This document shows, one piece after another, positions 1-64,000 of a stretch of DNA of 64,000 bases (positions are counted from its first letter, which is position 1; each line of letters opens with the position of its first letter). The notes beneath the pieces were generated by a model, which worked only from the letters and a program-made list of their open reading frames with translations, was not told the origin of the DNA and made no database searches. The position numbers were made by a program, and so were the translations under genes. This stretch comes from a phage: the NCBI GenBank assembly GCA_029220445.1, contig GCA_029220445.1_3666.1; one strand, written 5' to 3'.

Positions 1-203
1 TCAGGGAATGCTCCCAAAGACTTCATGTCTGAGCCCTTGACAAATACAAGGTTTTGATCAAAAGCTTCTTGGGGATCAATCCGATACATATTTCGTAGAA
101 TATCGCTTACCTCCTCATCAAGAGGTGAGTATGCTGTGCACGTTTTTCCGATCAAGCTTTGAGAATCAGGGTATCCACCTGAAGTTTTAAAATAAACAAT
201 CAT
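1..203 (-). CDS. small protein of the acidic-tail paralog family (3' end cut by window edge)
   Basis: ATG at 203 (complement) preceded by GAGGTG; translation MIVYFKTSGGYPD...VFVKGSDMKSLGA shares the G-K...V.VKG.D...AGA core with ORFs 1821-2075, 2065-2292 and 5624-5857. Confidence 0.45.
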   Translation of the reverse strand, partial: MIVYFKTSGGYPDSQSLIGKTCTAYSPLDEEVSDILRNMYRIDPQEAFDQNLVFVKGSDMKSLGAFP

Positions 204-294
204 ATAGTATCACCTCTGGTAAGAGATTGGGATTCCTTTCCCACAAATAATTACAAATCTTCCTTATCGAGGAAGTATGCTAATCCAAGCAGGA

Positions 295-564
295 TTATTC
301 CTCTACAATCTCATACACATCAGGAGTTACAATCAACTCTTCTCCGTTACCCGGTGCAACAAACACCACCAAACCTTCAGGTGTGTGCTTTTTAGCCATC
401 TCGATAACATCTTCGCGCAGAGCTGGCTCCATCAGATCAAAACCTTCACCCAGGGCATCACTAACCACCTTCATATAGTCCACTGGTTGTGCTTCAACAA
501 TCATGCCTTCAACCAGTCCACAGTTTTTGTCTGCCAGCTCAGTTTTGAATAATTTAATTTTCAT
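295..564 (-). CDS. hypothetical small acidic protein ending ...YEIVEE
   Basis: 89-aa ORF in the tight minus-strand array; C-terminal EIVEE motif shared with neighbours. Confidence 0.5.
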   Translation of the reverse strand: MKIKLFKTELADKNCGLVEGMIVEAQPVDYMKVVSDALGEGFDLMEPALREDVIEMAKKHTPEGLVVFVAPGNGEELIVTPDVYEIVEE

Positions 565-701
565 TTAGAGGTCTCCTCAATTATTTGATATTAATAGCCG
601 TAACCTAACACATTAACTACAATTGCGATTGCAAACATAATTTCAAAGCATGCAATCTCTACATTTGGGACTAATTTCTTAATCACACCCATTGTAGCAC
701 C

Positions 702-1019
702 TCATTCTCCAAAGTCAATCTTTACTTTGCCTTTCCCCTTACCTTTCTTTCCACCACATTTAGCCAGCTGACGTGCTGCAACATCTACCATACGGTCAGT
801 TGCCTCGTAAGCATCACTGCCTTTAGCTTTGGCAATAACTTCTTTTCCAGAATTGTCAAAAATGAACGCCATAACTTCCTGGTGATCATTTTCAACTTTT
901 ACACTCACACGTGCATAGTTGGCAGAGGGGTGCAAACGCTCCAGCTTAGACATTTTGTGGGAAATGAAAGACACCATACCTTCAGTGATTTCTACGTTGC
1001 CAGTGATTTCAATTTGCAT
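702..1019 (-). CDS. ribosome hibernation promoting factor / RaiA-like protein (S30AE family)
   Basis: MQIEITGNVEITEGM...KLERL...VSVKVEN...GSDAYEATDRMVDVAARQLAK aligns by eye along its length with bacterial HPF/YfiA (MQLNITGNNVEITEAL...ARQLTK); AAGGAA Shine-Dalgarno upstream. Confidence 0.8.
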   Translation of the reverse strand: MQIEITGNVEITEGMVSFISHKMSKLERLHPSANYARVSVKVENDHQEVMAFIFDNSGKEVIAKAKGSDAYEATDRMVDVAARQLAKCGGKKGKGKGKVKIDFGE

Positions 1020-1101
1020 AACGTGTTCCTTTTAAAGAAGAGGGAACCAAACCCTCTTTGAAAACAATGATACTAAATCTGAAGCGTTGTGTCAACAGTT
1101 T

Positions 1102-1392
1102 TTACAGATTGTTGTCGATAGTATTTAAAATATCTACAGCAAGATCTGCCATTTTTCGAACATACTCTGCAAACTCAACAGGATCCTTGATCAAAGAATT
1201 TACAGGGTCGTACCCTAGAGCGTTCAAAATGGCTGCAGCATCTACAACCTTTTCATCATTTGCAAAGATCTCTCCGTCAAACTTATAGGTCCATTTTGAG
1301 TCAATCTTGGCAGGGCATGGCTGGTCCATGCTTGTTACACCATCGTCTTTAACCTCTCCTGCGTTATCAATATTCAGAACTAAATCCATCAT
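1102..1392 (-). CDS. hypothetical acidic protein
   Basis: 96-aa ORF packed between neighbours on the same strand. Confidence 0.45.
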   Translation of the reverse strand: MMDLVLNIDNAGEVKDDGVTSMDQPCPAKIDSKWTYKFDGEIFANDEKVVDAAAILNALGYDPVNSLIKDPVEFAEYVRKMADLAVDILNTIDNNL

Positions 1393-1409
1393 AGTGGCAC
1401 CTCACTGTT

Positions 1410-1808
1410 TCAGTTTAGCTTTTCTTCAACAACCCCATAGCTTGGGACAGAATCAAGAGCTTTCTGGTTTAAAAGTGGTGTAGCAGAATCTGCAAACGGT
1501 GTCCAAGTTTTTGTTCTGGAATTCCAGTAATGCTTCACTCTGGAATCTGGATGCACTATAACAAAAACTTTTTCACTTGTCAACACATTAATTTCTTCTA
1601 CACCCTTGCTGATAATTTCTCCGTCATAGCCCCCAGTCTGGTATCCTTCGTACCAGGTTCTTGCATAGGCATAGCCAGCCTGCCAGCATGCAGCCTCCTC
1701 CGAGGTGGAGACTACGTAGAAGTCCTTCTCAAATTCCGGAATACGCCCTTGCTTTACGCTCCAAGCTCCGCGAATTTTCATTGTAACTTTGAACAGTTTA
1801 TTTTTCAC
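1410..1808 (-). CDS. hypothetical protein (C-terminus ...GVVEEKLN)
   Basis: 132-aa ORF, same strand, short intergenic gaps. Confidence 0.5.
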   Translation of the reverse strand: MKNKLFKVTMKIRGAWSVKQGRIPEFEKDFYVVSTSEEAACWQAGYAYARTWYEGYQTGGYDGEIISKGVEEINVLTSEKVFVIVHPDSRVKHYWNSRTKTWTPFADSATPLLNQKALDSVPSYGVVEEKLN

Positions 1809-1820
1809 AACGGTTACCCA

Positions 1821-2075
1821 TCACAGCTCTACAATATCTGCATCTGACCCTACCCCAAAGGCATAATAGGACTCTTCCCCGAAATAATATTCAGGTGCAC
1901 CAGCGGTGATCAGGTCTGATCCTAAGATAAACACCACGTTGTGGCCTACATAACTGTGATGTTGCCGCACAGGATCATCCCACGGCAACCCTTCAAAGTA
2001 TACCGCAGGGACGACCTTTCCTTTCAGGAAGGATTGCCCCAAGTAGACGTTAGAATCAAGAATTTTAACCTTCAT
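1821..2075 (-). CDS. small protein of the acidic-tail paralog family
   Basis: MKVKILDSNVYLGQ...GSDLITAGA...DIVEL; paralogous to 2065-2292 and 5624-5857. Confidence 0.5.
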   Translation of the reverse strand: MKVKILDSNVYLGQSFLKGKVVPAVYFEGLPWDDPVRQHHSYVGHNVVFILGSDLITAGAPEYYFGEESYYAFGVGSDADIVEL

Positions 2076-2292
2076 GATCGTCCTCCACTATCTCTACATC
2101 CTCACCTAGGGCAAAGTTGTAGGTCCACTGACTGTCAAAGCATTCCTGAGATGCACCAGCGGCAATAAGATCTGCCCCTTTTATTTTTAAAAGGTCAGGG
2201 TAATCTTCGTTAGGGACAGCAGTAAACACTTTCCCCACTAAAGGCTCCTGACCAATATAGAATCTTGAATCTAAAACTTTAACTTTCATCAA
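2065..2292 (-). CDS. small protein of the acidic-tail paralog family
   Basis: MMKVKVLDSRFYIGQ...KGADLIAAGA...EIVEDDHEG; tandem with 1821-2075. Confidence 0.5.
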   Translation of the reverse strand: MMKVKVLDSRFYIGQEPLVGKVFTAVPNEDYPDLLKIKGADLIAAGASQECFDSQWTYNFALGEDVEIVEDDHEG

Positions 2293-2576
2293 CGGTCTCC
2301 ATCAGGTGGTTGTGGGACGTAAACACTGTTACGAATATCGTCCGCAGTATAGTAATAAGTGTCTCCAACCCTATCTCTGGCTGCAATGTACTCTGCTATA
2401 CCAATAAGTGCCATTGATTTGGTGGCGTATCTTCCCCACTCGTTAGCTCCCCAGTAGAATTTAGACCAATAGGGAATAAGACCGAACAAATATACCTTTT
2501 GACGAACTTCCCAGTAAGTGCCTTTCCCGACAAGTTTAAACTCAACTTCACCACTGTTAATCTTTTTCATTATCAA
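2289..2576 (-). CDS. hypothetical protein
   Basis: 95-aa ORF with 4-nt overlaps to both neighbours. Confidence 0.45.
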   Translation of the reverse strand: MIMKKINSGEVEFKLVGKGTYWEVRQKVYLFGLIPYWSKFYWGANEWGRYATKSMALIGIAEYIAARDRVGDTYYYTADDIRNSVYVPQPPDGDR

Positions 2577-2869
2577 TCTCCCTCTACCGTGGTCGGATTG
2601 TCAGTAAGAAATTGAGCATTAGCTGGAGGCACACCTGACATTTTCCACACGACCATAAGTTTGTAACCAGGCACTCTATTAAGCGCAGATCGAGTAGAGT
2701 TTGTGCACGTATACTTTCGCTTTCCAAACCCGTTCTCCATCATAATCCAGTACCCAGTATCTTTGTCACCAGGTATTGGTAGACCACCTTCATCAACCCA
2801 CTGAATGGACCACGGCACGATGGCTACAGCTTTATATTTAAACTTTTTAAACCACTCAAAAAGTTTCAT
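2573..2869 (-). CDS. hypothetical protein
   Basis: 98-aa ORF, overlapping stop/start with neighbours. Confidence 0.45.
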   Translation of the reverse strand: MKLFEWFKKFKYKAVAIVPWSIQWVDEGGLPIPGDKDTGYWIMMENGFGKRKYTCTNSTRSALNRVPGYKLMVVWKMSGVPPANAQFLTDNPTTVEGD

Positions 2870-3054
2870 AATTCAGCCTCGCTTGGCAACTCTTCCACCT
2901 TAACATGCCGAAAAGTGTTACCGTAATGGTTGATCCATGACATCAGCTCACTTTCTTGCTCTTCCTCTGGGATGAACTCTCGAATACTGACAAGTTTTAA
3001 GAAAACCCAATCACAATCTGCACCCATTCTACCAGACAGACAATAGTGCTTCAT
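2866..3054 (-). CDS. hypothetical protein
   Basis: 62-aa ORF in operon-like array. Confidence 0.4.
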   Translation of the reverse strand: MKHYCLSGRMGADCDWVFLKLVSIREFIPEEEQESELMSWINHYGNTFRHVKVEELPSEAEL

Positions 3055-3073
3055 AAAAACCCTCCATCCTGGT

Positions 3074-3274
3074 TTAGAATACTGCCTCTTTTAATGATCC
3101 AAGGAGCAGCAGGTGTGAAATCTGATCCACATCCATGGTAGATTCAATCTCCTCTTTTTTGAAAGGTTCTCGGCAAAACAGTACTACATTTGGGTTTTCG
3201 CTACGCACTATATAATACAGATCGTTCAAATCATTCTCATAGTAGGTATTAAATTTAAGAATTTTGTCACTCAT
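3074..3274 (-). CDS. hypothetical protein
   Basis: 66-aa ORF. Confidence 0.4.
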   Translation of the reverse strand: MSDKILKFNTYYENDLNDLYYIVRSENPNVVLFCREPFKKEEIESTMDVDQISHLLLLGSLKEAVF

Positions 3275-3558
3275 TTTCTAATCCTCTTCTTAGATTTTTG
3301 TGCAGAAACGCTTTCTGCAATACGAGACAGGCGTTCTTCTGAAGCTTTACCTACCCCAGGTTTCTTGAGCGGGTTATCTTTATGACCGCAATCCAATTGG
3401 ATGCTAGATACCTCCCCAACCTTGTAAGTCAATTCTAACAAAAGGTTGTCGTCCTTGTCAAATGTTTTTACGATAAATTTTTTATCGTCCTCCTGAACTT
3501 CATACCTAGTACCTGCAGTATACAGCATGGTGCCATCAGTGTAGGATATCCAAATCAT
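3271..3558 (-). CDS. hypothetical protein
   Basis: 95-aa ORF with basic C-terminus. Confidence 0.45.
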   Translation of the reverse strand: MIWISYTDGTMLYTAGTRYEVQEDDKKFIVKTFDKDDNLLLELTYKVGEVSSIQLDCGHKDNPLKKPGVGKASEERLSRIAESVSAQKSKKRIRK

Positions 3559-3902
3559 TGCACCTCCTTCTGCTGCAACAGCATTAACTCTTTGTTGGAA
3601 ATCTTTACTGCTGTCTTTATTGTTCCATCTTCACGGAACCACGACCAGAATTCTACAGTGTCACCACTATCAAGCAAGGCATGACCATGGTAAAAATCCT
3701 TGTCCTTAGACAGTTTCTCATCTATATCTGCATCGACACACTCGTGATCCATAGCATTTTGCCTGAATGCATCGGTTATGCCAATGCATGCCTTGCTCTC
3801 AAGACTGGTATATCCGATATCTTTTAATTCAGTTTCCCAAGTCCAGTATCCTACAAAAGCCACAACAGCTACCCACATTAATATCGATTTAATCTTTGAC
3901 AT
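3555..3902 (-). CDS. hypothetical membrane-anchored protein
   Basis: N-terminal hydrophobic segment ILMWVAVVAFVGYW. Confidence 0.45.
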   Translation of the reverse strand: MSKIKSILMWVAVVAFVGYWTWETELKDIGYTSLESKACIGITDAFRQNAMDHECVDADIDEKLSKDKDFYHGHALLDSGDTVEFWSWFREDGTIKTAVKISNKELMLLQQKEVQ

Positions 3903-3962
3903 TCTCTCTACCTCTTTCTTAATTTGTTTAATTATGGCACATCCTTTGTGCCTTGTTGCACA

Positions 3963-4424
3963 CTACTTAAACAACAGTTCAAAATAGTGCAAAATTAACA
4001 GAAGTTGAATTACGCCTAGCACAACAGCAAGTATGTTAATCTTAGAATCAAAAAACTTCTTAACTTTTACCCTAAAAGGTTCCTTAATGTCCTTTACGAT
4101 CCTATCTATAGATGACCTCATATCCCTGATTACCATCCTGAACATTAAAGACGGATGATCCCTCTCTGTAACGGAATCGAAAACATACTCTCTTTGATCA
4201 CAAGGGCCGCCAGCTCTGCGTATTAACCTCTCCACAGAGACCTCGTACGACACACCTGTAACGTAATCATCTATGACAAGGAGTGACGGGTCTTTATCGT
4301 CCAAGGGTATCAAAGTTATCTTTCCAGATTTTGTTAAAATTTCTCCTTTTTCAAGTAAGGTGTACCAATGCTCTCTGCCAAGACTGTTGAGGCACGTTTT
4401 TACATATTTAACAAACATCGTCAC
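3963..4424 (-). CDS. hypothetical protein with C-terminal transmembrane anchor
   Basis: 153-aa ORF ending ILAVVLGVIQLLLILHYFELLFK. Confidence 0.45.
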   Translation of the reverse strand: MTMFVKYVKTCLNSLGREHWYTLLEKGEILTKSGKITLIPLDDKDPSLLVIDDYVTGVSYEVSVERLIRRAGGPCDQREYVFDSVTERDHPSLMFRMVIRDMRSSIDRIVKDIKEPFRVKVKKFFDSKINILAVVLGVIQLLLILHYFELLFK

Positions 4425-4606
4425 CCCTCATCGCACGTCTGATATAACCACTCTATAAAATCTTGATACCATTCGCCCTCTGAGCGCTCCGTAGGCCAAT
4501 AATCTTCACCCTCTCGTGCATTAAAATCTGAGTATTCAACTTTCCACTCCTTTACCAGCTCGTGGAGAAGGTTTTCAGCCTGCTCTAAAGATTTATTTTT
4601 TGCCAT
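4421..4606 (-). CDS. hypothetical protein
   Basis: track ORF 4421-4624 begins at TTG; ATG at 4606 (MAKNKSLEQ...) follows AAGGAGA. Confidence 0.4.
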   Translation of the reverse strand: MAKNKSLEQAENLLHELVKEWKVEYSDFNAREGEDYWPTERSEGEWYQDFIEWLYQTCDEG

Positions 4607-4825
4607 TGCTGTCTCCTTTTTCAAGATAGTTATACATCAGAACTGCACCACCTAAGATGGCTACCAGTAACAATACCCCAGATAGCATCTCAATAAACAT
4701 GGCTTGAAACACTGGAAGGTCTCCCTAAATTAACGCACCATTTTAAATACATGCTCTTTTCCCATAAAGGTGCCTGGCTAAGATCTGCGTAGAACGCAAT
4801 CTCTTTAAGAACAGTATAAACAGTT

Positions 4826-5062
4826 TTAGGTGCGGTCTCCATCCCTACTCTCCTTTTTCTCCTTACGGATATTCTTGTAGTAATCAACTAGGCACATTAT
4901 TACAATGAAGATAACAATAGGCCAAAAAGGTGCAGCAGTGATGATGGTGATAAAATCATCAAACTCCACCTTTCGTCTAGCTAAGATGCATACACCTGTC
5001 AAGAATACCGCTGTTATAACGGCTATTACCAGGTAACCTATTAGCACAGCATTTATACTCAT
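4826..5062 (-). CDS. small integral membrane protein
   Basis: 78 aa with two long hydrophobic stretches and a basic C-terminus. Confidence 0.4.
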   Translation of the reverse strand: MSINAVLIGYLVIAVITAVFLTGVCILARRKVEFDDFITIITAAPFWPIVIFIVIMCLVDYYKNIRKEKKESRDGDRT

Positions 5063-5093
5063 TAGTCCTCCCTTTTGTAGGTTAAATTATATA

Positions 5094-5627
5094 CTACAGA
5101 TGGTTGCTTATGGTGTCAAGAAAATTATCTCGTTCTTTCTCGGAGTTTTCACGGGTGTAGCTGAAAAACATATCTAGAATAACCTTATTGATATATTCCA
5201 GCTCCTCTGTGTTCAGGTACTTAGCAGGATCTACAATGACATCCCAAATATCATACAGACCACACTCATGATATCCATAACGCCACTCAATTGTCAAGCT
5301 GAGCGGCAAATCTTTACCGTCACAAACAACCTTCCATCTACATATGTTGGTATCTGGGCGTATCTGTGCACGGTATACCTGTACAAAATCCAATTTGAAT
5401 TTGAGGTATTCGTCATGCAATTTAAGCACAAAGCTCTCGATTTGTGGAGACACTTTTGCAGCAAACTGTGCGTATTTGTATTTGCACTGGATGATCTTTC
5501 TGCGTTTTGCAGTTAAATTTTTTGCCGCCAGTTGTTCTTCAGTGTATCTCCACCTACGATCAACAAACGCAACAGGGTCTTTGTCCCCATAGAGGTCTTC
5601 CCAGTTAATCAGAAGCATACCTGTCAC
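5094..5627 (-). CDS. hypothetical protein
   Basis: 177-aa ORF. Confidence 0.5.
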   Translation of the reverse strand: MTGMLLINWEDLYGDKDPVAFVDRRWRYTEEQLAAKNLTAKRRKIIQCKYKYAQFAAKVSPQIESFVLKLHDEYLKFKLDFVQVYRAQIRPDTNICRWKVVCDGKDLPLSLTIEWRYGYHECGLYDIWDVIVDPAKYLNTEELEYINKVILDMFFSYTRENSEKERDNFLDTISNHL

Positions 5628-5857
5628 TCCTCCACAACTTCAAGGCCTTTACCGCCTCGCTCTGGCAGATTACTTAAAGATAGGTAATACATATAATCAG
5701 GAGAGATCCTGCCAGACTCTGCACCTGCAGATAGTAAATCTTTTCCCTTAACCATGACAACATTATCGTTTGCAGATAGTCGTTTTGCTTCCACAATTTT
5801 ACCAACGCAGTCAACCAAGGAAGGGTACCCTAAATCTGTAAGAAATTTAACTTTCAT
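5624..5857 (-). CDS. small protein of the acidic-tail paralog family
   Basis: MKVKFLTDLGYPS...KGKDLLSAGA...GLEVVEE. Confidence 0.5.
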   Translation of the reverse strand: MKVKFLTDLGYPSLVDCVGKIVEAKRLSANDNVVMVKGKDLLSAGAESGRISPDYMYYLSLSNLPERGGKGLEVVEE

Positions 5858-5896
5858 GCTACCTCCTACTTCTACCGTCCCTGGTAAGATAAATTA

Positions 5897-6295
5897 TTAC
5901 TGAACAAAGCGCGGAGCTGGGAAGGATAACTCTTCTAAAGAGAAGATTTCATTCCCCACAATCCATGTTGCAGGATCATCTGGGTTGACTGGATAGATAA
6001 TCATCACCTCGTCAGTGTTACATACCCGCTTTTTACCTGTGGAGTCATCAGCAACCAGCATGCGCGGTTCTTCAGAAATGCACAGGTAGCCTCCTCGGCC
6101 CACTGTTCCTTCCACAGGGTCTTGCCCTTTGATCACGATGATTATCTTCTCTCCTGAGGCGATATTACCTTGCACACTCACCGTTTGACCAACCTTGGAT
6201 GTGCCAATCTTAGTGACTTCGAACATTACATCCCTAATTACTGTTGCATAATCGCCAGACACTTTCTTACCTTCTTTAGTGATCTCAATCTTCAT
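5897..6295 (-). CDS. hypothetical protein
   Basis: 132-aa ORF. Confidence 0.5.
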   Translation of the reverse strand: MKIEITKEGKKVSGDYATVIRDVMFEVTKIGTSKVGQTVSVQGNIASGEKIIIVIKGQDPVEGTVGRGGYLCISEEPRMLVADDSTGKKRVCNTDEVMIIYPVNPDDPATWIVGNEIFSLEELSFPAPRFVQ

Positions 6296-6564
6296 ACACT
6301 GGGCTCCTTAAATGAATCTATGTAATCAATTAAATCCCAAGCATCCCTATGACCTGTCAGAGGGTATACTTCTCCAAGAGGGATCATAGCAATAAGTCTA
6401 TCAAAAACCCAATCTGGACGCAACATTTTATGGTGATACTCCCACTCACCTTCTACAGACTTTTTCTGAGTGATCAGGATCTCTGTGTAGTGTTTCGCCT
6501 GTCTTGAGTAGATTGAGAATGACTTGTACATAAATGGCCCCCTCTTGTTGAAAACAAAATACAC
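6292..6564 (-). CDS. hypothetical protein
   Basis: 90-aa ORF. Confidence 0.45.
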   Translation of the reverse strand: MYFVFNKRGPFMYKSFSIYSRQAKHYTEILITQKKSVEGEWEYHHKMLRPDWVFDRLIAMIPLGEVYPLTGHRDAWDLIDYIDSFKEPSV

Positions 6565-6566
6565 TA

Positions 6567-6881
6567 CTACCAGGTCACTGTCAAGTAGGCAACTGTGTTA
6601 TTTTTCTCCGGAGAGATGCCAACAACATCCACCTGCAGGCCTCCTGCCCTCAAATCCCCAACAATGTGTGGGAAGTAGTCTGAGAGATGCGAGGGTAGAT
6701 TTATCGAAAATCCGCATCCCAGAAAGCCTGCTAACGCTTTATTTTGTATCTCCCCTACAATCGCATCATAAATGGAGTTAAGCTCGTCAGGGAGCGTTAC
6801 AGGACGTTTTAGCGCTAACTGGTGTAATTTGTCCTTAGCACTCATTTTCATTTCAGGTCTACCTCTGGTGGTGCCAACCAC
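6567..6881 (-). CDS. hypothetical protein
   Basis: 104-aa ORF. Confidence 0.45.
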   Translation of the reverse strand: MVGTTRGRPEMKMSAKDKLHQLALKRPVTLPDELNSIYDAIVGEIQNKALAGFLGCGFSINLPSHLSDYFPHIVGDLRAGGLQVDVVGISPEKNNTVAYLTVTW

Positions 6882-7381
6882 ATAAATGGCGGCAAGCCTA
6901 AACGGTTTTTCTTATCCCACACAAAATATGCATATGCTTGCCCGTCAGTTCTACCATTTGATTGAAATGACGGACGCTTAGATATTGTGATCACAGTGGT
7001 AGGTGCATTATCAAGCCACCATTCAAATCTGGCTTTGCTTTCCAGAAAATTAAGACGTAAAAGCATAATAACTACGTCAGCATCTTTCAACGCCTTGTCT
7101 ACAAACTCACGAGCTAAGCTGTATGGTGGGTTGGTGATAATACAGTCAACATGGTTGTATTCTGTATTCAGATAGTCAACACCTTCTTGGATTTCTCCCC
7201 ATGCAGATCCTAACGGCATACGGGAGTAGAACACACCTGAGGCACTATTCCTGCAAGGCTCTAAGTAGGTCCAGTCTTCTGGGAACGGAATAAGGTCATA
7301 CAGCCCTTCTGCACACCACTCCGGTGTCACATACTCATCGTAGGCGTTACGTTGTTCATCAGGTTTTCTAGCACAAGTCAT
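6848..7381 (-). CDS. small DNA N6-adenine methyltransferase-like protein
   Basis: DCIITNPPYS catalytic motif (NPPY) in a 177-aa protein. Confidence 0.6.
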   Translation of the reverse strand: MTCARKPDEQRNAYDEYVTPEWCAEGLYDLIPFPEDWTYLEPCRNSASGVFYSRMPLGSAWGEIQEGVDYLNTEYNHVDCIITNPPYSLAREFVDKALKDADVVIMLLRLNFLESKARFEWWLDNAPTTVITISKRPSFQSNGRTDGQAYAYFVWDKKNRLGLPPFMWLAPPEVDLK

Positions 7382-7432
7382 GCAAATCTCCAGATCATAA
7401 AAGCCCTCCGAAGAGGGCTTTAGAATTAATGT

Positions 7433-8482
7433 TTAAACTTCTTCGACAATTCCTGCACCCAGGATTTTTTCATTGAGCTCTTTTGCTGTTTTAATAATAT
7501 TATCTACCAGACGCTTGCGAGTCTTATCTTTCACCTTAACCTCTTCACCGCCGTTCAGAGTAGTCTTCAATTGAGACAGAATATCCTGAAGTTCAACGAC
7601 AGAGAATCTCTGCAGATCTTCTGAAGTAATCTCACCCAGGGCAATTCGGACGGTCTCGCCACTTTCCATCTGCAGATTCAGGAACACAGTGTGAACATCA
7701 CCTTTCGAACCACCCGCTTTTGCAGATTCAACAGCATGAACTAACTCATCTAAAGATGTGCACTGGTGAATCTCCGGAAGACCTGCTTCACCTAACACGC
7801 CTTCTTCATCACCTTTTGCCAGAAGCTTTTTCGGTTTTTGTCCGTTCTGGATGCGTTGTATGTTGCCTTCATCCAGAATAATAGCTCCAGTGCGTGCTGC
7901 CAGCTCTTCTCCGTCCAACCACACTTCGCCACCAGCTGTGATGGATGCGATCTCATCTTCTGTCAGCACCCCACCGTAGTATTTTTCGATTAAGCGTTCG
8001 AAATGTTTTTTCCAGTAGCTGACCTGAGTATTCATGTTCACACCGTTACCATAAGTGCCACCTTGGTAGTAGTGGAACATAAACTCTGTGTCCGGAGCCA
8101 CAGTGCGTTCTTTGCAACCCAGCCATAAGATTGTTCCCGCAGAGCAGCACATCCCTTCAGCATGTGCAACAACGCTTGCCTGAGACTCGCGGAATGCCTG
8201 CAGATAAGCCATTGCAATGTTCACGCAACCCCCAGGACTATTGATGATCACCCGAATGCTTTCTTCCGGCTGAGCCATACGGATCGTCTGCAGACGAGAC
8301 ATATGATCTTGTAAGTCTTCCAAATCGTCGATATAAAGAACGTGGTCAACAACTGGTGTTGGGTAGCTGTATGTTTCCATAATACCACCCGGCATACCGA
8401 ACATTTTATTACTCATAGGTTCGAAACCGTTCTGTTTTTCTTTCATGCCGTGTACCATGGTGCTACGAGGTGTTAAATTCAT
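7433..8482 (-). CDS. ClpP-like serine peptidase with C-terminal extension
   Basis: IRVIINSPGGCVNIAMAYLQAF...HAEGMCCSAGTILW matches the ClpP/S14 active-site region; about 150 aa of extra C-terminus ending GIVEEV. Confidence 0.7.
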   Translation of the reverse strand: MNLTPRSTMVHGMKEKQNGFEPMSNKMFGMPGGIMETYSYPTPVVDHVLYIDDLEDLQDHMSRLQTIRMAQPEESIRVIINSPGGCVNIAMAYLQAFRESQASVVAHAEGMCCSAGTILWLGCKERTVAPDTEFMFHYYQGGTYGNGVNMNTQVSYWKKHFERLIEKYYGGVLTEDEIASITAGGEVWLDGEELAARTGAIILDEGNIQRIQNGQKPKKLLAKGDEEGVLGEAGLPEIHQCTSLDELVHAVESAKAGGSKGDVHTVFLNLQMESGETVRIALGEITSEDLQRFSVVELQDILSQLKTTLNGGEEVKVKDKTRKRLVDNIIKTAKELNEKILGAGIVEEV

Positions 8483-8542
8483 GAGAAATCCTTAATATTG
8501 GAAGTTGAAAGCTATTTATTTAAACCTGATTCACATTTACCT

Positions 8543-8854
8543 TTATTTAGCAATCACTATAGAGTACTTACGATTGTCAGAAGCATCGCAGCTCAATGAT
8601 TGCCAGTCTACCACATACCACGTATCATTGTCAACAATCACTTTATCGCCTGTTCTGTAGCAGGTGCTGCTTTCAATAATCCGAGACTCGATAAAGAATC
8701 TGTGTCGGCGCTCACGTAGCAACGCTAAGTTGATTATATTGCCACCACTGTCCTTGATCCATACATTCTTGGATCCTTTATATGCCAGAATTGTCTCGCC
8801 GTTATAGACAAACAGGCAGTATATTTTATTTAGTTTCTCTTGTATTGTGGCCAT
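8543..8854 (-). CDS. hypothetical protein
   Basis: 103-aa ORF. Confidence 0.45.
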   Translation of the reverse strand: MATIQEKLNKIYCLFVYNGETILAYKGSKNVWIKDSGGNIINLALLRERRHRFFIESRIIESSTCYRTGDKVIVDNDTWYVVDWQSLSCDASDNRKYSIVIAK

Positions 8855-8957
8855 ACTATCTCCTTCTCCTTGTCTTGTCCGATAATAATATCTAAAGCTT
8901 ACCTGTTTGTCAACAACTGTTTTAGATATTTAAGGGTGGAATAACCACCCTTCTGTA

Positions 8958-9746
8958 TTACTCGGAAACAGGGGTCCAAATATGATTTGCACGATCCTCT
9001 ATAAGATTGAGAGCAATCTGACGACCCAACCCGGAACGAACGACATCGTCTGGACTATCAAAGCTGATCATTCCAACCTCGGGATCTGGATGACGAGTAA
9101 AGAAATCCGTCACCCATGCAAGGCCAGATTTACCAGGGATGTCACGTTGGCTATTATCGCCCATAATTACAAGGGTGGCCTGATCAGAGATCCTTGTGAT
9201 AATTGACAACATTTCTTCAGGGTTAGTTTGCTGTGCCTCGTCAATCAGGACAAAGCATCGCTCATCGAAACTACGACCACGAATGCTTTCAACCTCACAA
9301 ATCTCGATACGGCTGTTCTGACCGTCTCCCAGCATTGCGGCAAAAGCACCTTTGCCAACACGACGACAAATCGTGTCCATCATGCTTCGAAGATAGGGCC
9401 ACAGTTTCTGCATTGCATTTCCAGGTTTAAATCCTGAAGTCTTTCCTGTCTGAACGTAAGGACGTGCAACAATGATCTTATCAATCTCGTTCTTACGCAG
9501 AAGATCACCTGCATATGCAGATGCCATGAATGTCTTACCGGATCCAAACACACCGTTTACAATAATAATCTTACGTGACCCTAGATAATCAAGATACTTT
9601 TGCTGCTTCTTATTCATTGGTCTGAGAGCTGGAGCGGTGTGCTCTCTTTCGTCAGCAAATTTCTCAGCAGCCTTACGCAGGCGATCAGATTTGCGAGCCT
9701 CTCTAGCCTCATCACGCATGCGTTTTGTTTCTTTAGCTCGACCCAT
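8958..9746 (-). CDS. phoH: PhoH-like ATPase
   Basis: Walker A GVFGSGKT and characteristic PhoH core (IVARPYVQTGKTSGFKPG, VLIDEAQ). Confidence 0.85.
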   Translation of the reverse strand: MGRAKETKRMRDEAREARKSDRLRKAAEKFADEREHTAPALRPMNKKQQKYLDYLGSRKIIIVNGVFGSGKTFMASAYAGDLLRKNEIDKIIVARPYVQTGKTSGFKPGNAMQKLWPYLRSMMDTICRRVGKGAFAAMLGDGQNSRIEICEVESIRGRSFDERCFVLIDEAQQTNPEEMLSIITRISDQATLVIMGDNSQRDIPGKSGLAWVTDFFTRHPDPEVGMISFDSPDDVVRSGLGRQIALNLIEDRANHIWTPVSE

Positions 9747-9784
9747 GTTGGTACTCCTTTCAGATTGAGATGTGCCAAGTACTT

Positions 9785-10135
9785 TTACTGCAACAGTTTT
9801 TCAATAGCCGCTTCCATGCTGCTTGCAACAGCCTGAACTCGGATATTCATCTCTTCTTGGTGGATCAGCTCCTTAAGCTCTTTAATGGTAAATTCTTTAG
9901 AGAAACCTTCCACCATAATCTTGTGCAAGGCTTCTTGCGTGTCTACTTGCAAGAACTTTTCCAGTTTGTTGGCAGAGGCTTCTAAATCAGCCCGAATACG
10001 AGGGTCATCTGTGCGATTCAGCATTAGACGTAAGCCATCGAGATTAGTAGAAATAGCGTCTGCATGTTGAGTAACTAACCGTGGCAAAATGAGATCTACA
10101 AACTTATTAGCCAAATCGATACGTTCTTGTGTCAC
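9785..10135 (-). CDS. hypothetical protein
   Basis: 116-aa helical ORF. Confidence 0.45.
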   Translation of the reverse strand: MTQERIDLANKFVDLILPRLVTQHADAISTNLDGLRLMLNRTDDPRIRADLEASANKLEKFLQVDTQEALHKIMVEGFSKEFTIKELKELIHQEEMNIRVQAVASSMEAAIEKLLQ

Positions 10136-10307
10136 TGTTGCACCCCCTCTTCATCCTCATGATATTTCTTTTCGCGCTTGTGTTTTTTCTTAAGCTCAAG
10201 CGCAATCTCTTTTTTGTACGCCTTCTTCAAGGCTTTTTTAGCCATTTGGCACCTCCTCTGCTTTCATTACGCTAATTATAACCAACTTAACAAAGCTTTG
10301 TCAACAA

Positions 10308-10781
10308 TTAGTCAACCTGAACCCAACCATCTGCTGCCTTTTTAAACATTCTTTGGTTATCACTACCTCTGAAGGGTTTTTTGGTGGGGTTATCTTTTTC
10401 GTACTTACCATCCATAATGTAATCGACACTATCTTTAATGTAATCGGGAACCTCTTCAAACAAATACCCTGTGTACACCCAGATAGTTTTTGTGTTGCCG
10501 AAGTGTTCACGGATAGCGCGAATGATCGAGTACATACCATCAATATTGTAAGGCGCTAAAGGTTCGCCACCGCATAATGTAACGCCAGTAATGTGTTTCG
10601 GCTCTATAGAGTGAAGTATGCTCTCAATAGTGTCATTTGTTAACGGTTCCCCTTTAGCTGGTGACCAAACACTTTTGTTTTGGCAACCGACGCAGTGATG
10701 TGGGCAACCAGAACAGAACACCGTTGTCCTAATGCCTGGGCCGTCAACCATGCTACACTCTATAATATTAACAACATTCAT
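10308..10781 (-). CDS. nrdG: anaerobic ribonucleotide reductase activating protein (radical SAM)
   Basis: N-terminal Cys cluster VFCSGCPHHCVGC typical of NrdG activases; sits next to nrdD. Confidence 0.85.
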   Translation of the reverse strand: MNVVNIIECSMVDGPGIRTTVFCSGCPHHCVGCQNKSVWSPAKGEPLTNDTIESILHSIEPKHITGVTLCGGEPLAPYNIDGMYSIIRAIREHFGNTKTIWVYTGYLFEEVPDYIKDSVDYIMDGKYEKDNPTKKPFRGSDNQRMFKKAADGWVQVD

Positions 10782-11014
10782 TCCTTATCCTCTTTTAGGT
10801 AAGGATATTCAGGCCCACAATAAGCTCTATCCAAGAAAACAGCTTCTTCCCCTCTGGAATCAGTAGATCTATAATACCCATCACCATGGTAACTAACGAA
10901 CCAGTGGCACCCATCATCGCTTTCTACTGTTGTGGCTCTGTCCGAATGAAAGATAATTTCGTAATCCTTACCGAATGTAAACCATCTGTTAGCTTTTACA
11001 CAGACACCTATCAT
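10778..11014 (-). CDS. hypothetical protein
   Basis: 78-aa ORF overlapping nrdG start by 4 nt. Confidence 0.4.
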   Translation of the reverse strand: MIGVCVKANRWFTFGKDYEIIFHSDRATTVESDDGCHWFVSYHGDGYYRSTDSRGEEAVFLDRAYCGPEYPYLKEDKE

Positions 11015-11165
11015 AAGGAACCTCTCTTCTGTGATGTGCTTCTATTCAAGATAAACCTATAAAAGTCCATTTGATGAAGCCGTATAACTTTTTATACTTA
11101 CGCTTCAGTGCTAACAATTTTATCTTGATTTTCTTGATAGATTTCCGCATTTCGACCCCTTATGC

Positions 11166-11282
11166 TTATAAGTACTCCGCATCGCATTCAGGGCAATGAC
11201 AAATAAAATCGTCCAGTGCCTTGCACCAACGAAGATTGCAACGACAACCACACTTGCAAATTTTATAAATACCTGATGACAT
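11166..11282 (-). CDS. 38-aa cysteine-rich small ORF (possible zinc-binding peptide)
   Basis: ATG at 11282 preceded by GGAGGTG; MSSGIYKICKCGCRCNLRWCKALDDFICHCPECDAEYL has 8 Cys and 1 His; below the 60-aa track cutoff. Confidence 0.3.
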   Translation of the reverse strand: MSSGIYKICKCGCRCNLRWCKALDDFICHCPECDAEYL

Positions 11283-11334
11283 ACTGCACCTCCTTAGTTA
11301 ATAGCATGTTTAAGATATGCATATCTTTCTACAA

Positions 11335-12462
11335 TCATTTACCACAAATCTTCTTGTATACCTCTTCTACCGTGTCAAACACTTCAGGCCTGTAGTAGAA
11401 AAACTCAGTGCTACCGTCAAATTTTACAGGAAAGTTTATTTTATACTTGCTGAAGGCCTTATGCACAGATTTTTCTAAATCTGCCATGTTTTGAGTTGAT
11501 CCTTCCCACGTTTTCGCCAGGTAGAGATCATAAATACCTGCCCCTGCCCTTTTGGCACTTTTCAATATCCTATCTTTTCTCTCTTCGACACTGACGCTAA
11601 TACCGATCTTCATAAGTGTTGGTACTTCTAAGTCATCAACCATAATGTAAAGTTTGCCGTGATTGTACGATAAAAAGCCGTAGTTAGCACATCTAGGGCA
11701 CCCATGTCCTTGCTTGAGCCTAATAGGAGCAGGAGACCATTCATAATCACAAATCTTACATCTACATAATACTTTTGCACTACCGTTTTTAATTTTTCCA
11801 AGCACTTTAATACTTGGATTGACAACCTTTATATGCCCTACCCATTCCACATGGGATCTCTTTGCATTGCCTTTACATCTAGGACACCCATGCCCTCGTT
11901 TAAGATGGGATGGTCTTGCTAGCCATTCATGACTGCAAATTTTGCATCGTGCCAATACTGGTGTATCGCTATTTTTAACTCTTTCTACTATTTCAATATA
12001 TGTATTTTTCTTCGTTATGTCCTCGACCCACTCGGTATGGGCTATAGCTCTGCTTTGTGCGAATTTTAGCTTGCCGCATCTAGGGCACCCATGTCCTTGT
12101 TTAAGAAGATAAGGCATTGCTGACCATTCATGACTGCAAATTTTGCAGCGGCACGGCACTTTTGTTCTGCAGCTTATTATTTCTCCAATCACTTCGACAT
12201 AAGGATTGACCTCTTGGATAACATTCAACCACTCCTTGTGTGGTATAATGTGGCTTTGTGCCATTTTTAGCTTTCCACATTCCCGGCAGCCTCGTCCTGC
12301 AAGGTGTTGGTGGGTAGCTTGTTCAAATTCTCCATGATATGGGCAGATAATTATAACCTTGGTGCAGGCATTTACATACTCAACCTTAGAGTAATCATAC
12401 TTATCTCCATGAACTGCTTTTGCCTTCTTTATAAACTCATCTGTTGTAAGTTTTCTGGACAC
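11335..12462 (-). CDS. free-standing putative homing endonuclease: three zinc-ribbon repeats plus C-terminal GIY-YIG/T5orf172-like domain
   Basis: three repeats of CxICxHEW...KxGHGCPRC; C-terminal LYIMVDD...KIGIS...ERKDRI resembles a GIY-YIG core; inserted between nrdG and nrdD. Confidence 0.6.
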   Translation of the reverse strand: MSRKLTTDEFIKKAKAVHGDKYDYSKVEYVNACTKVIIICPYHGEFEQATHQHLAGRGCRECGKLKMAQSHIIPHKEWLNVIQEVNPYVEVIGEIISCRTKVPCRCKICSHEWSAMPYLLKQGHGCPRCGKLKFAQSRAIAHTEWVEDITKKNTYIEIVERVKNSDTPVLARCKICSHEWLARPSHLKRGHGCPRCKGNAKRSHVEWVGHIKVVNPSIKVLGKIKNGSAKVLCRCKICDYEWSPAPIRLKQGHGCPRCANYGFLSYNHGKLYIMVDDLEVPTLMKIGISVSVEERKDRILKSAKRAGAGIYDLYLAKTWEGSTQNMADLEKSVHKAFSKYKINFPVKFDGSTEFFYYRPEVFDTVEEVYKKICGK

Positions 12463-12528
12463 TGCTGAACCTTCTTAGCTCTAATCTTTGAACTAAGTGT
12501 GCCACATCCTTGTGGCTTTTGTCAAGTA

Positions 12529-14652
12529 TCAGCAACCACAACTTCCGTAGTGCTTAACCCGTTCTATAACTTCCGCTTGCTTACCTTTATTGTAAGGACG
12601 GGAGTTAGGACTGGAAAGGTATCCAGACACTCTTCGGATCACTGAGATATATTGTTCATCGTGGCATCCGCACGCAGGGCAGCAGAACCCTTTAGCTGTT
12701 GCACTGAACTCACCAGAGAAACCACACTTGAGACATTTATCCACAGGTTGGTTAATACCAAAATACATAATGTGTTTATACCCGAAGTCAACAAGAGCCT
12801 CTAAAGCATCAAGGTTGTTTTTCAGGTTAGGTGTCTCTACGTATCCGATGTTGCCACCGGAGGAGATCATAGCAAAACCTTCCTCATACTCCCACTTATC
12901 AAAAGGAGAGCTATTGATCCATACTGGCTGATGGAAACTGTTGGTGAGATATTCATGCTCGTGCTTTAACACTTCTGGATATTCACGATCCAGACAGGTT
13001 GCAGCTTTATAGCATAGACTCTCAGAAGGAGTGCCGTACAAGCTAAATGCTAGTCTACTTTCCTTCTTGTATCGCTCACAAGCATCTCTCATGTGCTGAA
13101 GGATTCCAAGAGCTAAAGCCTTGTCACCTTCTCTGCCCAAAATCTGACAGGTTTCATACACACCAATGTACCCAATGCTGATGGAAGCGTACCCGTCATA
13201 GAAGAGTTTATCAATACTCTCTTCAGGGTCCAGGCGAGCAAGAGCGCCTTCACACCACATGATAGGGTTCTGCCCTGCCTTTGTCCCTTTTAGACGATTA
13301 ACCCTTACAAGGTGAGCCTCGTATGCAAGATCCAGGTATTCGTCAAGAACTGCAAAGAAATCAACACCTTCCGTTTTAGCTTTTGCCGCAATCATTGGCA
13401 GGTTAAGGCTAACAACGCCTAAGTTAAATCTGCCAAGGTATTTCTCCTCGCCTGTTTCCAAGTCATTGTATTTGCTAAGAAAACTCCGGCAACCCATGCT
13501 CGTTACTTTACCATCTGTCGAGCCTGTCACTTTACGATTTAGTGGAACAGAAACAAAGTCAGGATAAATCCGCTCTGCAGAGCATTCCAGAGCTAATCGT
13601 TTCAAATCATAGTTAGGATCTCCAGGGTTCATGTTGACACCCTCTTCTAGGAAGAACAACACTTTAGGGAACACAGGTGTGATACGTTCTTCACCAAGAC
13701 CCATTTTGTGGACTTTCAAGTAGTTTTTGGTAATCATTCTACCAAAGACTGAGGTGTCCAGACCTAAACTTAATGTGATGAATGGGGTTTGCCCGTTGAC
13801 AGAAGTTAACGTATTGATTTGATAGAGCAAAGTCTGCATGCTGTCAAATACGTCTTTATCTGTCATCTGCATTGCAACAGTCTCAGCATCTGGCAACCAA
13901 TGTTCCTGGCAAAATTTAAGGTTCTTCTCATAAGTCGCCTCAGCATACTGTGCCAGATAATGATCAATATGGCTCATAGTCTGACCCCCATATTGAGCAC
14001 TAGCTACCGCACTAGAGATTTGGCTAAGGATTGTTGTTGCAACCCCTATTGACTTCGGCTTACTGACATGGGCGTTACCAATGTTGAATCCGTTTTCCAA
14101 CATATCTGGATAATTTACCAAACAACAGTTTGTTAACGGACTGATCAAGTAGTCAAGATCATGCACATGGATGAAGCCTTTATTGTGCTCTTCTGAGACA
14201 CGGTCTGGCAGGATCTGTGTTGATGCAAGGTGTTTGCTAAGGATGCCTGCAAGCAGGTCACGATGAGTGTGTACATGATTGGTAGGCTTATTTGCGTTTT
14301 CTTTTGTAAATTCATCACAAGTTCGATCCAAGAAGCCACTAATATCTGCAAGCAGTTTTCCACCTGCCTCTCTGTTATTATCTCTTGTCTGTCTATACTG
14401 GATGTATTCTCTGGCTGCACATTTTAAACCCATATCCATAAGAGCATCTTCAACAAGGATATGGATATTTTTTACAGAGATCGTGCACTGGTCGGTTGGT
14501 AGATTGTTAGCAACAACTTCATTAACCGCACAAGCGATCCGGTAAGCTTCTTCTTCAGTATGTCCAGACTCAAGTAAGGCGGACTCTGCCGCCTTGATCA
14601 CCTTAATTCCGTTATAGACCTCTTCTCTACCGTCCCGTTTTACAACTTTCAC
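12529..14652 (-). CDS. nrdD: anaerobic ribonucleoside-triphosphate reductase (class III)
   Basis: C-terminal CxxC zinc site and glycyl-radical motif RVSGYL; 707 aa. Confidence 0.9.
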   Translation of the reverse strand: MKVVKRDGREEVYNGIKVIKAAESALLESGHTEEEAYRIACAVNEVVANNLPTDQCTISVKNIHILVEDALMDMGLKCAAREYIQYRQTRDNNREAGGKLLADISGFLDRTCDEFTKENANKPTNHVHTHRDLLAGILSKHLASTQILPDRVSEEHNKGFIHVHDLDYLISPLTNCCLVNYPDMLENGFNIGNAHVSKPKSIGVATTILSQISSAVASAQYGGQTMSHIDHYLAQYAEATYEKNLKFCQEHWLPDAETVAMQMTDKDVFDSMQTLLYQINTLTSVNGQTPFITLSLGLDTSVFGRMITKNYLKVHKMGLGEERITPVFPKVLFFLEEGVNMNPGDPNYDLKRLALECSAERIYPDFVSVPLNRKVTGSTDGKVTSMGCRSFLSKYNDLETGEEKYLGRFNLGVVSLNLPMIAAKAKTEGVDFFAVLDEYLDLAYEAHLVRVNRLKGTKAGQNPIMWCEGALARLDPEESIDKLFYDGYASISIGYIGVYETCQILGREGDKALALGILQHMRDACERYKKESRLAFSLYGTPSESLCYKAATCLDREYPEVLKHEHEYLTNSFHQPVWINSSPFDKWEYEEGFAMISSGGNIGYVETPNLKNNLDALEALVDFGYKHIMYFGINQPVDKCLKCGFSGEFSATAKGFCCPACGCHDEQYISVIRRVSGYLSSPNSRPYNKGKQAEVIERVKHYGSCGC

Positions 14653-14927
14653 TTTTTCTCTCCAAAACCATTCTTAACAAAAGAGATGAAATCGTCGGCA
14701 CCGCCTATATGGACACTTTCAAGATTGCTTTCTAAGAAGATCTGCGGCAACGTTCTGGGTACGATTGGACTGCACTTCTCAATAAGCTCTTCTTTTGTGT
14801 AACCCTCGCCAAGTGTCTTATATACAAAAGGCAGACCTTTACTGACTGCAAATTCTTTTGCTCTTACACAATGTGGGCAGTTATCTTTACCGTAAATAAT
14901 AAAGAAAAAAGATTTTTCACAGCTCAT
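14649..14927 (-). CDS. glutaredoxin-like redoxin
   Basis: CPHCVRAKEF active site in a 92-aa protein between nrdD and nrdB. Confidence 0.75.
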   Translation of the reverse strand: MSCEKSFFFIIYGKDNCPHCVRAKEFAVSKGLPFVYKTLGEGYTKEELIEKCSPIVPRTLPQIFLESNLESVHIGGADDFISFVKNGFGEKK

Positions 14928-14930
14928 GTA

Positions 14931-16019
14931 TTAAAACTCCCAAATTTCTTCTTCAGCGTCATTAACAGTTGTGTTGACGCGGTAGTCAGTGTTCGACATT
15001 TCTTGGTTCGCCGTCTGTTGCAATGAAGGTTTCATCCACACCTGCATAAACGGTAGAGGGTCCTTTGTTGGCGGCACAAAGTCTTTGTCGATGCCGTAGT
15101 AATCATAAATCGGTGAGCAGTTATAGTCAACCCATTCTTTAAGCAACGGTGAGTTAAGACCTATAATCGCTCTTCCTTCGCTGAAAATATAGTCACTCCA
15201 ACCGTACTCTTTGGTTCGTACTTCATCAAGAATCTCTTTTAACTCCCCTTTTATCTCAAGGAAGCTTTTCTCCCATGCTGGATCATTAAGCAGGATATCA
15301 ATGATGGCAAAATCACCTTTCGAGTGTAGCATTTCGTCAAGCATGATTTTTTGAACAAGCTGCGCCACCTGAACAAAAATACCCTGTTCAGCTACTGCGA
15401 AAGTGCATGCAAAACTTGCAATAAACTCAATACTTTCCAGAGCTAAAAGTGCAAAAAGCGCTCTAAGAATGCATTTCCGCACAATATCTTCTTCAACACT
15501 AGAAGGATCCAGTCGGTATTTTGCACCAATAACCTCAAGCTCTTGCATGTACTTGACAATAACGCCAGATCTGCTCAGAACGTTTTGGTTTTCCTGAATC
15601 TCTTCTATAATCTCACGGGCATTGGGGAGGCATTGTCTAACAATCTCTGAGTAAGTTAGTGCGTGAAGAACTTCAATCTCTGACTGTTTCATCAATAGAG
15701 TGAAAAGCTCACTATTAGTGATGAATGGTGAAAAGAGGCAGATGATCGATCTTGCCGCAACGCTATCAGCCTCCCATTGCCACATCAAGGTCTGCACCAT
15801 TACATCATAAGTTGACTTGGAGCATGTTACAAAATCTGAAATAGATTGCGACAAATCCACTTCATCCTCTGCCCAGTCTTGTTCTTTTTGTTTTTTGTAC
15901 AGTTCGAACAGTTGTGGATATTTTTTGTTGATAGAGTCGTACATACCCATTTGCTGTCCCAGAAACAGCGGATAGTCACCAGTTTTATGAGCGGTGTTCT
16001 CAGCATTAAATACAGCCAT
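14931..16019 (-). CDS. nrdB: ribonucleotide reductase class Ia beta subunit
   Basis: ferritin-like R2 fold motifs; start moved to ATG at 16019 (MAVFNAENT, GAGGT upstream) from the track's 16079. Confidence 0.9.
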   Translation of the reverse strand: MAVFNAENTAHKTGDYPLFLGQQMGMYDSINKKYPQLFELYKKQKEQDWAEDEVDLSQSISDFVTCSKSTYDVMVQTLMWQWEADSVAARSIICLFSPFITNSELFTLLMKQSEIEVLHALTYSEIVRQCLPNAREIIEEIQENQNVLSRSGVIVKYMQELEVIGAKYRLDPSSVEEDIVRKCILRALFALLALESIEFIASFACTFAVAEQGIFVQVAQLVQKIMLDEMLHSKGDFAIIDILLNDPAWEKSFLEIKGELKEILDEVRTKEYGWSDYIFSEGRAIIGLNSPLLKEWVDYNCSPIYDYYGIDKDFVPPTKDPLPFMQVWMKPSLQQTANQEMSNTDYRVNTTVNDAEEEIWEF

Positions 16020-16057
16020 TATTCTACCTCTAAAATGGGGCCGAAGCCCCTTTAAAA

Positions 16058-18373
16058 TTATAGTGCACAGCTTTCGCAATACGGATCTTCAACTGAACTA
16101 TCTGCAATCAAAGGATAGTTCTTTCTGGTTTCATCTTCAGCCTGTTTCTTGGCATGAAGTTCCTCTGCCAAGGAGTCACCCGCACCAACCCTGGAGTTTA
16201 AATAATACCATGTCTTCATTCCGAATTTAGTGGCACGGATAAGGTACCCTAGCTGCTCCTTCATTGAAATTTTACCATCTTTCAACTTGGTGTAGTCTAT
16301 GTATAAATCCGCGCTGATTGCCTGACCTGTAAATTTTTGAATCACAGCATACATATCGATCATGTCGTTAGTATCAACGTCCCAAGCCGAGGTGTAATAC
16401 TCTTTCAACTCATCATAGTCAGGAACGATAAACAGCACCTGCCCTTGTGGCGACTTTTTAAAGATAATGTGCTCACGGACAGGATAAACCCCGTTAGTGG
16501 TGTTTGTTGCCAGCGAAGAGCTTTCATTAGGCATATATGCTTCAAGAACGCTATTACGTAGCCCACCATTTTCAATGATTTCTTTACGTAACCCTTCCCA
16601 ATCCTGTTTAAGAGAAGGATCTTTCACCACGCTATCGACCTCTTTGTTATAGGTGTCGATTGGTAACCAACCCTCCGGGTATTTTGTTTTATGCATCCAC
16701 TCACAGACACCACGCTCTTTTGCCAATCGTAAACTTGCCTTATGCAAACTGTAGCTGTGAAGTTCTGCAAGATCGTGAACAAGCTGTTTACTTTCAGGAG
16801 ATCCGTAAGTAACCTTGTGGCTGGCAATAAAATGTGCAACATTGGTAAGGCCAACTCCGATGGATCTGCGTTTTTTAACAGTGCTCTCCATATTTTCATA
16901 CGGATATGTCATGATTTCCATAACATTGTCAATCATAAGCACCGTGTAATATGCAACATCCTCATACTCCTCTGGGGTAACCCTTCCGGCTACAAGGGAT
17001 GACAGGAAGCACAATGCAACTTCGCCATCATCAACATCGTGCTTGAAGATATTACGCATATCTGAATAGCCTTTTGTCGGGAGGGCTATTTCTGCACACA
17101 GGTTACTTGAATAGATCACATCTTTAAAAGGTGTATGTCTATTCATCTCATCTGTCCAATATACGTACAGTCTTCCCACCTCGGTACGCTGCGTGATCAG
17201 CTCAACAGCAAGATCTCTAGCTCGGATCCATGTTTTAGGAATACTGTCATCTTTAGCGATACGATCAACCTCTGCATCAAACTCCTCCATAGACATGGTG
17301 AAGATACCCTCATGCAGTTGAGGAGCGTGCTTATAAGAAACAAGCATCCAATCTAAATTCTTAGCCACACGGTTGATAAACGACCTATTAATACCGATGG
17401 AGTAGTCCATGGTGTTGATTCTTTTTGAAGCAACAGTCATAGGGTTTCTCAAACGGATTAGCTCATCAATCTGCGGGTCCAGTGCAAGGAATGATACTGT
17501 TGCAGAACCGCCACGTGATTGTTGTCTGTTCTCCTTAACACCAGCATCAATACCTCGATAATATGGAATCTTACCCATATGTTTAATAGTGTTACCACGA
17601 ACACCATCGCCTGCAGATCTTGAGGATAAGTAGTAGCCGATACCTGCTTGGTTAACCGTCATTGTGTACGCAACTTCACGTGCCACACCAATAGATTTTG
17701 CTGTATCGTCAGCTTTTATTACACAACAAGATGCATACCCTGTCTTACCTGTGCGCAGCCCGTTTAAGTACGGTGTCGGGGCATTGATCTTTAAGTCGGA
17801 CAGATAAGTGTATAATTTTACAACATCGTTGATACGACGTTCTTTCGGCATATTCTTCATGACAGCCATTGCTATCCCCATAAACATCATCTGGGGAGAT
17901 TCAAACAAGGTGTCTTTAAGAGTATCCTTGATCCCGTATTTGTCGCGAAACTGTTTAAGGACTGCATAGCCATAACCGAGATCTTTACTGTGGTCAATAA
18001 CAGCGTCTAAAGTGTTTAGCTCGGTAAAGCTATAACCCATATCCTCCCAATAACCTTTCTCAACCATGTCATTGTAAAATGATGGTAAGGAAGGGATCTT
18101 TGTAAACCCTCCAAAAGCCTCTTTATAGATCTGACCAATAAGAACACGACCAGCCATACGGGAATGTGCTTCGTCTTTACGGCTAACACAAGAGTCTATA
18201 ATAGCTTGGTTAACTTCTTTGGTTGTACATCCATCATACAACCGCTTGTAGGCATCCAGTGCAATATGTGACCAATTGCCGTTACCGTCGTCACCGAAAA
18301 TAGCTGCCTTATTTAAACGTTCTGGATCGAATGCCACTTCACATCCGTTGCTTTTAATTACCTTGGTGATCAA
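16058..18373 (-). CDS. nrdA: ribonucleotide reductase class Ia alpha subunit
   Basis: 771 aa; ATP-cone-like N-terminus, NLCAEIALPT active-site loop, C-terminal redox cysteines. Confidence 0.9.
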   Translation of the reverse strand: MITKVIKSNGCEVAFDPERLNKAAIFGDDGNGNWSHIALDAYKRLYDGCTTKEVNQAIIDSCVSRKDEAHSRMAGRVLIGQIYKEAFGGFTKIPSLPSFYNDMVEKGYWEDMGYSFTELNTLDAVIDHSKDLGYGYAVLKQFRDKYGIKDTLKDTLFESPQMMFMGIAMAVMKNMPKERRINDVVKLYTYLSDLKINAPTPYLNGLRTGKTGYASCCVIKADDTAKSIGVAREVAYTMTVNQAGIGYYLSSRSAGDGVRGNTIKHMGKIPYYRGIDAGVKENRQQSRGGSATVSFLALDPQIDELIRLRNPMTVASKRINTMDYSIGINRSFINRVAKNLDWMLVSYKHAPQLHEGIFTMSMEEFDAEVDRIAKDDSIPKTWIRARDLAVELITQRTEVGRLYVYWTDEMNRHTPFKDVIYSSNLCAEIALPTKGYSDMRNIFKHDVDDGEVALCFLSSLVAGRVTPEEYEDVAYYTVLMIDNVMEIMTYPYENMESTVKKRRSIGVGLTNVAHFIASHKVTYGSPESKQLVHDLAELHSYSLHKASLRLAKERGVCEWMHKTKYPEGWLPIDTYNKEVDSVVKDPSLKQDWEGLRKEIIENGGLRNSVLEAYMPNESSSLATNTTNGVYPVREHIIFKKSPQGQVLFIVPDYDELKEYYTSAWDVDTNDMIDMYAVIQKFTGQAISADLYIDYTKLKDGKISMKEQLGYLIRATKFGMKTWYYLNSRVGAGDSLAEELHAKKQAEDETRKNYPLIADSSVEDPYCESCAL

Positions 18374-18678
18374 TTTGCTTCCTCCACTTCATTAACGTAT
18401 TTATCAAGGCAGGTATCAGTATCTTGCTGGATAAAGGTATCCTCTTCTACAGAGATATTTATAATTTTACCTGTATACTCGTCATAATAAACATCATCAT
18501 ACATTTTAATATCGTTTGTCAGGCCGTTGAACCAAAGCCAACCAACATACTCTGCCCGACTTGCAAAACCAAGATCCTTCCACTTGGAGTTATGACTCAT
18601 CTTCACCACCTTAGCTTTCAATACCGAATAATTTTTCCAGGCGATGCAGATCTTCAAAATTGAAAGGTTCATCAACAA
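18370..18678 (-). CDS. hypothetical protein
   Basis: 102-aa ORF overlapping nrdA start. Confidence 0.4.
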   Translation of the reverse strand: MLMNLSILKICIAWKNYSVLKAKVVKMSHNSKWKDLGFASRAEYVGWLWFNGLTNDIKMYDDVYYDEYTGKIINISVEEDTFIQQDTDTCLDKYVNEVEEAN

Positions 18679-19111
18679 TATGAATATCTTCAGCCTTTTC
18701 AGATTGTTTTGTATACTTTCTTACATTAACACGATCCTCTACAGGGATATCATACGGAAGATCTTGAACAAGCATTGCCTCACCGGGTGCTTTATCTACA
18801 TCTAAAATATCTACACCGTTATACATTTGCGGGTATCTAAAGTCTGCACGCATGACACCAGCAAATACATCTGCCTTTCGATAATGTGTTGGCTTATTTT
18901 TGCATCGAACGTTTTTTCCACGAAGAACATCAATACTTTTTAAATCAAACCCTACGGCAAAGAGTGCAGCTCGGAGACCGTTTCGTGTGCGAACGTTAAA
19001 CCCGGGAACGGTAGATAGGAAATCCAAAGTAACTGAAATAAATGTCTTTTTAGGAATCATAACATTACTCATATCTGTCTCCATTTCTGGCTCACTAACA
19101 AAGTGAGCCAT
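18611..19111 (-). CDS. hypothetical protein
   Basis: 166-aa ORF; true start may be internal because of overlap. Confidence 0.45.
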   Translation of the reverse strand: MAHFVSEPEMETDMSNVMIPKKTFISVTLDFLSTVPGFNVRTRNGLRAALFAVGFDLKSIDVLRGKNVRCKNKPTHYRKADVFAGVMRADFRYPQMYNGVDILDVDKAPGEAMLVQDLPYDIPVEDRVNVRKYTKQSEKAEDIHIVDEPFNFEDLHRLEKLFGIES

Positions 19112-19170
19112 TATTATAGATTATCTGATACTATTAGTCAACACAAAAGTTACCTATCGCTGTGATAGGA

Positions 19171-20154
19171 TTAACCTTTCACGAAGTGGTTATTAAGCAG
19201 TTGTCTGTGCTGAACCCACCCACAAAAGTTGGCAGACCAGAATTTACCATCACGGTCTTGATGGGTTACACCTTCCTGCCAAGTACTGATGTCTTGTGTG
19301 ATTTCACATGAAGACAGGTAGTAGTTTAAACGTTCCATTGCGTTATCGTGATCCATAGGTGTTGCCTGGTGCTCGTAAGGGCTTGCATGAATACGATCCC
19401 CACCAATCAATTTTTTAGCCACACTGTCTGCCTTTTCAAACGTGCTGTCAATATTTCGATAAGATACTTGTGCACAGCAACTAGCACTGATAGACAGAGC
19501 TTCTTTAGTATCGAGAATGCAGAGCTTTCCTTCTGTGTCACGCACAGCGTAGTTAAACTCTCCGTCCAAATAAACGTGCTCTACATATGGGGTGTGCCAT
19601 TGACCCGGTTTAAGGATTTCAGGAGTGCTATTCCCAAGAGCCTCCCACATACAATTAGCCAACATCTGAATCGTAGGATCCGCATCGTGCCAGCAACGGA
19701 GGTGGAAAAAATTGTTCCACTCGGTGCTTGTTACAACTGTTTTCATGCGCTGAAAAGGCTCCACTAAGCGGTTACATACTTGCTTATGGTAACCAGCAAG
19801 TGCGAACTTCTCTGCATGCCAAGCGGCGTTTTTTGCAGCCTCTTTCCAAAACTCTTCAGGAGTTAGCTCCATGTCAGTGTACTCTACACGGATCTTTTGA
19901 TCGTGTTCCCCACCATCCTCCATTCCTCGCTTATTTACACCGAAGCGAACTGGCATTGCCGGATTCTCCACAATCTGTTGCAGCATCTTGCCGACAGGTA
20001 CTGCACGGGAAGACATGGCGTTTCGGCTGAACACTCGGTGCGTCATAAGCTCTGAGTGAATAATTCGAGGATACTCTAGTTCAAAAGTGGTGATACGCTT
20101 ACCTTTCTCGGAAATGCTGTCAGCAATAATCTTTGCAGTGCACAGTTTTAGCAT
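19171..20154 (-). CDS. thyX: flavin-dependent thymidylate synthase
   Basis: ThyX signature RHRxxxxxxxS present as THRVFSRNAMSSRA. Confidence 0.85.
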   Translation of the reverse strand: MLKLCTAKIIADSISEKGKRITTFELEYPRIIHSELMTHRVFSRNAMSSRAVPVGKMLQQIVENPAMPVRFGVNKRGMEDGGEHDQKIRVEYTDMELTPEEFWKEAAKNAAWHAEKFALAGYHKQVCNRLVEPFQRMKTVVTSTEWNNFFHLRCWHDADPTIQMLANCMWEALGNSTPEILKPGQWHTPYVEHVYLDGEFNYAVRDTEGKLCILDTKEALSISASCCAQVSYRNIDSTFEKADSVAKKLIGGDRIHASPYEHQATPMDHDNAMERLNYYLSSCEITQDISTWQEGVTHQDRDGKFWSANFCGWVQHRQLLNNHFVKG

Positions 20155-20354
20155 TATTTAGCTCTCCTTGTTTTAATTTTGGAAATTTCGTCTGGGTTTA
20201 TGTTGGCCTTAAATGCAAGGTATCTGTTGAACATGTCAGAGCACATATCTTGGGTGATCCTAGAGGCATACACTAGCTTACCTCCCAGATCATACACCTC
20301 TAGCCAGTCACCGTATCTGACTACAGGATCGCCACCTTTAGAACATCTGCCCAT
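20154..20354 (-). CDS. hypothetical protein
   Basis: 66-aa ORF. Confidence 0.4.
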   Translation of the reverse strand: MGRCSKGGDPVVRYGDWLEVYDLGGKLVYASRITQDMCSDMFNRYLAFKANINPDEISKIKTRRAK

Positions 20355-20355
20355 T

Positions 20356-20949
20356 TCAAATACCTTCTAAAAACTTTCCTATTTTATACCAGCTATTAGC
20401 GGTATAGTCAACACTGACCTTTAACTCCTCGAATTGCTCATAAGGCGTATCTTTTAGGATTTTAATAACTTCAGGTCGTGAAGCGAATTGGTTCAGGTAT
20501 TCATGCCTGTCATCAATTATAACATCTACAGCCACATTTCCTTTGAAATGTGTGGCGTAGAAGCCGTGGCCCTGGGTGTGATCGTCCAGATCCATAAAAT
20601 CACTGGTCCAACGCTTTAAGAACCTTGATTTAGATGCAAGGTGGCCTTTCTTGCATACCGAGATAAATGCAAGCTTGTGACCACGAGCCACCAAATCTTT
20701 CATAACCTCAATAGCCCCCTCTTCAGGCTTAAGGAAGTCGTAGAGGAACGGGTCACTCCAGAAATCAAAAGGCCCTATGATGTTTTCTTTGGGGCGATCA
20801 GGCCAATACTTCGACAGATCGTAATACATTAGCCCATTAGAAGGTTTAGCGACTGTCTTACTGGCTGGACCATACAAACGCTCCAACCACTCCCACCATG
20901 CTGTTCCTGAATCTACCAGTGTCAAATCTACATCAATTCCGATTAACAT
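20356..20949 (-). CDS. HAD-family 5'(3')-deoxyribonucleotidase-like phosphatase
   Basis: HAD motif I IGIDVDLTL and motif IV VIIDDR. Confidence 0.6.
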   Translation of the reverse strand: MLIGIDVDLTLVDSGTAWWEWLERLYGPASKTVAKPSNGLMYYDLSKYWPDRPKENIIGPFDFWSDPFLYDFLKPEEGAIEVMKDLVARGHKLAFISVCKKGHLASKSRFLKRWTSDFMDLDDHTQGHGFYATHFKGNVAVDVIIDDRHEYLNQFASRPEVIKILKDTPYEQFEELKVSVDYTANSWYKIGKFLEGI

Positions 20950-21557
20950 TCTTCTTGGGCCTCTTTAGCATCAATATACTTGCACACAATCTCCGATGCA
21001 CACTCCCAAGGTGCACCTTCAGGGTTTACAACATCAAACTCAACCCCTTTTATTCCGTTCTTTTCCAGACTTAGATAGGTTCTGGAATCATTTCCCCAGT
21101 CATATCCTACACGGTGAATACGGAACAACAACAGATCTCCACCTGTGCTGTATGCGTACTCGCTAAGGCATGCCAGCTCCTCTTTGAATCCACCATCGGA
21201 GTAAACAATAACCCCTTTACTTTCAGGAAAATCTTTCTTCAAAGATGCGACTGCGGCTTTACCGAAAGCATCTTCACCAAAGATAGGTTTAATCAGATTT
21301 TCACTACAATGGATCATCCATTTTCGCGGAGAAACATGCTTGCCGTCTATCATTAAGAAAGGGCAAGGCTCTTCTTTGTAGTGGCGGTCATAAAGTGCAT
21401 TCCAGAGTTGAGGAGTTACACCAGCTGCCTTAATTGCCACACTGAAGAGCATTTCCTTAACCTCACGGTGGTGTGAGTTAGGAATAGCTTCCAACAAGAG
21501 ATCTGCAATGTGATCCTTACCACTGCTGGGTGGGGCGTTAAGAACAATAATATCCAT
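20943..21557 (-). CDS. deoxynucleoside monophosphate kinase
   Basis: N-terminus MDIIVLNAPPSSGKDHIADLL resembles the P-loop start of T4-type dNMP kinase. Confidence 0.65.
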   Translation of the reverse strand: MDIIVLNAPPSSGKDHIADLLLEAIPNSHHREVKEMLFSVAIKAAGVTPQLWNALYDRHYKEEPCPFLMIDGKHVSPRKWMIHCSENLIKPIFGEDAFGKAAVASLKKDFPESKGVIVYSDGGFKEELACLSEYAYSTGGDLLLFRIHRVGYDWGNDSRTYLSLEKNGIKGVEFDVVNPEGAPWECASEIVCKYIDAKEAQEEC

Positions 21558-21760
21558 TAAAAACCTCCGTGGTATTCTTCAACTGCATCAATAATACTTT
21601 TACACTTATCTACCAGCTCGTTAGCCACTACAGCATCGTCTTCCCAAACAGCCTCCTCAATCTGATCAAGCAATGATCGCATCTTACTCATCATTTCTGG
21701 GATAAAGTTTTCTGAAAAGCTGTCTGGAATTGTTAACTCTAGTGTCATTTCGGTCTCCAA
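21557..21760 (-). CDS. hypothetical acidic protein
   Basis: 67-aa ORF. Confidence 0.4.
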   Translation of the reverse strand: METEMTLELTIPDSFSENFIPEMMSKMRSLLDQIEEAVWEDDAVVANELVDKCKSIIDAVEEYHGGF

Positions 21761-21775
21761 TCATACTATGCGTTA

Positions 21776-22234
21776 TTAGAAGTTTGTTTTTACACGTCCC
21801 TTCTCATCAACCTCGTTGTTAGCTAAAAGCGTTACAAAGTCTGTGAAACGAACATGAAGAACCCTTTTCTTATCAAGGTATCCTAAAGCCACCCCTGAGA
21901 AATTTAGCATCAAAGGGGCTAAAGAAGCTCTGGCACTGAAATGCTGTTGTTCTACCCTTCCAACACCCTTAGTGTAGGATGGGTTAAGATTGTAAGTTCT
22001 GAATCCCAGTTTTGTTGGAGCTTTAGAATTAAAAACGACTTTATAGCGTTTCTTACTCAACTTATGCTCCAGGATAAGCATTCCCTTATCACCTTTGATA
22101 AGTTGAAAATCTGTAAAGTGCTCTTTTAAGACGAAAGGTAGTGCCAGTCCCATCGCCTGTCCTCTTTGTACCGCTGTCTCACCAAAAGCTTTTGCATCAG
22201 TAAGTTCTTTGGTCAAGTCTATGCTTTTGATCAT
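21776..22234 (-). CDS. hypothetical protein
   Basis: 152-aa ORF. Confidence 0.45.
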   Translation of the reverse strand: MIKSIDLTKELTDAKAFGETAVQRGQAMGLALPFVLKEHFTDFQLIKGDKGMLILEHKLSKKRYKVVFNSKAPTKLGFRTYNLNPSYTKGVGRVEQQHFSARASLAPLMLNFSGVALGYLDKKRVLHVRFTDFVTLLANNEVDEKGRVKTNF

Positions 22235-23015
22235 ACCTGGTCTCCAAAATGTATTGTAGTTCTTTCTTACCTATACTCTTCATTCCAGCAGTCTTACCTG
22301 CTTCTTCTTGAAAAGAAGAATAGCATTCAGCAAACACTCTGTCAACACCGTTAACTAAAGATTTTATGAAATATGTTGATTCTTCAGATTTTGGGTCATC
22401 ATCCCCCAATACTTTTCCAGCATTATACCCAACACGTCTTACACAGAAGTCGTAGTCATCTGGTGTGCTAAAAGAAAATAACTTATTCTCTCCAATCTCT
22501 ACAGGATCCCTATTGCACGCCTTTTTCTCCCAAATTTGGAAAACACATGGCACGTCATAAGGTTTGCCATTAAGTAAAAACGAATTCTTAGGGCACCTTT
22601 CGCTGTAGACAAGGTGCATCGACATGTCCAGTTTGTTTGCAAAAAATATTTTTTCAAATGTCCGTGGCAAGATGAAGGCTATAGCCCCTCCAAGCTCTAG
22701 CAATGATGCACAATGGTTAAAGAATTTGCAAGCTAAGGATGAATTCTTGCCAAATGGTGGGTTACCTATGAAGACATCTGCCTTGGGATGCACCTCCAAG
22801 AAGTTTGCCTGAATGCACGGTGTTGGTCCTTCAAATTCAGGATCTGGTACTAAATCGTACGACAGTATCTCTGAAAATAGTTTTGAAAAAGAACCCCTTC
22901 CAGCAGAAGGCTCAACGTATGCACAATTCCCATACTTATCTTTTACTTTACCAACAAGATATTCTGCATACTCAGGGTTTGTGTAATATTTGTCGTTGGA
23001 CTCTTTCTTACTCAA
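22197..23015 (-). CDS. DNA N6-adenine methyltransferase
   Basis: YYTNPEYAEYLV N-terminal motif, SAM-binding EPSAGRGSF, catalytic FIGNPPF. Confidence 0.65.
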   Translation of the reverse strand: MSKKESNDKYYTNPEYAEYLVGKVKDKYGNCAYVEPSAGRGSFSKLFSEILSYDLVPDPEFEGPTPCIQANFLEVHPKADVFIGNPPFGKNSSLACKFFNHCASLLELGGAIAFILPRTFEKIFFANKLDMSMHLVYSERCPKNSFLLNGKPYDVPCVFQIWEKKACNRDPVEIGENKLFSFSTPDDYDFCVRRVGYNAGKVLGDDDPKSEESTYFIKSLVNGVDRVFAECYSSFQEEAGKTAGMKSIGKKELQYILETRYDQKHRLDQRTY

Positions 23016-23060
23016 AGTGCCTCCAAAAGGAAAAGGGAGGCTTGCGCCTCCCTATACTTG

Positions 23061-24044
23061 TTAGATTATCTGAATCAGGGTGTTTTTCATCTCTTCTCTG
23101 GTACGGATGTTGTTACGATCACGAACAACAGATCCACAACCTTCACAGCGGTATGTTTTAAATGCACTCAGCTGAGTATATGCCAAAGCTTCTTCCTCGT
23201 GAAGGTGTTCTCCACCACAGCGTGGGCAACGAACCTTTGGCTCCTCGTCCTGGTAGTACAATGACATGTTTGGGTGCTGCTTAGCAAACGGGCGAGCCAG
23301 CAAATACAGTCCTTCCAGAGACAGGATATCACCAACATTATACTCACGCATCTGTTTAAATGCCTCAAGATCACCATGGACACACTTGATCCACATTTCA
23401 AATGTGTGATCAATCAGTTTCTGTCGGGCCAGTTGGAAGTATTTGCATGCATACTCCAAAGTGTTTGCATTCAAACGAAATGCCTTTTTGATCATTTTAA
23501 GGGTGTCAACATCTTTGTAGGGGCTTGTTGGAGGCAACCCGTGAAATGCAAATCGTTGGTTGGCCCACCCGCAGTCAAAACCTGAATTGTGGGCTACTGC
23601 GACATCGCATTTATCCAGATAATACCACAAATCCTGAATCAATTCGAGATCATTGTGAATATCCTCATCCCACATTTTGTAATCAGGAAGAGCGCAGTCA
23701 ACCACACTAGGACTGTCTAACCACTTACCTGCGAAAGTTAGCATGTAGGGCATAATTTCAATACCGCAGGTTTGAATGTTGGTCTTATAGTGCCCAAAGA
23801 ACCAGCCGTTTGTTGGAGATGTCTCTGTATCATACACCCAAACTTTAGCACCTTTGTGCTCTTCAAGGAAGCGCTCCGTTGCTTCTCCTACAATCTCTGA
23901 CATATTCTCTTGTGCACGTTTAAGCTGTAGTCGGATCCAGCTCTCACGTGACTCACGGCCTAAAAATTCACGAGCAATTTGTCTATTAGTGTATCCCTGT
24001 TGCTTTAGTGTTAAAATTTGCTCAAGAGTTAACTTTGTCATCAT
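23061..24044 (-). CDS. DEDDh-type 3'-5' exonuclease with N-terminal HTH and C-terminal zinc ribbon
   Basis: VYDTETS (exo motif I), AHNSGFD (motif III H..D), CPRCGG...CEGCG at the C-terminus. Confidence 0.6.
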   Translation of the reverse strand: MMTKLTLEQILTLKQQGYTNRQIAREFLGRESRESWIRLQLKRAQENMSEIVGEATERFLEEHKGAKVWVYDTETSPTNGWFFGHYKTNIQTCGIEIMPYMLTFAGKWLDSPSVVDCALPDYKMWDEDIHNDLELIQDLWYYLDKCDVAVAHNSGFDCGWANQRFAFHGLPPTSPYKDVDTLKMIKKAFRLNANTLEYACKYFQLARQKLIDHTFEMWIKCVHGDLEAFKQMREYNVGDILSLEGLYLLARPFAKQHPNMSLYYQDEEPKVRCPRCGGEHLHEEEALAYTQLSAFKTYRCEGCGSVVRDRNNIRTREEMKNTLIQII

Positions 24045-24056
24045 CGTTAAGATTCC

Positions 24057-24278
24057 TTAGTAAAACTGAAGAATGTCTTTTAAAGCGAAGTCACGATATT
24101 CGCCCTTGTCTACATCGAAGGCACGCATCAACCACTGCTCTTCTTTATGATACTCTGTAGAGCCAAACCATAAATTAGGCTCAGTAACGCAGCGATCTGC
24201 AACAACACCTTTCCAGTTACGGTATTTCATCCTGATCAGAACTGAATCGCAAGGATTGAATACCTTTTTCATCCCCAT
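24057..24278 (-). CDS. hypothetical protein
   Basis: 73-aa ORF overlapping the next gene; coding status uncertain. Confidence 0.35.
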   Translation of the reverse strand: MGMKKVFNPCDSVLIRMKYRNWKGVVADRCVTEPNLWFGSTEYHKEEQWLMRAFDVDKGEYRDFALKDILQFY

Positions 24279-24822
24279 AGAAATCTCTCTCCTCAGTTTT
24301 CTTTATAAACTCCTGCATGTAGAACTCAATAGCCTCATGCTTGGTGCACTCCGGATTAATGACAAGATTGAGATCTGATTCTGCTCGTGCAATGATCGTA
24401 GCTTTAGAGCATCTCCTCAAGAACTTTGTCATATCATCTCTGTAGTTTTTGTGGAGCGGGAAGTCGCTGTAGTCTTTCTCCAAATAGTCAGCCATCCGGC
24501 GCAACGCCTCTGATAAACTGCAATCTGTATACTCGTTACAGTATTTCATCCAGTATTTAAGCACATACCCCTCAAAGGTATTAGTGCATTGGGACAAAAC
24601 ACCCCTGCAACGACCAGTCAGATGGTCATGATCCAAACAAGGCTTACGAAGTGGCTCGCACAAGATAGGATCAAGACCATCCTGCTCCTCTGACAATTCT
24701 TTTCGAAAGTTGGCTATGTCCTTAGAATCTTTTAACCACCCGTTATGAACGGGGGCTTTGACAGCTTTCTTTCTTATTTTACGCTTTGCGATAATCCCTC
24801 CAGATGCGCCCTGCCTATCCAA
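24217..24822 (-). CDS. endonuclease VII-like Holliday junction resolvase
   Basis: CLDHDHLTGRCRGVLSQCTN matches the T4 endo VII catalytic and zinc motif HLDHDH..G..RGLLC..CN. Confidence 0.8.
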   Translation of the reverse strand: MDRQGASGGIIAKRKIRKKAVKAPVHNGWLKDSKDIANFRKELSEEQDGLDPILCEPLRKPCLDHDHLTGRCRGVLSQCTNTFEGYVLKYWMKYCNEYTDCSLSEALRRMADYLEKDYSDFPLHKNYRDDMTKFLRRCSKATIIARAESDLNLVINPECTKHEAIEFYMQEFIKKTEERDFYGDEKGIQSLRFSSDQDEIP

Positions 24823-25403
24823 TAAGCATCTGCGAGATCGGCCTTACCTTGTACCAAATTGATCCCATCTAGGAACCCAGGTTCAGATACTTCGCAGGCC
24901 TTAACCATCAACTTTTTATCCATCGTAACAGGTTTCTTCACAGTATGCTCTTTACCTGTCTTTTTGTCAAGCTTTTTCTTCTCCTCGAAAGCAAGTTCCT
25001 CAGGAAGATGACCACGAGCAAACTTTTTGGCAGTTGTTGGTGTCACTGTGTGGACCTTAAACAGGCCGTCATTTTCACAATCAGCTAAGGCATCCCAAAG
25101 CATAACTTCAAGACCGTAAAACAACCCAGCCAGTTCACGTGTGGCATCCCCGCGTGATCCAAAGGAAAGCCCTTCCATAACTACAGTGTCAACGCCGTGC
25201 GTGTGGATATAATATCTGACCTGTTTGCAGATCCAGTCAATACGCTCAGCAGCTGTTGCAAAAGAAACCGTCCCTGGTTTCTTCTCTTTTGCAGATGAGC
25301 TTTGAGTTCGTAACACAACCTTATGAACAGGCTTTCCATCGTCCCATACAACGCAAGCTGTGTGTGTCAACGACTGGTCTATGGATAATAGACGCTCTCT
25401 CAT
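24774..25403 (-). CDS. RuvC-like resolvase
   Basis: LSIDQSLTHTACVVW, VMEGLSFG and DAYWIGRAHL align by eye to RuvC motifs (IDPG..TGY, IEQ.F, DA.AIA..H). Confidence 0.6.
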   Translation of the reverse strand: MRERLLSIDQSLTHTACVVWDDGKPVHKVVLRTQSSSAKEKKPGTVSFATAAERIDWICKQVRYYIHTHGVDTVVMEGLSFGSRGDATRELAGLFYGLEVMLWDALADCENDGLFKVHTVTPTTAKKFARGHLPEELAFEEKKKLDKKTGKEHTVKKPVTMDKKLMVKACEVSEPGFLDGINLVQGKADLADAYWIGRAHLEGLSQSVK

Positions 25404-25735
25404 GCTTCCTCATCCTCCTCTCCTTCATCAGGAGCATAAGCCTTATCTTTGAACAATACGAGAGAGCAAAGCTTAACATCTGTTTCCACACTGGTGAACA
25501 TGCATAACCGCTCGCCCTCAATCAGCTCACAATCCTCTTTTAAAACAGCAGACCATACACGGTCATCTGCGTAATCATCCGTGTACAGGATGTATGAAAT
25601 GGTGTCATCTTCATACAACCGCCACATACCTGTGGCAACAACGAATGTATTTTTTGTTTTAAGTGTCCCTGTTGTGTGATCATCCTCAAAAACAGCTTCC
25701 ATAATTGCGTTATCTACAGAATTTTTAGTCATCAA
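25400..25735 (-). CDS. hypothetical acidic protein
   Basis: 111-aa ORF. Confidence 0.45.
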   Translation of the reverse strand: MMTKNSVDNAIMEAVFEDDHTTGTLKTKNTFVVATGMWRLYEDDTISYILYTDDYADDRVWSAVLKEDCELIEGERLCMFTSVETDVKLCSLVLFKDKAYAPDEGEEDEEA

Positions 25736-26871
25736 ATTGCTCCAACATTTCTAAGAACGTTAACAAGTTTTGTTTGATCATTGAATGTTCGCTTCATATA
25801 CAAACAGTCAAAAATTATACTCATCCATTGACCTACGGAGATTCTACGATCAATACCATTGAAGTCAGTATACTTAACAACACCTTTCGGGAACCACTTC
25901 TTGTACTGATCAATAATAGCCACCCACATCTCCTTTGGAGTGCTGCACTGAGACAGTAGGTAGAATGCTGAGGCATCTCCGAACTTACCCTTACCGATAA
26001 GTCCTTGATACGGCTTGATGTTGTCAGCAGAGTCACCACACAGCATTTGGTATCCGAAGAACAGCATTCCGTAACCACCAACCTCTCCATTAGGCTTCAT
26101 GAAGATGTTCCCCATACCGTTATCGATCAGCATAGGGGTTTCCCTTACAAAATCTCCCTTATCGTTTCGCATGGGATCGAACACAAGCCCCGGTAGTGTT
26201 CTTTGGTCCTTATCAATAGAGATAATAAACTTGTTGAACTTACCTGTTTTTTGGTAGTGGTTCCAACCTTCAAATTGCTGGATAGCTAACCAGTCATCAG
26301 CCTCGATACCGTTGATCACTTGAGCATTATACTGCTTTTGGAGATACTGTCTTGCATCTTCAAGCAGCAGTGGTCGAAGAGTATTGTTACGGTTGGCTTT
26401 ATATCTTTCCGGCATGGGAAGATCTAGTCTGAAATTACCTGTGCCTCCAAGTACCCCCACGCACCGATCTTCCGGAATACCGAGATAATTAAGGACTGCA
26501 TTAGCTTTACACTTAATTGTGTGCAAGCAATTCTCTACAGGATCAGGGGTTTGGATATCCAAGACATCGAAATCTTCTCGTGTCCACGGAATAAACTCCT
26601 TGCCAGCCTTTTTACATGCAGCTTCACGGTTGGTATTCTCAGCTTTTAACCAACCACCAACGGTGTTCTTCTGCCGCCCCCAGAACTCTGTTCGTGTTTT
26701 AAACATCTTCTTACGTCCGGAGGCTTTGTGTGTTACCTCAATTGTCCTTTTTTCACAACTTGCTGCAGCTTGATATGCAACCTGATCGAAGTCATAATAA
26801 ACTATAGCGTCAGGTTCAAGAAGATCAGCCAGACAATCTATGGACTCAATAAGTGGATATTCTCTACTCAA
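25732..26871 (-). CDS. 5'-3' exonuclease / flap endonuclease (FEN family)
   Basis: VINGIEADDWLA (FEN GxEADD motif) and LCGDSADNIKPYQGLIGKG (H3TH GDxSDNIPG.GIG motif). Confidence 0.8.
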   Translation of the reverse strand: MSREYPLIESIDCLADLLEPDAIVYYDFDQVAYQAAASCEKRTIEVTHKASGRKKMFKTRTEFWGRQKNTVGGWLKAENTNREAACKKAGKEFIPWTREDFDVLDIQTPDPVENCLHTIKCKANAVLNYLGIPEDRCVGVLGGTGNFRLDLPMPERYKANRNNTLRPLLLEDARQYLQKQYNAQVINGIEADDWLAIQQFEGWNHYQKTGKFNKFIISIDKDQRTLPGLVFDPMRNDKGDFVRETPMLIDNGMGNIFMKPNGEVGGYGMLFFGYQMLCGDSADNIKPYQGLIGKGKFGDASAFYLLSQCSTPKEMWVAIIDQYKKWFPKGVVKYTDFNGIDRRISVGQWMSIIFDCLYMKRTFNDQTKLVNVLRNVGAI

Positions 26872-27172
26872 AGACCCTCCTGTTAGTTATTCTGCAAGAT
26901 GGTTGGATGCTGTAATGGAATGCATCATCACTTTCTGCAATAAGTGACTCAACATCCCAATACTTTTCAAAAAGGAACGGATTAGAACCCCAGTGATGAG
27001 TTATTTTCATCAAGGAGTCTGGTATCAGATAACCAGAGATCTTAACTACATCGCCAGGTTGAATTGTGTTTTCATGAAGGTTGCTTGCCTTCTTCAGGAT
27101 CATACCTTTATGATTCTCGTTTGCATACAACTGGACAATATCTTTATCTTCAACAATAAAAATTTTAAGCAT
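26864..27172 (-). CDS. hypothetical protein
   Basis: 102-aa ORF. Confidence 0.4.
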   Translation of the reverse strand: MLKIFIVEDKDIVQLYANENHKGMILKKASNLHENTIQPGDVVKISGYLIPDSLMKITHHWGSNPFLFEKYWDVESLIAESDDAFHYSIQPSCRITNRRVFE

Positions 27173-27231
27173 ATCTAGTTCTCCTGGTTTATAAATATCT
27201 GAACGATAATATCAGATTAATAACACTTTTG

Positions 27232-27525
27232 TCAAGACTTTTTAGTCTTTCTTGGAGAGCTTTTTGTTGATCTTTTCCTTTTGTGGTAGATTCCAAGTGC
27301 AGCGTTTTCTTGGGCGCACGTTTTAACAGTTCTCAGACAAGAACTTTCAGCTTTAGGCAGGTTTAACTCCCACCAACCAAGCCAGTAAAGTTCTGATTCA
27401 GACAACTGCTCAGATTCAGCCTTCCGATACAAGGTTCGCATACCTCTGATGATATCGTCCAGAGGTGTATCGAATACAAAAGCTGTCTTATCGAATTTCT
27501 CTTTTACAGGTCTCTTAGCCATCAA
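27232..27525 (-). CDS. hypothetical basic protein
   Basis: 97-aa ORF with lysine/arginine-rich C-terminus. Confidence 0.4.
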   Translation of the reverse strand: MMAKRPVKEKFDKTAFVFDTPLDDIIRGMRTLYRKAESEQLSESELYWLGWWELNLPKAESSCLRTVKTCAQENAALGIYHKRKRSTKSSPRKTKKS

Positions 27526-27979
27526 GGTAACCCTCTATCCACGAAAAGTCAGTCTTCCATTCTGGAACTTTACTAAGCTCACGCCACTCTGCAAAGCAGT
27601 CTCGGTAATACGCCTCTGCCATACCTTTGGTGATCTTATTCACCTTAGCCAACTGATTAACTGCCTGAGCATACTTTCCACGGATATTTGCTAACCCAGG
27701 ATGCACCGATGTGTGACAATCTGGGCACAACGCTATCAGTCCGACAAGCCGGATCACTCCCTCTTCGAAAGTGTAAAGTTCATGGCACTCCACTGGATGT
27801 TTGCTACCTTTACCGCCGCACACCTCACAAGTGTAGTTGGCTTCTCTATAGCACTTCTTACGGATCTTATCCCACTCACTCTTCTTCACAGCGTTTCGGA
27901 GGTTATTATACCAAGCTGTTTCTGGGATCAATTGCACAATAAGCCTGCGTTCAGACTTCATTAAACGTCCGTCTTCCAC
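27515..27979 (-). CDS. HNH endonuclease-like protein
   Basis: CEVCGG...VECHELY...ALCPDCHTSVH fits the HNH CxxC...H...LCxxCHxxxH arrangement. Confidence 0.55.
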   Translation of the reverse strand: MEDGRLMKSERRLIVQLIPETAWYNNLRNAVKKSEWDKIRKKCYREANYTCEVCGGKGSKHPVECHELYTFEEGVIRLVGLIALCPDCHTSVHPGLANIRGKYAQAVNQLAKVNKITKGMAEAYYRDCFAEWRELSKVPEWKTDFSWIEGYLDG

Positions 27980-27988
27980 GTATCCTCC

Positions 27989-28195
27989 TCATTCAAAGAA
28001 ATGGGTGCGAGGGCAGGAACCTGCCTCACCTTGTTTCACAAGTTCGTAGAGCTCACCTTGGCTTGTCTCATAAAGGCAAATACGTTTACCATTGTCCCGA
28101 TATACATCGACAAGATACGCTGTTTCACCTGCAAACACGACACCACAGGCCAGACATGCTGCCATGAACAAAATTGCCAACAGAAAATCTTTCAT
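27989..28195 (-). CDS. small secreted or membrane-anchored protein
   Basis: N-terminal signal-like segment MKDFLLAILFMAACLACGVVFAGE in a 68-aa ORF just downstream of the endolysin. Confidence 0.45.
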   Translation of the reverse strand: MKDFLLAILFMAACLACGVVFAGETAYLVDVYRDNGKRICLYETSQGELYELVKQGEAGSCPRTHFFE

Positions 28196-28258
28196 GGTTA
28201 AACCCTCCTAAACATTTTATGAGGTAAAAATACCACGTCCGTGTGGTTATGTCAATGA

Positions 28259-28729
28259 TCAATCAAGGACAACACCGCCTGCCTTTTTAAACACCTCGAT
28301 CAACTTCTCAATCTTCTGTTCATGCTGACCATATCCAGCACCAGGTAACGAAGCCCAGCGGGAACGGCATTTATGGATAGCCTCGTGGATACGCCCTTCG
28401 TCAATGTCAGCGAGAGCCTTGCACTCACGGATCAGTTGCAACGCAATCTTGTCCTGACTGGCAGGGCCAAAATCTGGTAATCCTAACTGTTTCATATAGT
28501 GTTTAGCAAACTTCTCCAAAACCTGGTAACGCCCAGCAGCGGAGGAGGTAAGTTTAGCATTTAGCTTAACGTAAACACCGGGGTGCTTGCTGTAATCGCT
28601 GAACAGCTTGCCGCCGACTATGACATCGTACCCCCGATCCTTGGTAGGTTGTCTACCATTATCTGTGCCTTCCGAATATGCGATCATATCCAAGAAAGCT
28701 TTTCGTTGAACATTTTTATCAAGTTTCAT
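28259..28729 (-). CDS. endolysin, lambda R-type lytic transglycosylase
   Basis: near-identical blocks to phage lambda R: NVQRKAFLDMIAYSEGTDNGRQ, GYDVIVGG, WASLPGAGYGQ. Confidence 0.9.
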   Translation of the reverse strand: MKLDKNVQRKAFLDMIAYSEGTDNGRQPTKDRGYDVIVGGKLFSDYSKHPGVYVKLNAKLTSSAAGRYQVLEKFAKHYMKQLGLPDFGPASQDKIALQLIRECKALADIDEGRIHEAIHKCRSRWASLPGAGYGQHEQKIEKLIEVFKKAGGVVLD

Positions 28730-28852
28730 TTTTCATACTCTCCAGTTTACTCATAACTAACCCGATCAACAACACTGCATAGTGTGGTTATGTAGGTGCC
28801 AATTGAAAACCATCATTCAATTGGTTACCGTTACCTACTAGACCTTCCTACA

Positions 28853-30118
28853 TTATTCCAGCACCTCCCAAGTTTCTGGATTAAGATTGCGGAATGCGAT
28901 ACCCACAGGGAATTGAGGCACACCGTCCACCGTACGCTGTTGGAATTTTATCGTGATAAATTTGCCAACATATGAGCAGCATTTTTCGTAGTTCCTTACG
29001 GCAAAAGTGCCTTTCATTTTGCATTTGCATTGTGTCCCATCTTTCTCTTCGCAGATAAGAACACCTTCCCCGTTTTTATCTTTTTCAACACCGATCACTT
29101 TTGCTTCAACATCGGTGAACAGTTTCCACTTGAGCAGATCAGTAGAGCGTTGACCGTATTCGTAGGTGCCACGGAAGTTACGAATAATAGATCCTTCATA
29201 ACCTTCCTGCATGTACTGTCCGATGGAGTTGCGAACCTCTTCCTCGTTGTAGGCGATCTTGAAAGGAACACCCTCGACGTTGGTGAGATGGTTAACTTCA
29301 CAATAATCAATAACTTCCTGAAGATTTGTGGCCCGATCTTCCCAGCGATGGATGCAATCAGGAACATCGAACACCATCAGTTTCAGGTCATAAGAGCAGT
29401 AACCTCCATACCGATCAGAATCACGGACAGGTTCTTCATAAACCGGATGATCAACCTTGTTGAAGTCTTTCCATGTCTCCTCTCCGGCCTTGATCGCTTT
29501 CTCACGGCGTTTTATGTCTGCCATGAAATCCTTATCAATTTCTTTCTCAATGTCTTCCAGACTACGCCATTTCTTAACGAGGGAGGTTATTTTCTGCAAC
29601 GGTAAACCGTGAATGTAGAACTCCCCATCAAATTCATCAAAGCCTGTTTCTTCATGCAGGTCTTGTAGCTCACGGAGGATGTTACCTTTCGGCTCATACA
29701 CTTTGTTACCGCGAGAGATGAATTTAGGTACACCGTCTACGAATTTGACAAAGCAACGGTTCCCGTCAAGTTTGTGTTGCAGGTGGCATGGATACACAAT
29801 AGCGTGTGGTTTTTTCGAAGCATCTTGCGCCAGCATAGGTGAAATGTCAATGGCCTCAAGGTCTTCGACATTTTCTTTGTAACCCAGCCGGACTTGCTTT
29901 TCCCATTTAGACTGCGCCTCTAAAACAGCTTGTTCTTCTGCTGTAGTTTCGTTGGATCGCCCGATGTTTTTGGCTTCACATTTTGTGGTTTTTGATTGTA
30001 CAGCGCCACCAACCCTGCCGAACACAACAATAACCTCGTTGCCGCTTGTATCTACTTTCCACATCTGGATGGACCCGTCTTTATTGCGAGCATAAAGTGT
30101 TGTTTTGAATTGATGCAT
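28853..30118 (-). CDS. ATP-dependent DNA ligase
   Basis: adenylation motif I HKLDGNR (KxDGxR), EGSIIRN (motif IV) and LLKWK (motif V). Confidence 0.8.
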   Translation of the reverse strand: MHQFKTTLYARNKDGSIQMWKVDTSGNEVIVVFGRVGGAVQSKTTKCEAKNIGRSNETTAEEQAVLEAQSKWEKQVRLGYKENVEDLEAIDISPMLAQDASKKPHAIVYPCHLQHKLDGNRCFVKFVDGVPKFISRGNKVYEPKGNILRELQDLHEETGFDEFDGEFYIHGLPLQKITSLVKKWRSLEDIEKEIDKDFMADIKRREKAIKAGEETWKDFNKVDHPVYEEPVRDSDRYGGYCSYDLKLMVFDVPDCIHRWEDRATNLQEVIDYCEVNHLTNVEGVPFKIAYNEEEVRNSIGQYMQEGYEGSIIRNFRGTYEYGQRSTDLLKWKLFTDVEAKVIGVEKDKNGEGVLICEEKDGTQCKCKMKGTFAVRNYEKCCSYVGKFITIKFQQRTVDGVPQFPVGIAFRNLNPETWEVLE

Positions 30119-30387
30119 TACTCTACCTCTTCCTTAAAAATTTTAAACATCTCTTCTTTACTCATTACCAACCAGTCACCCATAAAATCAACAAGCCAAT
30201 CACCCTGGTACAAGACTAGGTTACCAAACGGCTCTACAAGCTCACACATACGACGAAGATCTCTGGTCCGAACAGGTGACGATGTAAACACACCTGTATC
30301 AATCCACCGTTGCAGATCAGATACTGATGAAGAGCTTCCGTCAAACTGGTGTGCTTCTACAGGTTTAGCAAGATTAAATAACGGCAT
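30118..30387 (-). CDS. hypothetical protein
   Basis: 89-aa ORF. Confidence 0.4.
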   Translation of the reverse strand: MPLFNLAKPVEAHQFDGSSSSVSDLQRWIDTGVFTSSPVRTRDLRRMCELVEPFGNLVLYQGDWLVDFMGDWLVMSKEEMFKIFKEEVE

Positions 30388-30682
30388 TGCAGTCCTCCTT
30401 CTCTAATAGGTCTTTTATCGGGTAAACAAGCAGGTGTGGATCGTAATAATTTATAGTTTTATTCTGCCACACTATGAACTTAATTACAACTAAATTTACC
30501 ACATCTTTATCTCCATGTAGTCCAACACACAGATTTGTCCATATTTTGTGGTTGAATACTTTGCTGTCGATGTAGATCTTAGTGTCAAACTTATCCTCTA
30601 TCCTACCTATAAATTTAACCAATTCTTTCATCTGATCTCCAAACACAGCATCGTTTTCAAGATCTCTGGAGTGCTTGTACAT
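30374..30682 (-). CDS. hypothetical protein
   Basis: 102-aa ORF. Confidence 0.4.
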   Translation of the reverse strand: MYKHSRDLENDAVFGDQMKELVKFIGRIEDKFDTKIYIDSKVFNHKIWTNLCVGLHGDKDVVNLVVIKFIVWQNKTINYYDPHLLVYPIKDLLEKEDCNAVI

Positions 30683-30745
30683 AACTTTCTACCTCACTTG
30701 CATACTTTCCGAAACAAGTAAAGCCGGGTAATCCCGGCTATGTTG

Positions 30746-31459
30746 TTAAATATACTCTGTTACATCCTTGAAGCTCGAAGGCTTCATAATCTTACCTTTA
30801 TTGTCAAGGAATATGATAACTTTATTACCGTTGTAGAATTCTTCCTTGGCAACAAAACCTTCATATCGACCATCAAAGCGTCGTTCAAGATCTTTAATCT
30901 CCAACTCGATTAGTTGTTCAGCAGGCATATCTGCACTGGCACCGTGTGAATACCGTAGATGGTTGACCCGTGCAAACTTGCTGTCATTCGATTTGAGAAC
31001 CTTACGCATCATCCCGCACACATCGCCGCGAAGCTGGAACAGCAAAGCTGTTGACAACTCTGCTAAGCGGTAAGCAGACGCTCTTTGCTTAGAGGTGTTT
31101 TTCGCAGCGATCAGTGTATCATAGAACTCGCCGATCTTGAACTTAATACCTCGCGGATTATCAAACAGGTTTGACCACTTTTCGTGATTATCATTAACAA
31201 GATAAGCGGCATAACTTGTGACAACGTGAAGATCGCAGGCCTCTTTTAGCAGGTGATCTCCACCATCACCTTTCTCCAGCTCTTCCAAAACCTCATTGAA
31301 CTCTTCCTCAATGAAGCTAAGCTGTAATTCGAATGGTGTGTATGATTTTTTCACTTTAGCTGCCACACGGTTCCAGTTTTCCACCCAATTGGCAGACCAA
31401 AGGTAGTTTTCAGGCTGAGACAGTTTTTCCAGGTTGTCGATCAGTTTAGTATTCAGCAT
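30746..31459 (-). CDS. hypothetical protein, possibly MazG-like nucleotide pyrophosphohydrolase
   Basis: EEEFNEVLEELEKGD...LLKEACDLHVV resembles the MazG ExxE...ExxD metal-binding helix pair; weak. Confidence 0.4.
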   Translation of the reverse strand: MLNTKLIDNLEKLSQPENYLWSANWVENWNRVAAKVKKSYTPFELQLSFIEEEFNEVLEELEKGDGGDHLLKEACDLHVVTSYAAYLVNDNHEKWSNLFDNPRGIKFKIGEFYDTLIAAKNTSKQRASAYRLAELSTALLFQLRGDVCGMMRKVLKSNDSKFARVNHLRYSHGASADMPAEQLIELEIKDLERRFDGRYEGFVAKEEFYNGNKVIIFLDNKGKIMKPSSFKDVTEYI

Positions 31460-31472
31460 TAAAGGTCTCCTT

Positions 31473-32234
31473 TTAAAGTTCCATAAAGTTTTCTACAGTT
31501 TCAATAAATGCTTTATCAGAGAAAGCGTCAACAGCACCGTTAAACCATACAGGGATCCCGCGATCCTCATATTGATAAAGGTCGCTACGTGAAATGCCAC
31601 TTCCATCTGCACTCTGCGAATCATACTTGTTTACAATCAGCAGTTTTGTTCCTTTACAAGTAGCAGGAAACAATTCCCAGTTAAAATTAATAACTGTGTT
31701 AGAACAACCCACTAGGATCACCATATCATTGCTGGTGAGAGATGTCAACAGGTCATACATGTCTGTATACTTAGGAGCAACCTCACCGAAGAACACTACA
31801 TTGGGCTTAACCCAAGTATACTTGCCTGTATCTACCTCCGTGTATCCGATATTTTTAATTACATCATTACCTTCAGCATCTTCGTAGGTGATTTCAGGCA
31901 AATACCCGTGGACATGTAAAATATCTTCATGTTTTACACCAGCACGCTCCAGCAAATCATCTACATTGGTGGTAAGGTTGATCACACGACCAGACCAGCG
32001 GGAATACCACTCAGCGATCCGAAGATGTGCAAGGTTAGGATCAACACTGCCCAGAGCTACACGACGTGCATTGTAAAAGTCATGCACCTTATAGTAGTTC
32101 TTGGCAAAGGTGTGGATGTTGCACACCTCATCGATGCTGAAATTCTCCCACATTGCAGTGCTACCAGATCGGAAGGTGGGAATACCAGATTCTGCGCTCA
32201 AACCAGCACCAGAAATAACAATAAGTCGTCGCAT
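31473..32234 (-). CDS. Sir2-family (sirtuin-like) NAD-dependent enzyme
   Basis: GAGLSAESGIPTFR, TTNVDDLLERAG, catalytic HG (LHVHGYL), VFFGE; lacks the CxxC zinc ribbon. Confidence 0.85.
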   Translation of the reverse strand: MRRLIVISGAGLSAESGIPTFRSGSTAMWENFSIDEVCNIHTFAKNYYKVHDFYNARRVALGSVDPNLAHLRIAEWYSRWSGRVINLTTNVDDLLERAGVKHEDILHVHGYLPEITYEDAEGNDVIKNIGYTEVDTGKYTWVKPNVVFFGEVAPKYTDMYDLLTSLTSNDMVILVGCSNTVINFNWELFPATCKGTKLLIVNKYDSQSADGSGISRSDLYQYEDRGIPVWFNGAVDAFSDKAFIETVENFMEL

Positions 32235-32242
32235 AAATGTCC

Positions 32243-32593
32243 TTAGTAGATGTTTTGTTTGATCTCTATTCCAAACTTCTTGAATGAGTCAGCAGCAAGC
32301 ATAAATTTACGAGCTGCCGATGGATTAGAAGTATGCACGAAAATAATCACGTTGTCAATAAGTGGTGGCTTTCCGAATACAAGTTTCTCCTCTAGCGCAG
32401 AGAAGCAGTCGTACCCTTCAAGAACTTCACCTAGATCATTGTCAAAATACCATTCAGATACGCGTCTGTAGAGCTTTCTCTTATCATTAAGAAAATCCAT
32501 AAATTCAGAAGAATTCTTTAGCCACAGAGCGTCTGGGAGTCCATAATCTGACGGATCTCTAAAATCATCAAGCCACACAATCCACTTCTTCAT
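32243..32593 (-). CDS. hypothetical protein with CheY-like receiver (flavodoxin-fold) resemblance
   Basis: ATG at 32593 forms an ATGA overlap with the RNA ligase stop; IVWLDDF and VSEWYFDNDLGEV resemble receiver-domain blocks, with Glu at the phospho-acceptor position. Confidence 0.4.
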   Translation of the reverse strand: MKKWIVWLDDFRDPSDYGLPDALWLKNSSEFMDFLNDKRKLYRRVSEWYFDNDLGEVLEGYDCFSALEEKLVFGKPPLIDNVIIFVHTSNPSAARKFMLAADSFKKFGIEIKQNIY

Positions 32594-33525
32594 TGCATAT
32601 AGTCCTCGTTGTGGAAATAGCAGTCCAGTATCTCGCGACGCTCCTGCTCTAATAAGCAATTCCACACATCTTCTGTATAGTTGCTACGAATAAATTTTAC
32701 CATACCGTAAAACTCCTCGTCAACACGTTTAAAAATATCGTCATCCCAAATCTTCCATGCTTTACCTCTCATTACGGCCTTCCGTGCCAAATAGTATGGA
32801 GACTTGATCTTCAGCTGCAGGTCATAAGGGCAGTAAGGCTTACGGATCATATACCCTTCGCCCCTTGTTTCTGCAGCTAATTCTTTTGCATAGCTGAACG
32901 GGATTTCACGCACAGTGTGAGGACGTTTTGCACCAAGGTATTTGGCAATCCCATCTAAAGCTGCTTCTGGTAGCATTATTCCAGAATCATTATATCTGCA
33001 ACCTATCAAATATGCGCCATGGTCTTCTTGAACAATATGCGGATCTGAAGGGTGACAAATTTCAAACATGAATGTCATGTTTTCATTGCCCATAACCTTC
33101 TTGATAAGATCTAAATTACCACATTGCTCTTGGATGGTTTCCTTTGCAAGGTTACAATATGGAGAATCAAGAGACCCGGTTGTTGAGAACAATAGTTCAC
33201 CTTTATGAGATGATACCACACCGAGGAATCCGTTCTTTTTCTCTACCGCAGTAACAAGTTTACTGTCCGGTAGGTTGGTGGAGTTTTCTCCTAAGTTGAA
33301 TACTTTTGTGAAAGGCCATGCCACAACATTCCCCTCATTGCCAACAACAATACCTCGGCACTCCAGTAAACGCGGAGACAAATGCCACAGATTGTTGTAG
33401 AATACTTTTCTGGCATATTTATAGATCTTTAATCCAAGATCTGGATAATACCGACTGGTTACAAGACCTTTGTCTACTAGGTCATCTGCATTAAAATACT
33501 TCATCATACGTTCCTCATTTGTCAT
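32590..33525 (-). CDS. RNA ligase (Rnl2-like nucleotidyltransferase)
   Basis: EKKNGFLGVV (motif I KxNG), FMFEI (motif IV), GEGYMIRKPYCPYDLQLKIKS matching T4 Rnl2 EGYVLKP...IKCK. Confidence 0.75.
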   Translation of the reverse strand: MTNEERMMKYFNADDLVDKGLVTSRYYPDLGLKIYKYARKVFYNNLWHLSPRLLECRGIVVGNEGNVVAWPFTKVFNLGENSTNLPDSKLVTAVEKKNGFLGVVSSHKGELLFSTTGSLDSPYCNLAKETIQEQCGNLDLIKKVMGNENMTFMFEICHPSDPHIVQEDHGAYLIGCRYNDSGIMLPEAALDGIAKYLGAKRPHTVREIPFSYAKELAAETRGEGYMIRKPYCPYDLQLKIKSPYYLARKAVMRGKAWKIWDDDIFKRVDEEFYGMVKFIRSNYTEDVWNCLLEQERREILDCYFHNEDYMQ

Positions 33526-33568
33526 TTTGTCAGTCTATCCTGCCACACAAATAACCTAGTGTCAACAC

Positions 33569-33597
33569 TTGAAATTAACAAAACAGTTAGGTATACT
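33569..33597 (+). promoter_or_regulatory. sigma70-type promoter TTGAAA-N17-TATACT
   Basis: hexamers at 33569-33574 and 33592-33597 in the divergent intergenic region; GGAGGA SD and ATG at 33626 follow. Confidence 0.5.
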
Positions 33598-33625
33598 ATC
33601 ATTAAAATTAAAACGGAGGATTGCT

Positions 33626-34036
33626 ATGTCTAAAATGCTATATATCGTGCGTGGTCTGCCAGGGTCTGGCAAATCAACACTGGCAAATGCGCTATCTTTA
33701 GAAGGTCTGTATCCACATTTTGAGAACGACATGTTCTGGTATGACGATGACGGCAATTACAACTGGGATGCAAGTAAAGTAACACTCGCAGCAAAATGGT
33801 GCAAAGATAACGTAGAAGATATGATGAGTATGGGATACGACCGTATCGTGGTAAGTAATACGTTTACAAAAGAAAAACATGTGCAGGAATATGTTGACAT
33901 GGCAATCAGTCATGGGTATAGTTATACCGTGATCGTGGTTGAAAACCGCCACGGTAATAAAAGCATTCATGATGTTCCAGACAAGGTTGTGGATCGTATG
34001 GAACGCCAGCTTAAAAACTGCATTAAACTTAAATGA
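33626..34036 (+). CDS. P-loop polynucleotide 5'-kinase-like protein
   Basis: MSKMLYIVRGLPGSGKSTLA resembles the N-terminus of the T4 Pnk kinase domain; start taken at ATG 33626 rather than the track's TTG 33569. Confidence 0.65.
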   Translation: MSKMLYIVRGLPGSGKSTLANALSLEGLYPHFENDMFWYDDDGNYNWDASKVTLAAKWCKDNVEDMMSMGYDRIVVSNTFTKEKHVQEYVDMAISHGYSYTVIVVENRHGNKSIHDVPDKVVDRMERQLKNCIKLK

Positions 34037-34043
34037 GGAATGT

Positions 34044-34598
34044 ATGAAATACTTTGTAACAAGCGACACACACTTTCTCCACCAGCGGGTCATGGAGTTT
34101 GATTCATGTCAAAAACACAGATCTCAGTATGATCACAATCTTGACAGTATGAATGCGGGAATCATCGCCGAGTGGAACTCTGTTGTGTCACCTGCAGACA
34201 CTGTGTTCCACTTGGGAGATATTGCGTGCACTAATGATAAGAATATCAACAAATTACTTCCAGATATTCTAGATATGTTGAACGGACATATTATTCTTGT
34301 TCGTGGCAACCATGACACAAGGACGACTGTCAGAATTATGAAAGAGTTCTATCACGAGGTTGTAGATTATTACGAGCTTCGCCACAACAAGAATTTGATC
34401 TGTATGAGCCATTACCAATTTGCAAAGTGGAACAGAAAGCCTCACGGATCAGTCCAACTGTTCGGTCATGCTCACGGAACCACACAACAGTTGTTTGGCA
34501 GGCAGCTTGATGTCGGTTGGGATGTGTGGGGGAGACTCTTACCATTAGAAGAGGCATACCGTACTGCAATGAGTTTTGATATTGACAGCAGGGAGTAA
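34044..34598 (+). CDS. calcineurin-like metallophosphoesterase (putative 2',3'/3'-phosphatase)
   Basis: MKYFVTSDTHFLH, HLGDIA, LVRGNHDT, GHAH metallophosphatase motifs; start at ATG 34044 with GAGGAA SD. Confidence 0.8.
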   Translation: MKYFVTSDTHFLHQRVMEFDSCQKHRSQYDHNLDSMNAGIIAEWNSVVSPADTVFHLGDIACTNDKNINKLLPDILDMLNGHIILVRGNHDTRTTVRIMKEFYHEVVDYYELRHNKNLICMSHYQFAKWNRKPHGSVQLFGHAHGTTQQLFGRQLDVGWDVWGRLLPLEEAYRTAMSFDIDSRE

Positions 34599-34645
34599 TC
34601 CCTGCTATTTTAAAGAAAATTGCCACACAAGGAGAATCAGGAGAT

Positions 34646-34996
34646 ATGAAAGATGGGGATAAGCTGCTATATCTTAAAGTCCCCCTTGAAATACTGTCTA
34701 TGTCAAAAGTTTTGAATGACACAACTGGGGAGGTTGTTGTTCTTGACTTGTATGACAAGATCGTATACTGCTACCTGCACAACTGGTATAAACTTGGAGG
34801 AAATTCACGCTTCACACCCAGCACAAGGAAAATTGCAGCAGATGTTGGGATAAAGAAAACAAAAGCAGCAGCGTGCGTTAAAACTTTAGAATGTGCAGGA
34901 TTGGTTGAAACATCCACACAGGGGAGAGGTAAAAGATGCACATTTTCCAAAGTTTTGCCACCAGAAAAAGTTATTCGAATGTCAACAACTGGTTAG
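34646..34996 (+). CDS. winged-helix DNA-binding protein
   Basis: STRKIAADVGIKKTKAAACVKTLECAGLVE helix-turn-helix segment; gene ends 76 bp before the operator array. Confidence 0.5.
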   Translation: MKDGDKLLYLKVPLEILSMSKVLNDTTGEVVVLDLYDKIVYCYLHNWYKLGGNSRFTPSTRKIAADVGIKKTKAAACVKTLECAGLVETSTQGRGKRCTFSKVLPPEKVIRMSTTG

Positions 34997-35071
34997 ACCA
35001 GTAAAAACTTAAATATCTGTACTATAAGGATTCGTATGTTTTATGTTCGCTCTGGAACAGAGGTTAGTAAC

Positions 35072-35152
35072 TGTCCGTGATACGGACACTACTGTCCGTC
35101 ACGCGGACACATCTGCCCGTAATACGGACACTAACTGTCCGTGATACGGACA
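35072..35152. repeat. four phased 17-bp palindromic sites TGTCCGT-N3-ACGGACA (operator or iteron array)
   Basis: copies at 35072-35088, 35093-35109, 35114-35130, 35136-35152; copies 1 and 4 identical, 2 and 3 each one mismatch; spacing 21, 21, 22 bp. Confidence 0.7.
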
Positions 35153-35639
35153 CATAAAGAATATAACTAAAATAACTAAATAATAAAAAATAAAAGATCT
35201 AGTACTTATGGTACTAAAGTACATATACTTAACTTATGTAGAATATACTAGATCCTAAGTACCATGTTTTAAATTTATTACTTACTGTAGGTAGTGTCGG
35301 CCCTTCATTGGCACTCGCCTACGAGGGGCGAGATGCCGGGCCTCCGTAGTGCACACATGCAGGTCTGTTAACATGTGTGGGAGCGAAGCGATAGCGCAGG
35401 CCAAAGGCCGAGCACTAATGTGGACCACCGACGAAAGCTTGCCAGCGCCGTAAGGAGTCGGTTGAGAGCCTCCCGCGCGAGTTTGGATAAAGTTTATGTG
35501 TGGAAACGGACAATGAGGCCCCTAAATCGCTCCACAGCCATATAAACTATACCAAGTAAGGCAATCGCACCAGTTTGATAGAAAAGCTCGTTACAAAGCG
35601 ATACAGTGAGTTTTTCTATAACTTGAAGAGGAGGCAGCT

Positions 35640-36218
35640 ATGAGTCCACGCAAAGATGACCGTGAAAAGATTGCAAAACGTTATCAGAATGAAGAACAGA
35701 TGGAGAAAACTTTCAAGTGGAAGCCAGGTTTCCAGCGTAATCATTCTAACGCTCGTGATCGTAAGCATCCGGATAAGTGGTTAACACCGCCAAATGATGG
35801 CATGCAGGTTGGTGATGAGAAGGAGCTGTCACCTGGAAAAGATGGCAACTACATTCGCACTAAGGAAGCAGGTCCAAAGGATGACAGCTATCTTGTAGAT
35901 AAGGTTCTTGATGGTATTGATGTAGATGTTGACACTGCACGAAACCTTTTTCTTGGTTGGTATCGTACAGGGTTTTTCGACATCAAGGCGATTCGTCGTG
36001 TTTGTGATATTAAAAAGTCTGCCTATGATGATGACTCTCTACATCGCACTCTGAGACAATACTCAGAGAGATACGGTCATCCAGTTATCACTCTTGACGA
36101 TATTAACGAAGTGATGTATCATGCAGAGGTTGTTGCAGGTAGATTCGGTGATGCATATCTCGGTATTCTTTCTGCAAAAGATGAGGTGATGTTAAATAAA
36201 ATTTACTATGAACGCTGA
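35640..36218 (+). CDS. hypothetical protein
   Basis: 192-aa ORF with GAGGAGG SD. Confidence 0.5.
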   Translation: MSPRKDDREKIAKRYQNEEQMEKTFKWKPGFQRNHSNARDRKHPDKWLTPPNDGMQVGDEKELSPGKDGNYIRTKEAGPKDDSYLVDKVLDGIDVDVDTARNLFLGWYRTGFFDIKAIRRVCDIKKSAYDDDSLHRTLRQYSERYGHPVITLDDINEVMYHAEVVAGRFGDAYLGILSAKDEVMLNKIYYER

Positions 36219-36228
36219 GGAGCGCTTA

Positions 36229-36417
36229 ATGAACAACCCGGTAGCAAAGAACTGTAATAAGTTCAACAAGTCTGCAATTCACACTGACAGGAAAAAGAGC
36301 TGGTCTCCTGACATTGACGAGGAGCTTGAGAGTTACTTTGAAGACCTGGTCACTAATGCAGATGAGGTTGCGATTAAAGAATACGCAGACAGGAAGGATA
36401 AGGCCGGAATCTGTTGA
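36229..36417 (+). CDS. hypothetical acidic small protein
   Basis: ATG at 36229 with GAGGAG SD 7 nt upstream; the track's 36208 start overlaps the previous gene. Confidence 0.4.
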   Translation: MNNPVAKNCNKFNKSAIHTDRKKSWSPDIDEELESYFEDLVTNADEVAIKEYADRKDKAGIC

Positions 36418-36442
36418 CAAAAATAGTGTTACCTGATAAGAT
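36414..36442 (+). promoter_or_regulatory. sigma70-type promoter TTGACA-N17-TAAGAT
   Basis: consensus -35 with exact 17-bp spacer upstream of gene 36494. Confidence 0.5.
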
Positions 36443-36493
36443 CTGCAATATGATGTGATGCAATTTTAACTTACGAGGTCTACAGGTAATGCT

Positions 36494-36736
36494 ATGTTTA
36501 AGGTTAAGCTCGTTTTTCGTTCCATGAATGAGGATTATTTAGAAGATGAAGGTGAATTTCGTGCACTGGATGATGCAATAGATTTTGCCAACGACTTAGC
36601 TTGTATGAATACAGGTTATGGGCTATGTTGTTGGGATGGTGGTGTTCAGATCGGTGATAGCAAGATCTTCTACTTCTACCCTGAGCCTGATAACAAACAA
36701 ATTAAGTATGTTTTATTTATTTGTGCTTTACAATGA
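36494..36736 (+). CDS. hypothetical protein
   Basis: 80-aa ORF. Confidence 0.45.
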   Translation: MFKVKLVFRSMNEDYLEDEGEFRALDDAIDFANDLACMNTGYGLCCWDGGVQIGDSKIFYFYPEPDNKQIKYVLFICALQ

Positions 36737-36755
36737 GGTTGTTTTCGTGTATCAT
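36727..36755 (+). promoter_or_regulatory. sigma70-type promoter TTTACA-N17-TATCAT
   Basis: hexamers at 36727-36732 and 36750-36755; would start a transcript entering the GC-rich island. Confidence 0.45.
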
Positions 36756-36759
36756 GATT

Positions 36760-37020
36760 AATATCCAATTTAAAGATGAATTTGATGGCTTTATCTCTGG
36801 ATGCTTTGAAACAGGGTTCGGAGAAGGCTGAGTTCCCCTTAGAGGGCTTGATAGTGCACCACACTTAAAATGGTAGGGGCAGCCAGCACATGACGATGTG
36901 ACCCCAGCCAACCTGTAACAAGGTCGAGCCGAAGCGCGGGTAATAGGCCTCTGGTAACCCACTTGTTGGGTCTTGCTGGTCCAGGACGCTGGACAAGTCG
37001 CAGGGAATACCACCCTGCGG
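36760..37020 (+). ncRNA. candidate structured non-coding RNA (GC-rich ORF-free island)
   Basis: about 260 nt with GC content clearly above the flanks, several perfect hairpins (e.g. CGCAGGG-7nt-CCCTGCG at 36999-37019, GTCCAG-GACG-CTGGAC), own upstream promoter; the only ORF (36717-37058 minus) is low-complexity. Confidence 0.3.
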
Positions 37021-37025
37021 CGAAC

Positions 37026-37054
37026 TTGACAATCAGTATTTGCTATGATAAAAT
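37026..37054 (+). promoter_or_regulatory. sigma70-type promoter TTGACA-N17-TAAAAT
   Basis: consensus -35, 17-bp spacer, AT-rich -10; GGAGGAA SD and ATG 37083 follow. Confidence 0.55.
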
Positions 37055-37082
37055 CCACCTATCACGTGATAATGGAGGAAAC

Positions 37083-37421
37083 ATGGCGGATACAACTAAA
37101 AAGCGTCGCCGTAGAGGCAGACCTCTGAAAGAGGAGTCCAACGCCATTCAGCTAGAGAAGAACATCCTTGATATGAAGGAATCTTTTATAGCGATGGTTC
37201 CAGAAGCTCACAAAGTTTTAAGAGAGCTGATGTTGGACCCGAAAACCAAACAAAATATTCGTCAAAGCATTGCAGAGTATGTTCTTGATAAGGCAGACCG
37301 AATGCAGGAAGAATATGATGAGATGTTTGGTGAAGAGGAAGAGGTGGTAGTGGAAGAGGCTGAAAAACCAGCACCTTTTATGCCATTTACTACAGAAATA
37401 CAGCCTGTTAGCAATAGCTAA
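37083..37421 (+). CDS. hypothetical protein with AT-hook-like basic N-terminus
   Basis: MADTTKKRRRRGRPLKEE contains an RGRP AT-hook core; acidic C-terminal half. Confidence 0.5.
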   Translation: MADTTKKRRRRGRPLKEESNAIQLEKNILDMKESFIAMVPEAHKVLRELMLDPKTKQNIRQSIAEYVLDKADRMQEEYDEMFGEEEEVVVEEAEKPAPFMPFTTEIQPVSNS

Positions 37422-37430
37422 AATATTTTC

Positions 37431-37459
37431 TTGACAAACTTTGCTTAACAGTGTAATAT
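37431..37459 (+). promoter_or_regulatory. sigma70-type promoter TTGACA-N17-TAATAT for the tRNA cluster
   Basis: consensus -35 at 37431-37436, -10 at 37454-37459, about 60 bp upstream of the first tRNA. Confidence 0.55.
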
Positions 37460-37517
37460 TGTAAACATGGTCTCCCACCTTTTCTGGCGGCTAAGGTGTA
37501 AAAGAAAGCCACCCAGT

Positions 37518-37592
37518 GCCCTGTTAGCTTAGTGGATAAAGCAGCGGCCTTCTAAGCCGTTGACACTGGTTCGAGTCCAGTACGGGGTGCCA
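37518..37592 (+). tRNA. tRNA-Arg (anticodon TCT)
   Basis: manual fold: 7-bp acceptor, D arm GCTT/AAGC, anticodon loop CTTCTAA with U33, T loop TTCGAGT, encoded CCA. Confidence 0.8.
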
Positions 37593-37596
37593 AATT

Positions 37597-37683
37597 GGGG
37601 AGTTATCCCGTAGAGGTAGCGGTGTAGACTGTAAATCTATTGTCATTGCGACTCGGGTGGTTCGACTCCACCACTCCCCACCA
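37597..37683 (+). tRNA. tRNA-Tyr (anticodon GTA), class II with long variable arm
   Basis: perfect 7-bp acceptor GGGGAGT/ACTCCCC, anticodon loop CTGTAAA, T loop TTCGACT, encoded CCA. Confidence 0.8.
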
Positions 37684-37797
37684 AATTTATATTTTTAGAT
37701 GCATAAATAATACAGATAATGGCATTGATATTTATCGTCGTTTATACTAGTCACTAACTGCTCGAAAATCAGTGTCATTATCAGTATAATTTATAAA

Positions 37798-37888
37798 GGA
37801 GGGTAGGGAGCAATGGTGCTCAAGCGGTCTTGAAAACCGTCCCGTTGAGGATGACTCGATGATGGTTCGATTCCATTACTCTCCGCCA
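37798..37888 (+). tRNA. tRNA-Ser (anticodon TGA), class II with long variable arm
   Basis: acceptor GGAGGGT/ACTCTCC, anticodon loop CTTGAAA, 20-nt variable arm, T loop TTCGATT, encoded CCA. Confidence 0.75.
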
Positions 37889-37986
37889 CATTGTTGACCT
37901 TGTAATTAAGCGAAAGCCGGAAGCAGAACCGGATTATCAAATGTTACAGTCGTCATCGCCGACTAGCAACATGGTCAACATACTGA

Positions 37987-38083
37987 GCTAGGTAAGCCCT
38001 TTGGCAAGGGCGAGGATTTTTAATCCTGAAAATAGACGAGGTAGTCGTTGAATACATAGGTGGTTCGATTCCATCACCTAGCA
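37987..38083 (+). tRNA. tRNA-like element with aberrant anticodon arm (possible Lys-UUU variant or pseudo-tRNA)
   Basis: perfect 7-bp acceptor GCTAGGT/ACCTAGC, canonical D arm and T arm, but the anticodon-arm position is a 5-bp stem with a 5-nt loop TTTTA (or 4-bp stem with loop TTTTTAA) and about 30 extra nt precede the T arm; no encoded CCA. Confidence 0.35.
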
Positions 38084-38090
38084 CCTTTTT

Positions 38091-38166
38091 GCTGATGTAG
38101 CACAATCGGTAGTGCAATTGATTTGTAATCAATAGGTTGTAGGTTCAAGTCCTGCCATCAGCACCA
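38091..38166 (+). tRNA. tRNA-Thr (anticodon TGT)
   Basis: perfect acceptor GCTGATG/CATCAGC, anticodon loop TTTGTAA, T loop TTCAAGT, encoded CCA. Confidence 0.8.
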
Positions 38167-38167
38167 A

Positions 38168-38242
38168 GGCCCTGTAGCTGGAAGGTTCAAGCAAGCGACT
38201 CATAATCGCCAGACGGTGGTTCAATTCCACCCAGGGCCACCA
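38168..38242 (+). tRNA. tRNA with CAT anticodon (Met or lysidine-modified Ile)
   Basis: perfect acceptor GGCCCTG/CAGGGCC, anticodon loop CTCATAA, T loop TTCAATT, encoded CCA. Confidence 0.8.
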
Positions 38243-38253
38243 AATAGTAAATA

Positions 38254-38330
38254 CTCCGCGTAGCTCAGCTTGGTAGAGCGCCTGATTTGGGATCAGGAGG
38301 TCGAGTGTTCGAATCACTCCGTGGAGACCA
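38254..38330 (+). tRNA. tRNA-Pro (anticodon TGG)
   Basis: acceptor CTCCGCG/CGTGGAG, anticodon loop TTTGGGA with G37, T loop TTCGAAT, encoded CCA. Confidence 0.8.
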
Positions 38331-38376
38331 CTTTCAGTTATACTTTAAACATATACAAACAAAAGGAACCTTTAAA

Positions 38377-38646
38377 ATGTATACACTTAAAATTGTAGAG
38401 CGTGTAAATCCAACTCATACCGTAGATTTTCGTGACGATTTCAATCCTCTGGCTGTAAATCTTCGAGAGTCATATCATGAACTCAGCTGCGATGCAGTGG
38501 TGGTCTTTTTTGAAGACAACTCTGAAGGGGCGGTAGCTTGTGTTGTTGATAGTGAGCAGAAGTTTTATATTTACAGAGATGTAGATGCATACTTGATGAA
38601 TGAAAATGCAGTTACTGTTAGAATCATCCACCGAGTGCCTCGATAA
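38377..38646 (+). CDS. hypothetical protein
   Basis: ATG at 38377 (MYTLKIVERV...) after AAGGAA; the track's 38287 start lies inside tRNA-Pro. Confidence 0.45.
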   Translation: MYTLKIVERVNPTHTVDFRDDFNPLAVNLRESYHELSCDAVVVFFEDNSEGAVACVVDSEQKFYIYRDVDAYLMNENAVTVRIIHRVPR

Positions 38647-38702
38647 GTATTAGTCTCCTTTTAGTTAGTTTCGATCTATTTAGGTTACTCAATTTTAACC
38701 CG

Positions 38703-38733
38703 CCCCGTTAGCTGTATAGCTGCGGGGTTTTTT
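38703..38733 (+). terminator. rho-independent terminator
   Basis: GC-rich stem (CCCCG...CGGGG with inner AGCT pairing) followed by TTTTTT. Confidence 0.6.
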
Positions 38734-38751
38734 CGTTTCTGGAGCCTTAAA

Positions 38752-39150
38752 ATGATTTCAGTTTTAACATGGCTGAGTAGGTATAGAGGGATCATAAAAG
38801 GTTTAGTTTTTGCAGCTGCGATAGGTACAGCTTATCTTGGAGCCGTGTATTGGTTTAACTCTAAGCTTAATGATGCCTACCAAGAAGGTGTGTCAGCAAC
38901 AGAGTTAAAGTGGGAACGGATCCTTGATCAGCAACAAAAGCAGGCCGACAAAATTAAAATGGGCCACGCAGAGGAGGTTAAAAACCTTGAAAAATCCCTT
39001 TCTGACCTGCAGGATAAATTAAATATGGCTGAGAAGGCAGGTAAAGAAAAGCAGATTATTTACCTCCAATCACCTGAGGGTAAGAAGTCAACACTCCCTG
39101 ATCAGCTTATAGATATTTATAATGAGAGTATTAATCAGGAGGGTCGATGA
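38752..39150 (+). CDS. i-spanin (Rz-like inner-membrane spanin)
   Basis: N-terminal transmembrane helix followed by a charged coiled-coil-like region; stop overlaps the next start (ATGA). Confidence 0.6.
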   Translation: MISVLTWLSRYRGIIKGLVFAAAIGTAYLGAVYWFNSKLNDAYQEGVSATELKWERILDQQQKQADKIKMGHAEEVKNLEKSLSDLQDKLNMAEKAGKEKQIIYLQSPEGKKSTLPDQLIDIYNESINQEGR

Positions 39151-39434
39151 GAGTTGCTGCACTGTTTATTGTGTGCTTGTTATTGTGTGGGTGTGCAACC
39201 AGCGTTGAGAGAGAATACAAGATTGACCCTCCAGATGTAGGAAGGTTGATTGTTAAACCCCCGGAAGGTGCCATGAAACCACCTGCTAAAGCTATACCTT
39301 TAAAGAAAGGTGCGCCAGATGCGGTGAATTCTGGCATTATGAGGGATAATAATCTGTCTTGTAGCAATGATAGAGCTAAATTGATCATTTTGCAAGACTA
39401 TATTAGAACACTGTTTCCAAAGGAGAGAGGTTAA
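39147..39434 (+). CDS. o-spanin (Rz1-like outer-membrane lipoprotein)
   Basis: signal peptide with lipobox-like LLLCGC, proline-rich mature region, second conserved Cys near the C-terminus. Confidence 0.6.
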   Translation: MRVAALFIVCLLLCGCATSVEREYKIDPPDVGRLIVKPPEGAMKPPAKAIPLKKGAPDAVNSGIMRDNNLSCSNDRAKLIILQDYIRTLFPKERG

Positions 39435-40981
39435 TGTCTAAGATTTACGGACCGTGTTCTGAAAAGCAGAAGATGATCCTAGAAAACGATGCAGATATTT
39501 TGGTAATCGGCGGTGCCGCAGGGTCTGGCAAGTCGTTCCTCTTGCAGTTGATGCCGCTTAAAATTATTGATGACCCCCACAGCTCTGTGGTTATGTTCCG
39601 AAGAACAACCCCGCAGTTGGAAGGTGAGGGTGGACTATGGCCTAAAGCAGTAGCTATTTATAGTGATCTGCCTGAAAACATTAAGCCAAAGTTTAGAGAG
39701 AAGGATCATAAGTTCATTTTTCCACGGTTTGATCCGAGCACTGGCAAGTGGGATAGAAGCAAAAAGGGAGCTGTTGTAAAATACTGCCACATGGAGTATG
39801 TACAAGATAAGCTTAACCATCAGGGGCTTGAGTACACCATGGTTTGCTTCGATGAGGGCACGCAGTTCGAATGGGAGCAGATAGACTATCTGATGTCTCG
39901 TCTGCGATCTCAGTCAAAGTATCCATCAAGAATGGTTATCAGCTGTAACCCCGATTCAGAACACATGCTTGCCAAACTGGTTAGATGGTGGTTGGACGAT
40001 GAAGGGTATCCAGATCCGGAGAAATGCGGTAAGAAAAGATATTTTATCCGACGCGACGGTGAATTTATATGGGGAGACTCTAAAGAAGAGTTGATAGAGA
40101 AATACACCACGGTTAACGGACTGGGTGTGGAGATCAAGCCAAGACCGTTGTCATTCTCGTTTATAGGCGCAACAATATTCGATAATCCTGTCTGCTTAAG
40201 AGACAACCCAGAATACCTTGCTTTCCTTGAAGGTCTGCCGGAACTGGAAAAAGCTCAACTTCTTCATGGTAACTGGTTTGCAAAGCCTGAGGGTGCAAAC
40301 TATTTTCAAAGATCTTTCCTTCGTGATGCCGATAGAGTACCCCTTGGATCAGTATCTTGCAGGGCATGGGATAAGGCAGGAACCGAGAGAACTTCCGGTA
40401 ATAAATTTCCTGACTTTACCGCCAGTATTAAGGTAAGTAAAGATAGCGACGGCTTTTATTACCTGTCCGGTGATTATTGTCCTGAGAACGTGGATGACGG
40501 GAGGTATTCCACAGGTCTGGAAGGCAAGTTCTGTAAAAAGGCTGGTGAACGAGATGTGATCATCAGGAAACAGGCGCAGTTTGATGGTGATGATTGCATA
40601 ATCGTATTCTCTGTGGACCCTGGTCAGGCAGGTAAGAGTGAGTTCTTAACCTCATCCAGATCCTTGCTCGCCGAAGGGTTCAGGGTTGAAGAAGACCCAA
40701 TGCCTTCCAACAAATCTAAACTGACAAGGTTCTCACCTTTTGCCAATCTTGCACAACAAGGAATGGTGAGGATTGTAAAATCCAGTTTCCATCCTGATAC
40801 TCTGGAAGCATTTCTGACTGAACTTGAAAAATTCAACGGGGAAAGATCAACATTTAACAGAAAAGACGACTGGGCAGACTGTGTAGCTTCTGCGATTAAT
40901 TTCCTGGAGAAAGAGGAGGTAGCACTTCCTTGTGTGATTCCATCAATCTCATCACCTTCTATGTTCAAGCGTTTTATCTAA
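39434..40981 (+). CDS. terminase large subunit
   Basis: Walker A VIGGAAGSGKS near the N-terminus, 515 aa, immediately upstream of the portal gene. Confidence 0.85.
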   Translation: MSKIYGPCSEKQKMILENDADILVIGGAAGSGKSFLLQLMPLKIIDDPHSSVVMFRRTTPQLEGEGGLWPKAVAIYSDLPENIKPKFREKDHKFIFPRFDPSTGKWDRSKKGAVVKYCHMEYVQDKLNHQGLEYTMVCFDEGTQFEWEQIDYLMSRLRSQSKYPSRMVISCNPDSEHMLAKLVRWWLDDEGYPDPEKCGKKRYFIRRDGEFIWGDSKEELIEKYTTVNGLGVEIKPRPLSFSFIGATIFDNPVCLRDNPEYLAFLEGLPELEKAQLLHGNWFAKPEGANYFQRSFLRDADRVPLGSVSCRAWDKAGTERTSGNKFPDFTASIKVSKDSDGFYYLSGDYCPENVDDGRYSTGLEGKFCKKAGERDVIIRKQAQFDGDDCIIVFSVDPGQAGKSEFLTSSRSLLAEGFRVEEDPMPSNKSKLTRFSPFANLAQQGMVRIVKSSFHPDTLEAFLTELEKFNGERSTFNRKDDWADCVASAINFLEKEEVALPCVIPSISSPSMFKRFI

Positions 40982-40984
40982 GTG

Positions 40985-41013
40985 TTGCCAATCTTAATTA
41001 GATGTGGTAGAAT
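40985..41013 (+). promoter_or_regulatory. candidate sigma70-type promoter TTGCCA-N17-TAGAAT
   Basis: hexamers at 40985-40990 and 41008-41013 between terminase and portal. Confidence 0.4.
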
Positions 41014-41030
41014 AGAGTAATCGGAGATAC

Positions 41031-41056
41031 TAGCCCTCTAACACGAGGGCTATTTT
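41031..41056 (+). terminator. hairpin with T tract (terminator or leader attenuator)
   Basis: 8-bp stem TAGCCCTC/GAGGGCTA with 6-nt loop followed by TTTTGTT, downstream of the terminase stop and of the candidate promoter. Confidence 0.4.
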
Positions 41057-41083
41057 GTTATACTGTTTTGAGGGGTAAAGCTT

Positions 41084-42640
41084 GTGTCCAAAAAGAACCG
41101 CAGGAAACACAACGCCACAGCCAAAACTGTGAATAAATCTGGGAACGCAGGCGCACCAACTCATAATGTTCGTATGAGTGAGATCGGTTCTGGCGCACTT
41201 TCCCAAATTATGGCAGAATCGCAATCTATGATGGTTGAGGAATTGCGTTGGCCTCAGCTGATTGCCACAGTGGAGACTATGAAATGTGATTCCACAGTTG
41301 CTACTGCCTTAGATACAAAATATGTTTTCATCACGAAAGCATTCAATGATTTTAAGATCCTTTATAATGTTAAAAGTGAAGACTCTAAGAAAGCTGCTGA
41401 GCTTATAGAGTATTCTTTGCGTAATTTGGCAAACCAACAAACTCTTCGAGATATTGCAAGAAGCGCAGCTACCTTTAACGAGTATGGTTTTTCACTGTTT
41501 GAGAAAGTATACCGCAGAGAGAAAGAAGGTAAATATGCCGGGATGCTTCTTATTGATAAAATTGCATTCCGACCTCAGGCCAGTTTGTCCAGATCAGAGC
41601 CGTTTGTCTTTGACAAGAATAGTAGAACACTGACAGGTATTTATCAGTCACCTAATGCATTTCTAAACACTCAGAATGCACGCTGGGCTGGACCTCTTGC
41701 TGCAATGCCTTCAAAAGGCTTTAATGAGCCTGAAATTTTCATCCCTGCTAAAAAGCTTATGCTCATGACCCTGTCAGGAACAGAATCTAACCCTGCAGGT
41801 GTGTCACCGATGATAGGTTGCTACAGATCTTTCCGTGAGAAAGTTCTGATTGAAAACCTTGAGGTTGTTGGCTGTTCCAAAGACCTTGGTGGTGTGCTTG
41901 AGCTGAAAATTCCTTCCAATATTTTGAACAAGGCCAGCATTGACCCGAATTCAATGGAAGGGAGAATGGTTGCAGACCTTATGCTTGACGCAGCAAACGC
42001 CCATAGTGGTGAGCAAAGTTTCTTTATACTTCCGTCTGATAGAGATAAGTCTGGTAAAGAGCTTTACTCCATGACCCTGAAGGGGGTTGACGGTATGGGT
42101 AAGCAATATTCCACTAAAGATTTGATCGATGCCCGTAAGAAGGCGATTCTTGACCGTTTCGGTGCTGGCTTTATTAACCTCGGTAACGATAACGTTGGAT
42201 CCTTCTCTCTGTCTGAGTCAAAACAGTCTATCCATGGTCATTTTGTTCAGCGTGATATAGATATTATCACTGAAGCCTTCAATAAGGATCTTATTCCACA
42301 GCTTCTGGCATTGAATGGTATCATCCTTGAAGATGATGATATGCCTAAACTGAAACCTGGTCTGATTGAAGAGGTGGACATGGAGAGCTTCTCCAAGTTT
42401 GTCCAGAGGATCGGTGCTGTAGGTTACTTGCCAAAAACTCCTGCAGTAATTAATAAGATTCTTGAAGTAGGCGGGTTTGATGAAAGATTTGACGAGGACA
42501 TGGATCAGGAAGAGCTGATGAAGCTCTTGGGCCAGGACATCAGTAGGGCTGGTGATGGAATGGCTGCAGGATCCACTGGTAACGGCACTTCTAAGATGTC
42601 ATCAACCAGAGATAATTCCATATCCAACATGGAAAATTAA
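41084..42640 (+). CDS. portal protein
   Basis: 518-aa protein directly after the large terminase; GTG start with GAGGGG SD; acidic C-terminus. Confidence 0.7.
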   Translation: MSKKNRRKHNATAKTVNKSGNAGAPTHNVRMSEIGSGALSQIMAESQSMMVEELRWPQLIATVETMKCDSTVATALDTKYVFITKAFNDFKILYNVKSEDSKKAAELIEYSLRNLANQQTLRDIARSAATFNEYGFSLFEKVYRREKEGKYAGMLLIDKIAFRPQASLSRSEPFVFDKNSRTLTGIYQSPNAFLNTQNARWAGPLAAMPSKGFNEPEIFIPAKKLMLMTLSGTESNPAGVSPMIGCYRSFREKVLIENLEVVGCSKDLGGVLELKIPSNILNKASIDPNSMEGRMVADLMLDAANAHSGEQSFFILPSDRDKSGKELYSMTLKGVDGMGKQYSTKDLIDARKKAILDRFGAGFINLGNDNVGSFSLSESKQSIHGHFVQRDIDIITEAFNKDLIPQLLALNGIILEDDDMPKLKPGLIEEVDMESFSKFVQRIGAVGYLPKTPAVINKILEVGGFDERFDEDMDQEELMKLLGQDISRAGDGMAAGSTGNGTSKMSSTRDNSISNMEN

Positions 42641-42695
42641 AAATTATCAACACAGGGGGTTGCAAAACCTCCTTTGGCGTGATAAAATAATCCAC

Positions 42696-43127
42696 ATGGG
42701 GAATAATATGCCACAGGAAGAAATGATTTCCTACGAAATCATCTACGAGCCTGACACTAAAGATGCTCACGGTGAGTGGATGAGTAAAGACACCATCAAA
42801 AAGGCTAAAGATAACTGGGACGCAGCATACGCCGCAGGCCTAGTTTCTGAGAACCTTTTCCACTTGACCTCTACAGATGCTTTCACCATTGAAAAAACGT
42901 GGATTCAAGAAGAGTTTGATGTTGTAGTAATTGGCACTGAGCAGGTCATCAAGGCTGGCTCTTGGGTTGCTAAAGTTAAATACCATAATCCTGAACTATG
43001 GGAAGCTAAGAAGGCTGGCATTGTTGGTGGCCTAAGCATTCAGGCAACAGGTAATGTTGATGAAGAAACTGGTGAAATTACCAACGTAAACTTCGGGATC
43101 AGTGTTGTAGAAGAGGGCAATGAATAA
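42696..43127 (+). CDS. hypothetical head-module protein
   Basis: ORF between portal and scaffold; start at ATG 42696 or 42708 with no clear SD. Confidence 0.4.
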   Translation: MGNNMPQEEMISYEIIYEPDTKDAHGEWMSKDTIKKAKDNWDAAYAAGLVSENLFHLTSTDAFTIEKTWIQEEFDVVVIGTEQVIKAGSWVAKVKYHNPELWEAKKAGIVGGLSIQATGNVDEETGEITNVNFGISVVEEGNE

Positions 43128-44104
43128 TGTCTGAAAAAACGATTACTATTAAAGAGAAGGGGATTGCCCTGTGCCACAAGGCGCAAGGCTATAGCGCTAA
43201 CAATAGACCTGTATCTCTTTTGATGAAGAGTGATCTTAAGCCTGAGCAGTTAACAGACGATATTGTTAAGGCACTTCGCCAAGTTACTGTGGAGCTTAGT
43301 TTTGAAGAATACCTGCGTCGTTTCTTCGATATGTGGTATGATGATGCTAAAGCACTTGCACACATGCTTGGTTTTGAGATTGAAGAGGAGGCTTGGGCTA
43401 AAGAGCATCCTGATTGGGAATGGGCGCAAGCTGACGCAGAGTCTTGTATTGCATGGCTGGAAGAGCGTTGTGATAACGTGACCATTCATAAGGCTGCAAA
43501 AGAAGGCAAGCAGCTTAGTGTGGTAGATCAGTACAGCCTGTTAAAAACACAACAGATTTTTGAACAAGTAACCGCTGATCTCTTCGATAAAGAAGGGAAC
43601 CTGATCAAGGCGGTACAGGAACCTGCTGAGGTGGATAAAACTACCGAGGTGGATGATGTTGCAAAATCCGCAAATACCGAGGAGAATCCGGTGGACGTAA
43701 CCAAAACTAAAGAGTATCTGGATCTGCTGAAGCAAGTAGAAGAGCTGAAAGCAACCCAGAGTAAAGCTGAAGAAATCATCAAGGCCCAGGTTGAAGTTGA
43801 AAAAGCTAAAATGCTGACTAAGGCTCAAGCTTTAAGCTTTGTTGGTGAAGAAGATCACGCAACCCTGGTTGACTTCATGCTGGAAAAAGCTAACGAACCT
43901 ATCGTAGCTATGCTGGAGAAAGCTCAAGCAAAAATTGAAGAGCTGGAAGCAGAGGTGCATAAAACTAAAGAAGAGTTTGCCACCACTGAACATGGTAATG
44001 ATGGCGAACCTGTTGTGGATGATATTGCAAAATCCGCAGAAGAAATTCTTGCTGAAAACGTTGCAAAAGCACTTGCTCGTGCACGTGCAGAATCTAACAA
44101 ATAA
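43127..44104 (+). CDS. putative scaffolding protein
   Basis: acidic, helix-rich 325-aa protein with internal repeats (DDVAKSA / DDIAKSA), located before the capsid gene. Confidence 0.5.
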   Translation: MSEKTITIKEKGIALCHKAQGYSANNRPVSLLMKSDLKPEQLTDDIVKALRQVTVELSFEEYLRRFFDMWYDDAKALAHMLGFEIEEEAWAKEHPDWEWAQADAESCIAWLEERCDNVTIHKAAKEGKQLSVVDQYSLLKTQQIFEQVTADLFDKEGNLIKAVQEPAEVDKTTEVDDVAKSANTEENPVDVTKTKEYLDLLKQVEELKATQSKAEEIIKAQVEVEKAKMLTKAQALSFVGEEDHATLVDFMLEKANEPIVAMLEKAQAKIEELEAEVHKTKEEFATTEHGNDGEPVVDDIAKSAEEILAENVAKALARARAESNK

Positions 44105-44124
44105 GACATTAACGGGGGAAATAA

Positions 44125-44514
44125 ATGATTACCGCTCAATATTCTGATATCGTGCTCGGCAAAGTTGATTCTAGCGATGCTGGCTACAATTTTAAAGAGA
44201 TGGAAATTACACTGACAGAGCACCATCATGCTGGTACTGTTGTAACAAAAACTGGCACTATCGCTAACGATGATGGCTCAGACGTTTATGGCGTTCTCGT
44301 AGACCGAGCTCTGGTAAAAGATGCAGGAAAAGTTCATCTCGCTGAGCCTCTGCAAACAGGTCAGAAATATAAACTGGTTGTTGCAGTTCATGGTGTTACC
44401 TTTGCAAAAGATAAGCTGCTGGGGTCTAACGGTGAAGCAGCTAAGCAGGCTGTTCTTGAAAAGCTGGAAGCTCTGGGTAACAAAGTTCACGTCCAGACTC
44501 TTGGTGAAGAGTAA
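44125..44514 (+). CDS. hypothetical head protein (possible decoration protein)
   Basis: 129-aa ORF between scaffold and major capsid genes. Confidence 0.45.
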   Translation: MITAQYSDIVLGKVDSSDAGYNFKEMEITLTEHHHAGTVVTKTGTIANDDGSDVYGVLVDRALVKDAGKVHLAEPLQTGQKYKLVVAVHGVTFAKDKLLGSNGEAAKQAVLEKLEALGNKVHVQTLGEE

Positions 44515-44562
44515 GTCCTAAATTGTTCGGGAAAATATTTAAGTTTTACTTTGGAGAAATAA

Positions 44563-45570
44563 ATGATTACTCGTAAAGATGAATTTGGCATTGTTGATTT
44601 AGGTGCTACTCTGGACCTTGTTCCGCGTCAATTCCGCCTGATTACTGGTATGGATCTGTTCGAAACTCGTCTCGGCACCTCAACAATTGCTCAGATCGAG
44701 CGTGTTGATGAAGTTGTAACAGACATTCCGGCACGCCGTCGTGGTGGTGAGCGTAACTACGTTGGTAATGAACGTGCTCAGGTTAAAAACCTGAACATCC
44801 CGTTCTTCCCTCTGGATAAAGGCATCACTGCTGCAGATGTTCAGAACTTCCGTCGTTACTTCACTCCTGATGCTCCGAAAACTGTTCAGGACGTAGTAAC
44901 CCGCGTTGTTCGCCGTATCCGTGTTTCCCATGAAGCACTGCGTGAGAAAGCGCTGTTCCAGGCTATTCTGGGTAAATCCTATGCACCTGGTGACGCTACC
45001 TGCCAGTATGACTACTACACTCTGTGGGGTGTGGATCAGAAGTCTGTTGAGATTGACCCTGCAAAAGCAGATCAGGACCCCATGGAGGTTCTGGAAGAAG
45101 CTCGTCTGCACATCGCACTGCAAGCTGGTGATAACGCAGCTGGCTATCGCATCGTAGCCCTGTGCTCACCGGAGTTCTTCAGTGCTGTTACCCATCACCC
45201 GCTGGTAGAACTGGCATACACCTATTACGGCTCTGCTCAGGAACCTCTGCGTCGCCGTCTGGGTGCGGGTGGTCAAGACAGCGTATACCGTGTGTTTGAG
45301 CATAAAGGTATCACCTTTATCGAAGATATCTCTGGCAATATTCCTAAGAAAGAGGCTCGCATCCTGCCGATGGGTATTGATCAGATGTTCCAGCTGCACT
45401 TTGCTCCGGCAGACGATGTTAACGAAGCAAACACTCCAGCACAGGAACTGTATATGTGGTATAAACACTCTGCATACCTGCGTGAAGAGAAGATTGAATC
45501 TGAAACTTCCATGCTGGCAGTTAACACCCGTCCAGAGCTGGTTGTTAAAGCAACTCTGAAAAGTGAATAA
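44563..45570 (+). CDS. major capsid protein
   Basis: 335-aa ORF with highly-expressed-gene codon usage, after scaffold and decoration genes, followed by a strong terminator. Confidence 0.65.
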   Translation: MITRKDEFGIVDLGATLDLVPRQFRLITGMDLFETRLGTSTIAQIERVDEVVTDIPARRRGGERNYVGNERAQVKNLNIPFFPLDKGITAADVQNFRRYFTPDAPKTVQDVVTRVVRRIRVSHEALREKALFQAILGKSYAPGDATCQYDYYTLWGVDQKSVEIDPAKADQDPMEVLEEARLHIALQAGDNAAGYRIVALCSPEFFSAVTHHPLVELAYTYYGSAQEPLRRRLGAGGQDSVYRVFEHKGITFIEDISGNIPKKEARILPMGIDQMFQLHFAPADDVNEANTPAQELYMWYKHSAYLREEKIESETSMLAVNTRPELVVKATLKSE

Positions 45571-45594
45571 TCACTAAGGTGATTCATCCCATAT

Positions 45595-45622
45595 GGGGAG
45601 GGGGTTCTCCCCTCCCCTTTTT
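45595..45622 (+). terminator. rho-independent terminator
   Basis: 9-bp G/C stem GGGGAGGGG/CCCCTCCCC with 5-nt loop followed by TTTTT. Confidence 0.65.
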
Positions 45623-45650
45623 ATTTATTAGGGTTTAACAGGAGTGTCCC

Positions 45651-46478
45651 GTGAAGAGAGCTGTATATCCAGTCGAGTATGATCCTCTATTAAGAGTTTT
45701 CAACAATCAGTTAAGTTTTTATCAATTTTTATCACAATACAATCCAGAAATCAATGTTGGTTTATCAGCCCTGCTGCCACCAACAGAATTCGTTATTGGC
45801 AGTGTTCACTATCCGTGCAGAACGATTGTAGACTTCTTCGAGAAGATTGCAAAACACACAGGCCTGCCAATTGATACTGGTATCTCAACTATTCGTATGG
45901 GTGTTATTCTTCTGTTCTTCACAGAGAACCTTGATGAAAGCACTTTAACACTGCAAAGCGGTGATGTCAATATCACACTCACCCCGTCAGTGTTTAAAGA
46001 GGTAGATGCGGCTTTCCAAGTTTCCGTGGCAGAGGGCCATCTATGGGACCCTGTAGGGATGCCTAAAAAAGTGACCATAAACGATGAGCAATGCAACATT
46101 GTTTATGAAGAAGATACCCAAACTTTCACCATTGAGTGGCCTAAGAAACGTTCTCAGGTTGTAAATCTTGGACTGGTCTCTACGATAGCTCCACCGCCTG
46201 AACCAGAGCCGGAGCCACCTGTAGGTCCTACTGAACCTGGTGGTGACGGTGAAGTTACTGTAGCAGATCCGCAAGATGTGACTGTATCCTCTTCCTCATT
46301 TGTAGCCGTTGAGAATAAGGATGAAATCCTTAAACAGGCCGCAGATCTTAACAACGAAGATGACAAAAGTGGTTCAAAAGATGCACTCCAAACCTTCGCT
46401 AAAGAGTACGGTGTTACCTTAAGTAAGGCAAAAACTTTCCAAAATATGATGAAAGATTTTGAGGCTGCACTGGCATAA
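45651..46478 (+). CDS. hypothetical virion protein with Pro/Glu linker
   Basis: 275 aa containing a PPPEPEPEPPVGPTEPGGDGE linker. Confidence 0.45.
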   Translation: MKRAVYPVEYDPLLRVFNNQLSFYQFLSQYNPEINVGLSALLPPTEFVIGSVHYPCRTIVDFFEKIAKHTGLPIDTGISTIRMGVILLFFTENLDESTLTLQSGDVNITLTPSVFKEVDAAFQVSVAEGHLWDPVGMPKKVTINDEQCNIVYEEDTQTFTIEWPKKRSQVVNLGLVSTIAPPPEPEPEPPVGPTEPGGDGEVTVADPQDVTVSSSSFVAVENKDEILKQAADLNNEDDKSGSKDALQTFAKEYGVTLSKAKTFQNMMKDFEAALA

Positions 46479-46537
46479 TTTTGTTAAGGCCCCTTCCAAA
46501 TCAGGAATGGGGCTTTATTTTTACGAGGTATTTTCAA

Positions 46538-47158
46538 ATGGCATGGTATGAAGATGAAGAGATTATCCCGTCACCGCCTAACCATGATGGTGTAGTCGAT
46601 ACCCCAGAAGAACCACCAAAAGAAGATCCTGTGCCTCCGGAACCTGATCCAGACCAACCTCTTATTGATATTATGAGGTTATTGCTTGGCAATGTTGATG
46701 AGGAAACTCTCCCTGATGAGGTAATTAAAACATTCCTTGACATGGAGAAGTTGAAACTAAATTATCCGGCAGATCCTGATAAGCTACCGCTGCTTAAGTA
46801 CAATGTTCTTGTGCAACTTGTGCGGTGGCTGATGATGCAGGAAGTGTCCAGTGGTAATGCAAGTATAACTTCCCGTCTGGAAAAAATAGGTGATGAGACC
46901 ATAGAGATTCGTGGTGGATCTTCCTACGCCCAATGGAAGGATTTTCTTGATTGGCTGCTGGCACACCCAGACTATGTAGATTCTGAGTTAGATGCTTACA
47001 GCAGAATGATTATCATTGGTGGTGTTCGTGTAGACGAAGGAATTCGGGTTAAATTTAATGAAAACAGCAACGGACCGTTCGATGTCCAGGGGATTACACC
47101 TATCAGTGGTCTAAATAACCAACCTCCTCGCCACCCAAGACGCAAACGCAGTTTTTAA
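46538..47158 (+). CDS. hypothetical virion protein
   Basis: ATG at 46538 (MAWYEDEEI...); proline-rich acidic N-terminal region. Confidence 0.45.
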   Translation: MAWYEDEEIIPSPPNHDGVVDTPEEPPKEDPVPPEPDPDQPLIDIMRLLLGNVDEETLPDEVIKTFLDMEKLKLNYPADPDKLPLLKYNVLVQLVRWLMMQEVSSGNASITSRLEKIGDETIEIRGGSSYAQWKDFLDWLLAHPDYVDSELDAYSRMIIIGGVRVDEGIRVKFNENSNGPFDVQGITPISGLNNQPPRHPRRKRSF

Positions 47159-47164
47159 AAATTG

Positions 47165-47193
47165 TTGCTTTTGATGCATCTTTGTGGTAAAAT
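47165..47193 (+). promoter_or_regulatory. sigma70-type promoter TTGCTT-N17-TAAAAT
   Basis: hexamers at 47165-47170 and 47188-47193 upstream of gene 47212. Confidence 0.45.
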
Positions 47194-47211
47194 ACATTAG
47201 TGAGGGATATA

Positions 47212-47670
47212 ATGCTAAAGGTTAAATGTCAAACAAGGTTCAACCTAAAGCGTTTAGATCGCTTCTACAAAGAGCTTGTGAGACTTGAAAGTAAAACAAT
47301 AACCTACGGCTTTTATGACGAACCTCACCCGTCAGGCTTAAATATGGCAACATTGGCAGCCATTCACAACTTCGGTTGGAACGGGCTGCCTGTTCGCAAT
47401 TTCATGGAGACAGCTTTTGCATTTCATAGTACTCAACTACAGACCTTGACAGAAAAATTGTTGAGAGCTATGGCTAGGGGATCGAGTGCAGAGGCTATTC
47501 TTAAGCAGATGGGGGACACAGGGGCCAAAGCTATCCAGTTTGTTATTGAGGCTGGGCAGTTTAGTAATCCTACTGTTAGCGAGCAGTGGGCACAAGAGAA
47601 AGGCTTCAACGAGGCTATGCGGCATTACGATGTGCTGCTTGAATCTGCAACCTTTAAAATCGGACAGTAA
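47212..47670 (+). CDS. hypothetical virion protein
   Basis: ATG at 47212 after GAGGG; the track's start at 47200 is GTG. Confidence 0.45.
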   Translation: MLKVKCQTRFNLKRLDRFYKELVRLESKTITYGFYDEPHPSGLNMATLAAIHNFGWNGLPVRNFMETAFAFHSTQLQTLTEKLLRAMARGSSAEAILKQMGDTGAKAIQFVIEAGQFSNPTVSEQWAQEKGFNEAMRHYDVLLESATFKIGQ

Positions 47671-47686
47671 AAATAAGGGGGGTTGA

Positions 47687-48112
47687 GTGGCAGCAGGTTA
47701 TAAGCTGATAGGAAAGAACAGACTAATACCTCGTAAAACATTCAAAGGTCGCCACAGAGTGTATAACAAAACAGTTGGTGGCCCTTTTGCCAACGAGGGG
47801 TTAGAACTTGAGTATGAAGAGTTTGATGTCTTAGAGTGTGTTGTGCAGCCGTTGACAGGAAGGGCAGCTAAAGATTACTCCTCCCAGATAAATCCTGAGG
47901 GTGACAGACAGTACGAGGCTTTTACAGTTTACTCCTCAACCAAGTTGTATAGTCCAGACGAAGGAACATATGCAATGGCTGATCAAATTCAACTGCCTGA
48001 CATCCGTGGTGACCTGAAGTGGTTTACCGTTTTAAAATGTGATGCTTATGTCACGTCTGGTGGTGGAAGATATAGATTTTTTGTGGTAGAAGAGCCTGAA
48101 GGAGAAAACTGA
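47687..48112 (+). CDS. hypothetical virion protein
   Basis: 141-aa ORF, GTG start. Confidence 0.45.
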   Translation: MAAGYKLIGKNRLIPRKTFKGRHRVYNKTVGGPFANEGLELEYEEFDVLECVVQPLTGRAAKDYSSQINPEGDRQYEAFTVYSSTKLYSPDEGTYAMADQIQLPDIRGDLKWFTVLKCDAYVTSGGGRYRFFVVEEPEGEN

Positions 48113-48663
48113 TGGAAGCTTTCGAAAAAGTTTTTTCTGATCTTGAAACAACCATCGCTAAGCTTGTCAAGGTTGCCACAGGAAGAACTGTAGTTCTGGC
48201 AGAAAGCTCTACCATACCGAAGCCGGAAGGTGAGTTTGTACTTTTGCAAACCCTGGCGATCAATCCCACCACTTGGGAAGATAATGAGTTTCAAGATGCG
48301 GAAGGTAATGCTTACGTCACCCACAGTTACACTGTTACTTATCTGTTAACAGCTTATCGCGGCAGGGCATATGCTGCACTTAGCAGAGTATTGCAAGCAA
48401 TAAACCTTCCAATGTTTTATGACAAGTATTTCCCTCTGGGATCGTGCTTTGCCTACTCTAACAATTCAACAATCTCACCTCAAAGAGTGCCGTTGAATAA
48501 GCAGACGTATGAAAATAGAGCCACGGTAATGCTGACATTTAACGTAAGGTTTGTTGAGACAGACATTGGGGCTTTTGAGGATCTTCAGGGAATTAAGGCT
48601 GAAATAACCACACACTTCCCTTCACCCAATTCTGATAAATCGGTTACAGACAGTGGTCAGTAA
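48112..48663 (+). CDS. hypothetical virion protein
   Basis: 183-aa ORF; start overlaps previous stop (ATGA). Confidence 0.45.
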   Translation: MEAFEKVFSDLETTIAKLVKVATGRTVVLAESSTIPKPEGEFVLLQTLAINPTTWEDNEFQDAEGNAYVTHSYTVTYLLTAYRGRAYAALSRVLQAINLPMFYDKYFPLGSCFAYSNNSTISPQRVPLNKQTYENRATVMLTFNVRFVETDIGAFEDLQGIKAEITTHFPSPNSDKSVTDSGQ

Positions 48664-48735
48664 TCGTTATAATTGTGTAGTGTAATGATTACACTGCGTG
48701 TTTGATATCCGTGCACAGATATTAAGAGGAAACAA

Positions 48736-50112
48736 ATGCCATATTTAGATAAAGTGGTAGATGTTACAGTTAACCTCGGAACCCAACCTATTGACACTGT
48801 AGGTTTCGAAACTCCCCTGTTCATCGCTATCCACAACAACTTTACTGAGCGAGCTCGCGTATATGCGGAGCTGGATCAGATGGTGGAAGATGGTTTCGCA
48901 CAAGGCTCTGCAGCGTATGAGTTTGCAGCAAAAGCTTTTGGTGGTGTATTCCCTCCACAATATGTTATGATCGGCAGACAGGCCAAAGAAAAAACCACTG
49001 TAGATTTTAAAGGTATTGCTGCCGCAGCTGATACCGATGTAGTAATGACTATTGCAAAAGGTGGCTACAATACCTCTTTGATAGTTCCTATCTCTGGTGG
49101 GACAGCTGCAACTCAGATCGCAGAGTTCATGAAGACTAAAATCGAAGCAGATGATAACTTGGACGATATCACTGTAGCGGCTGAAGACGGTGTTATCACC
49201 ATCACTGGTGACTGCACTGTAGGTTATCATACTGGTAACTATACAATTAAAAATATCGCCAATGCTGAAAAACCTTCTACAGTAGTTGATAAGATCAATG
49301 CTGAGCGGGACAATTGGTACTTCCTGTGCCATGAAGACCACACCGACATTGAAGCATGTGCTAAGTGGGCTCAGGCCAACTACAAGCTGCACGTCTACTC
49401 TACTGCAGAAGATGTGACTGGCAAAGATAGTAACATCGCTACCAAACTGAAAGCTGCACAATATGACAGTGTTGGCATGTACGATCCTCGTGCAGATAAG
49501 GACTTCCCGGAGGGTGGTATCATAGGTGCTATGGCATCCAACGATCCGTCCTACGGCGACAGCTTGCACTTAAAACAGATGCCAGGTGTGATTGCACCGT
49601 CTCTGACTTTAACTCAGCGTATGGCTATTTGGGAAAACCACGTTAACTTCTACAGAATGATTAACGGTGTTGGCGCTTTCTGGGAAGGTAAGTGTGCTTC
49701 AGGTCAGTATGCAGACGCTATTCGTTTTGCACACTGGATCAAGTTCAGATCTGAAGAATCTATGTTTGGGTACATGCATCGTCGCTCCAACATGGGTTTA
49801 AGCATGAAGATGTCTGATGATGATCTTCCGGTTATCAAGTCTGTCCTGATGAACAACCCAATCAACACTGGCATTAAGAATGGTGCGATCCTGACAGGTT
49901 TTGACGAAGACAACAATGTGTTCTACGACCCGATCATCACAGTTCCTAAACGTGCAGAGATTCCAACCAATCAGTTAGCTGCTCGTGTTCTGGAAGGTGT
50001 GAAAGTAGAACTGGTGTATAACAACGCCCTGCACTTCGTTCGTATCCGGATCAACGTCCTTCTGGACAAAGTTGGTTCTAAATCCACCAATGCTGTTGCA
50101 ATGACTGAATAA
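48736..50112 (+). CDS. major tail protein (tail sheath-like or large tail tube protein)
   Basis: 458-aa ORF with highly-expressed codon usage, first gene of the tail module and followed by a 157-aa tube-like protein. Confidence 0.55.
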   Translation: MPYLDKVVDVTVNLGTQPIDTVGFETPLFIAIHNNFTERARVYAELDQMVEDGFAQGSAAYEFAAKAFGGVFPPQYVMIGRQAKEKTTVDFKGIAAAADTDVVMTIAKGGYNTSLIVPISGGTAATQIAEFMKTKIEADDNLDDITVAAEDGVITITGDCTVGYHTGNYTIKNIANAEKPSTVVDKINAERDNWYFLCHEDHTDIEACAKWAQANYKLHVYSTAEDVTGKDSNIATKLKAAQYDSVGMYDPRADKDFPEGGIIGAMASNDPSYGDSLHLKQMPGVIAPSLTLTQRMAIWENHVNFYRMINGVGAFWEGKCASGQYADAIRFAHWIKFRSEESMFGYMHRRSNMGLSMKMSDDDLPVIKSVLMNNPINTGIKNGAILTGFDEDNNVFYDPIITVPKRAEIPTNQLAARVLEGVKVELVYNNALHFVRIRINVLLDKVGSKSTNAVAMTE

Positions 50113-50122
50113 GGAAGACTAG

Positions 50123-50596
50123 ATGGAAACTCAAATTTTAACTCCTTATGCTTATGATCCTAAAAAGGTCAAACTGTATCTGATGCAGCAGCGTGTCACT
50201 GGCTTCGCTGCTGACACCAAGATCGTTGTTTCAAGAAACGAAGACAACATCTACCCTCACGTTGGTGTGGATGGCGAAATGTCTGCTGCCCTGTCTCGTA
50301 ACCAATCTGGTGTTATGACTGTATCTTTGCAGAACACTTCTGTATGGAACGCTTACCTTTCTGACTGGCAGAAACAGGCATCGATTACTGGCCTGGTATT
50401 CTTCCCGGTTCTGCTGGAAGGTAGCCAGGGCCCTGGTATTTCCACAATTGGTTGGATCCAGAAACAGCCTGACCTGACTTACGGAACCGAAGTAGGTCAG
50501 CTGGACTGGGATATCGGTATTCTGGATGCATGGCTCAACCGTGATAACATCACTGGTGCTCTTACTGGCCTCGCAGGTCTTGCAGGTATTATCTAA
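50123..50596 (+). CDS. tail tube-like protein
   Basis: 157-aa ORF between major tail gene and chaperones, followed by a strong terminator. Confidence 0.5.
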   Translation: METQILTPYAYDPKKVKLYLMQQRVTGFAADTKIVVSRNEDNIYPHVGVDGEMSAALSRNQSGVMTVSLQNTSVWNAYLSDWQKQASITGLVFFPVLLEGSQGPGISTIGWIQKQPDLTYGTEVGQLDWDIGILDAWLNRDNITGALTGLAGLAGII

Positions 50597-50613
50597 GGGC
50601 ACACTTTAGCATA

Positions 50614-50639
50614 AGCCTCACCTTCGGGTGGGGCTTTTT
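50614..50639 (+). terminator. rho-independent terminator
   Basis: 9-bp stem AGCCTCACC/GGTGGGGCT with TTCG loop followed by TTTTT. Confidence 0.65.
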
Positions 50640-50686
50640 GCTTTTATGGTTTTGACACACGTTCTTGAATTGCTTGAAAGGTTAAA

Positions 50687-50715
50687 TTGACAATGCACCA
50701 TAATCATGGTAAAAT
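50687..50715 (+). promoter_or_regulatory. sigma70-type promoter TTGACA-N17-TAAAAT
   Basis: hexamers at 50687-50692 and 50710-50715 upstream of the chaperone gene. Confidence 0.55.
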
Positions 50716-50758
50716 ACACAAATATGGTGCACAACATGACTAATAAGGATGCTATAAA

Positions 50759-51232
50759 ATGGCTATAAACTTTAGACCTACAACAGAGATTGATTTAGCA
50801 GGGCACAACTTTGTGATCACCCACTGGGGACCGATGAAAGCAATGAAAAACATGCCTAAAATCGGTAAGATTGTGGCTGTCCCGCTAGGTGCTATCGGTG
50901 GATCTATTATCTCAGGCGGTCAGAACATGGCAGAGGTCCTTCCTACAGCTCTGGCTTACCTGTTCCAAGAACTTGATGATAACTCTATTGAAGAGCTATT
51001 TAAAATCTTGTTCGAAGATATTACCGTAGATGGTGTGGATAAGCTTAACCCGGATGTTGTGTTTGCAGGGCATCTGCTGGAGATGATTAAGCTGGCAGGT
51101 AAGGTTCTGGAGGTTAACTACGGCTGTTTTTTCACACAAGACGGTTTAGGAAGCCTTCTGGAGATGTTACAGCAGATGGGTATGATTCAGCAGGTGAACA
51201 ACCTGGATCAGACTCAGGAAGAGCAGGAATAA
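50759..51232 (+). CDS. tail assembly chaperone (G-like, zero-frame product)
   Basis: 157-aa acidic ORF immediately upstream of the tape measure gene; AAGGAT SD. Confidence 0.6.
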   Translation: MAINFRPTTEIDLAGHNFVITHWGPMKAMKNMPKIGKIVAVPLGAIGGSIISGGQNMAEVLPTALAYLFQELDDNSIEELFKILFEDITVDGVDKLNPDVVFAGHLLEMIKLAGKVLEVNYGCFFTQDGLGSLLEMLQQMGMIQQVNNLDQTQEEQE

Positions 51233-51492
51233 GCAAGGTTGTTGTGAGGGCCAGTGAGTGGGCAGCCAAGAACAGTTCACTCAACTGGTTCGACTTTCTT
51301 TGGTGCAGGGTGCTCAAGAATTTCAAAGGGGAAAATTTTGAATCGCTAAATCTTGCAGATATGGCGTATTTCCTGAAGCTCTGTGAGTATCTTGATATCG
51401 AAGAATTCCTAGATACCGTCCAAAACAGGGAAATGGAGCGGGAGCAGAAGGCTGCCGCAGCTGCTGCGAAAGCTAAGCGCAGGAGAGGATAA
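50759..51492 (+). CDS. tail assembly chaperone frameshift product (GT-like, -1 shift at 51127-51133)
   Basis: slippery heptamer T TTT TTC in the zero frame; the -1 frame is open from the slip site to the stop at 51492. Confidence 0.5.
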
Positions 51493-51546
51493 TCTAAGGG
51501 CCGGATTCCTTTTCTGGGATCTGGCCCTTTTTATTATGAGGAAACC

Positions 51547-53883
51547 ATGGCTACAAACAAAATAGTTGCCACAACAGTCAACAAGATTGGCTTTGAGATA
51601 GAGAACTCCTCCTACAAAAAAGCTGTAGAGAAAATTCGCAGTATTGGGAGGGAGTTCAGGAAACTGGGCGAGGATTTTAACTCAGCCAACCCCATGAGTA
51701 GATGGCAGGCGGTAGCTGTTAAAACCCAGCAGACAATGCAGAGGGTTGCCAGACAGCAATCTCAGGCAAATGCTAAACTGCACAGAGAGAGCGTAGCACA
51801 GGCCAAGAAAGAGGCTGCAGTAAGGGCTGCAATAGAACGTAGGGAGAATGCGAGACGTAAACAAGCTGTAGGTAATCTTACCGCTAAAAATCCAGAAATG
51901 GCTAGGATGCGTAAGTTCTACCAGCAGCAAGCTAAAGAGGCCAAAAAGGCTGCCAAATCTGCACCAGTGTCTTACGGTGGTTATAAGGCACCTAAGGCAA
52001 GAGTTTTGGCTAATGCCAAATCTTTCAAATATATCCCCGGTAACCCTAATATGGGTGGTGTGGCTTCCGACCCTAACCTTGTGAAAGCTCAGACAGCCGC
52101 TATGAATCGTTATCATAGACAGCTAAGAAGAGACAGTAAAGCTGGTATGGATAATAGGCTTATGTCGGATCGTGAGGCAAGGAGAACCCACCTCTACAAC
52201 TCCGCGATAAGACTTTCTGCCAAGTATGGGGCCGGATTCCGTGGAAGCTTGCCAGGATACTCAGAGTTAGAGTCCAGGTTTGCTCGCGGGGAGATGAAGA
52301 AGTCAACCTTTAACGCCCACCTGTCAGCGCTGCAGTCTGGGTTTAAAAGCGCCACCAGTCAAACGCTTACACTAGGCGATGCCATGAGAGACTTACGTAG
52401 ATCTGTTATTAATGCAACAGCTGCGTATACAGCTTTTTCTGGATTTGCTGCGGTTAACAGATCCGGTCACATGATGGAGGGGGCAAGTGCTGCTCTTACT
52501 GCTGTTACTGGAGATCCAAACAAAGCCAACAGTGAGGTTGCGTTTGTCCAGCAAGAGGCTATGCGTCTTGGTTTTGATCTCAAATCTGGTCTTCAAGGTT
52601 ACGCCCAGATGTCGGTAAACGCCAAAAACCAGATGACAAATCAGGAAGTGCATGAGCTGTTTTCTGCATACTCCCAGTATGCTGCTGCTTATGGTGCCGA
52701 TGAGGTAAAATACCAGCGCGGTATTATGGCAATCCAACAGATGCTTGGCAAGGGACAAGTAATGTCCGAGGAACTGAAGCAACAGCTTGCTGAAGCATTG
52801 CCTGGTGCATACGAACCTTTTATCAAGGCCACCAAAGAGGCTTTTGGTCTTTCTGAACTCTCCATGGATCAGTTCATGGATATGATGAAGAAAGGCGAGG
52901 TTAAAACAGCCAAGATCATGAAGTATGTGGCTAAGTACATGAACGAGGCATCTGCAGCTGGTTATGAAAGAATGCAGAAGTCTAACGTGCTGGCAGAAAA
53001 CAGACTGAAAACCTTTATCGAACTGACTCGTCAGAAACTGTTCACCCGTTGGTCTGACGAACTAACAGAGTTCTATTATACACTAATCCGCACTGGTGAG
53101 ACTCTGCAATTTGTGTGGGATGCCTCTGGTGATTTTGTTAGCGGGTTTGTGAGAGGCCTTAACTGGGTAGTTGGTGAACTAAACAACACTATAGTCAAGA
53201 TCCGCATGTTTTTCCTTGAATGGGGGATTAAATGGGGGTTCATAACAGCCAAGACGAAGGAATATTCTGAAGAGCTTCATGACACCTTTAGCTATGCTAA
53301 ATGGGCAGGGTTTGCTGCTGCCATCATGCTGGTCGTCAACGCCCTAACAAAAGGTTTTGTCATGGCATCTATGCTTGTAAAAACCTTTAAATTCCTTAAC
53401 TCTCTAAGGGGTGCAGCTGGAGCAGCGGGTGCCGCTACTACAGAAGGATCTGGTGGTGGAGCTCCGGCAGGAAAAGGTGGAGGTGGCCTCAAGACACCTG
53501 GTGGCAAAGTTGGTCTGCTCGGTAAGCTGGGCATTATCGGTACAATACTAAGCGCCGGGGAATTATTTAATGACCGTTACAACCCACTAAGTGAAAGAAA
53601 TCAGCAGCTGGATACTATCAGCGATATGATTCGCAAAGATATCATATCGGGAGGTAACGGGTTTGTTAATCCTTTGGACACCTTACCGGGCGGGACTCTT
53701 CCGTTGCCGGGTGGCCCTGGTTTTGCTTCTCAATTAAGAACTATGGAAATGCTACCTTTAGAGATCAGTGATGGGAAAATCACGATTTCAATAGATGAGG
53801 GTGAGTTTAACAAAATATTTGATGCAAAACTTGAGTGGGAGAACAATAAAGATATCAACTTCATGTCTACCGACCTTTGGTAA
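51547..53883 (+). CDS. tail tape measure protein
   Basis: 778 aa, helical N-terminal half, Gly-rich segment GAAGAAGAATTEGSGGGAPAGKGGGG, positioned after the chaperone pair. Confidence 0.75.
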   Translation: MATNKIVATTVNKIGFEIENSSYKKAVEKIRSIGREFRKLGEDFNSANPMSRWQAVAVKTQQTMQRVARQQSQANAKLHRESVAQAKKEAAVRAAIERRENARRKQAVGNLTAKNPEMARMRKFYQQQAKEAKKAAKSAPVSYGGYKAPKARVLANAKSFKYIPGNPNMGGVASDPNLVKAQTAAMNRYHRQLRRDSKAGMDNRLMSDREARRTHLYNSAIRLSAKYGAGFRGSLPGYSELESRFARGEMKKSTFNAHLSALQSGFKSATSQTLTLGDAMRDLRRSVINATAAYTAFSGFAAVNRSGHMMEGASAALTAVTGDPNKANSEVAFVQQEAMRLGFDLKSGLQGYAQMSVNAKNQMTNQEVHELFSAYSQYAAAYGADEVKYQRGIMAIQQMLGKGQVMSEELKQQLAEALPGAYEPFIKATKEAFGLSELSMDQFMDMMKKGEVKTAKIMKYVAKYMNEASAAGYERMQKSNVLAENRLKTFIELTRQKLFTRWSDELTEFYYTLIRTGETLQFVWDASGDFVSGFVRGLNWVVGELNNTIVKIRMFFLEWGIKWGFITAKTKEYSEELHDTFSYAKWAGFAAAIMLVVNALTKGFVMASMLVKTFKFLNSLRGAAGAAGAATTEGSGGGAPAGKGGGGLKTPGGKVGLLGKLGIIGTILSAGELFNDRYNPLSERNQQLDTISDMIRKDIISGGNGFVNPLDTLPGGTLPLPGGPGFASQLRTMEMLPLEISDGKITISIDEGEFNKIFDAKLEWENNKDINFMSTDLW

Positions 53884-53895
53884 TAAACTGTGCAG

Positions 53896-53919
53896 GGGGG
53901 CTCCGGCCCCCTTTATTTT
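53896..53919 (+). terminator. rho-independent terminator
   Basis: GGGGGC/GCCCCC stem with TCCG loop followed by TTTATTTT. Confidence 0.6.
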
Positions 53920-53926
53920 ATCGGTG

Positions 53927-53955
53927 TTGTAAAAACGGCTATTTTATGATACAAT
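53927..53955 (+). promoter_or_regulatory. sigma70-type promoter TTGTAA-N17-TACAAT
   Basis: hexamers at 53927-53932 and 53950-53955 upstream of the distal tail genes. Confidence 0.5.
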
Positions 53956-53988
53956 ATCTAGATGGTATCGGAGTGTCCTGGAGAGGTT

Positions 53989-54873
53989 ATGCCAAGCAAT
54001 ATAGTTGATGAAAAAGACCTGTACAAGCCTCAAGAGGTTAAATCTCCAAAGGCTGAAAAGGCAGAGCAGCAAACTGAAAGCGATGTAAAGTACACTATGT
54101 TTGTCAGCGGTCTTAACTATGGCGGTCGCAATACGGAGATGAAGGGTAAAAACTTTACTAACGATCTTGCCATTATCTTCGATCAGGTTGAGAATTACTC
54201 TTTCAAACATTCTGTTGATAAGACTGGGTTTGCGGTGGAAGATAAATCTACCCTGTCAGACCACGCTGTAATTAAAGATGGTGTATTTTCTTTTACTGGT
54301 AGGGTAAATACATCCCCACACATAATTTATGAGCAAAACTACATTGATAGGAATACTGACTCTAAAAACCCTGCAGCATCTATGCGACCAGGCGCTGCAT
54401 TGGAGGCTTTGACTGAGATTATCAATAAGCGACAGTTGGTTTCTTTGGTTACCGAGGAGAGACTTCTTGAGAACTACATCATAACCAGTCTTTCTGCCAA
54501 CAAGTCTGTTGGTGAAGGCGCTGCAATGGTGTTTGATGTAGAGCTTACAGAGTTCCGCACATTCTACTTGAATAAGGTTGTTAATGCAACTGTATACAGC
54601 AATCCTAAGAAAGTAGGCAAAACCCAGCAAAAAGGTGCTGTCAACGACTGTAAGAATGGCAGTAACGTGGGTAACAAGAGGGACACAGGAGCATTCGCAG
54701 ACACTGCATCCACAAACGCTGCAGAGGAGTGGCAGCCATACAAATCTATGATGTGGACAGATGAAAACGGTGTTACCCAATCGGCTGCGGATTGGTATTA
54801 TCAGGAATATGGAAGACCTTCTACCATAGTCCCATCTGAGCAGGGAAACTACAACAAAGTTAACGGGAAATAA
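53989..54873 (+). CDS. tail or baseplate protein
   Basis: ATG at 53989 with GGAGAGG SD (alternative in-frame ATG at 53962 lies 7 nt after the -10 element). Confidence 0.5.
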   Translation: MPSNIVDEKDLYKPQEVKSPKAEKAEQQTESDVKYTMFVSGLNYGGRNTEMKGKNFTNDLAIIFDQVENYSFKHSVDKTGFAVEDKSTLSDHAVIKDGVFSFTGRVNTSPHIIYEQNYIDRNTDSKNPAASMRPGAALEALTEIINKRQLVSLVTEERLLENYIITSLSANKSVGEGAAMVFDVELTEFRTFYLNKVVNATVYSNPKKVGKTQQKGAVNDCKNGSNVGNKRDTGAFADTASTNAAEEWQPYKSMMWTDENGVTQSAADWYYQEYGRPSTIVPSEQGNYNKVNGK

Positions 54874-54885
54874 GGGGAGCGTATA

Positions 54886-55266
54886 ATGGAGCTTAAAGAT
54901 TGGTGCATAATCACCTTTGTGTGGGACATTGACGGCTTTCCTGACCAAACCATGCGTGTTGTTTTAGACAATGAAACGTATGAAATGCGTATGCAATGGA
55001 ATGAGAGGGATGAGTCCTGGTGGTTATCTCTTGGTCCAGTAGGTGATAGCCCTTTAGTAACCAGAAAAGTAACAGCTTGTCAAGATATTTTAGACGGACT
55101 GCATTACAGAGATGATTTACCGAAAGGAAGACTGATGGTGCTGTCGTTTAAAGACGATCAATATTGGGGTAGAGTTGGAAGATATAACCTTGGGGCGAGA
55201 TCTGAGCTACAACTTGTATACGGCACCCCGGTTGATCTTTACAAGGAACAGCAAGGGTTAGAATAA
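54886..55266 (+). CDS. hypothetical tail protein
   Basis: 126-aa ORF with AAGGGGAG SD. Confidence 0.45.
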   Translation: MELKDWCIITFVWDIDGFPDQTMRVVLDNETYEMRMQWNERDESWWLSLGPVGDSPLVTRKVTACQDILDGLHYRDDLPKGRLMVLSFKDDQYWGRVGRYNLGARSELQLVYGTPVDLYKEQQGLE

Positions 55267-56270
55267 TGGCAGAGTACAGACGTAGAACATGGCGATTATT
55301 GTTTGGTCGTCCGGTAGGGCATGGTGGTAAATCAAAAACCAATATCCCAAAATCTGTTGAAAAGAAAGGGGAGAGTGATTCCGGAGTTTATGAAGTTAGC
55401 TCAGACACTGGTGCTGCCAATATAGAGTTTGACATACAAAAGGACAATACCAAAGAGCCAAACAAAGGTTATGTGACAGTTTACAACCTGTCTGACGATA
55501 CAGTTAACTATCTGGATATGCATCAGGCTGATGCCCTTGCAGTTATGTTTGAGGCTGGCTATGATGATGAGAACCAGTTAATATTCTCCGGAACTGTGGA
55601 GTTTGTTGAAGACAGATGGGAAGGTCCGACCAGAAAAACTAAGTTCATCTTCGGGGATGGCACTGAGAACATCATTAAGTGCCAAAGCACAAGATCTTAT
55701 CAGAAAGGCACACCTCTGAACTCTGTGCTTAATGACCTGCTGAAGGATATGAACTTGCCAAAAGGTAGGGTTGTTGGTTTTGGAAACCAGACTTTGCAAT
55801 ACTCTATGGCTTTCTCTGGAAACACTGCAGAGAACCTCCGCAGGTTTGCAAGGCTGACCAACTCCACATTTAGCGTTCAGGATGGGGCTTTGTATTGGAC
55901 CAAGGTTGGAAAAAGGTTCAAAGACTCTGTGTTTGAAATAAGTGCAGAGTCTGGGATGCACGGATCTCCTACCCCTAAAAACCCAGAACCTGCTAAAAAA
56001 CGAAAAGCTAAAGCTGCTGCCAAAGGTGGTTCGACATCTAAAAAGAAAAAGAAAAACCCGAGAGAGGATGTTGGCCTTACTGTAACCACATGCCTTAACG
56101 GAGCTATCCTCCCAGAGTCCACTATTTATCTTAAAAGCAAGCAATATACAGGATTCTATAAGGTGATCACGGTGCATCATAAGGGCACCATAGAAGGAGG
56201 TGATTACACTACAGAGCTTGGCCTTGGGGAAACAGTGGGTGGAGTTGTTGACAAAACTGAGGAGGTATAA
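55266..56270 (+). CDS. tail or baseplate protein
   Basis: 334-aa ORF with a lysine-rich low-complexity insert. Confidence 0.5.
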   Translation: MAEYRRRTWRLLFGRPVGHGGKSKTNIPKSVEKKGESDSGVYEVSSDTGAANIEFDIQKDNTKEPNKGYVTVYNLSDDTVNYLDMHQADALAVMFEAGYDDENQLIFSGTVEFVEDRWEGPTRKTKFIFGDGTENIIKCQSTRSYQKGTPLNSVLNDLLKDMNLPKGRVVGFGNQTLQYSMAFSGNTAENLRRFARLTNSTFSVQDGALYWTKVGKRFKDSVFEISAESGMHGSPTPKNPEPAKKRKAKAAAKGGSTSKKKKKNPREDVGLTVTTCLNGAILPESTIYLKSKQYTGFYKVITVHHKGTIEGGDYTTELGLGETVGGVVDKTEEV

Positions 56271-56947
56271 TGGCAATAAATAGGAAAGATGCTGCTGTAA
56301 GATCCTTTATAGAAAAAATAATGAGGGACTACCACACCAGTATCAGGGCCAGAGTTGTCAGTGTTGACTACAGTATACCTTCTGCAGCCGTGCAGCCAAT
56401 AGCTGAAACTACGTTTGATGACGGAGATGTGGAGAGATACCCTCTTATCTATGACGTTCCAATTCAGGTGATGTCTGCAAACAGCGGAAAGGCAAGGTTA
56501 ACACTTCCTATTAAGGCTGGAGATGTTGTAGGATTACAGTTTTCAGAGAGAAATGAAAACAATAACGACGATCAACAAACTCACGGCCTGTTTCCAGGGT
56601 GGGCAATCACCTCTGTCCATTCAGACTCAAACGCTTTACAGATCGATCCTGATAACGTAGAGTTATGGAATGATAGGGTTTATTTTAAACTGACACCTTC
56701 TGGAGATTTTGAGCTTCAAACACCTGGTGGGACACTACGGTGCGACAGCAGCGGGGAGTTCTCTTTTACTAACGGGGCTGCCAATTTGCGAGCTGCTGTG
56801 GATGGAAATATCAGAATGAATGGTGCCACAATAGACCCGTCTGGTAGAATTATAACTGCTGCAGGTGTGGATTTGGATTCATTCTATGCAGAATATAAAG
56901 GTCATACCCACTCTTGCCCTGATGGCGAGACAAGTGGACCGCACTAA
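56270..56947 (+). CDS. baseplate or tail protein
   Basis: 225-aa ORF; start overlaps previous stop. Confidence 0.5.
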   Translation: MAINRKDAAVRSFIEKIMRDYHTSIRARVVSVDYSIPSAAVQPIAETTFDDGDVERYPLIYDVPIQVMSANSGKARLTLPIKAGDVVGLQFSERNENNNDDQQTHGLFPGWAITSVHSDSNALQIDPDNVELWNDRVYFKLTPSGDFELQTPGGTLRCDSSGEFSFTNGAANLRAAVDGNIRMNGATIDPSGRIITAAGVDLDSFYAEYKGHTHSCPDGETSGPH

Positions 56948-56959
56948 TAGAGGGCTTTC

Positions 56960-57676
56960 ATGGCTACGCTTTATAGTGATATATTGATGGACCCACAGAC
57001 AGGCGATTTGGCGATAGACAAAGGTCTTGAGTTGATAGATTCAAACCAGGTAAGTCTGCGCCAGCGCTTGTGGATGAGGTTTAATACGTGGAAGGGGAGC
57101 TGGTACTTTGACGAGTTGTTTGGCTTCCCTTATATGGACTTTCTCAGTAAGAAGGTCATGAAGACTGTTCTTGATAACAAGATTATGGAAGTGGCAAGAC
57201 AAGAGCCGGATGTGCTAAACATCATAAACTTCCAGTCTACCATGGATCGAAGATCGAGAACATACCAAGCGTTCTTTGAGGTTGTTACCAAAGAGAACGA
57301 GATTGTAAGGCTGGCTTTCGTAGGTCTTGATCAGTTCACCTACCCACAGCCTGATTCTGGGACAACCTCTCTCTGTGATGATGAGGGTTGGATTAAGTGG
57401 GCTAATAAACTGTACTATCTGATCAACTTCAGATTGCCTAGAACCGGAGATGCCACATGGTGGAACCAGTATGCTGGTCCTGAGATGGAAAACCCGATCC
57501 CTGTAGGCTCTCTGTTGACTCAGGATAAAGATCTGCTGATGACTGAGGCAGAACAAACCATTAACCGCAATACCTGGACGCTTGCTCCAGATGAGCGCGA
57601 ATACTCTGGTGTTATTGCTACCTCCAATGATGAGGCTATTGCCAACCAGTCTGGTCGTGCTATTGATGTTAACTAA
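56960..57676 (+). CDS. baseplate or tail protein
   Basis: 238-aa ORF. Confidence 0.45.
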   Translation: MATLYSDILMDPQTGDLAIDKGLELIDSNQVSLRQRLWMRFNTWKGSWYFDELFGFPYMDFLSKKVMKTVLDNKIMEVARQEPDVLNIINFQSTMDRRSRTYQAFFEVVTKENEIVRLAFVGLDQFTYPQPDSGTTSLCDDEGWIKWANKLYYLINFRLPRTGDATWWNQYAGPEMENPIPVGSLLTQDKDLLMTEAEQTINRNTWTLAPDEREYSGVIATSNDEAIANQSGRAIDVN

Positions 57677-57685
57677 GGAGAAATC

Positions 57686-58354
57686 ATGGCTGTAGCTTAT
57701 CCTACAATACCAATTCCAGATCTTGAAGATGCAGAAACAGTCCTGAGTGATGACTTCTTGGTTGTCAACCAGACTGATGGGACAAGAAAGGCTAAGATTG
57801 ACGATGTTGTCAACGATCTTAGTATTACTAAGATAGTCTATTTCACAGAGGGTGGTTATCTTAAGAGCAAGAAGGACTTTGCTTATGACCCAGAGACTAA
57901 GCGCTACTACACGTGGAACGGGGATTATCCTAAAATAATCCTCCCAGACTCCACTGTAGAGGGTGCTGGGGGCGTGTCTGCAAATGCATGGTCTGTTTTT
58001 GGTGAGCTTGCTGCAACTTCTTCTGGCAGAATAGTTGATTACGGATCTATCGGCGGTCAGCTTGATATGGATCTTGAAGTTGCGGATACCTTTAAGGTTC
58101 GACTAACTTCAAATACCACAATCTCTTTTGAAAATCAAACAGAAGGTCTTGAAGGGGTGGCGAGAACTATAACCGTATGCATTACTCAGACCTCTGGCGG
58201 CAACAAAGTCTATTGGCCTGGTAATGTTAAATGGTCCTACGGAAGAGATCCTATCCTAACATTTACAGCTGGTGCAACAGATATTTTCAAGTTGGAAACC
58301 TACGACAACGGGTTAACTTGGTACGGGGCACTGATTATCGCAGGAGCTATCTAA
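57686..58354 (+). CDS. tail protein
   Basis: 222-aa ORF; N-terminus MAVAYPTIPIPDLEDAETV resembles the N-terminus of the downstream fiber (MADIKVVRIESLPATTAVT). Confidence 0.45.
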   Translation: MAVAYPTIPIPDLEDAETVLSDDFLVVNQTDGTRKAKIDDVVNDLSITKIVYFTEGGYLKSKKDFAYDPETKRYYTWNGDYPKIILPDSTVEGAGGVSANAWSVFGELAATSSGRIVDYGSIGGQLDMDLEVADTFKVRLTSNTTISFENQTEGLEGVARTITVCITQTSGGNKVYWPGNVKWSYGRDPILTFTAGATDIFKLETYDNGLTWYGALIIAGAI

Positions 58355-58355
58355 G

Positions 58356-60953
58356 ATGCGTATTCAACATAACATTGATAACGTATTTCAGATGATTGAG
58401 GGGCACAGGAAGTGCCTCGATAACAACACAGGTATTACCAACACCCCTATACAAAATAAGCTAGTAAACCCGGATGGTCTTATAGCTGCAGGGTGGGCAG
58501 GTAATAAGATAAATAATGATTGGGCAATGCATGAGTCCCAAGCTGTGTTGATTCTGGGATACATTGAAGCATACAGGGCATCGAAAAGCGATTTCTATCT
58601 GGATAGGGCAAAAGATGCTTGGGAAGCTTACAATAGCCATCTTCTGGGTGCATATGCAGTAGAAAGTAAAATGCAAAGATTGTCCCACTACCCTCTATCC
58701 ACAGATGGGGTTCCATCACATGGTGGGTTTAAAGATGTGGTGGTGTCTTTTACCAACGGTAGAGGAAAAATCCCAGCTGGATCTCCGACATGGGGGGAAT
58801 ACCTTGACAAGGCATTCCAAGCGTATAACGGTGTGTTAGGAAGAAACACTGTAGACTCTGATGTTTACGGTGGCACAGATGCTAACCCAGATTGGACAAC
58901 ATCCGGATTAAGTTGGTGGGTTGAGTGGTACATAGCATGGGATGGTAACCGCTATTGGGCTAACGGTAGCATAGCCGACAGTGGTCATACGTCTGTAGAG
59001 TTCGGCACAATCCAATTACAAGATAAGGGTGTTACAGGCAGCCACAAGGTGACCTATTGTGTAAGATTACCTCAAGAGCAGGGCGGATCGGTGATACCTG
59101 CAGGATCCCCTGTAATTGTAAATCCTATAAACGTGGTTGCAGATAATCAGGCCCCAGAGTTGGACGGGGAAGAAATGTGGTGTGACGCTTGTTATCAACT
59201 CTACACCTTGACAGGTGAGGAAAAGTATTACACCGCGTTTGAACAGTCTTACAACAAATTGCTTAATTTCAGTGATATAAACGCCTACGACAAACTGTTT
59301 AGGAAGACCACGTTGATTAAGGCACCGTTTACAGATGGTACTTGCCTTGTTGCAGGAACAGTTCCTGCCATGAGCAGGGACAGTGACGGGTATATCAATT
59401 TTAGAATGAACGCACGCCAGCCTTGCGAAATAATTCAAAAAGGGACTACATACAAAATAGGCAGAGATGCTGAAATTGTTATGAATTTCGGAGGAGAAGG
59501 GGTTCTGTTCCAGCCACATTTCATCCTTAATGATGGCAACAATAACAAAAAACAGTACAGGATAGGGGTTCCTTTTGGAGGGGCAGAGGTAACAGAAATA
59601 GTTGCCAAGGTTACTGATTTCGTAGAGGTAGTTGGTAAAGACGGTAATCCGTATCTCTTACCTAAAGAGGAAAACATTGCCGTAAGCGGTGGCGCGAGTG
59701 TCAGTATGCAGTACGATACCGACATTTACAACCACTCTGACAACTTCACCCGTTGTAATATAGCAAGAGGTAAAGTAACTTTCAATTTTGGAAGAGAGAT
59801 TTCTTTAAACTCAGTAACTTATCGATCAGATGATGAGATGGTAAGGGTCAAATTTCTTGACAAAGATAGGTGGTTATGGTATGCTGATCTATATGCCACT
59901 AATGGACAATGGATAACAGAAACTCTTACTCTAGGAGACTTCAAACTAGATCCGACACAACCTCATCACACCGAAGAAGAGATTAAACCTTTCTTTGCTA
60001 ATCCTAAGGGGCTCACCTCTGTAGATTTCAGCCTAAGCGACAGACAGATAGGTAATGGCTTGTTTGATCTGTACTGCGTAAACACGCTGCCGCAGTTCTA
60101 TATTGCAGATAGGGATGCTTATCTAATATGGTTTAGCGTATGGATGGCAAGCAAGACAGAATCAACCGCTAAGGTTGGTGATTGCTATGTCAGAAACTAC
60201 AAGCAAGGTGCATACAGGCACACACCGGGTGTGTTCCCTGCCGGAAAGGTGATAGATAAGGAAAACTATCTCTTAGAGGAAAAGCCAAATTGGCCCTACC
60301 CTGGCATGCAATACCCAGCAGTATACTGCATGGGTGCAGAAAACATAGATCGCCATAGATTGTCAAATACAATAGGCTTTCTGTATGACGCTCAAGTCTG
60401 GTATAATAATACATTTAAGACAGAGGGTCCAGTTGCCTCGCGTTATGTATGGCAGAGAGGTAATGAAGGGCTGACTGGTTGGTGGGAGATGGTAGATAAC
60501 TCTAAGCTCCAGTCAAGATCTTTTGTTGCTGCGTGCCGCACAATATATGAGCTCAAGAAACATAAAGAACCTGTTGATGAAAGACTATTCCTGTTCTGCC
60601 AGAAATGGGCATGGTTCCTCAATAGATTCCAGTCATCTCATTCAGGAAATCTACCTACAGACTTTAACACCTCTGGGGGATATTCTTATCAGGACAGAGG
60701 AGACAGGATGTGGGTGGTAGGTGAATGGCTTGCAGGTTGCTGCTGGCTAGGTCTGTGCGGGTATTCAGAGACAATACCTCAAATAGACATTGTTGTAGAA
60801 GCCTGTATGAAGCTACTGCAAAAGCACCACTTCATCAATGGGGATAATGTTTTAAACGGCTGCTGGGCAGTTTCTGATCCGGTGGGCTATCACTCTGGCG
60901 AAATCCTTCGCGGTCTGGGCCTTTATGCTCAATACCGTGGATTGTACCTTTAA
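58356..60953 (+). CDS. large tail protein, possibly enzymatic (depolymerase-like)
   Basis: 865 aa, Trp/Tyr-rich, precedes the tail fiber. Confidence 0.55.
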   Translation: MRIQHNIDNVFQMIEGHRKCLDNNTGITNTPIQNKLVNPDGLIAAGWAGNKINNDWAMHESQAVLILGYIEAYRASKSDFYLDRAKDAWEAYNSHLLGAYAVESKMQRLSHYPLSTDGVPSHGGFKDVVVSFTNGRGKIPAGSPTWGEYLDKAFQAYNGVLGRNTVDSDVYGGTDANPDWTTSGLSWWVEWYIAWDGNRYWANGSIADSGHTSVEFGTIQLQDKGVTGSHKVTYCVRLPQEQGGSVIPAGSPVIVNPINVVADNQAPELDGEEMWCDACYQLYTLTGEEKYYTAFEQSYNKLLNFSDINAYDKLFRKTTLIKAPFTDGTCLVAGTVPAMSRDSDGYINFRMNARQPCEIIQKGTTYKIGRDAEIVMNFGGEGVLFQPHFILNDGNNNKKQYRIGVPFGGAEVTEIVAKVTDFVEVVGKDGNPYLLPKEENIAVSGGASVSMQYDTDIYNHSDNFTRCNIARGKVTFNFGREISLNSVTYRSDDEMVRVKFLDKDRWLWYADLYATNGQWITETLTLGDFKLDPTQPHHTEEEIKPFFANPKGLTSVDFSLSDRQIGNGLFDLYCVNTLPQFYIADRDAYLIWFSVWMASKTESTAKVGDCYVRNYKQGAYRHTPGVFPAGKVIDKENYLLEEKPNWPYPGMQYPAVYCMGAENIDRHRLSNTIGFLYDAQVWYNNTFKTEGPVASRYVWQRGNEGLTGWWEMVDNSKLQSRSFVAACRTIYELKKHKEPVDERLFLFCQKWAWFLNRFQSSHSGNLPTDFNTSGGYSYQDRGDRMWVVGEWLAGCCWLGLCGYSETIPQIDIVVEACMKLLQKHHFINGDNVLNGCWAVSDPVGYHSGEILRGLGLYAQYRGLYL

Positions 60954-60957
60954 CATA

Positions 60958-60977
60958 GGGGGCTGTTTGCCCCCTTT
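60958..60977 (+). terminator. hairpin, weak putative terminator
   Basis: GGGGGC-TGTTT-GCCCCC followed by only TTT. Confidence 0.35.
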
Positions 60978-60988
60978 CAGGAGAAAGA

Positions 60989-63900
60989 ATGGCTGATATT
61001 AAAGTTGTCAGAATCGAATCTCTTCCTGCCACTACCGCAGTGACAGAGGATGATTACCTGGTTGTTCAACAACCAGACCTGACCCGTCGTGTAAAAATTG
61101 GCGATGTTGTCCATGTGGATGGGACTGTTTCTCATGTAATCTCCTTTAAGGAAGGTGGTAAGTTAAACGGCCCAATGGATTTTGCCTACTTCGAAGAGGA
61201 AGACCTCTACCTGCGTTGGAAAGGCGAATTTCCACACACTGTTCCTGCACTATCTTCACCGTACTCCGATGGTGGGATTACTGACGCTGCATGGATGGTA
61301 TATACTGACCCGTCCCTAAGGGAGGAGCTGGAATCTACCATTGGCGCATCTATGATCATGACAGCTGAAGGGCAGTCTGTCCAGGATGTAATGGATGTTA
61401 CTGTTCAGACAGCTAACGATGCTAAAGCCCTTGCACAGCGTGTAGATTTTGGTACGGTGCACACTGTAGGTGATGTTATTCACCTTGATAACTTTGTGGG
61501 TCCTGCAGTTATTGAAGAGGGAAGAACCACCAACTACCCTTCTGTAGCAGCTGGTGAAAAATTTCTGAACGGTGTGGTATCTCGTCGTGATACTACAACT
61601 ATTGATGGTATTTTCCGTGGAGCTACCTCCGGAGCTATGTATACCATCGCAGTAACCAACGGTGTAGCGACAACAAAAAGAATAGCACTTCGTGATGAAT
61701 TTAAACGCCTGGAGGCAAACAACCCAACAAGAACAGTTATCCGTGCTGGAGATGATTTAAACACGGCAGGGTACTTGCAGCTTGATGCAACAGGCCGTTG
61801 GGGTATGTGGAACCAACAAACAGCCTCGTGGCAACCTCTTGCTATAGAGCAAGGCGGTACAGGGGCCAGAGATGCCGCTGGAGTCCGTATCAATATCGGG
61901 GCTTTCTATAAGCAACGTGCAGCCCTTGAGCCAAATTTCAATATCAATAACTTGACTGGTAATCAGGATGGTGTATACTACCAGCCAATGACTGCTTATG
62001 CAACTGAGGCAAATGGTTACCCTGCAGGTTCTGGTGCTGGTCACTTGATTGTTTGGCAGAACAATGCTAACGGAGGTACAGGTTGTCGTCAGGAATACTA
62101 TCCATTCTCTAACGTAGATGTTTGGTATTTGAGAACCTATCAGGCCAACACAAATCAGTGGACTGCATGGCAGCCGATGGTCAGACCTCGTAACGATGAT
62201 ACCTTCAGATCTCATATTGGCCTTGGTAAAAACAACTCGCCAGCCTTCGGGCACCTTTACTTAGCTCAATACTCTGGAGATGTTAAATCGGCCTCAGGTA
62301 TTCTCCATGGAGATAAATATAACACCGATGGTGTTCTTGAGCATGGCTATAGGATCTACTCTGAGGTAAGAAACGACAATAAGGCTTGGCTGACAATCCA
62401 CCTGCACAAAGGTGCAAAAGGATCTGAAACTCATAAATATTTAGGTTTCCGCGAAGACGGCGTATTAGACTGCCCTAAATATATGCAGGTTGGGGATCTT
62501 ACTGGTCAGCTGACAAACTGGGGTCTTGGAGAATGGATTCGTAGTTCAGGAGCAGAAAGAGGCTTCTGGGGGTCCAAGAAAGCCGCCAAGATGGTTATCT
62601 GGGATGGTGGGATGGACGAATCCGGTAACGGCACTCTGGAATGGGGTGTTTATAACAACCGGAAGGCCAAGTGGGAACCTCTACCTCAAGCCGCAGGTGG
62701 CACTGGGGCTACAACTTTAGCAGATGCTCAGAATCTGTTCAAAGTTCCTATAGCAGCAGGTGTGAAAGACTTCTTAACACTGCCAAGAACCGCAGGGATG
62801 GAAGATGGGAAATACTACCCGATCATCGTTAGAACAGATCCGTACTATGCTCCAGCAACTGGTACTGATATTACCATAGTTACCAGATCGTCATCTGGAA
62901 ATGACCCTATGAACTGTGCTACCTTACAGTGTCACTATAGAACTGGTGGTTGGACAGACAGAGGAGACTCTTTCTACGGGGTAGTAAATTTCTACCAGAA
63001 TGAAAAAGCACTTCTTGGGATGGTTGCTCCAACAAGGGGTAAACAAGAATATGTTGCTTTCTATGCAGAGGCGCGTGCTTTCCCTGTCAGCATATACGCA
63101 AGTAGAAATGTTGTCGAGGTGTTTACCAGGGAGCAAGATTACCAGGTTGGCTCTGTAACAGACAATCAGGACGGTGTTAAGTTCGTTGCACCTCTCCAGT
63201 CAGCAGATTTAAATCTGGCTGTTCTCGGAGATAACAATACCAACACCAGACCTATTGTTGACTTCAAAGGTACCTCTGGGTTCTACACTGGCGGCGGCAC
63301 ACAGTGGCACTATATAGGCACTGCTGAACGCTATGCGATAATGAGCAAAATGAACATGCCTAAAGTAGAGCTATGGGCTGACGGTTTTGACTATTTGTGC
63401 TACAGTGGTCCTAGAAAGGCGCTATTCTCTAACGCAGGATTCCAGTGTGCATCAGATGGAACAGAGGATCTAACTAACGGCACGTTTACCTCTAAATGCG
63501 GTAATGGTGCTGGCCTTAAAGGTCAAGCAGAGTTCAGGTCTACTCCAGAGGCTGGTCAAGTTATTGTTCGAGATGTTGTGGGCACAGCTCATAGATTCTA
63601 CAACTTCAATAAGGATGGTACTTTTTCAGCCCCAGGTGGTTTTGTATGTCATACTGGTGGAGACTGGAACAACCAGTTCGGGCCTAATAACCCGTCAAAA
63701 ATAATGGCTGGTAATGTTAACGGTCCACAAGATACCATGGTTGTAGGCGGGTTATCTGTAGGATTCTCGGGAAACTACGCTTTCCAGATTGCTGGCAGAC
63801 AAAGTAACTTATACACCAGGTCTATAGAAGGTGGTAATCACCATCCCTGGAATAAGGCTATGCAACACAGGGGTCAAGGTCTTGGTTCTTCAGACCTTAA

Positions 63901-64000
63901 CACCTATCACGGATTGTGGGAAGGTATTTACCATCAGCCTGTAAATAATGATGCAACATATGATCGTCATTATCCCGTAAATGAGGCCGGAACACTTATT
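60989..64000 (+). CDS. tail fiber protein (3' end beyond window)
   Basis: ATG at 60989 after AGGAGAAAG; frame read by eye stays open to the window end (over 1000 codons); Gly/Thr/Asn-rich with a GGTGA...RINIGA stretch. Confidence 0.65.
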   Translation, partial: MADIKVVRIESLPATTAVTEDDYLVVQQPDLTRRVKIGDVVHVDGTVSHVISFKEGGKLNGPMDFAYFEEEDLYLRWKGEFPHTVPALSSPYSDGGITDAAWMVYTDPSLREELESTIGASMIMTAEGQSVQDVMDVTVQTANDAKALAQRVDFGTVHTVGDVIHLDNFVGPAVIEEGRTTNYPSVAAGEKFLNGVVSRRDTTTIDGIFRGATSGAMYTIAVTNGVATTKRIALRDEFKRLEANNPTRTVIRAGDDLNTAGYLQLDATGRWGMWNQQTASWQPLAIEQGGTGARDAAGVRINIGAFYKQRAALEPNFNINNLTGNQDGVYYQPMTAYATEANGYPAGSGAGHLIVWQNNANGGTGCRQEYYPFSNVDVWYLRTYQANTNQWTAWQPMVRPRNDDTFRSHIGLGKNNSPAFGHLYLAQYSGDVKSASGILHGDKYNTDGVLEHGYRIYSEVRNDNKAWLTIHLHKGAKGSETHKYLGFREDGVLDCPKYMQVGDLTGQLTNWGLGEWIRSSGAERGFWGSKKAAKMVIWDGGMDESGNGTLEWGVYNNRKAKWEPLPQAAGGTGATTLADAQNLFKVPIAAGVKDFLTLPRTAGMEDGKYYPIIVRTDPYYAPATGTDITIVTRSSSGNDPMNCATLQCHYRTGGWTDRGDSFYGVVNFYQNEKALLGMVAPTRGKQEYVAFYAEARAFPVSIYASRNVVEVFTREQDYQVGSVTDNQDGVKFVAPLQSADLNLAVLGDNNTNTRPIVDFKGTSGFYTGGGTQWHYIGTAERYAIMSKMNMPKVELWADGFDYLCYSGPRKALFSNAGFQCASDGTEDLTNGTFTSKCGNGAGLKGQAEFRSTPEAGQVIVRDVVGTAHRFYNFNKDGTFSAPGGFVCHTGGDWNNQFGPNNPSKIMAGNVNGPQDTMVVGGLSVGFSGNYAFQIAGRQSNLYTRSIEGGNHHPWNKAMQHRGQGLGSSDLNTYHGLWEGIYHQPVNNDATYDRHYPVNEAGTLI

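What the first reader, a model, noticed from the sequence alone, without database searches (positions are those of the whole stretch)
35072..35152. Array of four helically phased palindromic operators next to a winged-helix gene
Four copies of the 7-3-7 palindrome TGTCCGT-nnn-ACGGACA lie at 35072, 35093, 35114 and 35136 (spacing 21, 21, 22 bp, two helical turns), 76 bp after the winged-helix gene 34646-34996 and at the head of a 640-bp ORF-free region. Dyad symmetry and phasing suggest cooperative binding of a dimeric protein, as in a repressor operator set or an iteron-type replication origin. The spacing does not fit a LexA box.
Basis: partly seen in the sequence, partly recalled or inferred. 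Interest (0 to 1): 0.8.

Follow-up and report, generated by a model that had tools for sequence, protein, structure and literature searches.

The report
Candidate replication origin of rV5-like phages
Four evenly spaced palindromes beside a small DNA-binding gene in an rV5-like E. coli phage look like the binding sites of a replication-initiator protein next to the easiest-to-melt DNA in the genome, so this is probably the phage's so far unmapped replication origin; a transcriptional operator role is not excluded.

Summary
TGTCCGT-N3-ACGGACA occurs four times (35072, 35093, 35114, 35136; 0, 1, 1, 0 mismatches; spacing 21, 21, 22 bp). Chance expectation is 0.08 per window, and there is no other copy in a 140-kb sister genome.

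The array abuts the most AT-rich 60-130 bp of the whole genome (about 81% AT), which holds the window's only exact oriC-type 13-mer. It lies 1.5 kb from the global GC-skew minimum.

Array and AT block diverge 2-2.5% among relatives. Codon third positions diverge 10-12%, and the flank just upstream 26%.

In a collinear relative, gene, repeats and AT block are replaced together by a 27%-identical homologue with different dyad repeats. Two other genera pair a DUF6945 gene with their own repeats and AT block.

Best reading: an initiator-iteron-unwinding-element origin cassette (about 0.6). Main rival: an operator array (about 0.2). This would be a new member of a known kind, with an unusually minimal initiator. 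Function is untested.

The parts
34582..34611 (+). Sigma-70-type promoter (TTGACA-18-TATTTT with an upstream TG) for the winged-helix gene
   Evidence: 10 of 12 matches. It coincides with promoter P76 annotated in rV5. No terminator-like site is found between 34400 and 35800, so transcripts should read across the array.
34646..34996 (+). 116-aa winged-helix protein (rV5 ORF79), the candidate origin-binding initiator. It consists of a PLE-RepA-type N-terminal domain only.
35068..35153 (.). Array of four 21-22 bp direct repeats (candidate iterons). Each contains the dyad TGTCCG(T)-N3-(A)CGGACA, at 35072-35088, 35093-35109, 35114-35130 and 35136-35152.
   Evidence: unique in the genome. Divergence among 9 phages is 2.5%, against 26% in the flank just upstream. 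Natural isolates carry 4, 3 or 2 copies through exact unit deletions.
35153..35285 (.). 133-bp block of about 80% A+T, the candidate DNA-unwinding element
   Evidence: It is the most AT-rich 60-, 100- and 130-bp stretch both in the 64-kb window and in the 140-kb sister genome. Divergence is 1.9%. It is replaced together with the gene and repeats in L023.
35187..35199 (-). GATCTTTTATTTT, an exact match to the E. coli oriC 13-mer consensus GATCTnTTnTTTT
   Evidence: It is the only exact match in the window. Similar AGATCT-plus-T-run elements lie in the AT blocks of GAP31 and the Erwinia phage. This is pattern resemblance only.
35196..35254 (.). Perfect 9-bp inverted repeat GATCTAGTA / TACTAGATC (35196-35204 and 35246-35254). 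It carries the two GATC sites of the block and encloses small GTAC-based palindromes.
   Evidence: searches (I24; GATC positions), and direct reading.
35296..35520 (+). Adjacent GC-rich, highly conserved structured element. It is probably a separate feature, because it is retained when the cassette is swapped.
   Evidence: It is the most GC-rich 230 bp of the window. It is conserved in L023 and L024. Consensus folds of about -77 to -79 kcal/mol have one or two covarying pairs. No Rfam match.

Best explanation
The four palindromes are the iterons of a replication-origin cassette made of an initiator gene, iterons and an unwinding element. Proposed sequence of events follows.

(1) Host RNA polymerase transcribes the 116-aa gene from its own sigma-70 promoter. 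The promoter is a consensus match only.

(2) The protein is a stand-alone homologue of the N-terminal DNA-binding and dimerisation domain of RepA_N-like initiators (PLE RepA, pSK41 and pTZ2162 Rep). It binds as a dimer to each TGTCCG-N5-CGGACA dyad. The half-site centres are one helical turn apart. This step is inferred from homology and from gene-repeat co-variation.

(3) Four dimers, two turns apart and so on one face of the helix, assemble into a higher-order complex that bends the DNA. This is inferred by analogy with pSK41 Rep tetramers and the lambda O-some.

(4) The strain opens the abutting 133-bp, 80% A+T block, which is the least stable duplex in the genome (inferred).

(5) The phage's own primase-helicase and helicases load there. 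The protein has no C-terminal recruitment domain. Loading would therefore need direct contacts with the winged-helix domain, another phage protein, or an R-loop made by read-through transcription. This step is speculative.

For: Site. The array is unique in the genome and far above chance. It abuts the most AT-rich stretch of the whole genome, which holds the only exact oriC-type 13-mer in the window. The global minimum of cumulative GC skew lies 1.5 kb away.

Selection. Divergence is 2.5% in the iterons and 1.9% in the AT block, against 10-12% at codon third positions and 26% in the left flank. Compensatory changes keep the dyads.

Co-variation. In L023 and L024 the flanking genes are conserved, but the gene, the repeats and the AT block are all replaced. 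The substitute is a 27%-identical homologue followed by 5-6 dyad repeats of the type TCTGATACATATTTGCATCAGAT. GAP31 and Erwinia phage pEp_SNUABM_01 have 105-107 aa DUF6945 homologues next to two 23-bp-spaced repeats and an 81% AT block. More distant 182-217 aa homologues sit at about 500-bp divergent intergenic regions with 22-bp-spaced repeats. In L015 this region lies between primase-helicase and DNA polymerase operons.
Against: There are no functional data. The protein lacks the C-terminal effector domain present in every characterised RepA_N initiator. It does not hit PF06970. Beyond 4RO3, its structural neighbours are a mix of initiators and ordinary transcription factors. No DnaA box lies nearby. 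The GC-skew minimum coincides with a switch in transcription direction, so it is not independent evidence; the rV5 authors drew the same conclusion. The AT block is conserved base for base, more than a simple unwinding element requires, which suggests further protein or promoter sites. Isolates with only two or three repeats are viable. The array lies in a transcribed 3' region with no terminator, which would also suit a roadblock. In GAP31 the repeats lie 15 bp upstream of the gene, a position typical of autoregulation.
Confidence: 0.6

Rival explanations
1. Operator array. The winged-helix protein is a transcription factor. Cooperative binding to the four phased dyads would either block read-through from the early promoters into ORF77 and the late genes, or control a promoter inside the AT-rich block.
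Against: No sigma-70-like promoter overlaps or abuts the array. The only family cut-offs passed are the PLE-RepA N-terminal domain and HTH_36, both tied to replication initiators. This reading does not explain why the sites abut the single most AT-rich stretch of a 140-kb genome with an oriC-type 13-mer. Iteron initiators commonly autoregulate as well, so a regulatory effect would not exclude an origin.
Confidence: 0.22
2. DNA packaging or partition site. The repeats would be recognition boxes for a small terminase-like or centromere-binding protein, serving as a pac site or parS-like site.
For: Small winged-helix proteins bind repeated boxes at lambda cosB (background knowledge). The large terminase gene lies about 4.3 kb downstream on the same strand. 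The genome is circularly permuted, which implies headful packaging from a pac site. One E. coli assembly carries the phage as a 137.5-kb 'plasmid' record.
Against: There is no similarity to terminase small subunits or ParB/ParG families above threshold. The site is separated from the terminase gene by eight or more genes and a tRNA cluster. The AT-rich block and the RepA homology are left unexplained.
Confidence: 0.05
3. RNA-level element. The four 7-bp stem / 3-nt loop hairpins act in the read-through transcript, as stability, processing or attenuation signals.
For: The array is transcribed (no terminator). Each unit can form a GC-rich hairpin. The compensatory T-to-C change in unit 2 of Aya and L040 keeps a pair.
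Against: The imperfect units are wobble-compatible on opposite strands: unit 2 only on the + strand and unit 3 only on the - strand (direct reading). In SYGMH1 and FV3 the inner pair of unit 4 is broken. Helical phasing and co-replacement with a DNA-binding gene point to duplex recognition. No T-run follows any unit.
Confidence: 0.04

Closest known systems
Vibrio cholerae PLE RepA and its origin (RepA_N-like initiator; N-terminal domain structure PDB 4RO3; Barth et al. 2020, PMC7145576)
   Different: PLE RepA has a C-terminal domain; this protein is the N-terminal domain alone. The PLE iteron inverted repeats are 13 bp and converge on a poly-A tract. Here they are 6-7 bp around GAT, CAC or AAT. 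The present element sits in a 137-kb virulent myophage, not in a satellite.
Staphylococcal RepA_N plasmid replicons (pSK41, pTZ2162; PDB 4PQL, 4PT7, 5KBJ) and the pPR9 chimera with a PF13730 N-terminal domain
   Same: Four initiator boxes are bound by an N-terminal winged-helix dimer or tetramer of about 120 aa. In pPR9 the N-terminal domain and the origin are exchanged as one cassette, as between the window and L023.
   Different: In the plasmids the origin lies inside the rep gene and a C-terminal domain binds DnaG primase. Here the origin lies downstream of a gene with no such domain. PF06970 is not matched.
Phage lambda ori / O protein
   Same: There are four dyad-symmetric iterons of similar size, phased along the helix and directly followed by an AT-rich region. 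The initiator's N-terminal part is a winged helix. Initiator and origin form an exchangeable module among related phages (background knowledge).
   Different: Lambda ori lies inside gene O. O has a C-terminal domain that binds P, which recruits host DnaB. The window protein shows no Phage_rep_O match; only its Seunavirus homologues match weakly, at E 0.017-0.07.
Iteron plasmids of Enterobacteria (Rep_3 family: F, P1, pSC101, R6K, RK2)
   Same: They have phased 17-22 bp iterons next to an AT-rich region with oriC-like 13-mers or GATC motifs.
   Different: There is no Rep_3 domain and no DnaA box. The iterons here are strongly palindromic rather than asymmetric.

Membership tests
RepA_N-like initiator/iteron origins (PLE RepA, pSK41 Rep) | N-terminal winged-helix DNA-binding and dimerisation domain of the RepA_N / DnaD-N fold | tested here: met
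RepA_N-like initiator/iteron origins (PLE RepA, pSK41 Rep) | Match to Pfam RepA_N (PF06970) | tested here: not met
   PF06970 is not listed even at E up to 1. According to PMC7145576, PLE RepA also shows no BLASTP-level sequence similarity to the staphylococcal RepA proteins.
RepA_N-like initiator/iteron origins (PLE RepA, pSK41 Rep) | C-terminal, host- or replisome-specific effector domain | tested here: not met
   The ORF ends at residue 116 and the model is a single winged-helix domain. Distant homologues of 182-217 aa do carry a C-terminal extension.
RepA_N-like initiator/iteron origins (PLE RepA, pSK41 Rep) | Iterons are direct repeats with inverted sub-repeats, in or next to the rep gene | tested here: met
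   Four 21-22 bp direct repeats with 6-7 bp inverted sub-repeats lie 75 nt after the stop codon. The central poly-A tract typical of RepA_N iterons is absent.
RepA_N-like initiator/iteron origins (PLE RepA, pSK41 Rep) | Specific initiator-iteron binding, and replication that depends on both | not testable with these tools
   This needs EMSA or footprinting, marker-frequency sequencing and mutants.
Lambda-type origin (O protein plus ori) | Four dyad-symmetric iterons followed by an AT-rich region | tested here: met
Lambda-type origin (O protein plus ori) | Origin embedded in the initiator gene; Phage_rep_O domain; P-type helicase loader next door | tested here: not met
   The array is outside the ORF. 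There is no PF04492 hit. The downstream ORF77 has no family match and its AF2 model is poor.
Rep_3 iteron plasmids | Rep_3 initiator and DnaA boxes beside the iterons | tested here: not met
   No Rep_3 hit. The nearest TTATNCACA is more than 5 kb away.
Repressor-operator arrays | Operators overlap or abut the regulated promoter | tested here: inconclusive
   No sigma-70-like promoter is found in 34997-35640. Non-consensus or phage-specific promoters are not covered by the scan.
LexA (SOS) box | CTG-N10-CAG (TACTG(TA)5CAGTA) | tested here: not met
   The units read CTGTCCGTGATACGGACAC. CTG is followed after 10 nt by GGA, not CAG.

The most novel reading that the evidence does not exclude
A large virulent myophage fires its origin with a minimal initiator: a 116-aa stand-alone RepA_N-type DNA-binding domain with no recruitment domain. 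It would act only by remodelling four phased dyad iterons next to an unwinding element, and the phage's own primase-helicase or SF1B helicase would then load. The whole initiator-iteron-unwinding cassette would be exchanged between otherwise collinear phages. One possible reason is escape from origin-directed interference or from incompatibility during co-infection.
Probability: 0.3. Interest if true: 0.6.

Novelty: new member of a known kind. Interest (0 to 1): 0.45.

Why it matters
rV5-like phages (Vequintavirus) are widely isolated and are used in E. coli O157 biocontrol and phage-therapy cocktails. Their replication origin has never been mapped. The rV5 genome paper tried skew analysis and found only transcription switches (PMC3606486).

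A defined initiator-iteron-unwinding cassette gives a directly testable origin. It would also give a handle for engineering, such as conditionally replicating phage derivatives or origin-based plasmids. It offers a compact case for asking how a RepA_N-type DNA-binding domain without any effector domain can start replication; the mechanism of RepA_N initiators is described as unknown in the PLE literature (PMC7145576). The cassette swap between collinear genomes shows that origin specificity is modular in virulent phages too.

Tried and rejected
1. tblastn of the 116-aa protein and of ORF77 against 50,697 phage records found only the 119-120 Vequintavirus genomes. Synteny to other genera therefore had to be reached through the phosphoesterase gene.

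2. The word-indexed protein search gave only close relatives. The exhaustive HMMER search gave 11 hits. Two of them (P0007, P0011) are repetitive proteins and were ignored as spurious.

3. TACCT-N5-AGGTA in L015 was not above chance. The repeats in that lineage are better described as 22-bp-spaced GGGACTnnnAGGTACA. I treat them only as weak support.

4. The ORF77 structure model had pLDDT 49.6, so no fold search was made.

5. Rfam found nothing credible in 35000-35660. The rli43 match scores 26.5 bits against a gathering score of 100, which is chance.

6. DnaA boxes: none lie near the array.

7. Literature searches for DUF6945, for Vequintavirinae plus iteron, and for the 22-mer returned nothing. 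A transcriptome search was too broad to be useful.

8. The plasmid collection holds only one hit, a whole phage genome deposited as an E. coli 'plasmid'. So there is no evidence that the module serves as a plasmid replicon.

9. ORF78 as a real gene: its frame stays open, but the differences between the window and L023 are mostly non-synonymous, so I do not accept it.

Full report
**What the window is.** The region 34600-35700 is 99.4-99.7% identical to Escherichia phage rV5 and to 118 other Vequintavirus genomes. Some of these are deposited, 'UNVERIFIED', as Campylobacter phages. In rV5 the gene 34646-34996 is ORF79, annotated 'putative transcriptional regulator'. RefSeq records call it 'replication initiation protein'. 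A sigma-70 promoter (P76) is annotated in front of it, and a 56-codon 'ORF78' in the gap that follows.

**The observation.** The pattern TGTCCGT-N3-ACGGACA occurs four times, at 35072, 35093, 35114 and 35136, with 0, 1, 1 and 0 mismatches.
- Shuffles give 0.08 matches and never 4.
- The units are 21-22 bp direct repeats spanning 35068-35153, spaced 21, 21 and 22 bp. That is two helical turns, so all sites face the same side of the helix.
- Half-site centres are 10 bp apart.
- In the whole 140,158-bp genome of a 99.7%-identical relative, no other site has 1 mismatch or fewer.
One refinement: the invariant core is TGTCCG-N5-CGGACA.

**The neighbouring protein.**
- It passes the curated cut-offs of two Pfam families, DUF6945 (30.4 bits against 28) and HTH_36/PF13730 (26.4 against 25).
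- PHROG 12838 and three weaker PHROGs are labelled 'replication initiation protein'. That label alone is annotation, not evidence.
- The best solved relative by sequence is 4RO3 (E 1.3e-6). Weak matches to staphylococcal RepA N-terminal domains follow.
- A fragment of 4RO3 scores 80.7 bits on DUF6945, so that Pfam family is the 4RO3 domain.
- An AlphaFold2 model (pLDDT 76.6, pTM 0.73) finds 4RO3 first with Foldseek, then 4pql, 4pt7 and 5kbj.

**What the relatives do.**
- 4RO3 is the N-terminal domain of RepA of the Vibrio cholerae satellite PLE. Barth et al. showed that this protein drives PLE replication and binds the semi-palindromic iteron of the PLE origin. They placed it in the RepA_N group by structure (PMC7145576).
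- In pSK41 the 120-residue N-terminal domain binds four Rep boxes, oligomerises and bends DNA, and the C-terminal domain binds DnaG.
- In pPR9 a PF13730 N-terminal domain and the origin were exchanged together and still support replication (PMC5703833).
- The window protein therefore belongs to a domain family whose characterised members are origin-binding modules. It consists of that module alone.

**The site's surroundings.**
- Directly 3' of the last dyad lies a 133-bp block of about 80% A+T (35153-35285). It is the most AT-rich 60-, 100- and 130-bp stretch of the 64-kb window and of the 140-kb sister genome.
- The block holds the window's only exact match to the oriC 13-mer consensus, GATCTTTTATTTT at 35187-35199 on the minus strand. 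It also holds two GATC sites within a perfect 9-bp inverted repeat.
- No DnaA box is near.
- The global minimum of cumulative GC skew lies 1.5 kb to the left. That point is also where transcription diverges, so it is weak evidence. The rV5 authors reached the same conclusion and could not define an origin (PMC3606486).
- No terminator-like site follows the gene, so its transcript should cross the array.

**Selection.** Nine phages were compared.

| Segment | Mean pairwise divergence |
|---|---|
| 22 bp just upstream of the array | 26% |
| Codon third positions of the three flanking genes | 10-12% |
| Iteron array | 2.5% |
| AT block | 1.9% |

- Dyad symmetry is maintained. Unit 2 (T7/G11) becomes C7/G11 in Aya and L040, and unit 3 is perfect in JEP1 and L040.
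- Copy number is polymorphic through exact unit deletions. Most isolates have four units. V18, A147, A135, CarlMeissner and L035 have three, and navn has two.

**Co-variation of protein and repeats.** This is the strongest comparative result.
- A metagenomic relative, L023 (a 107-kb contig), and an IMG/VR contig, L024, keep the flanking phosphoesterase gene, ORF77 (83% identity) and the GC-rich element.
- Between those flanks, the gene, the repeats and the AT block are all different. A 143-aa protein only 27% identical to ORF79 (pairwise E 2e-6) takes the gene's place.
- Starting at its stop codon come 5-6 dyad repeats of the type TCTGATACATATTTGCATCAGAT, spaced 31-33 bp. One unit fewer is present in L024.
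- In other Vequintavirinae genera, Cronobacter phage GAP31 and Erwinia phage pEp_SNUABM_01 carry 105-107 aa DUF6945 homologues. Each abuts two 23-bp-spaced copies of GCCTAnnCTCAAATTGA (0.01 expected) and an 81% AT block with AGATCT motifs, at a divergent junction.
- More distant 182-217 aa homologues with acidic C-terminal tails sit at about 500-bp divergent intergenic regions with AT-rich DNA and 22-bp-spaced repeats. In L015 this region lies between a primase-helicase operon and a DNA polymerase operon.

**Interpretation.** I read the locus as an origin cassette: initiator gene, four iterons and an unwinding element. My confidence is about 0.6.
- Shown: the repeats, their uniqueness and phasing, the domain family of the protein, the extreme AT block, purifying selection and cassette co-replacement.
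- Inferred: dimer binding, higher-order assembly, melting and replisome loading.
- Main rival (about 0.2): an operator array acting as a roadblock or promoter control. It is supported by the transcribed position, the base-for-base conservation of the AT block and the position of the repeats in GAP31. It explains the AT extreme and the RepA homology less well, and iteron initiators often autoregulate anyway.
- Packaging or partition sites and RNA hairpins are minor rivals.

**Novelty.** Two GenBank records mark the array only as 'repeat_region'. No paper found links it to an origin. It is best filed as a new member of the iteron-origin kind. Two features are unusual: the initiator is reduced to the DNA-binding domain, and the host is a large virulent myophage.

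**Side finding.** The GC-rich element 35296-35520 is retained when the cassette is swapped, so it is a separate feature.
- Its 22-mer GCGCAGGCCAAAGGCCGAGCAC occurs exactly in 19 unrelated metagenome loci (about a dozen distinct flank types). There it forms the tip of a hairpin whose closing stems differ in sequence but stay complementary.
- No Rfam family matches.
- Its identity is unknown.

Noticed in passing
window 35296-35520 (22-mer at 35394-35415); L027-L048: This is a GC-rich, very conserved structured element, the most GC-rich 230 bp of the window. Its 22-mer GCGCAGGCCAAAGGCCGAGCAC is found exactly in 19 unrelated metagenome loci. There it caps a hairpin whose closing stems differ in sequence but remain complementary. 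No Rfam family and no paper matches it. It may be an undescribed RNA motif.
   Followed up: partly
L023 1807-2400; L024: This is an alternative cassette at the same genomic position. It has a 143-aa distant homologue followed by 5-6 dyad repeats of the type TCTGATACATATTTGCATCAGAT, spaced 31-33 bp. L024 has one unit fewer.
   Followed up: yes
window 37987-38085: ARAGORN calls a 99-nt tRNA-like gene with a four-base anticodon (atcc) inside the tRNA cluster. Murica annotates it as 'tRNA-OTHER Asp|Gly'. It could be a frameshift-suppressor-type or intron-containing tRNA.
   Followed up: no
L001 8833 onward (window about 39430 onward): The rV5 large terminase gene is annotated as a join of three pieces (ORF64ABC). 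This implies intervening sequences in this gene.
   Followed up: no
P0009, P0010 (homologues, C-termini): Distant 194-217 aa homologues end in acidic tails (...DCDEAPF, ...DEDPDAPF). These resemble the SSB C-terminal tip (background knowledge) and could be a partner-recruitment peptide that the 116-aa protein lacks.
   Followed up: no
window 35200-35229: Small GTAC-based palindromes, AGTACttatgGTACT and AAGTAcataTACTT, lie inside the AT block. It is conserved base for base (1.9% divergence). They may be sites for a second protein.
   Followed up: partly
window 35506-35512 and 34282-34288: Isolated half-sites (ACGGACA on the + strand) lie 354 bp downstream of the array, in the GC-rich element, and inside the phosphoesterase gene. 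Genome-wide, TGTCCG is under-represented: 16 per strand against about 34 expected.
   Followed up: partly
MG0656xx records; CP057073.1: Eighteen rV5-like genomes are deposited as 'Campylobacter phage' (UNVERIFIED). One 137.5-kb copy is filed as a non-mobilisable E. coli plasmid. These look like host mislabelling or a carrier-state assembly.
   Followed up: no
window 33569-34598 and 32590-33525: An RNA-repair-like gene set lies directly upstream of the cassette, close to the tRNA cluster. It comprises an AAA_33 kinase-like protein, a metallophosphoesterase and an RnlA-type RNA ligase. The same gene set travels with the DUF6945 homologue in other genera.
   Followed up: no

Follow-up and report, generated by a model that had tools for sequence, protein, structure and literature searches.

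A predicted folded GC-rich element beside a candidate replication origin of rV5-like phages, with homologues in small Escherichia coli plasmids

A gene-free stretch in 64,000 nt of phage DNA (the whole of which is referred to here as the window) appears, on comparison with related sequences, to be built from two modules with separate evolutionary histories. One is AT-rich and, together with the gene for a small DNA-binding protein and a set of dyad repeats, forms a candidate origin of lambda-type anatomy; the other is a GC-rich island which, judging by its alignments, is a folded, strand-specific element with the + strand as the functional one. We consider it somewhat likely that the island is a structured RNA leader that would be transcribed from the promoter of the upstream gene gp075 and would act on the origin or on the rightward operon via a factor bound to its conserved loop. 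The window shares 99.7% identity with the Escherichia phage rV5 (Vequintavirus), its + strand being the reverse strand of the rV5 record. The order of the parts is gp075, four dyad repeats, AT-rich stretch, GC island, leader and gp073, with the following coordinates:

gp075 (rV5 ORF79), 34646-34996, + strand: 116-aa winged-helix protein
Dyad repeats (family D1), 35068-35153, no strand assigned: four repeats of 21-22 bp with a spacing of 21, 21 and 22 bp, TGTCCGTnnnACGGACA
AT-rich spacer, 35154-35290, no strand assigned: candidate DNA-unwinding element or regulatory spacer
GC island, about 35293-35527, + strand: GC-rich, structured non-coding element
ORF78 (rv5_gp074), 35375-35545, + strand: GTG start, 56 aa, longest ORF in the gap, annotated in rV5
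gp073 leader, 35546-35639, + strand: 12-bp hairpin (35578-35589 with 35608-35619), Shine-Dalgarno sequence GAGGAGG (35628-35634), inverted repeat I8
gp073, 35640-36218, + strand: 192 aa, first downstream gene, PHROG 12226 (function unknown)

The stretch between gp075 and gp073 (34997-35639, 643 nt) contains no ORF of 60 aa or more, as the first-pass annotation had stated for some 640 bp, and ranks second among the ORF-free gaps of the window, of which the longest is the tRNA cluster at 37479-38128, 2 kb downstream. The upstream neighbourhood holds a cassette of RNA-ligase, kinase-like and phosphoesterase genes. Both compositional extremes described by the first-pass annotation, about 130 bp rich in AT followed by about 250 bp rich in GC, were recovered: positions 35155-35284 have 19.2% GC, the minimum among all segments of 80, 100 or 130 nt in the 64 kb, and positions 35290-35539 have 58.4% GC, the maximum for any 250-nt segment, against a mean of 43.3% for the window. 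The GC-richness proposed for 35290-35540 therefore holds, with conservation among relatives narrowing the bounds of the island to about 35293-35527. Within the AT-rich spacer, the tandem duplication seen earlier is ATAACTAAA, present at 35163 and 35172 (35163-35180) and nowhere else in the window. The repeated GTAC motifs are likewise real, occurring at 35202, 35211, 35219 and 35259, that is, four times in 143 nt against 0.24 expected; at least three GTAC within 150 nt are found at two places in the window, 35202-35259 and 10401-10530. The spacer also contains a perfect 9-nt inverted repeat (35196-35204 with 35246-35254), has 0-6 variable sites per 30 nt across 16 Vequintavirus sequences, and yielded no promoter in a sigma-70 consensus scan.

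The division into two modules is drawn from an uncultured lineage represented by two records, L002 and L019, in which gp073 is 83% identical, the island is about 92% conserved and the DNA to the left of 35293 is unrelated. In these records gp075, the repeats and the AT-rich spacer have been replaced jointly by a different 143-aa protein, ATGCATCAGAT-type repeats and another spacer. Both the island and the gp073 leader have been retained. Since the AT-rich part is swapped jointly with gp075, it belongs to the DNA-binding-protein module, and since the island is kept through this exchange, it is a separate unit. The gp073 leader (35546-35639) is near-invariant, L002 and L019 included, and is missing from the plasmids described below. 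A functional link between the island and gp073 itself was considered and rejected, because the locus of P0006, a homologue with 50% identity in another phage, is tightly packed and has no island ahead of the gene, and because the plasmids carry the element and lack gp073. The AlphaFold model of gp073 was too poor for a structure search (mean pLDDT 48.7), and a PDB search returned no relative of the protein.

Conservation of the island extends over 119 phage (Vequintavirus) records, and its core has homologues in E. coli plasmids of ~13 kb. A covariance model built from the core was run on the rV5 genome, the plasmids and other genera. Across the entire rV5 genome it detects a single copy and no second one, and it detects one in each plasmid; the syntenic loci of Mydovirus, Seunavirus and Henunavirus have neither a gap nor a match to the model. 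The exact core pattern does not occur in 185,579 species genomes. In a degenerate form it is present in IMG/VR in a single contig, which is rV5-like, and in metagenomes in rV5-like and plasmid-like contigs, plus five chance matches in GC-rich genes. There is no chromosomal E. coli match, and the idea that the island is a host-derived fragment was rejected for this reason. Homologues thus appear, from the databases searched, to be limited to Vequintavirus phages and ~13-kb E. coli plasmids, and a literature search for the sequence of the element gave no match. The comparison with catalogued RNA families suggested by the first-pass annotation had a negative outcome, no Rfam 15 family fitting the island: at the gathering threshold only tRNAs were reported for the window, the best candidate in a permissive search (E 10) of 34900-35750 was rli43, with 26.5 bits against a threshold of 100, and a permissive search (E 5) of the homologous plasmid region matched no family.

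Most other annotators have left this region empty, although some records annotate ORF78. On the evidence below, ORF78 is not a gene and the island is non-coding; that the island encodes this small, basic protein of 56 aa, or another short protein, we regard as most improbable. The coding comparison covered 17 sequences (the window, 14 GenBank Vequintaviruses and two distant-lineage records). The frame is open in 14 of them and, in addition to rV5, is annotated in some other records, which speaks in its favour. However, variable sites are distributed over the three codon positions as 16:18:17, which rules out a constrained frame on either strand, and the changes within ORF78 comprise 12 synonymous and 44 non-synonymous ones. 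A stop codon interrupts the frame in L002 and frameshifts do so in L011 and L015; no Shine-Dalgarno sequence was found before the GTG, the translation matched nothing in Pfam or PHROG, and the plasmid homologues do not keep the frame. The conserved small frame under purifying selection that the first-pass annotation had named as refuting its reading was sought and not found.

Variation within Vequintavirus is too small for a test of the fold, and the necessary contrast was provided by L002 and L019, by plasmids and metagenome contigs, and by the divergent plasmid L042. The elements of the proposed fold are as follows:

5' hairpin, 35299-35342, + strand: three stacked stems
Stem 1 of the 5' hairpin, 35299-35303 with 35338-35342, + strand: GGCCC/GGGCC
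Stem 2 of the 5' hairpin, 35310-35313 with 35334-35337, + strand: GGCA/UGCC
Stem 3 of the 5' hairpin, 35314-35319 with 35327-35332, + strand: CUCGCC/GGCGAG
Variable hairpin, 35352-35379, + strand: CACACAUG / CAUGUGUG, inverted repeat I25
Core domain, 35375-35478, + strand: outer helix, GGCC-AAA-GGCC hairpin (35399-35409), AAUGUGGACC (35417-35426) and core helix
Outer helix, 35375-35383 with 35470-35478, + strand: GUGUGGGAG with CUCCCGCGC
Core helix, 35427-35432 with 35457-35462, + strand: ACCGAC/GUCGGU
3' motif, 35517-35527, + strand: GGCCCCUAAAU

All 15 pairs of the 5' hairpin are paired in nine distinct sequences, a proportion that falls to 35-47% when the partners are slid by 1-3 columns, and two of the 15 have changed from G-C to U-A in plasmid L020. 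In the core helix pairing is complete (100%) in 16 sequences, and both partners have been exchanged at three of the six pairs (A-U to G-U to G-C; C-G to U-A; A-U to C-G), and over the core domain as a whole 96.8% of cells in alignment A3 are paired, against 31-43% after sliding. The compensatory changes that the first-pass annotation had proposed to look for are therefore present, in that five base pairs of the core helix and the 5' hairpin have changed on both sides with pairing kept, this covariation coming from few independent lineages. The sequence of the outer helix, which includes two invariant U-G pairs, is kept in the phages and in all plasmid variants, L042 included; for this helix, as for the long-range closings (CCCACA with UGUGGG), the support is sequence conservation and not covariation. 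In the variable hairpin, a C-to-U change leaves a U-G wobble; directly ahead of the hairpin, after 35347, an 18-nt insertion is present in most relatives. The 3' arm of this hairpin shares nucleotides with the 5' arm of the outer helix, so that the two may be alternative structures.

The core helix encloses a segment, GAAAGCUUGCCAGCGCCG(N)AAGGA (within 35427-35462), that is near-invariant in the phages and most plasmids, varying at N and by one C-to-U change in L014. At the corresponding position L042 has a different, perfect 8-bp hairpin, GUCCGGAU/AUCCGGAC, without the conserved loop; the segment would therefore be a surface specific to a subfamily and not a universal one. The CUAAAU of the 3' motif is kept in all lineages but L002 (CUAAAC). 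Indels that would shift a reading frame are confined to loops. The element has loops of GNRA type, including G(U/G)AA with a variable N, as well as a C-GAAA-G turn, and its plasmid modules have C(UUCG)G loops. On either strand the fold energy is modestly better than that of shuffled sequences (z about -2.1 to -2.4), and DNA energy parameters predict the same helices. Two further pairings, of 35338-35344 with 35513-35519 and of CUAAAU with GUUUGG, were not supported by the variants when the alignments were read by eye. The invariant U-G pairs, the wobble intermediates and the types of loop are the grounds on which the + strand is taken to be the functional one and the element to have RNA character.

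The plasmids that carry the island core are circular E. coli molecules of ~13 kb, with matching metagenome contigs; one of them, L020, also has the 5' hairpin, and L042 keeps the architecture of the element with a different sequence. L020 (13,689 bp) encodes a major head protein, a tape-measure protein with 25% identity to that of rV5, an O-like Rep, a Dit-like protein with 50% identity to the product of 54052-54675 in the window, and a further protein with 45% identity to that of 47218-47640. No terminase, portal, helicase, primase or polymerase was recognised among the genes of L020 and the other plasmids. At the nucleotide level, L020 and the complete rV5 genome have in common only the island, one 49-nt module and two short stretches within shared tail genes; the 49-nt module, which has three hairpins, lies in a 2.6-kb unannotated gap of rV5 outside the window. 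In the plasmids, Rep-type iterons (at least four sequence types are represented) and then a short AT-rich and G-rich spacer immediately precede the element, and the strong promoters of the rep operon follow it. The element is modular there, with a varying number of cassettes before the core, each consisting in the clearest cases of three small hairpins and ending in (C/U)UGUGUGGG. Given the capsid gene, the rV5-like tail genes, the O-like Rep and the iterons, the plasmids look like satellites of rV5-like phages, as judged from gene content alone; a literature search for rV5 satellites found no paper describing such elements. In phages of the window type, in those of the L019 type and in the plasmids, the element directly follows iteron-like repeats that are specific to each lineage.

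The protein encoded upstream of the repeats, gp075, matches DUF6945 (4e-7) and HTH_36 (6e-6) in Pfam and falls in PHROG 12838, named 'replication initiation protein'; its PDB matches, to the N-terminal domain of RepA_N (E about 0.3) and to the CodY wHTH, are weak. It is probably the binder of the downstream repeats, which could be either iterons or operators. Four repeats with a pitch of about two turns, adjoined by the AT-richest 130 nt, have the layout of an iteron origin, and gp075, the repeats and the AT-rich spacer together would make up a candidate origin of lambda-type anatomy. The cumulative GC-skew minimum is at 33584, where transcription diverges, 1.5 kb from the repeats; DnaA boxes are not locally enriched, with a lone one-mismatch site at 35482. 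In the paper describing rV5, the replication origin could not be defined (PMC3606486).

A regulatory function of the AT-rich part is a possibility to which we give real weight, though we would not expect it: gp075 bound to operators would block or time read-through into the island and gp073 or, in a variant covered by the same estimate, control a phage-specific promoter. With only 116 aa, gp075 may be a repressor and not an initiator, being a bare winged helix that matches repressors (CodY, MarR-like). The repeats are perfect dyads, as is typical of operators, and on the shared transcript they would fall after the gp075 stop codon and before the following gene; the GTAC cluster, which has a single counterpart in the window, could serve as a binding array. 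On the other hand, no promoter-like site was found in the spacer, four sites at a 21-22-bp pitch followed by the AT-richest DNA are the classic layout of an iteron origin, PHROG groups gp075 with replication initiators, and the plasmids, whose iterons are undoubtedly of Rep type, share the order of the parts. Between an unwinding element and an operator spacer, we lean slightly towards the origin reading of the AT-rich part. The first-pass annotation had offered a replication origin, a structured non-coding RNA and a long regulatory leader for the region as a whole; origin-like anatomy was found in the AT-rich module, and the GC island fits a structured RNA or a leader.

According to the reading we favour for the island, rightward transcription would include it in an early transcript that starts at a sigma-70-like promoter ahead of gp075 (34582-34611). 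No terminator-like sites were found between this promoter and gp073, several to many further sigma-70-like promoters are present on the + strand of the early region, and the first strong + strand terminators are at 41.0, 45.6 and 50.6 kb; read-through transcription of the island is plausible. If the transcript continues into gp073, the island would account for about 230 nt of a leader of roughly 345 nt. The RNA would fold into the 5' hairpin, the variable hairpin and the core domain, whose helix would present the near-invariant segment, probably as a binding surface for a phage or host factor. It would then act on its neighbour, affecting either how the rightward operon is expressed or how the adjacent origin is used. 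That the island is an RNA, that it is transcribed and that it has such a role we infer from the co-orientation of the element with its flanking genes in phage and plasmids, together with the wobble pairs and loop types; the link to the origin is argued from its position beside iterons in three contexts. Just upstream of the element, sigma-70 prediction gave no promoter on the sense strand of phage or plasmids, and terminator-like hairpins at the 5' edge of the plasmid element are on the opposite strand only. A literature search for an rV5 transcriptome found none.

A different view is that the island works as single-stranded DNA, as an origin-proximal signal for priming or replisome loading that resembles ssiA/ssiB of the RSF1010 oriV or is of G4 type; it would be exposed once the adjacent AT-rich DNA melts, and the plasmids would be copied by the replisome of the helper. 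We think this unlikely, yet it accommodates a good deal of what was seen. The element adjoins iteron arrays in the phage, in the lineage with the swapped module and in plasmids with at least four iteron types, no promoter is predicted ahead of it in either setting, its helices also fold with DNA parameters, and the plasmids have a Rep and no recognisable helicase, primase or polymerase. As in RSF1010 oriV and G4, iterons are followed by a GC-rich or AT-rich spacer and then by hairpin signals, and there is a likeness in the GCGAAGC / CCGAAGG mini-hairpin loops and in the three-hairpin modules of the plasmid versions (PMC13037366). The mini-hairpin DNA motifs GCGAAGC and CCGNAAGG are known from the G4 complementary-strand origin and from RSF1010 ssiA (PMC13037366), and the island has GCGAAGC at 35383-35389 and CCGUAAGG at 35448-35455, with three C-GAA-G hairpins in L042. 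The three-small-hairpin modules of the plasmids resemble the three-hairpin layout of the G4 origin, to which the plasmid element bears weak local similarity (L027: z = 3.8, 0 of 300 shuffles better, over 29 aligned columns). By contrast, the rV5 island itself gave z below 1.4 against the G4 origin and its covariance model found no G4 match, so that homology is seen neither in sequence nor at the level of the model, and the element is far larger than the 40-nt RSF1010 ssi signals and is not an oppositely oriented pair. The wobble pairs, unchanging in the outer helix and present as evolutionary intermediates, point to RNA, since as G-T pairs they would carry a cost in DNA; the UAC and UUCG loops of the + strand read GTA and CGAA on the other strand, so that the mini-hairpin type is not strand-consistent; and a DNA signal does not require co-orientation with the flanking genes in both hosts. 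Moreover, Pfam sees only a DnaB-like helicase domain in rV5 gp225, and a primase of known specificity was not confirmed. Sites of the T7 primase type (GTGTC or GGGTC) at the 5' edge were set aside as not statistically meaningful, gp225 having only the DnaB-like domain.

Much less probable still, in our estimation, is that the island is the recognition site for headful packaging, which the satellite-like plasmids would have copied for their own packaging. Vequintaviruses are reported to package by the headful mechanism and to be circularly permuted, with an unmapped pac site (PMC13211470, PMC8407724, PMC3606486); the plasmids have a capsid gene and no recognisable terminase or portal, the island is among the very few nucleotide-level matches between plasmid and phage, and the terminase gene is about 4 kb downstream. 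What makes this account unlikely is that compensatory changes that keep hairpins, and wobbles, would not be expected for a site read as duplex. In addition, L042 retains the architecture without the conserved segment, the 49-nt module is also common to a plasmid and the 2.6-kb gap of rV5, and the plasmid element adjoins iterons and not packaging genes.

The lambda origin is internal to the O gene, and the C-terminal domain of O recruits P-DnaB. The present locus is like the lambda origin in having a protein of winged-helix initiator type, four dyad iterons of ~20 bp and an adjoining AT-rich stretch; it differs in the small size of gp075 (116 aa) and in the placing of the sites, downstream of the gene, and lambda has no GC-rich folded element of 230 nt beside its origin. 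HK022 put, lambda nut boxB and Bacillus EAR are cis-acting leader RNAs of phage operons. As a folded RNA it would resemble them in opening a long co-directional gene block and in presenting conserved GNRA-like loops on covarying stems. However, it has no sequence or Rfam similarity to these RNAs and exceeds them two- to threefold in size, strong terminators on the + strand begin only at the distant positions given above, and in the plasmids the strong promoters are downstream of the element. There is also a likeness to C4/P4 CI, a non-coding RNA encoded in a leader beside the replication genes of a satellite or plasmid element, in which short complementary motifs recur through the leader (here CCCACA and UGUGGG); the two differ in size and fold, no processing signal of RNase P type was identified, and C4-type Rfam models matched neither the phage region (E 10) nor the plasmid region (E 5). 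Within the wider relationship of rV5, phage PhiTE has pseudo-ToxI, an antitoxin mimic composed of 36-nt repeats in tandem (PMC3475682). This, too, is an intergenic non-coding RNA locus of a Vequintavirinae phage, with a role in conflict between phage and host or other elements, whereas the element described here is not a tandem array and has no known toxin partner.

Phages of the rV5 type are widely used in the biocontrol of E. coli O157 and in phage collections. To our knowledge, neither their origin and pac site nor any non-coding RNAs they may have were mapped. The present analysis defines a candidate origin module for these phages, together with a well-supported folded element that stands outside Rfam 15 and is labelled as a hypothetical protein in some annotations, and it reveals an unexpected tie to small E. 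coli plasmids that resemble satellites of rV5-like phages. The shared element offers a direct route to the study of how satellites exploit their helper. On a more speculative note, which we consider improbable as it stands but worth stating, a priming or loading signal or an origin-activating RNA of Vequintavirus may have been copied by satellite plasmids and placed beside their own iterons, so that the replication machinery of the helper amplifies them while it infects the cell. Were this so, the rV5 origin would be located, and both a cis element and a helper-satellite system not described before would come to light.

Upstream of the folded GC-rich element, the flanking DNA has been exchanged as a block in L019:1807-2630 and L002 (contigs from IMG/VR and Logan that belong to an uncultured Vequintavirus-like phage). 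An unrelated 143-aa protein, for which no Pfam match was found, and a new repeat set of the TGATACATATTTGCATCAGAT type together take the place of gp075 (a winged-helix protein of 116 aa), its four dyad repeats and the AT-rich spacer. The exchange is a specificity swap, in which a DNA-binding protein is replaced along with its sites. On the other side of the element, and elsewhere in the window, the following features were located:

35578-35619: AU-rich hairpin (12 bp, 18-nt loop), directly 5' of the Shine-Dalgarno sequence of gp073, the first gene 3' of the element
32590-34598: clustered genes for RNA ligase 1, a P-loop AAA_33 protein and a metallophosphoesterase, adjoining the element region and near the tRNA cluster
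37987-38085: tRNA-like gene of 99 nt with a four-base anticodon (atcc), found by ARAGORN
~39430 onward (L001:8531-8899): large terminase subunit, ORF64ABC, joined from three pieces in the rV5 annotation

The hairpin ahead of gp073 is near-invariant, the divergent L002/L019 lineage included, and may serve either as an operator controlling translation or as a processing site. The cluster at 32590-34598 resembles an RNA-repair cassette. The tRNA-like gene scores 35.5 bits in Rfam, slightly over the tRNA threshold, and its counterpart in the rV5 record carries no tRNA annotation. Because the ORF64ABC annotation is assembled from three pieces, it suggests the presence of intervening sequences within the terminase gene.

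Outside the window, rV5 contains a further stretch of 2.6 kb that lacks any annotated gene:

L037:3814-6419 (rV5 104013-106618): unannotated stretch at which transcription diverges

Repeats of the ACTGTTTACA / ATAGTTTACA type are abundant here, and the stretch includes a 49-nt module of three hairpins (CTGGC..GCCAG, GTGACC..GGTCAC and CCCTTCGGG) that is 88% identical to positions 10886-10934, within the rep gene, of the element-bearing plasmid L020. The stretch is a second place where an origin, a pac site or an RNA locus could lie.

Some database records with rV5-like sequence bear labels of other kinds. Eighteen GenBank records (MG0656xx) titled 'Campylobacter phage', with C. jejuni as the stated host, share 88-99.8% identity with rV5-like coliphages over the element region, and are probably mislabelled or contaminant genomes. 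CP057073.1 (137.6 kb), submitted as an E. coli plasmid with cattle faeces as its source, has the full-length element with 90% identity; the record seems to be an entire rV5-like phage genome, whether present in a carrier state or assembled from phage DNA.

The smaller element-bearing records (L020, which is the whole of NZ_CP020521.1, L021-L024, L027, L030 and L042) are E. coli 'plasmids', circular and ~13.2-13.9 kb in size, which PLSDB classes as non-mobilizable and which have several iteron types among them. In two of these records, the interval separating the iterons from the element contains:

L021:1243-1356 and L022:1294-1407, minus strand (the element is on the other strand): two terminator-like hairpins

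These hairpins may halt leftward transcription ahead of the origin. A record of 39.6 kb, in which the element occurs three times, may represent a trimer. The ~13-kb plasmids encode their own major capsid protein, a Dit-like protein (50% identity to rV5), a tape-measure protein and an O-like Rep, with no terminase or portal recognised in them; as a group they resemble plasmid-borne satellites of rV5-like phages, and the family appears to be undescribed.

Follow-up and report, generated by a model that had tools for sequence, protein, structure and literature searches.

T4 species 1 and 2 (rnaC and rnaD) are non-coding, structured phage RNAs encoded among tRNA genes, and their role is still unknown. 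GOLLD and ROOL are orphan structured RNAs recognised by comparative genomics; they are frequent in phages and prophages and often adjoin tRNA genes. Phage tRNA arrays themselves counter tRNA-cleaving defences. The locus described here lies in a 64,000-nt stretch of phage DNA (contig GCA_029220445.1_3666.1; hereafter the window) from an rV5-like phage (Vequintavirus). Like T4 species 1 and 2, it is non-coding, structured, phage-encoded and sited with tRNA genes, and the first-pass annotation had drawn the analogy with the small stable RNAs of T4-type phages. The two are not homologous; the locus is instead homologous to an unannotated T4 element between denV and vs.8. For most T4-like records one match is listed, and wherever the locus was examined this match fell between denV and vs.8, about 6 kb away from species 1 and 2. 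When the family model R1 was run with filters off on the 10-kb T4 tRNA region, no hit scored above 10 bits (E 0.3 or worse), and none was on the tRNA strand near tRNA-Arg, the neighbour of the genes for species 1 and 2. GOLLD and ROOL resemble the present element as orphan, phage-borne, tRNA-adjacent structured RNAs; however, their size is about 5-8 times greater, their phages infect mostly Firmicutes and other hosts, and no Rfam match to them was found here. They are also the subject of a cryo-EM preprint (10.1101/2024.12.08.627333).

The features of the locus are as follows.

36727-36755, plus strand: sigma-70-type promoter TTTACA-N17-TATCAT, matching 10 of 12 consensus positions and kept in close relatives
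36756-36834, plus strand: lineage-specific 5' leader, outside the cross-phage family
36835-36872, plus strand: 5' module, a CCCC-TTAGA-GGG hairpin followed by CTTGATAGTGCACCACAC and TTAAAATGGTA, in the rV5 group only
36876-36905, plus strand: helix P1, GGGG (36876-36879) with CCCC (36902-36905), with compensatory changes
36907-36948, plus strand: helix P2, GCC (36907-36909) with GGC (36946-36948), closing the core domain, with compensatory changes
36911-36924, plus strand: hairpin P3, ACCT-GTAACA-AGGT, whose hexaloop starts like a GNRA loop
36925-36943, plus strand: nearly invariant 19-nt junction strand CGAGCCGAAGCGCGGGTAA, family consensus TC[GAT]AGCC-N-R-AG-N-GCGG-TAA
36951-36954, plus strand: pseudoknot 3' strand CTGG, pairing with CCAG at 36883-36886, with complementarity and double changes
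36957-37019, plus strand: three accessory hairpins (36957-36971, 36979-36994 and 36999-37019), specific to rV5-like phages
37026-37421, plus strand: context, promoter (37026-37054) and gene 37083-37421 (ATG at 37083) of the rv5_gp070 family, phrog_3330

This island is best explained as an RNA gene, and as neither a protein gene nor a chance GC-rich spacer. The first-pass annotation had seen in it a structured, non-coding plus-strand RNA gene with its own promoter in a stable-RNA/tRNA region, and homology, covariation and context back that proposal. Its compositional claim was accurate, with a GC content of 0.55-0.56 over 36800-37049 against about 0.40 in the flanks, as were the claims of a separate next promoter (TTGACA-N17-TAAAAT at 37026-37054, 11 of 12 positions) and of a position upstream of the tRNA cluster, which begins at 37518 with gene 37083 between island and cluster. 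The promoter said to point into the island is likewise present; however, because sigma-70-type promoter-like sites are frequent in the window (12 against 7.0 ± 2.8 in shuffles), this match by itself proves little. Its predicted transcription start is at about 36762. The divergent relatives L055, L056, L116, L119 and L121 carry TTGACA-N17-TATACT instead, ending about 8 nt 5' of the conserved 5' module, and these divergent rV5-like contigs have a strong dedicated promoter, in keeping with a stand-alone RNA. No U-tract terminator follows the accessory hairpins and none lies between the element and gene 37083, and transcripts are therefore expected to run on into that gene, a homologue of which is placed within the tRNA cluster in other Vequintavirinae genera. 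ARAGORN placed the seven tRNA genes of the window at 37518 or beyond, and neither its cloverleaf search nor the Rfam RF00005 model found a tRNA or tRNA-like gene in the island. The island is unannotated in most of the 119 near-identical records.

Comparison across phages points to 36873-36961, comprising P1, P2, P3, the pseudoknot and the invariant junction, as the conserved functional unit. The unit folds into a compact domain in which CCAG in the internal loop of P1 pairs with the downstream CUGG, and in which the short P2 encloses P3, with its GNRA-like loop, together with the 19-nt strand. P1 encloses the pseudoknot 5' strand (36883-36886) and a hairpin, CACAT-GACG-ATGTG (36887-36900), which itself covaries, reading CTACG-GACG-CGTAG in L055 and L056. 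An alignment for covariation, proposed as a check in the first-pass annotation, was run, and P1, P2 and the pseudoknot all showed many compensatory changes. Across 45 distinct sequences, P1 carried them in 5 of 5 pairs, with 94% of cells paired, and P2 carried them in 3 of 3; for P1 and P2 together in all lineages, 92.8% of cells were paired, compared to at most 57% when the partners were slid. The P3 stem was invariant in 44 of the 45 sequences (GCCT/AGGC in one second copy), and its loop varied as GTAATA, GTGAAA, GGAATA or GTAGCA. For the pseudoknot, double changes were seen in 5 of 5 pairs, with 75% of cells paired versus at most 41% slid, and the cognate strands had a complementarity of -6.87 kcal/mol versus -3.73 ± 0.38 for permuted partners (0 of 20,000 permutations as low). 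A structure-blind MAFFT alignment gave 87% of cells paired versus at most 53% slid, with double changes in 11 pairs, and the pseudoknot pairing was likewise supported on it. An alternative pairing of TGCTGG (36974-36979) with CCAGCA (36883-36888) is possible in the window. P2 includes G-U pairs, which the opposite strand would turn into A-C; the RNA therefore lies on the plus strand, the strand that gene orientation fixes as well. In contrast, folding energy was only marginally unusual (36756-37030: z = -2.16 on the plus strand, 5 of 200 shuffles folding as well, and z = -0.80 on the minus strand; 36873-37022: z = -1.04), and the feature is therefore established by the comparative evidence, not by thermodynamics alone.

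The hairpins that the first-pass annotation had singled out were found where it placed them when the sequence was checked, among them ACCCA-CTTGT-TGGGT (36957-36971), GTCCAG-GACG-CTGGAC (36979-36994) and CGCAGGG-AATACCA-CCCTGCG (36999-37019). Their standing as the key feature survived only in part, because those at 36957-37019 are accessories of rV5-like phages outside the conserved unit. The first of the three is mostly deleted in the close relative L065, and the accessory region differs in L055 and L056.

The element was then recognised far beyond the rV5 group. In the denV-vs.8 spacer, about 460 T4-like records match positions 36904-36947, and the T4 element used as query matches 1,112 phage records. 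A covariance model built from 18 T4-like sequences only found a single site in the whole 64-kb window, at 36873-36961 (30 bits, E about 3e-5), along with 48 sites in the fetched loci and 18 more in further loci. The invariant core of the family, CCUGU-R-A-N-AAGGUC-N-AGCC-N-R-AG-N-GCGGUAA, lies at 36912-36943 with one extra G (GCGGGTAA); P1 stands directly 5' of it and P2 closes it, both aligned by a model blind to the window, and the pseudoknot joins the P1 interior to a strand just 3' of P2. As judged from sequence, one fold with one invariant strand and differing helix sequences recurs in more than 1,100 phage genomes of at least six unrelated lineages infecting Enterobacteriaceae. Its members are about 1,000 T4-like phages, phiWec190, 45-47 kb siphophages, Ivi-like phages and several uncultured phages; the L021 type is a minimal form of 75 nt. 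The family model found no second copy in the window; the other GC-rich island noted there, at 35290-35545, gave no match and is confined to rV5-like phages. The syntenic slot of six phages from other Vequintavirinae genera (PVP-SE1, 4MG, Mydo, CR3, pEp_SNUABM_01 and TH18) holds no copy; in five of them it is occupied by tRNA genes, and the TH18 record annotates no tRNAs. The element is restricted to phages as far as searched: none of 5,426 E. coli genomes gave a blastn match, and two pattern hits were the sole result from 185,579 species-representative bacterial genomes; these scored about 6-9 bits by the model, as expected by chance, as did a metagenome pattern hit (L048) that was rejected for that reason.

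A search against Rfam 15, also proposed in the first-pass annotation, did not yield a known structure family: tRNAs alone passed the gathering threshold in the window. At E<=10 nothing overlapped 36835-37025, chance snoRNA-type matches being confined to the 5' leader, and a match to rli43 at 35079-35335 was dismissed as chance (26.5 bits against a threshold of 100). The copies of T4, phiWec190, Ivi and the 46-kb phage (L021/L033) likewise had no Rfam match at gathering or at E<=10. The core sequence was not found in the papers searched, and an anonymous entry is possible among the 10,006 viral structured RNA candidates catalogued in PMC10690425. The pseudoknotted RNA family with this core is previously undescribed. 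It offers a new family for Rfam-type annotation and a clean model of a compact pseudoknot fold.

On balance, the element is probably a discrete stable non-coding RNA that matures with tRNA-type transcripts and makes its invariant junction available to a conserved partner. Outside the T4-likes, it lies mostly within or beside tRNA arrays, where tRNA 3' ends, long RNase III-like stems or intrinsic terminators mark its borders, and this setting makes a discrete stable RNA the most likely mode. In L109, 10 tRNAs precede the element, which begins 3 nt beyond the final one, and a terminator follows immediately; in L072, L097 and L098 it lies just 3' of tRNAs; in phiWec190 it lies between tRNA-Thr and tRNA-Gly. 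In the 46-kb siphophages it is the second of several structured units that form an array, each closed by long stems, with tRNAs downstream, and in the Ivi-like phages it sits between two terminators without a credible ORF. Its orientation is always that of the surrounding transcription. An early sigma-70-type promoter at 36727-36755 would transcribe the island on the plus strand, processing of the tRNA-type transcript would yield an RNA of about 90-150 nt, and the genomic context suggests that this RNA is stable. It would then act in trans by offering the invariant junction to a partner, for which proteins of host or phage, RNAs and small molecules are all candidates; no complementary copy of the junction strand, as a trans target, occurs within the window. 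The sharing of a near-invariant 19-nt strand by phages with no other common DNA argues for a strongly constrained interaction, whose partner would be common to Enterobacteriaceae or to these phages. If this reading is right, a conserved pseudoknotted RNA has been overlooked in more than 1,000 sequenced phages, among them T4, which has been studied better than any other. Against the stable-RNA reading stand the lack of a terminator after the element in the window and a folding energy only weakly better than that of shuffles.

We tentatively consider that the family may represent a new functional class, either a decoy or sponge against a host immune or tRNA-targeting factor, exchanged horizontally among virulent phages of enterobacteria from unrelated families, or a new class of self-cleaving ribozyme or ligand-sensing RNA. 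Type III antitoxin RNAs and phage pseudo-ToxI provide a conceptual model for a decoy, as they are pseudoknotted and their phage-borne copies can neutralise host defence; however, the present element has no E. coli or other bacterial counterpart to mimic, and no tandem or direct repeats of the type III antitoxin kind (about 34-36 nt) occur in 36600-37200. The T4 copy stands at the head of the operon encoding Vs.3, a Thoeris inhibitor (PMC13243611), and Vs.8, which activates Avs2 (PMC13601566). Were the new class real, a functional RNA heading the vs.8-vs.3 counter-defence operon would have gone unrecognised in T4 to this day. A role in host takeover or counter-defence is possible, and the position with tRNA arrays and with this operon makes it testable in T4 and rV5 genetics.

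A doubtful though serious alternative is a cis-acting leader, in which a ligand- or protein-binding fold (riboswitch-like, a translational operator, an mRNA stabiliser or a processive antiterminator) would control the genes downstream, which in rV5 are 37083 and the tRNAs and in T4-like phages form the vs.8-vs.3 operon. In 44 of 46 T4-like loci the element is directly 5' of vs.8, 60-110 nt before its start codon with no terminator between, and the phages that carry vs.8 are nearly the same as those that carry the element; this position and shared distribution resemble a leader and count against a discrete stable RNA. Some T4-like genera have two tandem copies ahead of vs.8, as with some riboswitches, and the T4 region upstream of vs.8 served as 'the promoter of vs.8' for vs.3-vs.8 expression (PMC13243611). 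Annotations of T4 often wrongly take the element for the start of vs.8. In the T4-likes it starts right at the stop codon of the upstream gene, which varies (denV, internal-protein genes and others). Aptamers typically combine an invariant junction and a pseudoknot within about 80-120 nt, as is seen here, where the conserved domain has covarying helices as well, and the missing terminator before gene 37083 is also in keeping with a leader. However, no downstream gene is conserved across lineages. A consistent 5' UTR position ahead of one gene class was found in the T4-likes (vs.8) only; elsewhere the element precedes tRNAs, terminators or unrelated genes, Vs.8 is restricted to T4-likes, and no Vs.8 or Vs.7 homologue was found in the window. 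Furthermore, the copies of phiWec190, L072, L097 and L098 sit among tRNAs, that of L109 is followed by a terminator after its tRNA array, rV5 has a strong separate promoter between element and gene 37083, and the long stems around the element in the 46-kb phages look like excision signals. The T4-like linker to the ribosome-binding site is variable, and inspection by eye of 21 T4-like 3' regions revealed no conserved terminator or Shine-Dalgarno-sequestering helix. For an antiterminator in particular, the terminator about 75 nt downstream of the element in Ivi-like phages would be suitable, and terminators 3' of the element in some phages recall antitermination RNAs (lambda nut, HK022 put and rrn boxA), as does the resemblance, and no more, of P3 to the short boxB hairpin of lambda nut with its GNRA-like loop; unlike nut and put, the element lacks a link to an N-like protein, and its conserved junction has no counterpart there. 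The repeated TGCTCTTT of the 46-kb phage arrays is the start of the rrn boxA consensus.

A role as small self-cleaving ribozyme, or as a processing signal dedicated to cutting polycistronic or tRNA-array transcripts at set points, is unlikely. Small aptamers and ribozymes (twister and pistol; ZTP, fluoride and preQ1 riboswitches) share its scale of about 80-120 nt, its invariant junction strands and short covarying helices, and a pseudoknot linking the 3' tail to a hairpin or internal loop; the size, the roughly 30 invariant junction nucleotides, the covarying stems and the pseudoknot recall the twister, pistol and hatchet types in particular. Varied intergenic sites and phage tRNA arrays are also frequent settings for small ribozymes, and the core CCCAAGCGCGGUAA may resemble the twister P4-loop sequence. 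However, neither sequence nor structure matches any of these RNAs, no consistent class of gene lies downstream, and, unlike in known pseudoknotted aptamers and ribozymes, P3 and the 19-nt strand lie inside P2, set between P1 and the pseudoknot 3' strand. A twister is marked by a loop whose CCC and GC make two tertiary pseudoknots. No ribozyme family of Rfam 15, twister included, matched even at E<=10, the twister-like CCC/GGG tertiary pairing is not conserved, its third C being variable, and CHI14- and Karamvirus-type members pair CUGG/CCAG with an upstream strand instead.

A horizontally spread DNA-level element (a recombination anchor, homing target or regulatory-protein site) with an incidental RNA fold is very improbable. 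The core is 85-90% identical between phages without other common DNA, and the varying upstream gene in T4-likes is what would be seen at a recombination junction; however, P1, P2 and the pseudoknot keep pairing despite sequence change, with G-U pairs allowed on one strand only, a pattern that DNA-level selection would not yield, and the constant agreement with the direction of transcription also argues against it.

That a minus-strand ORF (36717-37058, 113 aa, or 36865-37032, 55 aa) is the real gene and the hairpins incidental is scarcely credible, for although one record annotates a CDS there and the frames are open, close relatives have 1-nt indels that shift the frame (36938, 36950), have lost 10 nt at 36962-36971 and show no third-position bias in their substitutions, the ORF is missing from the homologous element in other phages, and covariation and every neighbouring gene indicate the plus strand. 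The first-pass annotation was inexact in listing a minus-strand frame as the only ORF; there are also plus-strand ORFs of 30 and 36 aa, and none of the four is conserved.

Three further resemblances were judged coincidental or contradicted. GUAACAAGGU has a 10-nt identity to the 3' minor domain of 16S rRNA, and this fails as family members have U, A or C at the position of its C. GUGCGGUAA is also present in E. coli RNase P RNA and was set aside with the others. The P3 loop brings to mind the tRNA-Tyr anticodon loop, from which it departs in having 6 nt closed by a U-A pair and GUGAAA and GGAAUA variants.

The regions 5' of the conserved unit belong to the rV5 lineage. The 5' module (36835-36872) is nearly invariant in the alignment with L055 and L056 and is missing in other lineages. 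A circular permutation relating it (GUGCACCA...UGG) to a T4-like 3' hairpin (GYGCC-A-NGGAA-UGGC) was considered, and the candidate pairs were uninformative. In the 5' leader lies a tiny ORF (36751-36831), along with a hairpin predicted at about 36787-36829. Its 21-nt block AAAGATGAATTTGATGGCTTT (36772-36792) is unchanged in relatives whose identity elsewhere is about 75%.

The window derives from an rV5-like myovirus (Vequintavirus), and 119 phage records are at least 95% identical to it over 1.1 kb around the island at 36756-37025, which is without annotation in most of these records, a few of them calling small ORFs on either strand. A sensitive blastn search with the island returned these 119 rV5-like records and about 460 T4-like phages, the T4-like match being 44 nt long (36904-36947), 85-90% identical, and located in the denV-vs.8 spacer on the transcribed strand. 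The T4 spacer, used as query, matched 1,112 records, comprising T4-like phages of Escherichia, Shigella, Klebsiella, Enterobacter, Yersinia, Salmonella, Citrobacter and Serratia, as well as rV5-likes, phiWec190 (Phapecoctavirus) and the 45-kb phage Ivi. Pattern scans of IMG/VR and metagenomes added 46-kb Klebsiella/E. coli siphophages, Ivi-like contigs, divergent rV5-like contigs (L055, L056, L116, L119, L121) and uncultured phages (L072, L097, L098, L109, L113, L122); because these scans demanded an exact match to a degenerate pattern, divergent members are under-sampled. All members share the core CCUGU-R-A-N-AAGGUC-N-AGCC-N-R-AG-N-GCGGUAA, and its flanks have zero sequence similarity between lineages. 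A covariance model trained on 18 T4-like sequences alone (R1) detected 48 sites over the loci examined and exactly one in the 64-kb window, at 36873-36961 (30.1 bits, E ~3e-5, E-values of the models built here being rough). Among the matches to 36400-37500 are 18 GenBank records titled 'Campylobacter phage' (MG0656xx) that name C. jejuni as host and agree with this E. coli rV5-like phage at 99.8-100% identity; their host attribution looks doubtful.

The element and its surroundings in the window are as follows.

36727-36755: promoter
36751-36831: tiny ORF
36756-36834: lineage-specific leader
36772-36792: 21-nt block within the leader, identical in relatives that are about 75% identical elsewhere
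36835-36872: 5' module restricted to the rV5 group
36876-79 with 36902-05: P1
36883-86: pseudoknot 5' strand
36887-36900: inner hairpin
36907-09 with 36946-48: P2
36911-24: P3
36925-43: invariant strand
36951-54 (alternative 36974-79): pseudoknot 3' strand
up to 37019: three accessory hairpins

The features that the first-pass annotation had described are all there. Its TTTACA-N17-TATCAT promoter at 36727-36755 matches at 10 of 12 positions, promoter-like sites being common in this early region (12 vs 7.0 ± 2.8 in shuffles); GC content reaches 0.55-0.56 against surroundings of about 0.40; a separate strong promoter (37026-37054) precedes the gene starting at 37083, with no terminator between the element and this promoter; and the tRNA cluster begins at 37518. 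Hairpins lie at 36887-36900, 36957-36971, 36979-36994 and 36999-37019, and those it stressed are accessory: one is largely deleted in a related locus (L065), and the accessory-hairpin region of L055 and L056 differs from that of the window. It had also called the island free of ORFs save one minus-strand frame; open frames do exist on both strands, but none is conserved among close relatives, in which single-nucleotide indels (36938 and 36950) and a 10-nt deletion disrupt them, and codon-position bias of substitutions was absent. Folding energy was only marginally unusual (z = -2.16 on the plus strand, -0.80 on the minus strand, -1.04 for the core alone). The 21-nt block, AAAGATGAATTTGATGGCTTT, is the same in rV5-type phages and in L055, L056 and L119, whose flanking genes are about 75% identical; it codes KDEFDGF, inside a 26-aa tiny ORF in the window and an 8-aa one (MKDEFDGF) in L055, and where it sits with respect to the promoter is not the same in the two groups.

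Covariation, which the first-pass annotation had proposed looking for, was evident. Visual inspection suggested that the flanks form the same helices from differing sequences, and formal tests bore this out. In a structure-blind MAFFT alignment of the 18 T4-like sequences, 87% of cells in the proposed helices were paired vs at most 53% with the 3' partners slid, both sides had changed in 11 pairs, and the covariation score was 0.289 vs at most 0.098. In the R1-based alignment of 45 distinct sequences, compensatory changes were present in 5/5 pairs of P1 and 3/3 pairs of P2, with 92.8% of cells paired vs at most 57% when slid. P1 takes at least nine forms, among them AAAGG/CCUUU, GGGAA/UUCCC, GGGG/CCCC, GAAUG/CAUUC, GAGUG/CACUC, GUGUA/UACAC, GAGGG/CCCUC, GGAAC/GUUCC and GUAGG/UCUAC, with the additional form AGCGC/GCGCU in L109. 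G-U pairs are present, where the opposite strand would have A-C. Furthermore, the interior of P1 forms a pseudoknot with the strand immediately 3' of P2, the cognate pairs including CCUGA/UCAGG, CUCGA/UCGAG, CACAC/GUGUG, CCGA/UCGG, CGGAA/UUCCG, CGGUU/AGCCG, CUCCGG/CCGGAG and UGAGGG/CCCUUA, and CCAG/CUGG in the window. For 25 sequences that differ in their 5' strands, the mean energy of the cognate duplex was -6.87 kcal/mol vs -3.73 ± 0.38 with permuted partners, and 0 of 20,000 permutations reached the cognate value. A model-fitted alignment gave double changes in 5/5 pseudoknot pairs, 75% of cells paired vs at most 41% slid, and a covariation of 0.61 vs at most 0.16; this alignment is biased towards the structure, whereas the structure-blind test and the energy permutation are free of that bias. 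The P3 stem ACCU/AGGU is invariant, the sole exception being one second copy with GCCU/AGGC, and its hexaloop starts GNRA-like (GUAA, GUGA, GGAA). Next comes a 19-nt strand, running from P3 to the 3' strand of P2, that hardly varies and for which no internal partner is obvious.

The family appears to be undescribed so far. The structure-family search suggested in the first-pass annotation came back empty, no Rfam 15 family matching any copy (window, T4, phiWec190, Ivi, 46-kb phages), and its analogy with the stable RNAs known from the tRNA cluster of T4 did not hold, as the element is unrelated to them. ARAGORN finds no tRNA at the element, and ToxI-like tandem repeats are absent. No counterpart was found in E. 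coli genomes or in 185,579 prokaryotic species (one genome each; two pattern matches scored about 9 bits by the model), and a literature search found the core sequence in no paper. The core may bear a partial resemblance to the twister P4 loop; the tertiary pairing that this implies is not conserved. Another GC-rich ORF-free island at about 35290-35545 (GC up to 0.61), ahead of which lie AT-rich sequence and the inverted repeat GTCCGTGATACGGAC in three copies (35071-35155), is not matched by R1 and occurs in the 119 rV5-like records only (84-99% identity); a weak Rfam rli43 match at 35079-35335, within this region of 35060-35545 (26.5 bits vs a threshold of 100), is due to chance.

In phiWec190 the element has tRNA-Thr on one side and tRNA-Gly on the other. 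In the uncultured phage L109, 3 nt separate the element from the last of ten tRNAs, and an intrinsic terminator directly follows it; between these bounds the functional unit measures about 95 nt. The element also immediately follows tRNAs in L072, L097 and L098. In the 46-kb siphophages it is unit 2 of at least three structured units with a tRNA cluster downstream, each unit closed by a long stem, AGUGCUCUUxxCGUUGUG...CACAAC...GGUAAGAGCA (as DNA, AGTGCTCTT(A/T)(T/C)CGTTGTG ... CACAAC...GGTAAGAGCA(T/C)T; loci L033 1930-2330 and L015 1930-2140), which looks like an RNase III processing stem. These stems contain boxA-like UGCUCUUU / TGCTCTTT, the latter presumably corresponding to how the rrn boxA consensus begins; the stem is kept around the phiWec190 copy with a G-U change. 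Ivi-like phages have terminators on both sides of the element and no credible ORF, and in divergent rV5-like contigs, which keep synteny, a TTGACA-N17-TATACT promoter of high strength precedes P1 by about 45 nt. In Seunavirus, Mydovirus, Certrevirus and Henunavirus the slot of the rV5 element holds tRNA genes and the rv5_gp070-family neighbour gene lies inside the tRNA cluster; by model, no copy occupies that slot. Orphan structured phage RNAs alongside tRNA genes are a known kind. Recurrence in tRNA arrays, flanking boundaries (tRNA ends, long stems or terminators), dedicated promoters, and the lack of a downstream gene common to all lineages favour a discrete stable RNA, the reading towards which we lean; such an RNA would act through its invariant junction. 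Its expression and processing are predicted, and we suggest tentatively that it may prove a new functional class.

The main rival, a cis-acting leader, is unlikely though worth serious weight: the arrangement in T4-likes looks like one, with the element starting directly at the stop codon of the upstream gene, whichever gene that is, and the vs.8 start codon following 60-110 nt later in 44/46 loci (155-180 nt where a second, degenerate tandem copy intervenes), but no conserved expression platform was seen in the T4-like 3' regions. vs.8 is restricted to T4-likes (1,010 records). Its product, Vs.8, resembles terminase ATPases and can activate Avs2 (PMC13601566), and vs.3, farther down the vs.8-vs.3 gene run, codes for an inhibitor of Thoeris IV (PMC13243611). 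A ribozyme that cleaves itself, or a processing element, would be compatible with all contexts and is rather improbable. Action at the DNA level, which we consider very improbable, and a minus-strand gene, hardly credible, are contradicted by the strand-specific covariation and the frameshifting indels.

In some T4-like genera (Karamvirus-like, PEi20-like) the first copy is followed, ahead of vs.8, by a degenerate second one in tandem (loci L030 5078-5170, L036 9101-9194, L035 3' of the first copy, and L068), with a short hairpin (GCC-CGC-GGC, GUC-CGC-GAC or GAGAC-CGC-GUCUC) instead of the junction, then GGUAA. T4-like copies generally (L003 1545-1560) bear a conserved 3' extension, AUGGA-N(6-9)-AUG-YGCC-A-WGGAA-YGGCCC, which forms a small AGGAA-type-loop hairpin, accompanied by another GGA in single-stranded sequence, with the vs.8 ribosome-binding site 15-25 nt further on; the two GGA motifs are reminiscent of CsrA-binding sites. 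In T4 record OL964735.1 (L003 1491-2141) an annotated 216-aa 'hypothetical protein' begins within the element, and the conserved Vs.8 start is an ATG about 110 nt downstream (MRTFLTGPYLSLMNAF...); this mis-annotated 5' extension is probably present in many T4-like records. The rv5_gp070-family gene of the window (37083-37421, phrog_3330), found within tRNA clusters in all examined Vequintavirinae genera with tRNA-annotated records, has the N-terminal sequence KKRRRRGRPLK, which looks like an AT-hook or arginine-rich RNA-binding motif. The 99 nt at 37987-38085 are called tRNA-like by ARAGORN, the anticodon being abnormal in its 4 bases; this gene reaches only 35.5 bits under the Rfam tRNA model and is annotated as tRNA-Lys-TTT in phage Gotham. 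Unit 1 of the 46-kb array (L033 1760-1950; locus L021 6100-6290) is covered by no annotated feature and belongs to no Rfam family. Its matches, in about 800 phage records, span many genera, among them Felixounavirus, Kuttervirus, G7C-like phages, P1 and P7, and it is probably another phage RNA that is widespread and has escaped annotation.
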